Shown piece after piece: positions 1 to 40,102 of a stretch of DNA of 40,102 nucleotides (position 1 is the stretch's first letter; each line of letters starts with the position of its first letter). The translations under genes were made by a program, and so were the position numbers. This stretch comes from Longimicrobiales bacterium (GTDB lineage Bacteria > Gemmatimonadota > Gemmatimonadetes > Longimicrobiales > Gaopeijiaceae), in NCBI GenBank assembly GCA_965218295.1, contig CBDCKN010000011.1:1-40102 (forward strand), read 5' to 3'. Below the pieces are notes generated by a model. It was not told the DNA's origin. It searched no databases and saw nothing but the letters and a program-made list of their open reading frames with translations.

Positions 1-303
1 GATGCCGTTGATGAGGCCGAGGTCGGCGACCTTCTTGATCTGGCGCCGCTGGGAGATGCGGACGAGAGGCTTGAGCACACCCACCAAGACCGTGCCGGCG
101 AGCAACATGGCGATGGCACCCACTGGCGATCCGCCGAGGAGCATGAGCAGGGCCATGAGCCCGACGATCATGGCGAAAAGCACCTGCATCTTTTTGAGCG
201 CCTTCTTCGTCAACTCCGAGTTCCATGAGTGGGTGGCGTTGGCCCTGGCCCAGTCTTCGGGGGTGAACTCGAACTCGACTGTGACTACATCGGAACCTGG
301 CAT
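1..303 (-). CDS. YcxB-like membrane protein, 5' part (runs off window start)
   Basis: Not in the ORF track. Manual translation from ATG at 303: MPGSDVVTVEFEFTPEDWARANATHSW...QVLFAMIVGLMALLMLLGGSPVGAIAMLLAGTVLVGVL.. with no stop to position 1. GGAGG lies 7 nt upstream. The 'V.F..T.ED' start followed by two TM segments resembles YcxB-family proteins. Confidence 0.6.
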   Translation of the reverse strand, partial: MPGSDVVTVEFEFTPEDWARANATHSWNSELTKKALKKMQVLFAMIVGLMALLMLLGGSPVGAIAMLLAGTVLVGVLKPLVRISQRRQIKKVADLGLINGI

Positions 304-496
304 CGTCCGGCCTCCCGACGGATAAGGCCGTCTGTCATGTCCTGGTATTCCGTAATTTACGCGTTCGGCCGGGCACTTGCGACGACGAAGAATCGCTACA
401 CCGAAGTTCGACGGCACGGGGTGCAGCCGGAGGACCCGGGACCGAAAATCCGCCGCCACCTGACCCACGCCTAACGGCGCGGGTACCCCGGATCCG

Positions 497-545
497 GCGC
501 CTCGGCACTCTCGGTGGCTCGCGAACTTCTGGGACACCACACTAG
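497..545. repeat. MITE-like palindromic repeat, copy 1 (one intact end)
   Basis: 49/49 identical to the reverse complement of 35449-35497. A degenerate opposite end may lie at ~340-363. Confidence 0.85.
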
Positions 546-546
546 C

Positions 547-581
547 GTATACGTATAAAAGTTCGAGAATGATACGTATAC
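547..581. promoter_or_regulatory. TACGTA-N17-TACGTA site A
   Basis: GTATACGTAT(547-556)/ATACGTATAC(572-581) inverted repeat, with the same spacing as the site at 1665-1693. Confidence 0.45.
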
Positions 582-661
582 AGGCCTCAGGCCTTATCTG
601 AACGAGGGGTCGGGCGCCGACGAGCGTCCGGCCTGGGCCGGCGGGAACGACGTACGTCGGG

Positions 662-1632
662 TCACTGAGGTGCTGGTTGCCAATCGGCCCACTGCACGCC
701 GGTAAGAATCTCCGACTCGTCTCTGGTGGCGAGGTCTATCACCCACATGGACCGCGGCTGCTCGGGTCCCCCGCGGCCAAAGACGATCTTCGTGCCGTCC
801 GGCGACCAGTGCGGGTCGTCGCTGTTGACCTGGTCCGGCGTGTCGGTGATGCGGACCGGGTTCGAGCCGTCAGGGTCCATGGTCCAGACGTCGCCGTACT
901 GTCCCTCGAAGCCCGACCAGAAGGCTATCTTCGATCCGTCCAGGGACCAGTGGGGGACGTTGGCATCGGGGTAGTCCGATCCCAGCCCCAACGTGAGTTG
1001 GCGCTGGTCTGTACCGTCGCTGTTCATGATCCAGATCTGTGTGCTGCCGCTGGCGGTCGAGGCGTAGGCGATCTGCCGGCCGTCGGCCGACCAGGTCGGA
1101 TGCAGGCTCCAGACGAACTGCTGGCCCGGGAGCGCCGCCGGCGTCTGCGTCAGTCTTGCGGCCCCGGTGCCGTCGGCATTCATGACCCACACCTCGGGGT
1201 TGGTGTCACCATCCCGAACGGCGCTCAAGGCGATTCGCTGCTGGTCGGGTGAGTAGACGGGCGTAAAGTTGCTGCCCTGGGTGTCGAAGCTGAGCTGCCG
1301 GCGATTCGGGCCGTTGCTGTCCATCGCGAAGATCTCCCTGACAGCTCCGACGCATGAGCTGAAAAGAATAGTCTTACCGTCCGGTGGCGGCCGGCATGAT
1401 GTTCGAACCGGAAGCGACCAGGACCAAGGGATCGGTCCCGTCGGCGGCCGTAGCTGATGATCCGGGACGAAGTCCCACACCCTCCACTGAGGAGTTCGGA
1501 GATGATGATGCGTCCGTTGACGGGTCCGGTGGCGGTGTCCGGTTCGACGATCCCCGGGCTACTGCTTCCGTCTGAGCAGCCGGCTGCCGCGACCACCAGC
1601 AGGATGATGAGCTTGAGGGGGATCATGGTCAT
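662..1632 (-). pseudogene. TolB-like (PD40 beta-propeller) lipoprotein, interrupted by two frameshifts
   Basis: Lipoprotein signal (LLVVAAAGC) is in ORF 1225-1632. PD40 repeats (PVYSPDQQRI, PTWSADGRQI, PHWSLDGSKI, PHWSPDGTKI) are in ORF 662-1480. A bridging segment YAADGTDPLVLVASGSNIMPA is in the third frame. Shifts at ~1449 and ~1386; may be sequencing errors. Confidence 0.75.
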
Positions 1633-1663
1633 CTCTATCGCCTCTAGGTGCCTGACAGTTCCC

Positions 1664-1713
1664 GTACGTACTTGACGTAATTGATGATACGTATCCTTGA
1701 TCAGATGTTAAAT
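1664..1713. other. TACGTA-N17-TACGTA site B overlapping a dif-like 28-mer (1686-1713)
   Basis: AT-rich patch: GATACGTATCC-TTGATC-AGATGTTAAAT. The right arm matches the XerD arm TTATGTTAAAT at 9/11. Confidence 0.35.
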
Positions 1714-3063
1714 CACGGCTCAAAATTCAGCAGCGCATGTCTCCGCTCGGGGATCCGGGACCAGGGGTCCACCTCCACGACGCGGTAGAGTGGTGAGTGG
1801 CCGAGCTTCAGCTTCAATTCCTGAACGGCCTCCCTGAGGGCGGAGGGGACGGTGCCCTCGGACAGCTCCCGCCCGCACTCTTCTCTGCCACTGGACTCCC
1901 CCCGGTCGAAGAGGTCGTTCTGAGACGTGGCAGGGCCGAACTGGAAGAACTCCACGGTCAGGGCTTCCACGGCCCGAGGGGGAGGTGACAGGACCATCCG
2001 GGCGCGAAGGACGAAGGCGATTCGCTCGCGATGCGCCGTGGGCTCCCGAAGGACCGTCTTCAGGGACCACGAGCCCCCACCCTCCAGGGCGAGCGGCCAG
2101 ACCCACACCCTGTATGCTCCGGCCCTGACGCTCCGGACGGGCCAACGCTCGTTCCAGGAGCCGGTCCAGTGCCCCATGGAGCGTTTCCACCTGCCCCACG
2201 GGAGTGTGGAAGTCGAGTGAAGATCGGATCGGCCGGGGTCGATGGTACGGCTGGACGGAATCGATCCGCTCGCCCGTGGCCCAGGCCCGAGCCCTTCGCC
2301 CGTCGGATCCGAACTGACCGATCAAGGCCGGGGTCGGGAGACGGATCAGATCGCCCAGGGTGTCGATGCCGAGCCGCTCGAGCCGCTCGACCATGACCGT
2401 ATCGACCGGAAGCACGGAGACGGGGCAGGGGCCCAGGAAGGAGAGGAGCTCCTCGTCTTCCACGATCACGGGTCGTCCGGGGCCCGCTCCGGCCGCGGCC
2501 ACCCAGGCTCCAAACTTCCCCGAGGCCCACCCCATTCTCATGGCGGCCACCAGTGGACGGGGGAAGATCGTGAGGAGCGCTCCGAGAACTCTGTCCACCT
2601 GGCGCGGCGGTGAGCCGTAAAGCCGTCCGAGCCCGTCCATTCCCACGAAGACCCTTCCGCGGCCGGCAGGCTCCACGATGGGGCTCAGGCCCGACAGGGT
2701 CTCCAGGAGCTCCTCCTGGGTAGTGTCGTAGTGGGCCGGATCGGGCTCTAGGAGGGTGAGGGAAGGGCAGAGGGCGACGGCCTGAGAGATGAGTTGCCCA
2801 GGGCGTACGCCAGCGGTGGAGGCCCGCTCGGAGACCTGCCAGACCGTTCTCCGGGTGTTCTCGCCGGGGGAGAGAAGGGCTACGGACGTGGCGTCCAGCT
2901 CCGGGCTCCGGACCAGCTCCAGCCGGAGCTCGAAGGTGGGCAGCCAGGCGCAGAGCGCTTGGCGGCTTCCACGTCGCTGGGTGGTGGTGGCGCCCCTGGT
3001 CTCCCACCCACGAACGGCTGGGTGGGTGGAACCACTGTACACACGGGAACGGGGCTCGGACAT
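1713..3063 (-). CDS. imuB: ImuB-like inactive Y-family DNA polymerase homolog (one frameshift at ~2087-2089)
   Basis: Y-family features: GVRPGQLISQAVALCP, LSPIVE, HhH 'LERLGIDTLGDL', clamp-like 'QNDLF'. Catalytic DMDAF/SIDE motifs are absent. Removing one G at 2087-2089 joins ..AARLEGGGSW.. to the C-terminal ORF ending VDPWSRIPERRHAL. Start codon uncertain. Confidence 0.75.
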
Positions 3064-3086
3064 AGACAAACAGGCCTTAACGGATA

Positions 3087-3102
3087 CCGAATAAAAACCG
3101 AA
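3087..3102 (-). promoter_or_regulatory. Candidate LexA/SOS operator (TTCGG-N6-TTCGG direct repeat)
   Basis: Minus strand reads TTGGAC-tTTCGGtttttaTTCGG-TATCCG. The 11-bp-period repeat sits in a 17-nt promoter-like spacer just upstream of imuB. Confidence 0.45.
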
Positions 3103-3179
3103 AGTCCAAGGTACGTCGAAGAGAAAGGAAGAGCAAGCGGACCTCGATGTGGTTGGATCGATTCCGTGAGGATCCTGCG

Positions 3180-4916
3180 CTACTTGCCGCTCGAACCGCC
3201 TCCGCTGTCCCCGGGGCCGCCCCTCCCGATCAGCTTGTTCAGCACGATCACGGGCACCAGACCCACGGCGATGATGAGCAGAGCGGGCACGGCCGACTGG
3301 GTCAACTGCTCGTCGGTGGCGAGCTGGAAGGCCCGGGTGGCCAGGGTGTCGAAGTTGAACGGGCGGAGAATCAGGGTGAGGGGCAGCTCCTTGAGGACGT
3401 CCACGAAGACCAGAAGGGCGGCGCTCAGGATCGTGCCCTTGAGCAAAGGTAGGTCCACCTTCCAGAGCGTCTTCAAGGGTGGAACTCCCAGCGATCTCGA
3501 GGTCTCGTCGAGATTGCCGCACAGGCGCTTGAAGCCCGACTCGAGCGGGTTGAGCGCCACGGCCAGGAAGCGCACCATGTAGGCGAACACCAGGGCCACC
3601 AGCGTGCCGCTCAAGAGGAGGCCTGTCGGCAGGTCGAAGGATGCTCTCATGAACGCGTCAACGTGTCGATCCACCCACACCAACGGGATGAAGACGCCCA
3701 CCGCGATGACGGCTCCAGGAATCGAGTAGCCCAGGACCGCCACCTTCGACGCGAGGCGGAGGAGGGGGGTGGGGCTGAGCCGTACGGCGTACGCGATGAG
3801 CAGCGCCGCGACGACCGCCAACAGCCCAGCGGTGAGGGCCAGTGAGAAGCTGTGGAGCGTGAGCTGCACGAAGCGTGCGTCCAGTGCCCTGAAGCCGGCC
3901 TGGGCCGCCCACCCCAGGAGCTGGAGGACCGGAACCAGGAAGCCCAGCGTCAACGGTAGGAGGCATGCGGCAAATGAGAGCCATCGCCCCCGCCTTCCCA
4001 GCCTCCGCCTCTCCGCGGGTCGATACCCCCGGGCGCCATCGTCGAAACGGGCCCGGCCCCTCTGTGCCCGCTCGAAGACGATGAGGGAAAAGACGAAGAG
4101 GAGTAGGATGCCCGAGAGGCGCATGGCGGAGACGGGGTCGTTCAGTGGGAACCAGGCTCGGAAGATCCCCGTCGTGAAGGTGGGCACCCCGAAGTACTTC
4201 ACGGCTCCGTATTCGTTGAGCACCTCCATGAGCACGAGCGTCAACCCGCCCACGACCGCCGGACGTGACATGGGAAGGGCTACCTTGAAGAAGGTGTTCC
4301 ACGGTCCCCGCCCAAGACCTCGAGCGGTCTCCAGGACGGCTCCCGACTGTTGGACGAAGGAGGCGCGGGCGATGACGTACACATACGGGTAGAGCACCAG
4401 GGCCATCATGACCATGGCACCCTCGCGGGACATGATCGCCGATCGGATCCGCCACGTCTCGGCCCCGGGCCAGAGAGCATCCAGCGCGCCAGACATGGCG
4501 CTTCCGTACTCGAAGACGCCGGCGTAGGTGTACGCGATGATGTAGGTGGGGATGGCCAGCGGCAGGACCAGGCTCCACTCGAAGGTGCGCCGTCCCGGGA
4601 ATTCGTAGGCCGACACGAGCCAGGCCGGCGCCAGCCCGAGGACGAGGGCCAAGGCACCCACGCCCACCACGAGCAACGCCGAATTCGCTACGTACACCGG
4701 AAGCACGGTACTGGCGAGGTGCTGCCAGATTTCGGTGCGAGGCTCGAAGACCCCCCGGGCGATGACCAGCAGAGGGAGGGTCGTGAGAGCCACCACCACC
4801 AGTGCCGACACGCTCCAGGGGGTGAGCCCACCTCGGAACTCGCTACGCGATTGACGCCAGAAAGCCCGGAGGGCGCTCCATACGCTCCGGGCTCTCGAAC
4901 GAATGGCCGTGGCCAT
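3180..4916 (-). CDS. fbpB: Fe3+ ABC transporter permease (FbpB/FutB family)
   Basis: 578 aa, duplicated permease with two EAA-like loops (LETARGLG, LDETSRSLG), YPYVY and LKELPLTLILRPFNFDTLA. Confidence 0.9.
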   Translation of the reverse strand: MATAIRSRARSVWSALRAFWRQSRSEFRGGLTPWSVSALVVVALTTLPLLVIARGVFEPRTEIWQHLASTVLPVYVANSALLVVGVGALALVLGLAPAWLVSAYEFPGRRTFEWSLVLPLAIPTYIIAYTYAGVFEYGSAMSGALDALWPGAETWRIRSAIMSREGAMVMMALVLYPYVYVIARASFVQQSGAVLETARGLGRGPWNTFFKVALPMSRPAVVGGLTLVLMEVLNEYGAVKYFGVPTFTTGIFRAWFPLNDPVSAMRLSGILLLFVFSLIVFERAQRGRARFDDGARGYRPAERRRLGRRGRWLSFAACLLPLTLGFLVPVLQLLGWAAQAGFRALDARFVQLTLHSFSLALTAGLLAVVAALLIAYAVRLSPTPLLRLASKVAVLGYSIPGAVIAVGVFIPLVWVDRHVDAFMRASFDLPTGLLLSGTLVALVFAYMVRFLAVALNPLESGFKRLCGNLDETSRSLGVPPLKTLWKVDLPLLKGTILSAALLVFVDVLKELPLTLILRPFNFDTLATRAFQLATDEQLTQSAVPALLIIAVGLVPVIVLNKLIGRGGPGDSGGGSSGK

Positions 4917-4928
4917 GCTAAGCAGTCC

Positions 4929-5981
4929 TTATCGCCACCCCGCCCGGTCGAAGATCATCACAGCGCGGGAGTTGAGCTCTCCGAGAACGGATAGGTTGAG
5001 GGTGTCGGGGCGGAACTCGCCCCACTCTTGGAGCGTCTCCGCCCACGGGATTCCAGACTTCACCGGGTACTCAAAGTTTGCTTCGGCGTACCCCGTCTGC
5101 GCTTCGGTGTCCGTCAGGAATTCGAGGAGGCGGACGGCGTTCTCGGGATTGGGAGAGTGCGCCGTCACTCCTGCGCCACTCACGTTCACGTGGGCGCCCC
5201 GATCGTCCTGATTGGGGAAGAAGATTCCTACCTTACGGGCCAGTTCGCGATCACCCTGGTCGTCCCCGTTGAGAAGCAGTCCGACGTAGTACGTATTCGT
5301 GATGGCCAGATCGCCGACCCCGGCCGCCACGTCCTTCACCTGATCGCGGTCCCCGCCCATGGGGGCTCGGGCCAGGTTCTGCACGACGCCCCGGGCCCAT
5401 TCGGCCGCCGCGTCCTCACCGTGAACGGCGACCATCGATGCCAGGAGCGACTGGTTGTAGATGTTCTCGGAGCTCCGCACGAGAATGCGGCCTCGCCACT
5501 TGGTGTCGGCCAGGTTTTCATAGGTCGACAGCTCGTCCCGTGACACTCGATCCAGCGAGTAGGCGATGACGCGGGCCCTCTGCGTGAGTCCGTACCAGTA
5601 CCCCTCCGGGTCCCTCAGACGCGCGGGTACGTTCGACTCCAGCACCTCGGAGGAGGCGCTGCGGAGCAGGTTCCGCTCCTTGGCCCGCTGCAGACGACCG
5701 GCGTCCACCGTGATCAGCAGGTCGGCCCGCGTGCTTGCACCCTCGGTCTCGAGGCGCGTGATCAGCTCGTCGGCGGATGCCGTCTGGACGTTGACCCGTA
5801 TCCCTGTCAGCTCGGTGAAGCGGCGGAAGAGCTCCTGGTCCGTGTCGTAGTGCCGATGGCTGTAGACGTTGACGACGCCGGCATCCTCCGAGGTACCCTC
5901 CGGCTGTCCATCTCCGGAGCAGGCGGCCAAGAGGGCCACTCCCATGACGGTACAGAGGCCCGATACGTGCAACCGCTTCAT
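4929..5981 (-). CDS. fbpA: Fe3+ ABC transporter substrate-binding lipoprotein (FbpA/FutA family)
   Basis: Lipobox LLAAC; VNVYSHRHY, RSSENIYNQSL, NTYY iron-ligand tyrosines, GAHVNVSGAG, ANFEYPV. Start placed at MKRL after GGGAG. Confidence 0.9.
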   Translation of the reverse strand: MKRLHVSGLCTVMGVALLAACSGDGQPEGTSEDAGVVNVYSHRHYDTDQELFRRFTELTGIRVNVQTASADELITRLETEGASTRADLLITVDAGRLQRAKERNLLRSASSEVLESNVPARLRDPEGYWYGLTQRARVIAYSLDRVSRDELSTYENLADTKWRGRILVRSSENIYNQSLLASMVAVHGEDAAAEWARGVVQNLARAPMGGDRDQVKDVAAGVGDLAITNTYYVGLLLNGDDQGDRELARKVGIFFPNQDDRGAHVNVSGAGVTAHSPNPENAVRLLEFLTDTEAQTGYAEANFEYPVKSGIPWAETLQEWGEFRPDTLNLSVLGELNSRAVMIFDRAGWR

Positions 5982-6042
5982 TAACAACTCCCTGCGACGA
6001 CGTTGAATCACGATTTCAAGGGATCATCCTTCGATGCTCAGT

Positions 6043-6065
6043 TAGTTGAGAACGAATCTCAACTA
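6043..6065. promoter_or_regulatory. Fur-box-like inverted repeat
   Basis: TAGTTGAGA-acgaa-TCTCAACTA. The core TGAGAACGAATCTCA resembles the 7-1-7 TGATAATNATTATCA, and it lies ~60 bp upstream of the iron-binding protein gene. Confidence 0.7.
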
Positions 6066-6244
6066 GCCCTTGGAAGATCGACCCTGGGGACAAACCAGGC
6101 AAGTGACGACGCGCAGGAATATCCGGCGCGGGGTCGATGGCGCCCACCTCAATACCTGGGTATCTTCGGGGTTCCACCAGGGCCCTCTCTTCGAGGCCGG
6201 GCCTGCCCGATTCTACAGTCCACGACACCGCAGCGGAGCGTTCC

Positions 6245-7480
6245 GTGACCGAATACAGCTACGCCACCGTACCGGCGGATGGCGAGCAGATCACGATAGA
6301 GCGTGGTAAGCCGGTCGTACCGGCCCAACCGATCATCCCGTTCATCGAGGGAGACGGGATCGGTCCCGACATCTGGCGTGCCACCCAGGCCGTCGTCGAT
6401 GCGTCCGTTGCGAAGGTGTACGGCGGCGAGCGCCGGATCGCGTGGATGGAGATCTACGCGGGCGAGAAGGCGAACGAGAAGACCGGCGAGTGGCTGCCGG
6501 AGGAGACCTTCGAGGCTCTCCGGGAGTTCAAGGTTGGGATCAAAGGACCCCTGACCACACCCGTGGGTGGAGGCATCCGCTCACTGAACGTTACCCTTCG
6601 ACAGGTTCTCGACCTCTACTCCTGCATCCGACCGGTCCGGTGGATCGAAGGAGTGCCCTCACCGGTGAAGGAGCCCGAGAGGCTCGACGTGGTCATCTAC
6701 CGTGAGAACACGGAGGACGTCTACGCCGGAATCGAATGGGCTTCCGGCAGCGCCGAGGCACGGCGTGTGCGGGCGTTCCTAGTCGACGAGATGGGCTCGT
6801 CCATCCGCGAGGAGAGTGGCATCGGGATCAAGCCGATCAGCCCCTTTGGGACGAAGAGACACGTGGCCGCCGCCATCCGATACGCCCTCGATCGGAACAG
6901 GAGGGCCGTCACGCTGGTCCACAAGGGGAATATCATGAAGTTCACCGAGGGGGCCTTCAGGGATTGGGGATACGAGGTGGCTCAGGAAGAGTTTGCGGAT
7001 GCCACGATCGCCGAGTCGGCAGTCTGGGACGGCGCCGATCCGGCCGGCAAGCTGCTCGTCAACGATCGTATCGCCGATGCCATGTTCCAGCAGGTGCTTC
7101 TGCGACCGGACGAGTACGACGTCATTGTGACCCCGAATCTCAACGGCGACTATCTCTCCGATGCGTGCGCCGCACAGGTCGGCGGTCTCGGCATGGCGCC
7201 CGGGGCCAACGTCGGCGACGAGGTGGCGCTCTTCGAGGCGACTCACGGAACGGCCCCCAAGTACACCGACTTGGACAAAGTGAACCCCGGTTCGCTCATC
7301 CTCTCAGCCGTGATGATGCTTGAGCATCTGGGCTGGAACGAAGCGGCCGAGGCGGTGAACCGTGGCATGGGAGGCGCCATCGACGCCAAGACCGTCACAT
7401 ACGACCTCGAGCGCCAGATGGAGGGGGCCACCACGGTGAAGACCTCCGAGTTCGGCCAGGCGGTCATCGAGCATATGTAG
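6245..7480 (+). CDS. icd: Isocitrate dehydrogenase (E. coli-type, NADP-dependent family)
   Basis: [65 protein letters not shown] start after GGAG. Confidence 0.95.
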
Positions 7481-7493
7481 AGCGAAAGACGAC

Positions 7494-8984
7494 ATGAACG
7501 TTCATCACGTCTCCTCGGCCGGTGCAGCCGGCTTCGACATACCACTCCTGGCCGTTCCGGTCTTCGAGACCGAAGAGGGTGCCGACCCGGCTCTTCCGGC
7601 GGATCTGGCGGACGTGGCTTCGGGCTCCTACTTGTCCGAAGATCTCAAGGGGAAGCTGGGCGAGTTCGTCGTCGCATATTTGAGTGGAGACGGCGGGCCA
7701 CGTCGACTCCTCCTGCTCGGGGCGGGGAAGGCCTCGGAGCTGGACTGCGAGGCGGTTCGGCGCTGGGCCGGGCACGCCGTGAGGGCGGCCGAGTCCATCG
7801 GCGTCGCGAGAGTCGGCCTGTACTTGGGTGGGATGGAGCAGACCGGAGCCGAGCATGCCGGACAGGCGGCGGCCGAGGGTGCGGTGCTAGCGGCCTGGCG
7901 CTTCACGGAGATGAAGAGTGCCTCCGACGGCGATGATCCGCCCGAGGTGTCTGACTTCACGGTCATGACCGATCCACCGGACCTCGAAGAAGCGGGGCGG
8001 GGCGCCGAGGTCGGCCACATCATCGGCCGGGCGGCCAACTTCGCGCGGACGCTCCAGTCGCGACCCGGCAACGTCGCGACGCCGACCCACCTCGGCGACG
8101 AGGCGTCGAGAATGGCCGGAGAGCGGGGTCTCGACGTCACCGTGATGGGGCCCGACGAGCTCCGGGCCGAGAACATGCACGCTCTCCTCGCGGTGGCGCA
8201 GGGCTCGGACCAGGAGCCTAGGCTCATCGTCCTCCGCCATGACGGAGGAGGAGAGGGGGACCCACCCCTGGTCCTGGTGGGAAAGGGCCTCACCTTCGAT
8301 GCCGGTGGAATCTCCATCAAGCCGGCGAAGGGCATGGAGGACATGATCTTCGACATGTCTGGTGGGGCGGCGGTCATCGGCGCCATGCAGGCCGTGGCCG
8401 AGCTGAAGGTCGCGCTGAACGTGGTGGGGATCGTGCCGTCTTCCGAGAACCTCCTCAACGGGAGCGCCCTCAGGCCCGGAGACATCATCGGATCACGGGA
8501 GGGGAAGACCATCGAAGTCGTGAACACCGACGCCGAGGGTCGCCTGATCCTGGCCGACGCCCTCTCGTACGCCCAGAGCCTGGGGCCCGCCGCCATCGTC
8601 GATTGCGCGACGCTTACGGGTTCCGTCGTCATCGCTCTGGGGCATCACGCCGCCGCCGTCCTGGGCACGGACAGTGATCTCGTGGACGAGCTCAGGGATG
8701 CCGGCGATCTGGCCGGCGAGCGCTGCTGGCCGCTCCCCCTCTGGGACGACTACCGCCGGCAGATCGACAGCAAGGTGGCCGACATCGTGAATGTCGGCGG
8801 ACGTCCTGGCGGCAGCATCACGGCGGCTTGCTTCCTCAGGGAGTTCGTGGGCGATTTTAGCTGGGCCCATCTGGACATCGCAGGCACCGCATACGGTGAA
8901 GGGAAGCTTTCGTATCAGCGCAAAGGCGCCGCCGGATTCCCCACGAGACTCCTCGTTCAGTGGATTCGGAGCCGGGCCGCGTGA
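7494..8984 (+). CDS. pepA: Leucyl aminopeptidase (M17)
   Basis: GKGLTFDAGGISIK, NTDAEGRLILAD, ATLTG, WAHLDIAGT. Confidence 0.95.
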   Translation: MNVHHVSSAGAAGFDIPLLAVPVFETEEGADPALPADLADVASGSYLSEDLKGKLGEFVVAYLSGDGGPRRLLLLGAGKASELDCEAVRRWAGHAVRAAESIGVARVGLYLGGMEQTGAEHAGQAAAEGAVLAAWRFTEMKSASDGDDPPEVSDFTVMTDPPDLEEAGRGAEVGHIIGRAANFARTLQSRPGNVATPTHLGDEASRMAGERGLDVTVMGPDELRAENMHALLAVAQGSDQEPRLIVLRHDGGGEGDPPLVLVGKGLTFDAGGISIKPAKGMEDMIFDMSGGAAVIGAMQAVAELKVALNVVGIVPSSENLLNGSALRPGDIIGSREGKTIEVVNTDAEGRLILADALSYAQSLGPAAIVDCATLTGSVVIALGHHAAAVLGTDSDLVDELRDAGDLAGERCWPLPLWDDYRRQIDSKVADIVNVGGRPGGSITAACFLREFVGDFSWAHLDIAGTAYGEGKLSYQRKGAAGFPTRLLVQWIRSRAA

Positions 8985-11053
8985 GCCTGGCCTTCCGCCG
9001 CTCTTACGCGCCCCGGGCCCGCACGGCCGGGGCGTTGCGCGTTGGGTGCTTCGCCACCGGGCTTGCCCTCACGGGCGTCTTGATGCCCGGGATCGCGAGC
9101 GCCCAGGTACCGGACACGCTCCAGGTACCGGACAGTCTGCAGGTCCCGGACAGTCTGCAGGTACCGGACACGCTACAGGTACCGGACAGTCTGCCGGTGG
9201 TGTCGGATTCGCTCCAGCAGGTTCTGGACTCGCTGGCGGCCGTGGTCGACTCCTTGTCCGGCGCCGTGGATACGTTTCCGCAGTTCCCGTCCGGCGTAGC
9301 GCCCTCCTGGGAAGCGGCGGTGTGGAGTTGGGATCGATCCGCACTGGCGTCCAATCGAGCGCTCACGCTCGCCGAGCTGGTCAGTCAAGTTCCGGGAGTG
9401 ATCGCGCTGAAGGGGGGAGACTACGGGACGCCCCTGGCCGCCATGGCGTTCGGCGCCGCGGGAGGGCGCGTCCGGGTCCTTTGGGACGGCTTCGAGTGGG
9501 TCCCCCTGGATGGGGGGGTGGCGGACCTGTCGCGCATCGGCCTGGCAGGACTCGACGAGGTGCGGGTGGAGCGGCATCCCGGAGAGCTACGCATCGAGAT
9601 CCGAACCCGGGAGCCTACCGAGCCGGAGCCCGTGAGCATAGTGAACGTCGGAACGGGCGATCTGGGAACGAACGTCCTTCGCGGCGTCCTGGCCCATCCC
9701 AACTCGCTGGGCGGCGCCTTCACATTCACCCTGGATCGTTTGGAGACCCGGGGGCCGGGCCTCGACGACGCCGGCTCCCTCAGCGGCGTCGGGCTCAGGT
9801 ACGCACTGGCCCGAAGCAACCGGGGCGGACTCTCGGCGGAGCTCCGACGCTCCGCCACAAAGACCGACGTGGAGGATTTTCCCACCAACCTCACCCGGAA
9901 TGATTGGAACGTGAGGGGAAGGTGGCGCTTCACGGATGACCTGATAGGCGAGGCCCACTGGGGCGCCTCGTCCCTGACGGGCGACGTGGAGGACCCCGTG
10001 TACGGAGGCATCGACGCCAGGCGCTCCCAGCTCGGGCTCCGGGCCGGCTACGAGAGGGGAGGAGTCTGGGGGAACGCCGCCGCCCGGTTTCTTTCCGGTG
10101 AGGGCTTGCCGACCAGCACCTATGAGCTTGCGGTGGGTGGGTCCCAGCCGCAGGCGCTCTCGGTCGACGGATCGCTGCGGCTGGAGCGCTGGTCCGATGA
10201 GAGCGCTTCTTCCTGGAGAGCCCGTGCCGTCACGGCACCCCTGCTGGGACTGTCCCTCTTCGCCTCCTACGAGGACGGCAAGAGCGGTGTGCCCTTCGTT
10301 CCGGAGTTCGAGGAGTACCTCCGATCCCTCGAGCCGGAGCCACCGGACAGCATCCAGCCCCCGGATCCCGAGCCGGAACCGCCGGACAGCATCCAGCCCC
10401 TGGAGAGGCCCGTGGCGCGCTTCACTGAACGGACCGGAATACGTGCCGGAGCCACCTTCAACTGGAGGAGTCTGAGCTTGTCGGGAGCGTGGCTCTCCAT
10501 GGAGGCGGACTCGCTGCGTCCTCTGGGGCTTCTCCTGGATCGGGACGCCGTGGCGTTGGAGGGCAGAAAGCGGACCGGCTACGAGGTATCCGCCAGCCTG
10601 CCCCTCCCCCTGTCGGGGTTCAGGGTGGAAGCGGCCTTCCAGTCGTGGGACGAAGAGCAGGCCTACCTCCCCAAGCGCACCTGGGACGGGGCCATCACCT
10701 ACCACCGGGTCTTCAAGGAGTCGAGGAACCTGGAGCTCTGGGGGACGATTGGAGTGGCCGGTCGCGATCCCATGCTTCTGCCCATCATCGATCCCGATCC
10801 GCCGGTGGCCGATCCCGTAGACCCTGGGGGAGACCCGGAGCCGGATCCCGACGGCGAGCCGGCCGGACCGCCTCTGCTACGGGTGCCTTTCTACCAGGAC
10901 TGGTACACGCTGATCCAGGTGCGGATCGTCAGTTTGAACATCTTCATTCGTTTGGAGAACGTCGCGGGGAAGGACGACAACTTCGACTTTCCCGGTCGCC
11001 AGCAGCCCCGCTCTCGCACACTGTACGGGGTTCGCTGGACCATGAATAATTAG
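8981..11053 (+). CDS. Outer-membrane beta-barrel protein with TonB-receptor plug-like domain
   Basis: GTGA overlap with pepA; signal peptide ending ASAQ; plug-like 'LTLAELVSQVPGV..GGRVRVLWDG..LDEVRVER'; amphipathic strands; C-terminal YGVRWTMNN. Confidence 0.65.
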   Translation: MSLAFRRSYAPRARTAGALRVGCFATGLALTGVLMPGIASAQVPDTLQVPDSLQVPDSLQVPDTLQVPDSLPVVSDSLQQVLDSLAAVVDSLSGAVDTFPQFPSGVAPSWEAAVWSWDRSALASNRALTLAELVSQVPGVIALKGGDYGTPLAAMAFGAAGGRVRVLWDGFEWVPLDGGVADLSRIGLAGLDEVRVERHPGELRIEIRTREPTEPEPVSIVNVGTGDLGTNVLRGVLAHPNSLGGAFTFTLDRLETRGPGLDDAGSLSGVGLRYALARSNRGGLSAELRRSATKTDVEDFPTNLTRNDWNVRGRWRFTDDLIGEAHWGASSLTGDVEDPVYGGIDARRSQLGLRAGYERGGVWGNAAARFLSGEGLPTSTYELAVGGSQPQALSVDGSLRLERWSDESASSWRARAVTAPLLGLSLFASYEDGKSGVPFVPEFEEYLRSLEPEPPDSIQPPDPEPEPPDSIQPLERPVARFTERTGIRAGATFNWRSLSLSGAWLSMEADSLRPLGLLLDRDAVALEGRKRTGYEVSASLPLPLSGFRVEAAFQSWDEEQAYLPKRTWDGAITYHRVFKESRNLELWGTIGVAGRDPMLLPIIDPDPPVADPVDPGGDPEPDPDGEPAGPPLLRVPFYQDWYTLIQVRIVSLNIFIRLENVAGKDDNFDFPGRQQPRSRTLYGVRWTMNN
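9104..9193 (+). repeat. In-frame tandem repeat, 5 x 18 bp (QVPD[T/S]L)
   Basis: caggtaccggacacgctc / caggtaccggacagtctg / caggtcccggacagtctg / caggtaccggacacgcta / caggtaccggacagtctg. Confidence 0.95.
10331..10399 (+). repeat. In-frame 30-bp duplication, 39-bp period (EPEPPDSIQP x2)
   Basis: 10331-10360 and 10370-10399 are near-identical. Confidence 0.85.
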
Positions 11054-11096
11054 AAGGGCTCCCCTCCATTCTGCGATTCAAGAGGGACTTTCTGAG

Positions 11097-11990
11097 ATGA
11101 TTCGAAGCATGACCGGCTTCGGCGAGGCCGAGGAGGCCACCGACGCCGGCCTCGTCCGTGTCGAGATCAAGACCGTCAACCATCGGTTTTTCAACGCCAG
11201 CCTGCGGACGCCGCCGGGCTTCGACCGGCTCGAGACCGAGATCCAGTCCTGGCTGCGCCTCTTCATCGGGCGGGGGCACGTGACCTACACCCTCACAGTG
11301 GACCGCGGCCTCACGAGCGGAGACCAGGCCCTTCCGGAGCTCGATCTGGACAAGGCCACGCGTTACCGGGAGCTCTTGGAGACCCTCAGGAGCGAGCTTA
11401 ATCTCGAGGGGCCCGTGGAGCTGTCTCACGTGGCGCGCTTCGGGGAGATCTTCAGGGCCCCTGACCCGGCGAGCGCGTCTGCCGAAGTGGACACGGCCGT
11501 GATCAAGGAGCTCACGGAGGCAGCCGCCGGGGCCGTGGTTGGCATGCGGGAGACCGAGGGAGCCAGACTACAGGCGGATCTGAAGGAGCGACTGGATGCC
11601 ATCGAGACCCACCTCGGCCTCATGGAGCGACGAGCGCCGAAGCGCCTTGTCGAAGAGCGGGATCGCCTTCGGGAGGCGGTGGCCGAGCTCATGGAAGGCC
11701 ATCCAGTGGATGAGGACAGGCTGGCCCGCGAGATCGCGTACCTGGCCGAGAAGTGGGACATCAACGAGGAGCTCGTGCGCTTCCGCTCTCACGTTGAGCT
11801 CTTCCGTGAGACCCTGACGACCGATCCTCCCGAGCCTGTGGGCAAGCGCCTGGGGTTCGTGATCCAGGAGATGCACCGAGAGGCCAACACCGTCGGGTCC
11901 AAGGCCAACGACTCGGAGATCGGTGAGGCGGCCGTCTCCCTCAAGGAAGAGATAGAGCGCCTCCGCGAGCAGCTGGAGAACGTGGAGTGA
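11097..11990 (+). CDS. yicC: YicC/YloC family endoribonuclease
   Basis: MIRSMTGFG, EIKTVNHRF, GKRLGFVIQEMHREANTVGSKAN, ERLREQLENVE. Confidence 0.95.
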   Translation: MIRSMTGFGEAEEATDAGLVRVEIKTVNHRFFNASLRTPPGFDRLETEIQSWLRLFIGRGHVTYTLTVDRGLTSGDQALPELDLDKATRYRELLETLRSELNLEGPVELSHVARFGEIFRAPDPASASAEVDTAVIKELTEAAAGAVVGMRETEGARLQADLKERLDAIETHLGLMERRAPKRLVEERDRLREAVAELMEGHPVDEDRLAREIAYLAEKWDINEELVRFRSHVELFRETLTTDPPEPVGKRLGFVIQEMHREANTVGSKANDSEIGEAAVSLKEEIERLREQLENVE

Positions 11991-12655
11991 GCTCGGACGG
12001 CCGCGAAGCCGCAGCGGTGGTTCTGGCCGCCCCAAGCGGGGCGGGGAAGACGTCCATTGCCAAGGCCCTCGTCCGAGGATGGGACGACTTCGTGTTCTCG
12101 GTCTCAGCCACGACGCGCCCGGCCCGGGAGCACGAGGCGGACGGCGTACACTATCACTTCGTGGAAGAGTCGGACTTTCAGGGCATGCTGGACGCCGGGG
12201 AGCTGCTGGAGTGGGCCGAGGTGCATGGGCACATGTACGGCACGCCGGGAAGGAACCTCCCCGCGGCGTTGGAACGGGGACAGCACCTTGTCATGGACAT
12301 CGACGTCCAGGGTGCCATGCAGGTGCGGACCCGTGTCCCGGACGCGATCCTCGTCTTCGTTCTTCCGCCCTCCGCCGATACCCTCGTGGAGCGCCTCAGA
12401 GGGAGGGGAACGGAGGACGACGAGCGCGTGAAGCGGAGGCTTCGAAACGCCCGAGGAGAGCTGGAGCGGGCTCTGGATTTCGACTACGTGGTAGTCAACG
12501 AGAATCTGGATCAGGCCGTCGGCGAGGTGAGAGCCATCGCCGCCGACGAGGGATCTCCGGCCTCTCGGGCCATCGACTTATCCGGCACGATTCGCCAACT
12601 TCAAGGGCGAATCGACGAGATCCTCGAGGCGGGCTTCACCTCCGCCCCGAGCTGA
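11987..12655 (+). CDS. gmk: Guanylate kinase
   Basis: APSGAGKTS P-loop, SVSATTRPAR, LEWAEVHG, DIDVQGA, FVLPPS. Confidence 0.95.
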   Translation: MSSDGREAAAVVLAAPSGAGKTSIAKALVRGWDDFVFSVSATTRPAREHEADGVHYHFVEESDFQGMLDAGELLEWAEVHGHMYGTPGRNLPAALERGQHLVMDIDVQGAMQVRTRVPDAILVFVLPPSADTLVERLRGRGTEDDERVKRRLRNARGELERALDFDYVVVNENLDQAVGEVRAIAADEGSPASRAIDLSGTIRQLQGRIDEILEAGFTSAPS

Positions 12656-12713
12656 AGTACCTTAAGTCCTTACCGGAAAACAACATAAGAGGGCGTCGCC
12701 CAGGAGTTCGCTG

Positions 12714-12929
12714 ATGCGCGTATTCACACCCGACGAGTCTGCCAAGCACACCCAGAGCAAGTATCTCGGCGTGCTCGTGGCAGCGAAGTACGCTCGGGAG
12801 CTAAACGCGTTGCCGAGGGAGACGCTCCCTCTCGGTGAGGAGAAGAAGCTCACCACCAAGTCGCTGGAGGCACTCACCTCCGGAAAGATCGAGTTCCGCC
12901 TGGTAGGGCGTCGGAAGCGGGAGGAATAG
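12714..12929 (+). CDS. rpoZ: RNA polymerase omega subunit
   Basis: SKYLGVLVAAKYAREL..KSLEAL; lies between gmk and coaBC. Confidence 0.9.
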   Translation: MRVFTPDESAKHTQSKYLGVLVAAKYARELNALPRETLPLGEEKKLTTKSLEALTSGKIEFRLVGRRKREE

Positions 12930-12966
12930 CCGCCACCGGCCCGGCGTCTGCCAGAAGCGAGGGGCC

Positions 12967-14208
12967 TTGCCCGGAAGCGTATTGGGTCCGCGGCGTCCTT
13001 GGGAGGGACGCCGGGTCGTTCTTGGAGTCACAGGGGGGATCACGGCCTACAAGGCCGTCCAGCTCGCCCGTGACCTCACGCGTCTCGGTGCCACCGTGGA
13101 TGCCGTTCTCACGCGCGGCGCCCGGCAGTTCATCCAACCCCTCTCCTTCGAGGGCGTAACCGGCCGCCCGGCCCTCACCGAGCTCTTCTCCGCCGAGGGG
13201 GCGGCGCTCCATATCAGACTCGGGCAGGAGGCCGATGTGGTGTGCGTGGCGCCGGCCACGGCCGACTTCCTGGCACGGGCCGCCCAGGGACGCGCCAACG
13301 ACCTCCTCACGACCACGCTTCTGGCAACCCGTGCCCCAGTGGTCCTCTGTCCAGCCATGAACGATCGCATGTTCGCGCATCCCCAGACCCAGGCCAACAT
13401 CGCCCATCTGCGAGAGTCCTTGTCCTATCGCATCGCCGGACCGGCCGTGGGCCCCTTGGCCTACGGCGAGGGGGAGGGGCCTGGGAGAATGCTCGAGCCT
13501 GCCGAGATCATCGAAGAGGTGGGGCGTGCTCTGGTCACGCCCTCGCCCCTCGACGGGAAGCGCGTTCTGGTGACGGCGGGTCCGACCCGAGAGGCCATCG
13601 ATCCGGTGCGCTACCTTGGGAATCGTTCATCAGGCCGCATGGGCTTCGCCCTGGCGGCGGCTGCGTGGAGGCGGGGGGCCAAGGTCAGGGTGGTGTCCGG
13701 GCCGGTGGCTCTCCCAGACCCGCACGGGGTCGAGGTCCTTCGGGTGGAGACGGCCAAGGAGATGTTCGACCATGTGTCGGAGGGCCTGCCCGAAGCGGAC
13801 GTGTCCATCTTCGCGTCGGCCGTGGCGGATTTCCGCCCGGCGGATTCATCGGAGGGGAAGCTCAAGCGGGCCGACGTGGGGCCCGAGCTGGCCCTGAGCC
13901 TTACCGAGAATCCCGACGTTGCCGGGGGAACCCGGGAGCGTCGGAAGACGGGGTCCATCGTGGTGGGCTTCGCCCTCGAGACCCGATCCCTGTTGGAGAA
14001 CGGCCAGAAGAAGCTCGAGACGAAGGACTTCGACCTGCTCGTGGCCAACGACGCGACCGAGGAGGGTGCCGGGTTCGAGGTGGACACGAATCGAGTGACC
14101 CTGCTCACCCCGGGGAAGCCCAACGAGGAGCTACCTCTCCTGAGCAAGGACGAGGTGGCCGAGATCATCCTGGACCGGGTCACGAGCCTCCTGGAGAGCC
14201 GCCAGTGA
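12967..14208 (+). CDS. coaBC: Phosphopantothenoylcysteine decarboxylase/ligase
   Basis: LGVTGGITAYK, APATAD, PAMN, VTAGPTREAIDPVRYLGNRSSGRMG, VGFALET. Confidence 0.95.
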   Translation: MPGSVLGPRRPWEGRRVVLGVTGGITAYKAVQLARDLTRLGATVDAVLTRGARQFIQPLSFEGVTGRPALTELFSAEGAALHIRLGQEADVVCVAPATADFLARAAQGRANDLLTTTLLATRAPVVLCPAMNDRMFAHPQTQANIAHLRESLSYRIAGPAVGPLAYGEGEGPGRMLEPAEIIEEVGRALVTPSPLDGKRVLVTAGPTREAIDPVRYLGNRSSGRMGFALAAAAWRRGAKVRVVSGPVALPDPHGVEVLRVETAKEMFDHVSEGLPEADVSIFASAVADFRPADSSEGKLKRADVGPELALSLTENPDVAGGTRERRKTGSIVVGFALETRSLLENGQKKLETKDFDLLVANDATEEGAGFEVDTNRVTLLTPGKPNEELPLLSKDEVAEIILDRVTSLLESRQ

Positions 14209-14993
14209 GCCGTAGCCCCCGGGAGATCGAACGAGTCGCGCGCTTCCTGGGGCAGAAGAAGGAGCTCGGCATGCCGGAACTCTTCCTGGACGAGCTCTCC
14301 AGGGAGCAGGTCCTGGCGACCACCGCAGGAGCGCTCGCGAGGGCCCGGTCGACGGGGGAGAGCGTTGCCTCGCCGGCGGGTGCAGCGGGTGCAGGGGGAC
14401 CGGACGACGGCGCCGCTGCGCGGCCGCGCGACCTGGGCGTCTTGGACTACGAAGGACTCAAGGCCGCCGCCGAGGTGTGCCAGCTCTGTCGGCTGGCCCG
14501 CACGAGAACGCACGTGGTCTTCTCCGACGGGAATCCAAACGCGCGCCTCATGGTCGTGGGAGAGGCCCCCGGCGCCAACGAGGATCGCACCGGTCTTGCT
14601 TTCGTCGGCCATGCGGGGAAGCTTCTCGATCTTATCCTGGCGTCGGTGGATCTGTCGCGGCAGGAGTCCGTCTACATCTGCAACGTGCTCAAGTGTCGTC
14701 CGCCTGGGAATCGCGATCCCATGGCCGACGAAATCGACCTCTGTGCGCCGTATTTGAAGGGGCAGATTGCGCTGGTTGCGCCGGAGGTTATTCTGGCCGT
14801 AGGCACCTTCGCCGCTCAGCTCCTGACGGCGACCAATCGACCCCTCGGGAAGCTGCGGGGCTCTGTGTATAGCTACCAAGGTGTGCCCCTCGTGGTGACC
14901 TACCACCCGGCGGCGCTGCTACGAAATCCGGGCTGGACCCGCTCCATGTGGGACGATCTCCAGCTCCTTCGACAGGTGATGGACGAAAGCTGA
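14205..14993 (+). CDS. Uracil-DNA glycosylase family 4 (Fe-S)
   Basis: CQLCRL, VVGEAPG, NVLKCRPPGNRDP, TYHPAALLRNP. GTGA overlap with coaBC. Confidence 0.93.
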   Translation: MSRSPREIERVARFLGQKKELGMPELFLDELSREQVLATTAGALARARSTGESVASPAGAAGAGGPDDGAAARPRDLGVLDYEGLKAAAEVCQLCRLARTRTHVVFSDGNPNARLMVVGEAPGANEDRTGLAFVGHAGKLLDLILASVDLSRQESVYICNVLKCRPPGNRDPMADEIDLCAPYLKGQIALVAPEVILAVGTFAAQLLTATNRPLGKLRGSVYSYQGVPLVVTYHPAALLRNPGWTRSMWDDLQLLRQVMDES

Positions 14994-16408
14994 TGGAGAC
15001 TGCATCGATCCCTGCGGCGGCGCCCGAGTACGACCGCCAGCCACCGTACTCCCTCGAGGCGGAGGTCTCGGTTCTGGGTGGAATGCTCATCGACAACGAT
15101 GCCGTCGCCAGGGCCATCGAGGTCGTCGACGACTCCATGTTCTACCGGGAGGCCAACCGGCGCCTGTTCCGGTCCATGACCCGCCTCTTCGAGCGCGGCG
15201 ACGTGGTCGACGTGATCACGCTCAACGAAGAGCTCAAGAAGACGAATGAGCTCGAGTCGGCCGGTGGCGCCACCTATCTGGCGGAGCTGCTGGATGCAGT
15301 GCCGACGGCGGCCAACATCGAGTACCACGCGCGCATCGTCCGGGAGAAGGCGCTCCTAAGGCGGCTCATCGACGCCGCGTCGGACATCATCCGGGACGTC
15401 TACGACCAGGGTGAGCGGGACGTAGAGGAGGTGCTGGACCAGGCGGAGCAGCGGGTCTTCCGGGTAGCCGAGAGCCACGCCCGGGAGGGCTTCGTGTGGA
15501 TCAAGGAGATCCTGTGGCCGACCTTCGAGCGCATCGAGCGGCTGCAGGAGTCCGCCGGGGGAATCACGGGCGTGGCCACCGGCATGAGGGACCTGGACCG
15601 CATGACAACGGGCTTGCAGAAGGGTGACCTGATCGTGGTGGCCGCCCGGCCCTCCATGGGGAAGACCTCCTGGGTCCTGAACGTGGCGCAGACCGCGGCC
15701 ATCGAGCACAACACGACGGTGGCCATCTTCTCCCTGGAGATGTCGAAGGAGCAGTTAGTCCAGCGCTTCCTGTGTGCCGAGGGCCGCGTGGACGCCCAGA
15801 GGCTCCGTCGCGGCAAGCTGAGCCCGGACGAATACCAGCGTCTCGCGGCGGCGGCTGGGCACCTCAACACCGCTCCGCTTTGGATCGACGACTCGCCGGG
15901 AAACACGGTCCTGGAAATGCGGGCCAAAGCCCGGCGGCTGAAGTCCGATACGGATCTCGGCCTGTTGATCATCGATTACATGCAGCTCATGTCGGGCAAC
16001 ACGAGGTGGGAGAACCGGGTCCAGGAGGTCAGCGAGATCTCCCGGGGCCTGAAGGCCCTGGCCCGGGAGCTCAACGTTTCCGTCATCGCCGTCAGCCAGC
16101 TCAGCCGGGCTCCGGAGCAGCGGACGGATCGGCGGCCCCAACTATCGGACCTGCGTGACAGTGGGTCGATCGAGCAGGATGCCGATCTGGTCATGTTTCT
16201 GTACCGGCCCGAGTACTACCTTGGCCCCGTGGACAAGGACGGAAACTCTCTGGAGGGGAAGTCCGAGCTGATCGTCGCGAAGCAGCGTAACGGCCCGACC
16301 GGCGTAGTGAACTTGTACTTCCACAAGGCATATACGCGCTTCGATTCAGTGACCAGAGAGCAGCGGGACGAGGCCGACCTGGGGGCAGGTGGGTACGACG
16401 GTCCGTGA
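14993..16408 (+). CDS. dnaB: Replicative DNA helicase
   Basis: PPYSLEAE, AARPSMGKT, FSLEMS, IDYMQL, SQLSR, LRDSGSIEQDAD, KQRNGPTG. No intein. Confidence 0.97.
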   Translation: METASIPAAAPEYDRQPPYSLEAEVSVLGGMLIDNDAVARAIEVVDDSMFYREANRRLFRSMTRLFERGDVVDVITLNEELKKTNELESAGGATYLAELLDAVPTAANIEYHARIVREKALLRRLIDAASDIIRDVYDQGERDVEEVLDQAEQRVFRVAESHAREGFVWIKEILWPTFERIERLQESAGGITGVATGMRDLDRMTTGLQKGDLIVVAARPSMGKTSWVLNVAQTAAIEHNTTVAIFSLEMSKEQLVQRFLCAEGRVDAQRLRRGKLSPDEYQRLAAAAGHLNTAPLWIDDSPGNTVLEMRAKARRLKSDTDLGLLIIDYMQLMSGNTRWENRVQEVSEISRGLKALARELNVSVIAVSQLSRAPEQRTDRRPQLSDLRDSGSIEQDADLVMFLYRPEYYLGPVDKDGNSLEGKSELIVAKQRNGPTGVVNLYFHKAYTRFDSVTREQRDEADLGAGGYDGP

Positions 16409-17127
16409 GCGGACCCTCGGCTGACGGTGTGGAGGCGGGGCAGGCCCCCAGCGTCGGGGTCGTGGTGCCCGCAGCCGGGATGGCTCGGCGCATGGGCGGG
16501 GAGCGCAAGCAGTTTCTCAGCCTAGCCGGTGAGCCCATCCTTCTTCGAGCCGTCCGGCCATTCCTTGCTCACCCGGGCGTGCGGGTCGTCGTCGTGGCGC
16601 TCCCCGCCGAACAGGTAGAGCAACCCCCCTCCTGGCTGACCGACCGGGACGATCGCATCCGGGTCGTCGAGGGGGGCGAGACCCGCCGCGACTCAGTGTG
16701 GGCAGGGCTTCAGGAGCTGCCTCCAGACCTCGACGTCGTTGTGGTGCATGATGGCGCCCGCCCCTTGGTATCGCCCAATGTCGTCGCCCGATGCATCGAA
16801 GTGGCCGCGGGCGGCGCGGGGGCCGTGGCCGGCTTCCCGGCCGTGGACACTATGAAACGGGTCGATGAATTCGGGAGCGTCACCGGGACTCCCGAGCGAT
16901 CGAGCCTCTGGCACGCGCAGACTCCCCAGGCCTTTCCGGGAGCACAGATCCTCGAGGCCTATCGGCGGGCGGTAGCCGAGGATTGGCCGGCCACCGACGA
17001 CGCGGCGCTGGTCGAGAAGAGTGGGGGCACGGTGGTCATGGTGGAATCGTCGCCCACGAACCTGAAGATCACGCGCCAGGAGGATCTGGAAGTGGCGGAG
17101 TCGGTCCTGGCCCGACGGGCGCCGTGA
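16405..17127 (+). CDS. ispD: 2-C-methyl-D-erythritol 4-phosphate cytidylyltransferase
   Basis: PAAGMARRM..KQF, GGETRRDSV, VHDGARP, AQTPQAF, TDDA, NLKIT. Confidence 0.95.
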   Translation: MSGPSADGVEAGQAPSVGVVVPAAGMARRMGGERKQFLSLAGEPILLRAVRPFLAHPGVRVVVVALPAEQVEQPPSWLTDRDDRIRVVEGGETRRDSVWAGLQELPPDLDVVVVHDGARPLVSPNVVARCIEVAAGGAGAVAGFPAVDTMKRVDEFGSVTGTPERSSLWHAQTPQAFPGAQILEAYRRAVAEDWPATDDAALVEKSGGTVVMVESSPTNLKITRQEDLEVAESVLARRAP

Positions 17128-17810
17128 GCGGGCCACGGCTCCTGGACCTTCGGTCGATTCCCGTGGACGGCCTGGACGTCGGGCCCATCCTCGAGCACCT
17201 CAGAGGTGGGGGACTCCTGGCATATCCCACCGAGACCGTCTATGGGTTCGGAGGAATCCCGAGTGACGTTGTCGTCGCGAGGCTTGCCGTCCTCAAGGGC
17301 CGGGAATCCGGAAAGCCCATGCTGATTCTGATTCCGCGCAAGGAGACCGTGGACGACCTGATCTGGACGGAGGCGGCGGCTCAACTCGCAGACGTATTCT
17401 GGCCGGGCTCTGTCACCCTGATCCTCTCGGATCCCGAAGCCCACTTTCCCCCTGGGGTCCGTGGCGCATCGGGGGCCGTAGCGGTCCGGATGAGCCCTCA
17501 CCCCCTCGTGAAGGCTCTGGTCGAAGGGCTCGATGGGCCGCTCGTATCCACGAGTGCCAACGAGCCGGGCGAGCCACCGGCGCTGAATGCGCATCGCGCC
17601 ATGGAGTCGGCGCGGGCCCTCGGCATGGGCGAGGAGCTCTGGGTCCTCGATGGAGGGGCCCTCCCCCCCTCGCTACCTTCCACCATCGTCGACTGCTCCG
17701 GAGCGGCGCCCGTTGTGGTGCGGCAGGGGACCATACCTCTGGGTCGAGTTCGTTGCGTGCTCCCCGAGATCGAGGCCAGTCCAGTGATCGAGGCCAGGTC
17801 CAGTGAGTGA
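17124..17810 (+). CDS. tsaC: L-threonylcarbamoyladenylate synthase (TsaC/Sua5)
   Basis: YPTETVYG, KGR..KP, FWPGSVTL, STSAN, PSTIVD. GTGA overlap. Confidence 0.9.
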   Translation: MSGPRLLDLRSIPVDGLDVGPILEHLRGGGLLAYPTETVYGFGGIPSDVVVARLAVLKGRESGKPMLILIPRKETVDDLIWTEAAAQLADVFWPGSVTLILSDPEAHFPPGVRGASGAVAVRMSPHPLVKALVEGLDGPLVSTSANEPGEPPALNAHRAMESARALGMGEELWVLDGGALPPSLPSTIVDCSGAAPVVVRQGTIPLGRVRCVLPEIEASPVIEARSSE

Positions 17811-18354
17811 ACGGGCCGGCCTCCGTCTCTTGTTCGTGTGCACGGGAAACACCTGCCGGAGTCCGATGGCCCATGCCATCGCCGAACGTATGCTCGAGCG
17901 CCTCGCCTGGGACGACGCCGAGACGCGGTCGGCCGGGGTCTCCGCCTTCCTGGGGAGTGCCGCCAGCGAGGGAGCAGTCCAGGTCGCGGCAGAACAGGGA
18001 CTCGATCTCCAGGGTCACCGAAGCAGCCCTCTGAGCGAGGAGTTGGTCGAGTGGGCGGACATCGTCCTCACCATGAGTGCCCACCATCTGGCGGCGGTGG
18101 AGGCGCATGGCGGCCATGGTAAGGCCGCCATGCTGTCGGCCTTCGCCGAGGGTCAGGAAAGTGGCCGTGGCTGGGGGGTTCCCGATCCGTTCGCCGGCGA
18201 CATCGAGGCCTATCGGGACAGCTTCCGCATCCTGGAGGAGCTGGTGGAAGCCGCCGTGGCAAGGCTCCACCGCGACTCCACGGGCTCGGGGGGTGCCGGA
18301 GATGCCGCGGATATCGGGGACGTCGGGAACACGATAACGGGAAACGACCCATGA
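17803..18354 (+). CDS. Low-molecular-weight phosphatase, YwlE-like (probable protein-arginine phosphatase)
   Basis: P-loop FVCTGNTCRSPMA, SAG, VPDPF. Confidence 0.88.
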   Translation: MSERAGLRLLFVCTGNTCRSPMAHAIAERMLERLAWDDAETRSAGVSAFLGSAASEGAVQVAAEQGLDLQGHRSSPLSEELVEWADIVLTMSAHHLAAVEAHGGHGKAAMLSAFAEGQESGRGWGVPDPFAGDIEAYRDSFRILEELVEAAVARLHRDSTGSGGAGDAADIGDVGNTITGNDP

Positions 18355-19202
18355 CATCGCTCACTTCGAGAACGCGGGTGCTGGCACTCCTGGGGGATCC
18401 AGTAGATCACTCACTCTCCCCGGTGATCCAAAACGCCGCATTCCGCGAGGCCGGAGTGGATGGCGTATACGTGGCCCTCCGGTGCGAGGCACCCGATTTG
18501 GTGGGCTTCATGCACGGCCTCGGGCGAGCGGGGGGAGGGGGAAACATCACCCTGCCACACAAGGAGAAGGCCGCTTCGTTCCTGGATGAGCGGTCCGAGG
18601 CGGTGAGGCGTACGGGGGCCTGCAACACCTTCTGGGGCAAAGACGGAAAGGTCTGCGGCGACAACACCGACGTCGAAGGCTTTCGCCGGGCGCTCTGGCA
18701 CTTCCTCGGAAGATCTTCCGAGGGATTCCGTGTGTTGCTCCTGGGGGCGGGCGGCGCGGCCCGGGCGGCCCTCGTGGCACTCCTGGACGACGGCGTCGAG
18801 GATGTGCTCCTACTGAATCGCACGACGGAGCGCGCACGGGCGGTTGCAAGACGGATCGGCGGAGAGAGGGTGCGGGTGGCCGAGGCTCCGCGAGCCATCC
18901 ACGACGGCCTCTTCGACCTAGTCGTGAATGCGACACGGTTGGGCCTTGCTCCCGGCGATAAGCTCCCGGTCGACCTGGACCGTCTGGCGAGGGCGGGTGC
19001 CGTCATGGATCTGGTGTACGGTCCGGACACCACTTCGTTCGTAGGATCGGCCCAGAGCCTCGGGATTCGAGCCGTGGACGGTGGGGAGATGCTCGTGCAA
19101 CAGGGAGCGGTGGCCTTCGAGAGGTGGTGGGGAGAACCCGGCCCCGTGGACGCCATGAGGCGTGCGCTGGCCGCCGCCAGGACGAGCCACTCACCGGTAT
19201 GA
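18351..19202 (+). CDS. aroE: Shikimate dehydrogenase
   Basis: GDPVDHSLSP, NITLPHK, GACNT, NTDVEGF, GAGGAARA, NRT, DLVY. Confidence 0.93.
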   Translation: MTSLTSRTRVLALLGDPVDHSLSPVIQNAAFREAGVDGVYVALRCEAPDLVGFMHGLGRAGGGGNITLPHKEKAASFLDERSEAVRRTGACNTFWGKDGKVCGDNTDVEGFRRALWHFLGRSSEGFRVLLLGAGGAARAALVALLDDGVEDVLLLNRTTERARAVARRIGGERVRVAEAPRAIHDGLFDLVVNATRLGLAPGDKLPVDLDRLARAGAVMDLVYGPDTTSFVGSAQSLGIRAVDGGEMLVQQGAVAFERWWGEPGPVDAMRRALAAARTSHSPV

Positions 19203-19942
19203 GCCACGGGAGTCTCGCTCGAGAGCTGCTCGACTTCTTTCTGCCCGCGGCCTGCCTGGGCTGTGGAGACCATCTTCCTGTGGAGCGCAGCTCGGAGCTG
19301 GTGTGCGGACGCTGCCGGACCCGGCTTCGGGAGCTGCCTTGGCCCCGCTGCGATCGGTGTGGCTATCCCCTCGGCTCGCGCGCCGTGCCGGGTCCGGTGT
19401 GCCTGGAGTGCCGCGCTTGGGGTGTGGAGCTGACGGGCGCGCGGTCGGCGGTGGTGCTCAGGTCCCCGGCCGACGATCTGGTCCATGGACGCAAGTACGG
19501 TGGTTGGGCCGAGCTGGCGGGCTTCATGGGCCGCCGGATGGCTCGGTGCGCGATACCTCCTCCCTTGTCCTCGGGCCCTTATCTCGTGGTCCCAGTCCCG
19601 ACGACCAGGCGACGGATGCGATCAAGGGGTTACAACCAGGCCCACCTCCTCGCTTCGGCGGTTTCCGAAGAGGTGGGCCGGCCCCTTCAGGAGGCCCTCG
19701 AAAGGCGCCATGGAGGCCCCACTCAGGTCGGGTTGCACCCGGCTCAGCGCCGGGCTAACGTCAAGAAGGCCTTTGCAGTCAGGGACGACGCCGTGGTGGT
19801 GCTTTCAGGCGCCCGGGTGCTGCTCGTAGATGACGTCTTGACCACCGGCTCCACCGCGGCGGCAGCGGCCCGAGGGCTCGTTCAGGCAGGCGCCGCGGAG
19901 GTCTTCCTGTCGACGTTTGCACGGGCCTGTCCCTATGTCTAG
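19199..19942 (+). CDS. comF: ComF family protein (double zinc ribbon + PRTase)
   Basis: CxxC clusters, VVPVP, RGYNQA, LLVDDVLTTGST. ATGA overlap. Confidence 0.9.
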   Translation: MSHGSLARELLDFFLPAACLGCGDHLPVERSSELVCGRCRTRLRELPWPRCDRCGYPLGSRAVPGPVCLECRAWGVELTGARSAVVLRSPADDLVHGRKYGGWAELAGFMGRRMARCAIPPPLSSGPYLVVPVPTTRRRMRSRGYNQAHLLASAVSEEVGRPLQEALERRHGGPTQVGLHPAQRRANVKKAFAVRDDAVVVLSGARVLLVDDVLTTGSTAAAAARGLVQAGAAEVFLSTFARACPYV

Positions 19943-21001
<1,059 letters not shown>

Positions 21002-21004
21002 CCG

Positions 21005-21256
21005 ATGGACTCCGAATCTCTGCCCGGGTCACCAGATCGACAGGGGGCCAAGGCGGCTGGCACCTCGGAGCCGTGGTTTTCGTACACGTGCCCCGTGTGC
21101 GGGCACCGCGACGGTGCCTCCCTGGATGTGGGTTCGGCTCGGCGTTTGAGCTGCGGGCATTGTGAGGCGGTTCTGGAGTTGAGTGCGAGCAGCTCCAGTC
21201 AGGAACAGGCTGCAGCAAGGGTTGTGGTAGACGACGGTGGAGGGGGAACTCACTAG
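21005..21256 (+). CDS. Small hypothetical zinc-ribbon-like protein
   Basis: 83 aa with CPVCG..CGHC. GGAGG upstream; fills the gap-pgk interval. Confidence 0.55.
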   Translation: MDSESLPGSPDRQGAKAAGTSEPWFSYTCPVCGHRDGASLDVGSARRLSCGHCEAVLELSASSSSQEQAAARVVVDDGGGGTH

Positions 21257-21284
21257 AAGGCTGTACTTCCTCAACAGGCCCCTA

Positions 21285-22499
21285 ATGGCCAAGAAGACCC
21301 TCCAAGACCTTCCTCTTGAATCGCTCGCGGGCCGCCTCGTGGTCGTCCGAGTCGACTACAATGTGCCTCTGGACGACGCCGGCCAGGTTACCGACCAGAC
21401 GCGCCTCCACCGGACGCTTCCCACTCTTCGCCACCTCGTCCAGGGCCGGGCGAGGGTCGTTCTTCTCTCGCACCTGGGGCGTCCGAAGGGGCGGCCCGAT
21501 GCGGCCCTGTCCCTTTGCGGAGTCGCCAAACGGCTAGAAGTACTGCTCGAGAGTCCGGTCCACTTCTGTCCCGCGACTACGGGTCCCGAAGCCCGTGAAG
21601 CGGTGGAGGCCTTGGAGGAGGGAGGCGTCCTGCTCCTGGAGAACACGCGCTTCTACGAGGGAGAGACATCCAACGAGCGAGCGTGGACTGAGGAGCTTCG
21701 GCACGGTGCCACCCTGTTTGTCAACGATGCCTTCGGAAGCGCCCACAGGGCCCATGCGTCGACCACGGGCATCGCAGACGCCGTTCGGGACGCCGGAGGC
21801 GAGGCCGTGGCGGGCTACCTCATGGAGAACGAGCTCCGCTTCCTGGGTGACGCCCTCGTCGAGCCCGAACGTCCCTTCGTGGCGGTCATCGGTGGGGCGA
21901 AGATCTCAGGGAAGATCGAGGTCATCGAGGCGCTTCTTCCGGCTGTGGATCGGCTGCTCATCGGTGGGGCAATGGCCAACACGTTCTTCCTGGCTCTTGG
22001 CCTCGAGGTGGGCCAGTCCCTAGTGGAGCCAGGCCAGATCGAGGTTGCCCGCGATCTGATGGCCGGGGCTGGCGACAAGATCCTGCTTCCCGTGGACGTC
22101 GTGACGGCCCTGGAGCTTACTGACGGGGCCGTGACGCGAGAGGTCCCTCGCACGGAAGTGAGGCCGGAGGAGCGGATCGGCGACATCGGCCCGGCGTCGA
22201 CTCGGCTCTTCGCCGAGGAGGTGGCCCGCGCCGGGACGGTGGTCTGGAACGGCCCCATGGGAATGTTCGAGGTGCCGGAGTTCGGTGTCGGGACGATCGC
22301 GCTGGCCGAGGTGGCCGCCCAGGCCGCCGACCGCGGGGCCACGGTGGTGCTCGGTGGGGGCGACTCGGCCGCGGCGGCCGAAGCCGCCGGTGTGGCTTCG
22401 CGGATGACGCACGTCTCCACCGGGGGAGGGGCGGCTCTCGACTTCCTGTCCGGCGCTGAGCTGCCGGGAATCGAGGCGCTGTCCGATCAGTCGGCGTGA
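21285..22499 (+). CDS. pgk: Phosphoglycerate kinase
   Basis: RVDYNVP, SHLGRPKG, LLENTRF, NDAFGSAHRAHAS, WNGPMG, GGGDS, HVSTGGGA. Confidence 0.97.
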   Translation: MAKKTLQDLPLESLAGRLVVVRVDYNVPLDDAGQVTDQTRLHRTLPTLRHLVQGRARVVLLSHLGRPKGRPDAALSLCGVAKRLEVLLESPVHFCPATTGPEAREAVEALEEGGVLLLENTRFYEGETSNERAWTEELRHGATLFVNDAFGSAHRAHASTTGIADAVRDAGGEAVAGYLMENELRFLGDALVEPERPFVAVIGGAKISGKIEVIEALLPAVDRLLIGGAMANTFFLALGLEVGQSLVEPGQIEVARDLMAGAGDKILLPVDVVTALELTDGAVTREVPRTEVRPEERIGDIGPASTRLFAEEVARAGTVVWNGPMGMFEVPEFGVGTIALAEVAAQAADRGATVVLGGGDSAAAAEAAGVASRMTHVSTGGGAALDFLSGAELPGIEALSDQSA

Positions 22500-22536
22500 C
22501 AGGCCGCAAGAATACAGGACACCAAGGGGAAGACCA

Positions 22537-23286
22537 GTGAGACCAACTGTAATCGCAGGCAATTGGAAGATGCATCACGGCCCCTCCGCCACGCGGGAGT
22601 TCTTCTACCAGTTCTCGCCCGAGCTCTCGGACCCAGAGCCCACGATTCTGATCTTCCCCCCTGCCATATCGCTGCTGGCCGCCGTCGAAGCCCGCAAGGG
22701 CCGGCCGGAGGTGGCCCTGGGGATCCAGAACATCCACTGGGAGCCCAAGGGAGCCTACACGGGAGAGCACTCGACCGGTATGGCCCTGTCCGCCGGGGCG
22801 CAGTACGCCCTCGTGGGTCACTCCGAGCGCAGACACGTTTTCGGCGAGACGGACGACGAGGTTCGGCAGAAGGTCTCTGCGGCGCTCGGGGAGGGGCTCA
22901 TTCCCGTGGTGTGCGTTGGAGAGACACTGGAAGAGCGCCAGGCGGGTCGTGTCGACGAGGTGATCGTCCGCCAACTGGACGCCGCTCTGGAAGGTCTCCC
23001 CGAGGGCGCGCCACGCTTCCTCCTGGCCTATGAGCCCGTATGGGCCATCGGTACGGGCGAGACCGCGACGTCGGCCGATGCCGCAGCCGCTCACGGGACT
23101 CTCCGGGAGCGTATGGCCGAGATGCTGGGGGCGGATCGAGCCGCCGAAGTGCCGATCCTCTACGGGGGCAGCGTCAAGCCCTCCAACGTGGCTGAGCTTC
23201 TGGCCGCCTCGGATGTAGATGGGGTCTTGGTAGGGGGTGCCAGCCTCGATGCGAAGTCCTTCGCCGTGATCGCTGAAGCCGGCTGA
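22537..23286 (+). CDS. tpiA: Triosephosphate isomerase
   Basis: AGNWKM, GHSERR, AYEPVWAIGTG, LYGGSV, LVGGASL. Confidence 0.97.
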   Translation: MRPTVIAGNWKMHHGPSATREFFYQFSPELSDPEPTILIFPPAISLLAAVEARKGRPEVALGIQNIHWEPKGAYTGEHSTGMALSAGAQYALVGHSERRHVFGETDDEVRQKVSAALGEGLIPVVCVGETLEERQAGRVDEVIVRQLDAALEGLPEGAPRFLLAYEPVWAIGTGETATSADAAAAHGTLRERMAEMLGADRAAEVPILYGGSVKPSNVAELLAASDVDGVLVGGASLDAKSFAVIAEAG

Positions 23287-23367
23287 CTGCAAGGGTTTTC
23301 GGGTTGACACATGGGGGCTTCTCGGCGAGTTTTATCCGCTGTTTCGCACCCTCTCAGCTAGACGATC

Positions 23368-23751
23368 ATGTTCGGTTTACTGCTTGCGCTCCTGGTACTC
23401 GACGGGATTCTCCTCAGCGTCGTGGTCCTCCTCCAGTCGGGGAAAGGCGGCGGTCTGGCGGCAATGGGTGGTGGTGCCGCCGCCACGGATGGAATCCTGG
23501 GTGGCCGGCAGGCCACGACCGTGTTGACCAGAGCCACGTGGACCACCGGATCCGTCTTCATGGCGTTGGCGTTGGTGCTGTCCATCATGTCGTCCCGAGC
23601 GCAGCTGCCCGAGTCGATTCTTCGTCAGGACGCTCAGCCCACGGCTCCTGCGGCGCAGCCGATCCTTCCCACCCTCGATCAGGGTGGACAAGGGGCGACC
23701 GAGACCGGTGAAGCCAACAACCCGACCGGCAACGACGAAGGCAACGACTGA
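23368..23751 (+). CDS. secG: Preprotein translocase subunit SecG
   Basis: VLLQSGKGGGL..LTRAT, two TM segments; follows tpiA. Confidence 0.9.
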   Translation: MFGLLLALLVLDGILLSVVVLLQSGKGGGLAAMGGGAAATDGILGGRQATTVLTRATWTTGSVFMALALVLSIMSSRAQLPESILRQDAQPTAPAAQPILPTLDQGGQGATETGEANNPTGNDEGND

Positions 23752-23793
23752 CCGTCTATCGTTCCTTGGGCCAGGAGGCCGGAGCGGCGATGC

Positions 23794-23977
23794 CAGTGTC
23801 CCGTTGCCAAAGTGTCTCGGTCAGTCGAGGGCACGGTGCATCCGTGGGCTCGGCGTTGGAACTCCTTACGACCACGCTTCGCGCGCTGCCCGCTTGCGTT
23901 ACGCCGCGTCGTCCCGCTTTGATCCCACGGCGCTCCGACCCTCTCGGTGACTCGCGAACTTCGGCAACGGAACACTA
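23794..23977. mobile_element. MITE-like palindromic repeat, copy 2 (longest, 184 bp, inverted relative to copies 3 and 4)
   Basis: Ends CAGTGTCCCGTTGCCAAAGT / ACTTCGGCAACGGAACACTA (17/20 inverted match). Internal blocks are homologous to 26579-26669 and 35450-35552. Confidence 0.75.
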
Positions 23978-23979
23978 GC

Positions 23980-25035
23980 ATGACGGCGAAGCGCGAGTCG
24001 GACACGGTCGTGACCACGGTCAAGCCGGAGCACGTAACGAAGACGGAACGCGGTGAGGCCGTGACTTTCCTCGAGGCCATCAGCGAGGGTCTCTTCGAGG
24101 AGATGGTCGCCGATGACACGGTCTTCCTCATCGGGGAGGACATCGGAGTCTACGGTGGCGCGTTCAAGGTCACGCGGGGCTTCCTGGACTATTTCGGGGA
24201 AAAGCGCGTCATCGATACCCCCATCGTCGAGGGCGGCTTCACGGGGGCGGCGGCCGGGGCGGCGCACATGGGGCTTCGACCGGTGGTGGAGATGCAGTTC
24301 ATGGACTTCATCTCGCCGGCATACGACGTCATTACGAACTACATCGCCACTTCTCTATACCGCGGAAGTGGGCCCTTACCGCTGGTCATTCGGGGGCCGG
24401 TGGGAGGTGGCAACCGTGGAGGACCGTTTCACTCGCAGAACGTCGAGATGGCCTTCTTCCACACGCCCGGCCTTAAGATCGTTTATCCGAGCACCGCCTA
24501 TGACGCCAAGGGTCTCATCAAGGCGGCGATCCGTGACGACAATCCGGTCATCTTCGAGGAGCACAAGGGTCTCTACCGAGCGCCCGGCCTCCGGGAGGTC
24601 CTTCCGCAGGAAGACTACATCGTGCCTCTCGGACAGGCTCGTACCGTGCGTGAGGGCAGTGATCTCACCATCGTCACCTACGGGATGATGGTGCAGCGGA
24701 GCACCGAGGCCGCCGAGGAGCTCGAGCTAGAGGACGGGGTGCGAGCCGAGATCCTGGACCTTCGGACTCTCCTCCCCATGGACGACGAGGCCATCATCGG
24801 GAGTGTCAAGAAGACCGGACGGCTTCTCGTCGTCCACGAGGATACGAGGACCGGCGGGATCGCCGGCGAGATAGCCATGAGAGTGAGCGAGAGCGCCTTT
24901 GAGTGGCTGGACGCGCCCATGCTCAGGGTGACGGCCATCGATTCGCCGGTGCCGTACTCCGGCGTGTTGGAGGATTACTTCCTGCCGCAGACTGAAGACA
25001 TCGTGACGGCCGCACGGTATCTCGTGAACTACTAA
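23980..25035 (+). CDS. 2-oxoacid dehydrogenase E1 beta subunit (PDH/BCKDH type)
   Basis: GEDIGVYGGAFKVT, DTPIVE, EMQFMDF, GGPFHSQ, DAKGL, DLRTLLP, LDAP. Confidence 0.93.
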   Translation: MTAKRESDTVVTTVKPEHVTKTERGEAVTFLEAISEGLFEEMVADDTVFLIGEDIGVYGGAFKVTRGFLDYFGEKRVIDTPIVEGGFTGAAAGAAHMGLRPVVEMQFMDFISPAYDVITNYIATSLYRGSGPLPLVIRGPVGGGNRGGPFHSQNVEMAFFHTPGLKIVYPSTAYDAKGLIKAAIRDDNPVIFEEHKGLYRAPGLREVLPQEDYIVPLGQARTVREGSDLTIVTYGMMVQRSTEAAEELELEDGVRAEILDLRTLLPMDDEAIIGSVKKTGRLLVVHEDTRTGGIAGEIAMRVSESAFEWLDAPMLRVTAIDSPVPYSGVLEDYFLPQTEDIVTAARYLVNY

Positions 25036-25078
25036 GAGCCCCTAACGTGGCTCGCCCCATTACCCGGACGGGCTCCTA
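25033..25078. repeat. Short TA-bounded inverted-repeat element overlapping the stop codon
   Basis: TAAGAGCCC...GGGCTCCTA (8/9 inverted match), 46 bp. Confidence 0.4.
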
Positions 25079-25174
25079 GGACATGACGGCGACCGTGGGA
25101 CCGCCCACCGATCCTCCGGGTACTCTGGGGTCGCCGATTCGGATTCGAGCAACAACAGATCTGGAGAGATCAGA

Positions 25175-26581
25175 GTGGCCCGCATCGAGGTTCCCATGCC
25201 CCAGATGGGTGAGTCCATCGCCGAGGGCACGGTATCGAAGTGGCTGAAGCAGGTTGGGGACAAGGTAGAGCGAGACGAGCCGATCCTGGAGATCTCCACC
25301 GACAAGGTGGACGCCGAGATCCCCTCCCCGCAGTCGGGGACCCTGGTGGAGGTCAGGATCCAGGAGGGGGAGACGGTTGAGGTGGGCACGATCGTAGCAT
25401 TCATCGACACGGAGGGTGGTGCTCCGGCCGTGGCCGAGCCAGCCGAGATGGCCGAAACAGCTCCAGCGGTGCCACCCATCGCCGATGAGCAAACACCGGC
25501 GCCAGTTGCTGAGCCCGCACCTACTCCGAGTGCTCCGGCTCCGTCCGAAGACGGGGCCCCCCAGTCGTCGGAGGACCGCTTGCGGACGAAGTCTACTCCG
25601 GTGGTTAGGCGCATCGCCGAGGAGCACGGAATCGCCATCCGTGACGTGCCGGGCACGGGCCACGCCGGCCGGGTCACCAAGCAGGACATCCTGAGCTTCA
25701 TTGAGGGCGGCGGAGCGGCGGCGCAGCCTACAGTCGCTCCGTCCACCGAACCAGCTCCGGCCGTCGCGCAGCCGGCTGCTCCGGCCCCCGCGGCGCAACC
25801 GGCGGCGGCAGCCCCTCCGTCCGACCTCTGGACCGCCTTCTACGGGGAGGTGCAGCACCCCGAGTTCCCGGTCCGCGAGGGCGACCAGGTGGAGCCCATG
25901 GACAAGATCCGTCGGCTCACGGCGGAGCACATGGTTCTGGCGAAGCGGGTGGCACCCCATGTGCACTCGTTCATCGAGATCGACTTCTCGCGCGTGGACC
26001 GCATCCGGGTGGCGAACAAGGCCAAGTGGGCGGAGCAGGGGGCCAGGGTCAGCTACACGGCCTTCGTGGCGTGGGCGTGCTCGCGCCTGCTGCGCAGCTT
26101 CCCGAACGTCAACGGCACGGTGTCAGGGAACAACATCATCCAGCGCGGCAACGTGAACATCGGTATGGCGGTGGATCTCGATCCCGGGCTCATCGTCCCG
26201 GTGATCCACGACACCGACGATCTCAGCCTGGCCGGCATCGGCAAGAAGATCATCGATCTTGCCGAGCGAGCACGCTCCAGGCAGCTCAACCCGTCTGAGA
26301 TTCAGGGTGCCACGTTCTCCATCACGAACCCGGGCGTCTTCGGCACTCTGGTCGGGATGCCTGTCATCCCGAAGGGTACCGCAGCGATCCTGGGCACGGG
26401 TGCTATCGAGAAGCGGCCCGTCGTGGTGGAGGATCCGGCCACGGGCACGGACGCTATCGCCATCCGGAAGCAGTCGCTCTTCTCCCTCGGGTACGATCAC
26501 CGAATCGTGGATGGCGCCAACGCCGCGAGGTTCCTCTCGGGACTCAAAGCGCTCCTGGAGGACTTCCCCGAGGACGCATAG
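25175..26581 (+). CDS. 2-oxoacid dehydrogenase E2 (dihydrolipoamide acyltransferase)
   Basis: One lipoyl domain (EISTDKVDAEIPSP), subunit-binding domain (TPVVRRIA..GTGHAGRVTKQD), catalytic DHRIVDG. Confidence 0.95.
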   Translation: MARIEVPMPQMGESIAEGTVSKWLKQVGDKVERDEPILEISTDKVDAEIPSPQSGTLVEVRIQEGETVEVGTIVAFIDTEGGAPAVAEPAEMAETAPAVPPIADEQTPAPVAEPAPTPSAPAPSEDGAPQSSEDRLRTKSTPVVRRIAEEHGIAIRDVPGTGHAGRVTKQDILSFIEGGGAAAQPTVAPSTEPAPAVAQPAAPAPAAQPAAAAPPSDLWTAFYGEVQHPEFPVREGDQVEPMDKIRRLTAEHMVLAKRVAPHVHSFIEIDFSRVDRIRVANKAKWAEQGARVSYTAFVAWACSRLLRSFPNVNGTVSGNNIIQRGNVNIGMAVDLDPGLIVPVIHDTDDLSLAGIGKKIIDLAERARSRQLNPSEIQGATFSITNPGVFGTLVGMPVIPKGTAAILGTGAIEKRPVVVEDPATGTDAIAIRKQSLFSLGYDHRIVDGANAARFLSGLKALLEDFPEDA

Positions 26582-26669
26582 TGTCCCGTTTCCGAAGTTC
26601 GGGAGCCACCAAGAGGGTCGGATGCACCGTGCCCTCGACTGGCCGCGCCACTTTTAAAGCGGGACACTA
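26579..26669. mobile_element. MITE-like palindromic repeat, copy 3 (91 bp)
   Basis: TAGTGTCCCGTTTCCGAAGT...ACTTTTAAAGCGGGACACTA (16/20 inverted match). Its first 3 nt are the E2 stop codon. Confidence 0.8.
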
Positions 26670-26676
26670 ACATCCG

Positions 26677-27390
26677 GTGTCGGACCCTCCATATCCGAGT
26701 GACTCGGCAGAGCTGGAGGTACAGAGCCTCGGCCTCGTCCCGTACGGGGAGGCCCTGAAGCTCCAGGCGGATCTGGTAGCGCGTCGGCGCGCCGGTGAGG
26801 TACCGGACCAGCTCCTCCTCCTGGAGCATCCCCACGTCATCACCCTCGGCACAGGATCTAATCCCGAGCACGTGCTGGCCGACGACGCACGCAGAACTCA
26901 GCTCGGCCTCGAGCTCTTCGAGGCGGGGCGGGGAGGTGACGTTACCTACCACGGTCCGGGCCAACTCGTGGGCTACCCCATCCTGGACCTCAAGCCCGAT
27001 CGCCAGGATCTGCTCGGCTACTTGAGAGACCTCGAGACCATGCTCATCGCCGCCTTGGAGGAGCTAGGGGTCCGTGGGGGGACGGTACCGGGGCTGACGG
27101 GTGTTTGGGTGGAGGATCGAAAAATCGCGGCCATCGGCGTCCGTGTGTCCAGCGGTTGGATCACCTCCCACGGCTTCGCACTGAACGTCGACAGCGACCT
27201 CTCCTACTACGAGACGATCGTTTCGTGTGGCATCGCGGACCGCTCGGTGACGTCACTCTCCAGAGAGCTCGGCCGGCCCATCGGAGTCGCAGAGGTCGTC
27301 CCTGTCGTCCGCGAGTCCTTCGCAAGTGCGTTTGAGCGCGAGATTGGTGTTGGCGGGCCAACAAATGAGCCTACCTCAGAGGCGGTCTGA
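26677..27390 (+). CDS. lipB: Lipoyl(octanoyl) transferase
   Basis: LLEHPHVITLG, RGGDVTYHGPGQLVGYPI, KIAAIG, HGFALNV, CG. Confidence 0.95.
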   Translation: MSDPPYPSDSAELEVQSLGLVPYGEALKLQADLVARRRAGEVPDQLLLLEHPHVITLGTGSNPEHVLADDARRTQLGLELFEAGRGGDVTYHGPGQLVGYPILDLKPDRQDLLGYLRDLETMLIAALEELGVRGGTVPGLTGVWVEDRKIAAIGVRVSSGWITSHGFALNVDSDLSYYETIVSCGIADRSVTSLSRELGRPIGVAEVVPVVRESFASAFEREIGVGGPTNEPTSEAV

Positions 27391-27519
27391 GGTCGCTCAA
27401 GGGGCTATTGTTTTGGAGATCCCAAGGGCGGATCTCGCCCGTCTTTCCTTGTGTGAGTAAGAGAAAACAATCTGTTTACGGGCCTCCGACGGAGGGGTCG
27501 AAACCGGTTTCCACGATCG

Positions 27520-27548
27520 CGTAACATTATGATCAACAACTTGTTACG
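27520..27548. promoter_or_regulatory. CGTAACA-N15-TGTTACG palindrome containing an IHF-like site
   Basis: GATCAACAACTTG (27531-27543) matches WATCAANNNNTTR except at the first base. It lies ~40 bp upstream of the -35 box. Confidence 0.45.
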
Positions 27549-27587
27549 GGATAATGCATGTTTTGTTGCGGACGACGCTCTAGAAGC

Positions 27588-27616
27588 TTGACGTGAGGGA
27601 GGAGCCCGCCCATACT
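27588..27616 (+). promoter_or_regulatory. Sigma70-type promoter
   Basis: TTGACG (27588-27593), 17-nt spacer, CATACT (27611-27616). Confidence 0.7.
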
Positions 27617-27621
27617 GTAGG

Positions 27622-27970
27622 TGCGTTTCCGATGTGGTACGCTGATTCGATGGCGTTGGTCATCCCTTCATGCGGATCGCGAAACGTGATTCACCGGACG
27701 GGACGTCGTAGCGGTGAAAGCGAGCCGAGGATTGGACCTCGGTGAGTCGGCGGAGGAGTCGTTGGTCTCTGCTGAACCCTCCGGAGCTCGGAGGACCCGA
27801 AGTTGCTGACCGCGCAACAACGGGAGAAGGGAAGCTGAGTCAGTTGCCCGACAGAAGGTGAGCCGCAAGGCGATCTGGAAGATGGGCAGGACTCCAAGCG
27901 AGACGAAGCTTCTACCAACGAAATAGGAGCCCTTGAAGCGGCTTGCCGCGCCGAGGGCTTCTTTTTTTTT
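27622..27970 (+). ncRNA. Putative large structured non-coding RNA (~345 nt), family unknown
   Basis: Bounded by a promoter and a terminator, with no credible ORF. About 10 hand-identified helices, including long-range pairs 27654-60/27914-20 and 27663-69/27826-32, several G-U pairs and a GCAA tetraloop. Confidence 0.7.
27926..27970 (+). terminator. Intrinsic terminator
   Basis: GGAGCCCTTG/CGAGGGCTTC stem capped by GCGG-CTTG-CCGC, followed by T9. Confidence 0.85.
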
Positions 27971-28021
27971 GGCAGGGTTTTGCTTTTGCAGGCCTCGTAT
28001 CTGGTTCCGTGCACCGATTGA

Positions 28022-28594
28022 TCATTCGGGCGGGGCGTGCTCGAAATGATCGAGATAGCGACCGTGCTTGTCGCGCTGCTCTTCCAGCCAGACCTGGTAT
28101 CCGCTTTCGACGAGCCCCCCAGACGCCGTGCCCTCCTTGGCGGCTCGCGTGGCCAGGTGGTTGGCGTACTCGTTCTGCGCATGGCCGTCGTGGCCGCGAA
28201 TCCAGCTCCACCGGACTTCGTGCCCTGAGGCGATTCGATCGAGCTCCTTCCAGAGGCCCAGGTTGCCGATCTCACCTCCCTTCCGTCTCCACCCCCGGGC
28301 CTTCCATCCCGGGAGCCACTCCTTCATCCCCTTCACGATGTACTGGCTGTCCGAGACGAAGTGGACCCTGCACCGGCGCTTCCGTAGCAGAGTCAGGCCC
28401 TCGATCGCGCTTCGAAGGGCCATGCGGTTGTTGGTCGTGTCCGCCTCGGAGACCCAGTAGTCCCGGCGCACCCACTCATCACTTGTCCAGTACTCGACGA
28501 GACCTCCGGCGCCTCCAGGGTTGGCACGGGCCTTGAACTGGTTGCCGAGGCACGATTCGTCGGCGTAGATGGCGATCTCGGGCGGCTCCGTCAT
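28022..28594 (-). CDS. rnhA: Ribonuclease HI
   Basis: IYADESCLGN..NPGG, TTNNRM, SDSQY, W..GW...GW, WIRGHDGHAQNEYAN. Confidence 0.9.
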   Translation of the reverse strand: MTEPPEIAIYADESCLGNQFKARANPGGAGGLVEYWTSDEWVRRDYWVSEADTTNNRMALRSAIEGLTLLRKRRCRVHFVSDSQYIVKGMKEWLPGWKARGWRRKGGEIGNLGLWKELDRIASGHEVRWSWIRGHDGHAQNEYANHLATRAAKEGTASGGLVESGYQVWLEEQRDKHGRYLDHFEHAPPE

Positions 28595-28715
28595 TTTGGC
28601 TCTTCTTCTACTGGGTTAATGTCTGCCTGCTGGATGAGTGCCGGCGCTCGCCCTCCGGCGGATCGCGAGAAAGGTAGGGTGCCGAAAGGGGCCGCGGAAC
28701 GGGTGGCGCGTAAGC

Positions 28716-28743
28716 TTGACTCGGTTTCCTCCGGTTCTAGATT
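28716..28743 (+). promoter_or_regulatory. Putative sigma70 promoter for carA
   Basis: TTGACT-N16-TAGATT, ~55 bp upstream of the carA start. Confidence 0.45.
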
Positions 28744-28797
28744 CCGCCGGCGGTCGGAGGCTACTGACGGCAACACATCTAACTCGGACGCTAGCTG

Positions 28798-29922
28798 GTG
28801 GCTCGCACTCATCTACGCGAACCCGCGTACCTACTCCTCGAAGATGGCCGGCGTTTCGACGGTTTTCGCTTCGGCGCCCCGGGACCCTCACTGGGGGAGG
28901 TCGTCTTCAACACCTCCATGACAGGCTACCAGGAGATCCTCACGGATCCGTCGTATTCTGGTCAGCACGTCGTCATGACGTATCCGCTGATCGGCAACTA
29001 CGGAGTGAACGACCAAGACCGGGAGTCGGATGGCCCACAGGTCACCGGGTTTGTGGTTCGTGAGCTTCCCCCGCAGCACTCTTCGTGGCGGGCGACGGCT
29101 TCGCTGGAGGAATATCTGACGGCCCACGACGTCGTGGGAATCGCAGAGGTCGACACCAGGGCACTGACCCGCCATATCCGATCCGAGGGAGCCATGCGCG
29201 GTGCCATCGCGCCGGCGGAGACGGACGAGGGGGCCCTGCTGGAGAGCGTGCTTGCGCATCCACGCATGGAAGGTCTCGATCTAGCCTGTGGCGTATCCAC
29301 GGACGACCCCTACGTGGTCGAGGCCTTGGGCGAGGAGCGCTTCCACGTTCTCGCCTACGACTTCGGCGTCAAGGCGCACTCGCCGCGGCTTCTGGCCGAG
29401 GGGGGCTGCCGTGTGACGGTCATTCCTGCGGAGACGTCGGTGGAGGACATTCTCGCTGAGCGCCCCGACGGGATGTTCGTCTCCAACGGACCGGGGGATC
29501 CTTCAGCTGTCGAGAAGGCCGAGGCCGCCATCCTCCGGCTTTCCGAAAACGACACCCCCGTCTTCGGAATCTGCCTTGGCCACCAGCTCATCGCACGGGC
29601 CTTCGGTGCAAGGACTTACAAGCTCCCCTTCGGTCATCACGGGGGAAACCACCCAGTCCGCAACCTCGACCAGAATACCGTGGAGATCACGTCCCAGAAC
29701 CATGGATTCGCAGTGTCCCTGGGAGAAGGGGACGAGATTCCCGGAGCTCCGGAGCTCCGGCTTACGCACGTCAATCTCTACGACGGAACCGCGGAGGGAG
29801 TGGCCCACCGGGAACGGCCTGTGTTTGCGGTCCAGTATCACCCTGAAGCTGCTCCGGGGCCCCACGACAGTCGGTACCTTTTCGATCAGTTCATCGCACT
29901 CATGGAGGCCCGGCGCCCGTAG
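28798..29922 (+). CDS. carA: Carbamoyl-phosphate synthase small subunit
   Basis: GEVVFNTSMTGYQEILTDPSY, SNGPGDP, FGICLGHQ, HGGNHPV, TSQNHGF, QYHPEA. Confidence 0.97.
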   Translation: MARTHLREPAYLLLEDGRRFDGFRFGAPGPSLGEVVFNTSMTGYQEILTDPSYSGQHVVMTYPLIGNYGVNDQDRESDGPQVTGFVVRELPPQHSSWRATASLEEYLTAHDVVGIAEVDTRALTRHIRSEGAMRGAIAPAETDEGALLESVLAHPRMEGLDLACGVSTDDPYVVEALGEERFHVLAYDFGVKAHSPRLLAEGGCRVTVIPAETSVEDILAERPDGMFVSNGPGDPSAVEKAEAAILRLSENDTPVFGICLGHQLIARAFGARTYKLPFGHHGGNHPVRNLDQNTVEITSQNHGFAVSLGEGDEIPGAPELRLTHVNLYDGTAEGVAHRERPVFAVQYHPEAAPGPHDSRYLFDQFIALMEARRP

Positions 29923-29935
29923 GTCCAAGGGGCAC

Positions 29936-29965
29936 TTGACGTTCCAGGTTCGAGACCGTTACCGT
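29936..29965 (+). promoter_or_regulatory. Putative promoter for the IHF/HU gene
   Basis: TTGACG-N18-TACCGT upstream of GGAGG and the ATG at 30013. Confidence 0.35.
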
Positions 29966-30012
29966 GGCAGCCCTGCCATCGCTCGGACACTTTTCGCATT
30001 GCGGAGGAATGG

Positions 30013-30315
30013 ATGACCAAGGCGGACCTCGTTGAACAGGTCGCAGAGGCCATCGGTCCTGGGATCACCAAGAAGGACTGCGCCCTGGTTGTCGATGGCT
30101 TCCTAAACGCCGTCAAGCGGGCATTGGCCAACGGAGAGAACATCGAGATCCGTGGGTTCGGAACGTTCAAGGTGCGAAGGCGGAAGAGCCGGATGGCCCG
30201 GAACCCACGGACTGGCGAAGGTGTGGAGGTGCCGTCCAGGAGCGTTCCGGTGTTCAAGCCCTCCAAGCACCTTCGGACGCGCGTCAGTCAGCTCGACGGG
30301 CAGCCGGTAGAGTAG
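30013..30315 (+). CDS. HU/IHF family DNA-binding protein (IHF beta-like)
   Basis: MTKADL, IEIRGFGTF, ARNPRTGE, FKPSK. Confidence 0.93.
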   Translation: MTKADLVEQVAEAIGPGITKKDCALVVDGFLNAVKRALANGENIEIRGFGTFKVRRRKSRMARNPRTGEGVEVPSRSVPVFKPSKHLRTRVSQLDGQPVE

Positions 30316-30437
30316 CACCGCTGCCCGTCGCGTATCCGGTTCGTCTTGCCGCGAGCCCAATCCAGCGTCGTCTGGGCCTGTTCGCCTTCAGTCGTCCCAA
30401 CGGACTTAACGCTTCGGTGACGACGGGCATCTGATTC

Positions 30438-30998
30438 ATGATGGCCGAGGACCGACGCACCGAGCCACCTTCCGACGAGGAGCTGGTTCACCGTGCACAG
30501 GCTGGCGACAGTCGGGCGATGGACCTGCTAGTGGATCGGCATCACGGCGTGGTCTTTCGAACGTGCTTGGTAATCATTGGAGATGAGGATCTTGCAGAAG
30601 ATGCGAGCCAGGACTGTTTTATCAAGGCGTGCAAAGCCCTGGACCGGTTCCGGGGAGACGCCGCCTTCAAGACGTGGCTCCTGGCCATCGCGGGCAACGA
30701 GGCCCGTGGGCTTCTCCGCAAGGTCGGCAGGCGGAAGGAGCGGGGACTCGAGGATGTGGGCGCCATCGCGGCCCCCGGAAACGACCCGTCGACGGAGGTT
30801 GCTCTCCGTTCCGAGGCGGCTCGCGTCCGGGAAGCCGTGGACGAGCTCCCCAACAAACAGAAGCTCTCGGTGACGCTGAGAATCGACGATGGCTTGAGTT
30901 TTAGGGAGATCGGTGAGCTAATCGGTTCTTCAGAGGGTTCGGCTCGAGTGAACTACCATCACGGGATCCGCCGCCTGCGGGAGATGTTGGAGCCATGA
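30438..30998 (+). CDS. ECF RNA polymerase sigma factor
   Basis: SDEELV..AQAGD, AEDASQDCF, FRGDAAFKTWL..IA.N, GLSFREI. Confidence 0.92.
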   Translation: MMAEDRRTEPPSDEELVHRAQAGDSRAMDLLVDRHHGVVFRTCLVIIGDEDLAEDASQDCFIKACKALDRFRGDAAFKTWLLAIAGNEARGLLRKVGRRKERGLEDVGAIAAPGNDPSTEVALRSEAARVREAVDELPNKQKLSVTLRIDDGLSFREIGELIGSSEGSARVNYHHGIRRLREMLEP

Positions 30999-31447
30999 AG
31001 GACAGCACGTGCGCAGACACAAAGGACCTGCTACCGGGGCTGGTCCGGGGAGAGCTCCTCGACGAGGAGCGCGCCCGGATCGAAGTGCATGTATCTGCTT
31101 GTGCGGAGTGCAGTGACGAAGTCGCGCTGCTCCGTCAGATCCGAACGACCACACCTGCGCCGCCTGCCGGCTTGGCTGCCGAGATCAAGGAAGCGGTGGC
31201 CCGCGACAGAGTACGTACACGGTGGTCGTCGGGCTGGCGGCTCCCGGCTGCCGCAACGGTGGTTCTTGCTTTGGGGACGGCGCTCGTCTGGCAGCGCCCC
31301 CAGACCCTGCCTGAGACGAGCCAGCTCGCACAGGAGTCGTTCTTGATGGGTTGGGCCAGCGACGACGCCTTCGTGGCCGGTGCTTCGATGCTGGAAGAAC
31401 TGTCGGAAGAGGATCTGGCTCTCTTGTTGGAGGAGCTCGGAGGATGA
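30995..31447 (+). CDS. Zinc-binding (ZAS/zf-HC2) transmembrane anti-sigma factor
   Basis: HVSACAEC (HxxxCxxC), one TM segment, ATGA-coupled to the sigma factor. Confidence 0.85.
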   Translation: MKDSTCADTKDLLPGLVRGELLDEERARIEVHVSACAECSDEVALLRQIRTTTPAPPAGLAAEIKEAVARDRVRTRWSSGWRLPAAATVVLALGTALVWQRPQTLPETSQLAQESFLMGWASDDAFVAGASMLEELSEEDLALLLEELGG

Positions 31448-32004
31448 AGAGATCGATCGGCCTCCTGATGGCCCTGTTCGTAATGATGGGCGTCGAGGGT
31501 GTCGCCGCCCAGCGAAGGGGCCCGCCGCAGCAGCGTCCGGGAGGTGCCCGGCGCGCTCAGATGGAGCAGAGGATCCGGGGCCGCTTCGACGCCATGGTTC
31601 GAGAGCGGCTCGGGCTCACCGACGAGCAGCAACAGAGATTCCAGGAGGTGTTGGCGGGCTTCCGCGAGCAGCGACTGGAGTTCGTGCAAGACGAGCAGGG
31701 CGCCCGGAGACAGTTGATGCGTCTCGGGGCGGAGGGCGAGCTCACCGAAGAACAGGCCGGCGAGGCTCTCCAGGGGATGATCCGGCTGCGCGAGGAAGAG
31801 GTGCGGCTCTTCCGGGAAGAGCAGGAGGCGTTGGTGGGAATTCTGAGCGCTCGTCAGCTTCTGCGCTTTGTCGTCATGCGCGAACAGCTGAATCAGAGGA
31901 TTCAGAGCATTCGCGCGCGCGAAGGTCGTGGCATGGGTCCCCCACAGGGGCGTGGGCCGGGTGTGGGGCTCGGGCCACCGGGAGGCTTCCCACTGGAACG
32001 TTGA
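31444..32004 (+). CDS. Spy/CpxP-like exported helical protein
   Basis: Signal peptide; LGLTDEQQ and ILSARQ (LTxxQ-like) motifs; ATGA overlap. Confidence 0.7.
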   Translation: MKRSIGLLMALFVMMGVEGVAAQRRGPPQQRPGGARRAQMEQRIRGRFDAMVRERLGLTDEQQQRFQEVLAGFREQRLEFVQDEQGARRQLMRLGAEGELTEEQAGEALQGMIRLREEEVRLFREEQEALVGILSARQLLRFVVMREQLNQRIQSIRAREGRGMGPPQGRGPGVGLGPPGGFPLER

Positions 32005-32067
32005 CCGGAGCGGTGGGGTTCCTCTACTCTCCTGAGACTGTTACTAGCTCCTGGGCGCCCGCAATCC

Positions 32068-32313
32068 GTGGAAATCCGCACCCTGTTCTTCGCCTCCTAT
32101 CGAGAGCTCCTCGGCACCGGGGAGCTTCATCTCGATCTCCCAGATGGGGCGACGGTATCGGATTTGGTGTCGGCGCTCCGCTCCCGTGGAGGGGCGTTCA
32201 CGGTTCTGCCCATCGACCCAGCCGTAGCCGTGAATCAGAGCTACGCGGACCCTGCCGCACTCCTCAGTGAAGGCGACGAGGTGGCGCTGATCCCTCCAGT
32301 GGCGGGGGGGTGA
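32068..32313 (+). CDS. moaD: Molybdopterin synthase sulfur carrier
   Basis: LFFASYRE, AVN, GDEVALIPPVAGG with C-terminal GG. Confidence 0.92.
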   Translation: MEIRTLFFASYRELLGTGELHLDLPDGATVSDLVSALRSRGGAFTVLPIDPAVAVNQSYADPAALLSEGDEVALIPPVAGG

Positions 32314-32314
32314 C

Positions 32315-32767
32315 GTGACGTTCGTCGCGGTTGTTCGAGACCCCATCGATTCGGCCGAAGTCCTGGCTCGGGTGGGAGCGGACGAGGATGGAGCCGGTCT
32401 CCTGTTCTTAGGTGTCGTACGCGATCACAGTGAGGGCCGCTCGGTGGGGGGCGTCCGCTACGACGCGTACGAGGAGATGGCGGCCGGAGTTCTCACGGAG
32501 ATCGCGGACGAGGCCGCGAGGGTGCTGGGAACCGATCGCATCGCCGTGGTACACCGTGTCGGTGACCTGGCGGTGGGTGATGTCAGCGTGGCCATAGCGG
32601 TCTCGAGCCCCCACCGTGCCGAGGCCTACGAGAGCTCCCGATTCATCATCGAGGAGATCAAGAAGCGCCTTCCCGTCTGGAAGAAGGAGCTCTATAGCGA
32701 CGGCGTGGAGGAGTGGGTGGCCGGAACGACTCCTGTCGCCCGGTCCGGGAAGGCTGATCGGCCATGA
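32315..32767 (+). CDS. moaE: Molybdopterin synthase catalytic subunit
   Basis: FLGVVRD, YDAYEEMA, HRVGDL, SSPHR, PVWKKE. Confidence 0.93.
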   Translation: MTFVAVVRDPIDSAEVLARVGADEDGAGLLFLGVVRDHSEGRSVGGVRYDAYEEMAAGVLTEIADEAARVLGTDRIAVVHRVGDLAVGDVSVAIAVSSPHRAEAYESSRFIIEEIKKRLPVWKKELYSDGVEEWVAGTTPVARSGKADRP

Positions 32768-33744
32768 TCGATCAGTTCGGCCGCCGGGTGGAGTACCTCC
32801 GTATCTCCGTCACCGACAAGTGCAATCTCAGGTGCGTGTACTGTATGCCACTGGAGGGACTCGACTGGCTCAAGCGCGAGAGCCTTCTCAGCTACGAGGA
32901 GATCGCGCACATTGTCCGGGTCATGGCCGGGATGGGCCTCAAGCGGGTTCGCATCACCGGGGGAGAGCCGCTGGTCCGAAAGGATCTCCACAGGCTGATT
33001 CGCATGGTGTCCGAGATCCCAGAGATCGAAGACATCTCGCTCTCCACCAATGCGGTGCTCCTGGCCGACCAGGGGGAGCTGCTCCGTGATGCCGGCGTAA
33101 ATCGGGTCAACATCTCGTTGGACTCGCTGAGGGCCGATCGGGTGGACGCCATCGCCCGGCGACCAAACTCTTTCGGCCGCATCATGGCCGGGCTGGAAGC
33201 CGCCGAGAACCTCGGCTTCGAGCCGCTCAAGATCAATGTCGTGCTCATCGGTGGCCAGAATGACGACGAGATCGAGTCGTTCGCCCTCATCACGAGGCAC
33301 AGACCATGGCACGTGCGCTTCATCGAGCTCATGCCCACGGGGTCCAACCTGGAACTGAGCGCGGACAACTTCGTGTCCTGCCAAGATGCCCTTGCCAGGA
33401 TCCGGAAGCTGGGGGAGCTGGAGTGTGTGGAGGGTCCTCGAGGGAACGGCCCGGCCACGTATTTTCGCTTCCCGGAGGGGCGTGGCACGGTCGGAGTCAT
33501 CACTCCCATGAGTCACAACTTCTGCGACCGCTGCAACCGCATGCGTCTGACCGCCGCCGGCCAGCTCCGCCCGTGTCTCTTCGGGTCTCTCCAGACCAAC
33601 CTGCGAGACCCGCTTCGCCAGGGATCCGACCTGGTTCCGCTCATCGAAGAAACGCTCCGGATCAAGCCGGAGCGGCATTACCTGATCCAGGGAAGTGACG
33701 AAGGGTCGGGAGGTCTCGTGGCCCTCTCCCAGACCGGAGGTTGA
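32764..33744 (+). CDS. moaA: GTP 3',8-cyclase
   Basis: [39 protein letters not shown]-terminal GG. Confidence 0.95.
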
Positions 33745-33749
33745 CGAGC

Positions 33750-34676
33750 GTGCACAAGATCACGGTCGTGGGTGCGGGTCACGTCGGAGCGACCTGCGCC
33801 CAGCGACTGGCAGAAAAAGAGCTCGCACGCGAAGTAGTTCTCATCGACATCGTCGAAGGAATCCCTCAGGGAAAGGGGCTCGATCAGTGGGAGAGCGCAC
33901 CCGTCGAAGGCTTCGACTCGCAGATCATCGGTTCCAACGACTACGAGGCGGCCGCAGGGTCGGAACTCTTCATTGTCACGGCCGGAATCGCTCGCAAGCC
34001 GGGCATGAGCCGAGACGACCTCCTCAGGACGAACGCCGGCATCGTAGAGTCGGTGTCGCAAGAGATCGCCAGGGTGGCGCCCGACTCCATCATCATCATG
34101 GTGTCGAATCCCCTCGACGTCATGTCGTACGTGGCGATGCAGACCACGGGTTTCCCCAGGGAGAGGGTGATCGGCATGGCCGGCGTCCTGGACACGGCCC
34201 GTTATCGCTCCTTCATCGCCATGGAGCTCGACGTGAGCGTCGAAGACATCCAGGCTCTGGTGCTCGGGGGGCACGGCGACACGATGGTGCCGCTGGTCTC
34301 CACCACCAACATCTCGGGGATCCCGCTGACACACTTTCTGGACCGAGATCGCATCGATGCCCTCATCGAGCGAACTCGCAAGGGAGGAGCGGAGATCGTT
34401 GGCCACCTGAAGACCGGAAGCGCCTACTATGCTCCGTCGGCGGCGGCCGTTCAGATGGCCGAGGCCATCGTGAAGAACAAGCGACGCATCCTCCCGTGCG
34501 CGGCGTATCTCCAGGGCGAGTTCGGCCACGACGGCATTTTCCTGGGCGTCCCGTGCAAGCTGGGCGAGGGCGGCCTGCAGGAGATCGTCGAAGTGGAGCT
34601 CACCGAGGCCGAGGCCGCGGATCTGGCGAGCAGCGTCGATGCCGTCCGGAGCACGATGGAGGCTCTCGCCGCCTGA
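33750..34676 (+). CDS. mdh: Malate dehydrogenase (LDH-like)
   Basis: [39 protein letters not shown]. Start placed at the GTG 8 nt after GGAGGT (TTG at 33741 is an alternative). Confidence 0.95.
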
Positions 34677-34759
34677 CACTGCGGGGTCGGTCCGGGGCTG
34701 CCGCCCCGTCTCGTCGGCCGGACCCACGGCACCGCCGGCGCTGATCGGTGGGAGACACC

Positions 34760-35452
34760 ATGCGTCGAATATTCACACTCTACGGTTCATCGGTTGGCAA
34801 GAAGACCACCATGGCCGTATCCGGTCTCGTCATGGTGGGCTACCTCTTCGGCCACATGACCGGCAACCTGAAGGCCTTCCTGGGCACCAACGAAGCCGGC
34901 ATCTACCACATCGACGAGTACGCAGAGTTTCTCCGGACCATGGGCGAGCCCGTGCTTCCGGAGGGCTTCGGCCTCTGGGGTATCCGGCTCCTCATGCTGG
35001 CGCTGATCGGCATGCACATCGTGTCGGCGACGCAGCTCTACCTTCAGAGCCGGGCGGCCAGGACGACACGTTACGCCAAGGAGGAGTCCATATCCTTCAG
35101 TTACGCGTCGAGGACGATGCGCTGGGGTGGGGTCATCATCCTTCTCTACATCATCTACCATCTGCTTCATATGACCGTCGGATCGGTCCATCCGAACTTC
35201 GAGCACGGCGCCGTGTATCACAACGTCGTCATCGGGTTCCAGAGCCCGCTTGTGGTGGGCGCTTATACCGTGGCCACCCTGGCTCTCGGGCTTCACCTGT
35301 ACCATGGCTTGTGGAGCATCTTCCAGACCCTGGGCGCGAGCCATCCTCGTTACGACCACCTGCGTCGTCCGTTCGCCGCCGTGCTCACTTTCGTCATCGT
35401 GGGAGGATTCCTGTCGGTGCCCTTCGCGGCCCTGATGGGAATTCTCCGCTAG
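34760..35452 (+). CDS. sdhC: Succinate dehydrogenase cytochrome b558 subunit
   Basis: SSVGKK..MAVSG, HMTGN, ASRTM, YHLLH, HLYHG; five TM segments. Confidence 0.92.
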   Translation: MRRIFTLYGSSVGKKTTMAVSGLVMVGYLFGHMTGNLKAFLGTNEAGIYHIDEYAEFLRTMGEPVLPEGFGLWGIRLLMLALIGMHIVSATQLYLQSRAARTTRYAKEESISFSYASRTMRWGGVIILLYIIYHLLHMTVGSVHPNFEHGAVYHNVVIGFQSPLVVGAYTVATLALGLHLYHGLWSIFQTLGASHPRYDHLRRPFAAVLTFVIVGGFLSVPFAALMGILR

Positions 35453-35552
35453 TGTGGTGTCCCAGAAGTTCGCGAGCCACCGAGAGTGCCGAGGCGCAGG
35501 ACCGGATGCATCGGTGCTCGAATGGCCGAGACACTTCTGGGACACCACACTA
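35450..35552. mobile_element. MITE-like palindromic repeat, copy 4 (103 bp, perfect 20-bp inverted ends)
   Basis: TAGTGTGGTGTCCCAGAAGT (35450-35469) / ACTTCTGGGACACCACACTA (35533-35552). Provides the sdhC stop codon and abuts the sdhA RBS. Confidence 0.85.
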
Positions 35553-35567
35553 AGGAGTCGGTAAGGC

Positions 35568-37484
35568 ATGGAACTGAATCCAGGAGTCCCGGCCGGCCCC
35601 ATCGATCAGAAGTGGAACAAGCACCGCTTCGACATGAAGCTGGTGAACCCGGCCAACAAGCGGAGATACGACGTCATCATGGTGGGTACGGGGCTGGCCG
35701 GTGCGGCGGCGGCCGCCACAATGGCCGAGCTCGGCTACATCGTGAAGGTCTTTACGTATCACGACTCGGCCCGGCGGGCCCACTCCATTGCGGCGCAAGG
35801 CGGGATCAACGCGTCGAAGAACTACCAGAACGACGGGGACAGCACGTACCGCCTCTTCTACGACACGGTGAAGGGTGGGGACTTCCGTTCTCGGGAGGCC
35901 AACGTCTATCGGCTCGCTCAGGTGAGCGAGAACATCATCGACCAGGCGGTGGCCCAGGGCGTGCCCTTCGCCCGGGAGTACGGGGGATTGCTGGCCAATC
36001 GCTCCTTCGGTGGCGCCCAGGTATCCCGTACGTTCTACGCCCGCGGGCAGACGGGACAGCAGCTTCTTCTGGGTGCCTACCAGGCTCTACAGCGGGCCGT
36101 GAAGAGCGGTAGGGTGCAGATGCACACCCGCCACGAGATGCTCGACGTGGTCGTCGTGGAGGGCGAGGCCCGGGGGATCGTCACGCGCGACCTGGTGAGC
36201 GGGAAGGTGGAATCCCACACGGGAGACGCCGTGGTCCTGGCCACCGGCGGGTACTCGAACATCTTCTACCTTTCCACCAACGCCAAGGCGTGCAACGTCA
36301 CGGCGACCTGGAGGGCTCACAAGCGCGGCGCGGGCTTCGCCAACCCCTGCTTCACGCAGATCCACCCCACGTGCATTCCGCCCGCCGGGGAGTATCAGTC
36401 CAAGCTCACCCTCATGAGCGAGTCGCTCAGAAACGACGGCCGCATTTGGGTGTCGCAGAGCCAGGGTGACAACCGAGCGCCCCCGGACATCCCCGAAGAC
36501 GAGCGGGACTACTACCTGGAGCGCATCTATCCCAGCTTCGGAAACCTGGTCCCCCGGGACGTGGCTTCGCGGCGCGCCAAGGAGATGGTGGACATGGGCC
36601 ACGGGGCGGGACCCCGGTGCAACGGGGTCTTCCTCGATTTCTCACACTCCATCGAGCGTCTCGGGCGGGATACCATCGCCGAGCGCTACGGCAACCTCTT
36701 CGAGATGTACGAGAACATCACGGGTGAGGACCCGTACCGCGTGCCCATGCGGATCTACCCGGCGCCCCACTATACCATGGGCGGCCTCTGGGTCGACTAC
36801 GATCTCCAGAGCACGGTGCCGGGACTGTTCGTCATCGGAGAGGCCAACTTCTCGGACCACGGAGCCAACCGCCTGGGCGCCAGCGCCCTCATGCAGGGCC
36901 TCGCCGACGGGTACTTCATCCTGCCCATGACCATCGGGAACTATCTGGCCCGCATGACGCACGACCACGACCTGAGCACGGACGCCGTCGAGTTCCGAAG
37001 CGTCGAGAGAGAGGTGCAGGAAACGGCGCGTAGGCTCTTGGACGTGGGCGGCTCTAGGACCGTGGACGAGTTCCATCAGGAGTTGGGTCACCTCATATGG
37101 AACCGCTGCGGTATGGAGCGGAACGCACAGGGTCTACGGGAGGCTCTCGACGAGATCCCCGAGATCCGAGAGCGCTTTTGGCGGGACGTTCGCGTGCCCG
37201 GAAGCGCCGAGACGCTGAACCAGTCCCTGGAGAAGGCCGGACGGGTGGCCGACTTTCTGGAGTTCGCCGAGACCATGTGTCACGACGCCCTCACGAGGGA
37301 CGAGTCGTGCGGGGCCCACTATCGCTCGGAGCACGCAACCGCCGAGGGCGAAGCCCGGCGGGACGACGAGAACTTCACTCACGTCGCCGTCTGGGAGTAC
37401 CGGGGGGAGGGGAACGAGCCCGTTCGTCATTCGGAGGCCCTGGAGTTCGAGCACGTCCCGCTGTCGCAGAGGAGCTACAAGTAA
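35568..37484 (+). CDS. sdhA: Succinate dehydrogenase/fumarate reductase flavoprotein
   Basis: [49 protein letters not shown]. Confidence 0.96.
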
Positions 37485-38239
37485 TGGACCTCACGCTCCA
37501 CGTCTGGCGGCAGGCGGGCCCCGACCATACAGGCGCCTTCGAGACACACCACCCGAGGGACGTCAGCCCGGACATGTCCTTCCTGGAGATGCTCGACGAG
37601 GTGAATGAAGGACTCATCAAGGACGGCGCCGAGCCCATCGCTTTTGAGCACGACTGCAGGGAAGGGATCTGCGGCGCCTGCGGCATGATGATCAACGGAG
37701 TGCCCCACGGCCCCAAGACGATGACCTCCACTTGTGAGCTCCACATGCGGACATTCCGGGATGGCGACGAGATCTGGATCGAGCCGTGGCGCGCCACGGC
37801 GTTCCCCATTCTCAAGGACCTGGTTGTGGATCGGTCGCCCTTCGACCGTATCATCGAGGCGGGCGGCTACGTCTCGATTCGGGCAGGCAGCGCTCCCGAC
37901 GCGAACGCCATCCCCGTCGAGAAGGACAAGGCGGACGACGCCATGGACGCGGCCACGTGTATCGGCTGCGGGGCGTGCGTGGCGGCTTGTCCGAACGCCT
38001 CGGCCATGCTGTTTGCGGCCGCCAAGATCTCCCATCTGGGGCTACTGCCTCAGGGGCAGCCGGAGCGCGACTCCCGGGTGCTGGGCATGGTGGGGGTGCA
38101 CGATGCGGAAGGATTCGGCAACTGCACGAATCACGGTGCCTGCGAGGTTGCGTGCCCGAAGGGGATCAGCGTCAAGTACATCGCCCGTCTGAACCGCGAC
38201 CTCATCGTGGCTTCCTTGCAGAGCGCGCCTGGCGACTGA
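37484..38239 (+). CDS. sdhB: Succinate dehydrogenase iron-sulfur subunit
   Basis: [38 protein letters not shown] overlap. Confidence 0.95.
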
Positions 38240-38255
38240 AAGGTTCGTGGGGCCC

Positions 38256-39083
38256 TCAGCCTCCCGGCGTTCCCGGCTCCGAGAAGACCTGCGGCGGCAA
38301 CACCGGATTCACTTCGGCGTCACCTACCCGGATGATCTTGAAGACCCTCCCTTCGTCGTCGAAGTGGACCCGGGCACCCACGTAGTGGTAGCCGTCCACA
38401 CTGCGGATGTCTTCCCATCGCGTGTGCTCCACGTGGTCGCTGCCCTCCTCCTGATAGTCCACTTGCACGGGCCAGACACGTCCGTCGACGAAGTAGTAGA
38501 AGTAGGTGTCCTGCTGGTCGCCGACATCCTCCCCGAAGGTCACACGGACCGTGTGACGCCCTGACACATCCTCACCGTCGTAGTGCAGGAGGACTCCGGG
38601 GTCCATGAGCTTCTGCGGAAGGCGGACCCAGTAGTTCACCTCGCCGGAGACGTATCGGACCTCCTGTTGGTCCCGATCACCGGGAGTGAGACGCTGTCCG
38701 TTCATGAACGCCCAGTTGGTCCGGCCGTCCCATCCCTGGACGATGAAGTCGTCCCCCTCCCACCGCTCGATGCGGGCCGCGAGCACGCTTGGTTGCCGGT
38801 CGATGGTGACGTATCTGGGCCGAGTCCTTCGCAGTCGCCCCGTCGAAGCGTCGTACATCTCGGTGGTGAGGGTGAAGCGGGCCGAAACGAGGCTCCGTAG
38901 GTGCTCCATCCCTCCCAGGGCGTCGATCCAGGCCTCGACGAGTCCCACCGCCCGGGGGTCGCTTCCCGCCGAAGTCTCCTGGGCCAGAGCGCCTCCCGGG
39001 GGCGCTCCAAGAAGTGCTCCGAGGAGTGCGACCACGACCAGGAAGGTGGAATGGCGACCGGTTGCACATCGTTGAGCGATCAT
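38256..39083 (-). CDS. Hypothetical exported protein (possibly DUF6503/lipoprotein-carrier-like fold)
   Basis: Signal peptide ending ALAQ; 'IDALGGME', 'QGWDG..W', 'NYWVRLPQKLMDPGV', 'VTFGEDVGD'. Start at 39083 or 39089. Confidence 0.65.
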   Translation of the reverse strand: MIAQRCATGRHSTFLVVVALLGALLGAPPGGALAQETSAGSDPRAVGLVEAWIDALGGMEHLRSLVSARFTLTTEMYDASTGRLRRTRPRYVTIDRQPSVLAARIERWEGDDFIVQGWDGRTNWAFMNGQRLTPGDRDQQEVRYVSGEVNYWVRLPQKLMDPGVLLHYDGEDVSGRHTVRVTFGEDVGDQQDTYFYYFVDGRVWPVQVDYQEEGSDHVEHTRWEDIRSVDGYHYVGARVHFDDEGRVFKIIRVGDAEVNPVLPPQVFSEPGTPGG

Positions 39084-39372
39084 CCTCATGCCCCCCTTCG
39101 CTTGCACGCCAGGAGCCCGAGGTGATATCGCGGGAAGCGTGCCTTGCATCGACTGCGGACGAGTGTCTAACACCAAATCCCCCGTCTTGCTCCCCCCAAC
39201 GAGGGCCCGTACAGTGCAGCCAGAAACTGGATTCCGACTTGGAGGGCGTCATGCAGCATCGCTCGGGCAGACTCCACCCGGGACGGCCACGCCTGAGCGT
39301 CCAGCCCTGCATGACCGGGAACTGGGAGAATTCGAATTCCATGATTCGAAGAAGGAGCCGGGGAAGCGGCGG

Positions 39373-39552
39373 ATGAGCCCCTATCGGGTTCTGGCTTGGT
39401 TGGGCCGGGAGGCCCGAGCGCGGGCGGCTGAACATGCGCTACGGCTCGAGGGGTTGGGTCCGATCCGGGAGCACTGGGTTGGGCGGGCGATCGACACCGC
39501 CGATCTACTTGATACACTTGCCGCAGAAACTGACGCGGGGGTGCCGGCGTGA
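39373..39552 (+). CDS. Small hypothetical protein coupled to sulP (5' end uncertain)
   Basis: Its stop overlaps the sulP start (GTGA). The frame is open back to 39088. Confidence 0.3.
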   Translation: MSPYRVLAWLGREARARAAEHALRLEGLGPIREHWVGRAIDTADLLDTLAAETDAGVPA

Positions 39553-40102
39553 CGGCCGTCCCGAGGCCTTCCAGAAGGGACTTCGTGTCGGGCGCCGGCG
39601 TGGCCCTGGTGCTGATTCCCCAGGCCATGGCATACGCGGAGCTGGCCGGCCTTCCCAGTCGGCACGGGCTCTTCGCGGCCGCGGTGGCACCCATCGCCGC
39701 GGGGTTCTTCGCTTCGTCGCCCTACCTCCAGACCGGTCCCGTGGCGTTGACGGCCTTGCTCACGCTGGGTGCCCTCGTCCCTCTGGCCGGGCTGGGCTCG
39801 GCCGAGTACGTACGCCTGGCGGCGCTTCTGGCCCTGGTAGTGGGGATCGCCCGCGTCATAGTGGGCGCTTTCAAGGGCGGGTGGCTCTCCTACATGATGT
39901 CCAGGCCCATGCTAGACGGCTTCACCACCGCGGCGGCGATCCTGATCATCAGCTCGCAGCTTCCCGGGGCGGGCCGGCGTCCTAGCCCCGAGTGACGGGG
40001 TGCTTCAGCGGGCGTTCTGGACGCTTGCCAATCCCGGGTTCCTGGGAGGCCGCCGCCGTCGTCCTCTCGGCGGCGACCGTGGCCGTGATTCTCCTAGGAC
40101 GT
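39549..40102 (+). CDS. SulP family anion transporter, 5' part, with two apparent frameshifts
   Basis: DFVSG..VALVLIPQAMAYAELAGLP, TGPVA, GFTTAAAILIISSQLP. The sequence continues GVLAPSDGVLQRAFW..WEAAAVVLS only after shifts at ~39972 and ~40039. Confidence 0.85.

Follow-up and report, generated by a model that had tools for sequence, protein, structure and literature searches.

A conserved, pseudoknotted noncoding RNA with a palindromic hairpin loop between lipB and rnhA in the Gaopeijiaceae

The gene between lipB and rnhA

The window analysed here, a 40,102-nt stretch of DNA from a member of the Gaopeijiaceae, carries a gene for a structured noncoding RNA in the gap between lipB and rnhA. The features of the locus are as follows.

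lipB, 26677..27390, + strand: upstream neighbour, outside the RNA; Pfam LplA-B_cat, E 4.7e-46
Sigma-70-like promoter, 27588..27616, + strand: -35 TTGACG at 27588-27593, 17-nt spacer, -10 CATACT at 27611-27616
RNA gene, 27621..27970, + strand: about 345-350 nt, predicted start through last U of the U9 run
Terminator, 27926..27970, + strand: hairpin 27926-27961 followed by U9 at 27962-27970
rnhA, 28022..28594, - strand: convergent downstream neighbour, outside the RNA; Pfam RNase_H, E 1.4e-28

An earlier sequence-only reading of this DNA had proposed a promoter TTGACG-N17-CATACT, a stretch with no credible ORF and then a strong hairpin with nine T, and each of these is borne out. The promoter pattern occurs at one site, compared with a mean of 0.2 in shuffled sequence, and a -35 TTG sits 31-34 nt 5' of the start of the RNA model in at least 66 of 78 relatives, where a -10 of the form nATnnT comes after it. 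Neither the ORF list nor the gap lengths in the alignment of relatives (1756, 497 and 409 gap runs of length 1, 2 and 0 modulo 3) revealed a conserved ORF at the RNA gene, and a protein-coding reading was dropped for this reason. With its own promoter, its own terminator and no conserved ORF, the gap holds a stand-alone small RNA gene, as had been proposed. The strand is also the proposed one, since the + strand folds with an MFE of -149.8 kcal/mol (z -3.35, equalled in 0 of 100 shuffles) against z = -2.41 for the - strand, and many of the G-U pairs are compatible with the + strand only.

Contigs from six RNA-library runs in three studies, two of the runs labelled sponge metagenome, map to approximately 27616-27951 at identities of at least 90-95%. 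Their summed word depths on the RNA gene reach 1.6 million, which suggests that the RNA is highly expressed, with the proviso that these contigs carry neither strand nor true ends and that their depth is a poor expression measure that cannot rank genes. The same contigs leave 27400-27615 and 27952-28000 uncovered, at best a weak hint of the transcript ends, as they may derive from relatives with different flanks and loose ends exist. Two further runs, of unrecorded library type and taken here to be DNA, extend over all of the stretch at a depth of 2-157.

Searches against Rfam 15 (4227 families) returned no match at gathering score in the window and none in 20 loci of relatives, so the novelty claimed by the sequence-only reading stands. 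At E values up to 10 two miRNA models matched the terminator hairpin far below threshold, one at 25.4 bits where the gathering score is 98 and the other at 16.7 bits where it is 140, and even at this setting no Ms1 or 6S match was found in the window. Our literature and Rfam searches found no paper or entry describing the RNA. Its proposed distinctness from RNase P RNA, tmRNA, SRP RNA and 6S is likewise supported, the first three being located elsewhere in the genome. The tmRNA lies on contig C1 (171 bits), with ARAGORN detecting none in the window, and the RNase P RNA on contig C12 (268.3 bits), with no RF00010 match at the RNA gene; both resemble this RNA in being of similar size, pseudoknotted and single copy, but this RNA is missing from some complete relatives. 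A riboswitch or other cis-acting leader is ruled out, as the sequence-only reading had argued, because the RNA has a terminator of its own and the gene beyond it, rnhA, runs convergently.

For 6S, RF00013 matched 0 of 151 genomes of the window's family, nor did it match the window's genome or 5 complete relatives. This silence is weak evidence because the model recovered 6S in only 4-5 of 14 control genomes, and with no 6S match among the 151 genomes a cross-tabulation of the RNA against 6S is impossible. We nevertheless reject an identity with 6S, given both the unmatched model and the absence of a rod-like closing stem with a central bubble.

Helices and long-range pairings

The fold was scored on two alignments, A6, a structure-blind MAFFT alignment of 78 sequences, and A4, which is fitted to the model. 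Across A6, 87.9% of cells pair, compared with 37-48% when the partners are slid; 0 of 500 shuffles attain this value, although such tests overstate significance because the sequences are related. Compensatory changes are present in 71 of the 79 pairs, which answers the earlier proposal that covariation be examined among relatives. Across A4, 91.9% of cells pair against 31-52% in slid controls. A naive all-against-all covariation scan returned many spurious two-state "covarying" column pairs and no new helix besides the P9b stem, which had been seen before and left unlisted. Nine helices make up the fold, with support given for A6.

P1, 27622..27688, + strand: 27622-27632 pairs with 27677-27688, enclosing P2 and P3; 11 pairs, 10 compensatory, 81.5% of cells paired; A4 agrees
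P2, 27640..27674, + strand: 27640-27642 pairs with 27672-27674, inner part poorly aligned; 3 of 3 pairs compensatory, 92.3% paired
P3, 27649..27664, + strand: 6-bp local hairpin, GAUGGC/GUCAUC, capped by a GNUG loop; 100% paired, 5 of 6 pairs compensatory
P4, 27690..27718, + strand: hairpin with a GACG loop, nearly invariant at G, A and C; 94.1% paired, all 11 pairs compensatory
P5, 27720..27747, + strand: hairpin whose loop AUUGGA (27731-27736) forms PK2; 8 of 8 pairs compensatory, 87.6% paired
P6, 27748..27774, + strand: hairpin whose loop UCGUUGGU (27759-27766) forms PK1; 8 of 8 pairs compensatory, 88.0% paired
P7, 27777..27795, + strand: hairpin with the loop palindrome GAGCUC at 27784-27789, a candidate symmetric kissing loop
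P8, 27797..27823, + strand: two-part hairpin whose loop UGACCGC (27807-27813) forms PK3; inner helix with 4 of 5 pairs compensatory, 92.2% paired
P9 long form, 27831..27912, + strand: GAAGCU (27831-27836) pairs with AGCUUC (27907-27912), closing the hairpin 27837-27894 with its cap GCC-GCAA-GGC

Much of the local architecture had been anticipated. The hairpins CACCG/CGGTG (P4), GCCGAGG/CCTCGGT (P5), TCGGCGGAG/CTCTGCTGA (P6), CCTCCG/CGGAGG (P7) and CCCG..GTTGC/GCAAC..CGGG (P8) of the sequence-only reading all have covariation support among the 78 relatives. Its hairpin GGATCGCG/CGTGATTC was mistaken, as 27677-27688 pairs with the 5' end to form P1. Its closing helix CGTTGGT (27654-60)/ACCAACG also fails, for the first strand lies within the local P3 hairpin, which pairs in every cell, and the second, ACCAACG(A) at 27914-27921, has the loop of P6 as its partner. 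The long hairpin that it placed in a second domain is present in the window but confined to the 16 of 78 sequences, one clade, that have the P9 long form; inside this clade covariation can be seen by eye (for example UUGCCC/GGGCAG versus CUACCU/AGGUAG), and at the P9 site most relatives carry a hairpin about 20 nt long whose loop is CACG. The P3 motif, CGAUGGCGNUGGUCAUCC, hardly varies within the window's family and is lacking in the shorter relatives of the RNA, the copies in family f3 being without it.

Superimposed on these helices are the following pairings over longer distances.

LR, 27665..27830, + strand: CCUUC (27665-27669) with GAAGG (27826-27830)
PK1, 27759..27921, + strand: P6 loop (27759-27766) with ACCAACGA (27914-27921)
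PK2, 27731..27898, + strand: P5 loop (27731-27736) with UCCAAG (27893-27898)
PK3, 27634..27813, + strand: GUGG at 27634-27637, between P1 and P2, with CCGC at 27810-27813, within the P8 loop
PK4, tentative, + strand: CUUGC in the terminator loop (27942-27946) with GCAAG at the P9 tip (27865-27869)

PK1 is paired in 89.7% of cells with 5 of 8 pairs compensatory, and PK2 in 94.0% with 6 of 6 compensatory (both on A6). Variant pairs of PK2 are seen in relatives, and in f3 the two pseudoknots take the forms UCACUGG/CCAGUGA (PK1) and UUCGG/CCGAA (PK2). We scored both by these column-based counts because a window-wide permutation test was too noisy, with own pairings of 6.0 and 6.6 bp against cross pairings of 5.0 and 5.8 bp. 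PK3 is paired in 96.5% of cells with 4 of 4 pairs compensatory, compared with 17-67% in slid controls computed for all eight pairs of that test together. LR, which vindicates the proposed helix CCCTTC/GAAGGG in the form 27665-27669/27826-27830, is a pseudoknot since it crosses P1 and P2; it is paired in 68.2% of cells on a MAFFT alignment that is locally misaligned here, and double changes are visible by eye (CCGUU/AACGG, CCGCU/AGCGG, CGGAUC/GAUCCG). The terminator loop may also kiss the P9 tip as PK4, tentatively, with CACG/CGUG pairing in 94-100% of cells in short-form relatives with little variation, and GCAAG/CUUGC and GCGAG/CUCGC found in 6 and 1 of the 16 long forms.

The RNA fold is thus multi-branched and pseudoknotted, with at least four long-range pairings, and the fully nested fold of the sequence-only reading, which had missed the pseudoknots and the palindromic loop, is not borne out. 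We take PK1 to PK3 to be intramolecular. Together with LR they occupy the loops of P5, P6 and P8 as well as the 3' tail, and since most loops are tied up in intramolecular pairings, few GGA loops are left free for the sponge role that had been suggested, which is therefore unsupported.

The same architecture bears on the suggestion that this is an abundant RNA that sequesters RNA polymerase in the manner of 6S or Ms1. The canonical 6S RNA went undetected in this family, the RNA is apparently abundant, and like 6S and Ms1 it is a stand-alone, non-essential RNA with its own promoter; Ms1 is of similar size. However, the fold does not form a rod around a central bubble, its two ends are not paired with each other, the 5' end pairing locally in P1 and the 3' tail with the P6 loop, and most loops are locked in pseudoknots. 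The distribution is patchy, and 67 of 151 family genomes lack both this RNA and a 6S match, so that the RNA does not fill a 6S gap. On this evidence we consider a polymerase-binding role distinctly improbable.

Distribution and gene context

Our covariance model of the RNA, R1, matches 84 of the 151 genomes and 57 of the 81 genera of the Gaopeijiaceae, with a single match in 82 of the 84 carriers. In this family the RNA lies in the lipB-rnhA gap, where the sequence-only reading had proposed to look for syntenic homologs. Of 34 loci, 33 have a LipB match upstream and 31 have RnhA downstream and convergent, the contigs of the remaining 3 stopping short of the rnhA position. These two housekeeping genes remain adjacent in genomes without the RNA. 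When applied to a sample of the phylum, R1 matched, besides the genome of the window itself, 5 of 16 genomes of its family and none of 135 in other families, a result that reflects the narrowness of the model, since searches of the order and class later found relatives. These are shorter RNAs in other families of the class, present in 1-4 copies per genome, and 27 of 28 copies examined in families f3, f5, f2 and f7 sit at unrelated loci. The RNA family has been seen only in Gemmatimonadota and is absent from Rfam.

If the RNA were a local regulator, acting through read-through of its terminator antisense to convergent rnhA or arising as a processed lipB 3' UTR, its position in the window's family, always just before the 3' end of rnhA, would be readily understood. 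The conserved promoter and strong terminator, the unrelated loci of nearly all copies examined in the other families, and the fact that selection acts on the fold and not on complementarity to rnhA make this extremely improbable.

The RNA is dispensable, being absent from the complete genomes G007, G074, G079 and G080 and carrying a 146-nt deletion in a congener. This argues against a ribozyme or a trans-acting ligand-binding RNA, as do a gene context that suggests no substrate and the contigs of the RNA libraries, in which neither cleavage sites nor joints nor processing signals were apparent. The density of pseudoknots and the near-invariant nucleotides in junctions and loops are typical of catalytic and ligand-binding RNAs, but we still regard such a function as improbable.

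No gene for a partner protein recurs near the RNA in the window's family or at the f3 and f5 loci, and in f3 and f5 the gene context varies from locus to locus. MacB/FtsX permeases were considered as a partner and rejected, as they are common paralogues and lie next to only 3 of 20 f3 loci. No match to the RNA was found in phage and plasmid collections.

The P7 palindrome and the nature of the RNA

The loop of P7 stays self-complementary as its letters change, adjacent central bases included. A palindrome of at least 4 nt is present in 62 of 78 sequences, compared with 25.9 expected, and one of at least 6 nt in 52 of 78, compared with 5.5 expected and a maximum of 14 in 2000 shuffles. The cores include AGCU, AAUU, UCGA, GGCC, UGCA and GAUC, and among the 18 distinct loops without AGCU, 5 have a palindrome of at least 6 nt against 0.86 expected (shuffle P 0.0006). 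In the f3 relatives P7 is palindromic in 20 of 26 copies (GGCC, CGAUCG, GAGCUC, CAUG, GAUC) and in 16 of 21 distinct loops, where 7.0 would be expected. The palindrome is missing from 16 of the 78 family sequences and from 6 of the 26 copies in f3, and scoring on fixed MAFFT columns gives a modest self-pairing signal, 74.3% compared with 60.2% in shuffles. Of 55 hairpins with a palindrome of at least 6 nt, 49 have it displaced from the axis of the hairpin itself.

Bacterial RNAs that are large, intricately folded and without known function are rare, and OLE, raiA, ROOL and GOLLD RNAs have recently given unexpected RNA-only assemblies. OLE RNA (ornate, large, extremophilic), of the Bacillota, is about 600 nt in whole, the raiA RNA about 200 nt, and ROOL and GOLLD, which are often phage-linked, about 600-800 nt. 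Cryo-EM work on OLE RNA describes a loop switching among GGCC, GAUC and AGCU as the proven symmetric kissing loop of a homodimer, within a modelled 5' region of more than 308 nt (PMC12286853). In P7 the RNA described here shares with OLE a hairpin loop that switches between palindromes, and both are large, highly structured bacterial noncoding RNAs. They differ in that there is no sequence or model match between them, that the phylum is another, that this RNA is about 345 nt and has no oap-like partner genes nearby, and that its dimer is a proposed one. By this analogy the changing palindrome is likely the signature of a symmetric kissing-loop dimer. P7 would then pair with its counterpart on a second molecule to give a homodimer, and the RNA could act as a structural or scaffold particle.

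The same source, in its treatment of ROOL and GOLLD, reports that conserved kissing loops build RNA-only homo-oligomers and that pairings detected by covariation proved intermolecular (PMC12286853). Some of the pairings that we take as pseudoknots might by analogy be intermolecular as well. In contrast to ROOL and GOLLD, this RNA is chromosomal, is only about 345 nt long and went unmatched in the phage and plasmid collections. The raiA motif RNA is described as stand-alone, very abundant, conserved and structured, with undefined function (PMC12968392). Our RNA is likewise stand-alone, conserved, structured and apparently very abundant; it is larger than the raiA motif RNA of Bacillota and Actinomycetota, has no Rfam match to it, belongs to another phylum and has other neighbours.

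An alternative is that the RNA is the core of a ribonucleoprotein, like OLE or raiA RNA, with the knot a platform for protein and the P7 palindrome a protein site or an extension of the stem. Nearly invariant motifs that are still free, the P3 hairpin and the P4 loop GACG, would suit protein binding, as would the depth of the RNA in the RNA-library contigs, and the outer letters of the palindrome could alternatively pair with each other in the same molecule, giving one or two base pairs below a tetraloop. On the other hand, the central dinucleotide of the palindrome switches between GC, AU and CG and yet remains self-complementary, and these adjacent bases cannot pair within a chain. The variable contexts in f3 and f5 offer no recurrent neighbouring protein gene, and the housekeeping neighbours in the window's family are adjacent also without the RNA. 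A ribonucleoprotein core is thus a credible but unlikely reading.

Our preferred reading, to which we give an even chance, is that this stand-alone gene of about 345 nt encodes a compact, abundant particle, likely dimerising through its palindromic loop, and not a base-pairing regulator or a 6S-like decoy. A bolder form of it, which we hold tentatively and at somewhat less than even, is that multiply pseudoknotted RNAs of Gemmatimonadota, about 300-350 nt long and self-assembling into a quaternary structure by way of a palindromic kissing loop, constitute a new class, an abundant RNA-only particle that is possibly catalytic or ligand-binding.

The family adds a further case of a large, intricately folded RNA, in a phylum that has been little studied and is sparsely represented in culture. 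Its size suits cryo-EM, it is unusually dense in covariation-supported tertiary pairings, and the dimer is a built-in testable prediction. The covariance model lets annotators mark a gene where annotation now shows nothing but intergenic space. A search of genome contigs with the P3 motif was too unspecific (118 loci among an estimated 4600 stretches), and 100 of these loci scored with R1 gave 2 strong matches, at 144.7 and 110.6 bits, and five more at 19.6-26.3 bits in non-Gemmatimonadota records, which we take as chance.

The RNA gene, its neighbours and its expression

Between lipB and the convergent rnhA, a promoter-like site is followed by about 345 nt in which we found no credible gene, and the RNA placed there ends in a long GC-rich hairpin followed by nine T at 27962–27970.

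26677–27390: lipB, upstream of the RNA (Pfam LplA-B_cat)
27588–27616: promoter-like site, TTGACG-17-CATACT, between lipB and rnhA
27621–27970, + strand: the RNA
28022–28594: rnhA, convergent, downstream of the RNA (Pfam RNase_H)

The promoter-like site is the only one of its kind in 800 nt, where shuffles would give 0.2. Among 78 family sequences, at least 66 have the TTG of a −35 box 31–34 nt 5' of the RNA model start, followed by a −10 nATnnT, and on these motifs the position of the predicted promoter is conserved. The + strand has a minimum free energy of −149.8 kcal/mol (z −3.35; 0/100 shuffles as good), and the − strand of the same stretch has a z of −2.41. A terminator-like hairpin with a T-rich tail sits directly after lipB at 27426–27440, 5' of the RNA promoter, consistent with lipB and the RNA being transcribed separately. 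RnhA is 190 aa long. Its RNase_H domain reaches residue 152, and the roughly 40 C-terminal residues beyond it, with the 3' coding end (28022–28140), are conserved across genera even in their DNA.

The sequence-only reading had proposed an RNA without a known family, and Rfam 15 (4227 models) bears this out, as no model reached its gathering score anywhere in the window; at E values up to 10 there were just two miRNA-model matches, far below threshold, on the terminator hairpin. ARAGORN detected neither a tRNA nor a tmRNA in the window, and the RNase P RNA, tmRNA and SRP RNA of the same genome are on other contigs. The 20 loci holding relatives of the RNA likewise gave no Rfam match. A full-text literature search combining Gemmatimonas/Gemmatimonadota with ncRNA terms returned no description of the RNA, and the main text of two Breaker-lab genome surveys mentions neither the phylum nor these genes.

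A word index placed the stretch in 21 public runs, including six RNA libraries from three studies. All 21 are contigs, which carry no strand and no true ends, may stem from relatives and make depth a poor gauge of expression, so we do not read them as a map of transcript ends. Contigs of all six RNA runs align at about 27616–27951 (90% or 95% identity or better), with summed word depths of thousands up to 1.6 million. Three of these runs also have a contig on rnhA (28008–28100), at a depth of 2.5–6.6, pointing to the presence of the organism or a near relative in them. Coverage spans all 30 bins, at a depth of 2–157, in two further runs whose library type is unrecorded and which we read as DNA. 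On this basis the RNA is well supported as a transcript, and it is probably abundant.

A knotted fold conserved across the family

Pairing was counted on several alignments. RNAalifold gave compensatory change in 32/55 predicted pairs with 13 sequences and 39/55 with 33. In an alignment of 79 sequences fitted to R1, a covariance model built from the 5' half of the RNA (13 sequences, 153 positions), 91.9% of cells pair, against 31–52% in controls with partner columns slid, and 39/41 pairs are compensatory. Because a model-fitted alignment risks fitting bias, we counted a hand-written structure on A6, a structure-blind MAFFT alignment of 78 full-length sequences. Its 79 pairs in 13 helices pair in 87.9% of cells, against 77.8% in shuffles (0/500 as high) and 37–48% in slid controls, with both-side changes in 71/79 pairs. 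G-U pairs are frequent (50/78 at one P3 position, for example) and fit the + strand only. That an RNA family exists here we regard as close to certain, and its core fold as very probably correct. The local helices, P1 to P9, and the long-range pairings (PK1 to PK3 and LR) are as follows.

27622–27632 with 27677–27688, +: P1
27640–27642 with 27672–27674, +: P2
27649–27654 with 27659–27664, +: P3
27690–27701 with 27706–27718, +: P4
27720–27729 with 27738–27747, +: P5
27748–27755 with 27767–27774, +: P6
27777–27782 with 27790–27795, +: P7
27797–27806 with 27814–27823, +: P8
27831 to 27912 (outer ends), +: P9, long in 16/78 sequences, otherwise about 20 nt
27759–27766 (P6 loop, UCGUUGGU) with 27914–27921 (ACCAACGA): PK1, 89.7% of cells paired
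27731–27736 (P5 loop) with 27893–27898 (UCCAAG): PK2, 94.0% of cells paired, 6/6 pairs compensatory
27634–27637 (GUGG, P1/P2 junction) with 27810–27813 (CCGC, P8 loop): PK3, 96.5% paired, 4/4 compensatory
27665–27669 (CCUUC) with 27826–27830 (GAAGG): LR, crossing P1 and P2

When all column pairs were scanned naively, many spurious two-state correlations tracking clades appeared, so we rely solely on stacked helices with multiple pair types and on slid controls. PK1 switches from CGUUGG/CCAACG to CGCUGG/CCAGCG, UUGCUGG/CCAGCA and UCACUGG/CCAGUGA, and in f3, another family of the class with shorter relatives of the RNA, UCGCUGG occurs with CCAGCG in 7/7 copies and UCACUGG with CCAGUG in 8/12. 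PK2 has many independent variants (ACAGGAG/CUCCUGU, CUGGAA/UUCCAG, UUCAGG/CCUGAA, GUUUGA/UCAAAC, GCCUGA/UCAGGC, CUUAGG/CCUAAG, and UUCGG/CCGAA in f3), and the forms of PK3 include GUGG/CCAC, ACGG/CCGU and GCGCAG/CUGCGC. LR is less certain: 68.2% of cells pair on locally misaligned MAFFT columns, and double changes are plain to see in CCGUU/AACGG, CCGCU/AGCGG and CGGAUC/GAUCCG. A further pairing, PK4, between the P9 tip and the terminator loop, is tentative: in RNAs with the short P9 (CACG/CGUG) it pairs in 94–100% of cells and hardly varies, and in RNAs with the long P9 it is GCAAG/CUUGC in 6/16 and GCGAG/CUCGC in 1/16.

The RNA is thus a knot rather than the nested two-domain fold that the sequence-only reading had drawn by hand. 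Five of the six hairpins in that drawing survive, as do the CCCTTC/GAAGGG helix and the domain-2 hairpin; the first hairpin, GGATCGCG/CGTGATTC, fails because its 3' strand belongs to P1. The closing helix from CGTTGGT (27654–27660) is also lost: this segment lies in hairpin P3, and the variable base in the loop of P3 does not track whether CCARCG has A or G. What CCARCG pairs with instead is a similar motif in the P6 loop.

A palindromic loop and a candidate homodimer

The P7 loop is among the few that have no intramolecular partner, beside the conserved P3 and P4 loops, and it is self-complementary. A palindrome of at least 4 nt occurs in 62/78 family sequences (25.9 expected from shuffles) and one of at least 6 nt in 52/78 (5.5 expected; maximum of 2000 shuffles, 14), in forms that include GAGCUC, CAGCUG, AAGCUU, (C)GAAUUC(G), GUCGAC, GGCC, UGCA and GAUC. 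Among 18 distinct loops without AGCU, 5 have a palindrome of at least 6 nt where 0.86 are expected (P 0.0006). The f3 loops are palindromic in 20/26 copies (GGCC, CGAUCG, GAGCUC, CAUG, GAUC), or 16/21 distinct loops against 7.0 expected. Mere continuation of the stem does not account for this, since in 49/55 hairpins with a palindrome of at least 6 nt the palindrome is displaced by 0.5–7.5 nt from the symmetry axis of the hairpin. On fixed MAFFT columns self-pairing is weaker, at 74.3% against 60.2% when shuffled. In the window, P7 (27777–27793) has two palindromes that overlap, one of 8 nt spanning stem and loop (CUCCGGAG) and one of 6 nt in the loop (GAGCUC).

Loop L9.3 of OLE RNA switches among GGCC, GAUC and AGCU, and Kretsch et al. 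(PMC12286853) drew on this as support for the symmetric kissing loop between molecules that cryo-EM showed; the adjacent central bases of that palindrome are unable to pair within one chain (PMC12286853). P7 follows the same pattern, a loop that stays self-complementary while its sequence switches, and by analogy we infer that it may mediate a homodimer of the RNA. Against a dimer, the outer letters of the P7 palindrome could close an intrachain tetraloop, 16/78 family sequences have no palindrome, and kinship among sequences inflates the shuffle tests.

No pointer to a partner of the RNA was found. A 6S-like role is not borne out, since the fold lacks the rod shape of 6S RNA and 67/151 genomes of the window's family have neither the RNA nor a 6S match. 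RF00013 (6S RNA) matched 0/151 of these genomes, a model that detects only 4–5 of 14 control genomes, and the family's 6S RNA is either too divergent for it or missing. The best-supported reading is an RNA particle akin to OLE, raiA or ROOL, compact, abundant and associating with itself; as a whole this reading has about an even chance of being right.

Distribution within and beyond the window's family

Relatives sought by BLASTN were present in 15/61 related genomes, at identities down to 64%. R1 matched 84/151 genomes of the window's family (58/110 high-quality genomes; 57/81 genera), once per genome in 82/84 carriers, and gave strong matches in two public MAG records titled Gemmatimonadales and Gemmatimonadota. 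A LipB match lies upstream in 33/34 loci examined and a convergent RnhA match downstream in 31/34, the remaining 3 contigs stopping before rnhA. Five genomes (4 complete, 1 draft) gave no R1 match better than E 0.24, four of them having a lipB-rnhA gap of at most about 200 nt, and the RNA is dispensable.

In one genome without the RNA (G007), the rest of whose genus carries it, its place is occupied by a coding-like segment in which a direct repeat of about 230 nt occurs in two near-identical copies (locus L186, about 900–1500 as oriented). At locus L145 (genome G002, window's genus) the RNA gene has lost about 146 nt between two AGGG repeats, equivalent to about window 27832–27977, and with them the terminator, P9 and the 3' strands that pair in PK1 and PK2. 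This junction recurs at 27831, as a loose end of a contig from run X1 (library type unrecorded, read as DNA).

In the order-level sample R1 matched 16/50 genomes of f1, 2/50 of f2 and 30/50 of f3, the last including three genomes flagged unpublished (27/47 excluding these). R2, a model rebuilt from f1 and f3 sequences and run on a class-level sample, matched 5/10 genomes in f5, 2/35 in f7 (weak), 1/31 in f9 (weak) and 0/28 in f4. Five f5 loci retrieved show the same RNA architecture without the lipB/rnhA context, and phage and plasmid collections held nothing similar.

The f3 copies score lower with R1 (30–58 bits); a small hairpin replaces P2 and P3, and P4 to P9, PK1 and PK2 are retained. 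Their 3' ends (L232–L251) are nearly all CCCCCGG...CCGGGGG followed by a conserved UUCUUGCAUCC, not a plain U run. Neighbours vary by locus, the order lipB-RNA-rnhA-carA being kept at one f3 locus only (G046). Copy number is one to four per genome, and in G060 some copies are in tandem, two of them identical. At locus L232 of that genome (2832–5660) three copies lie within 3 kb, the identical pair matching in its flanks too, and a DUF5715 ORF separates copies 2 and 3.
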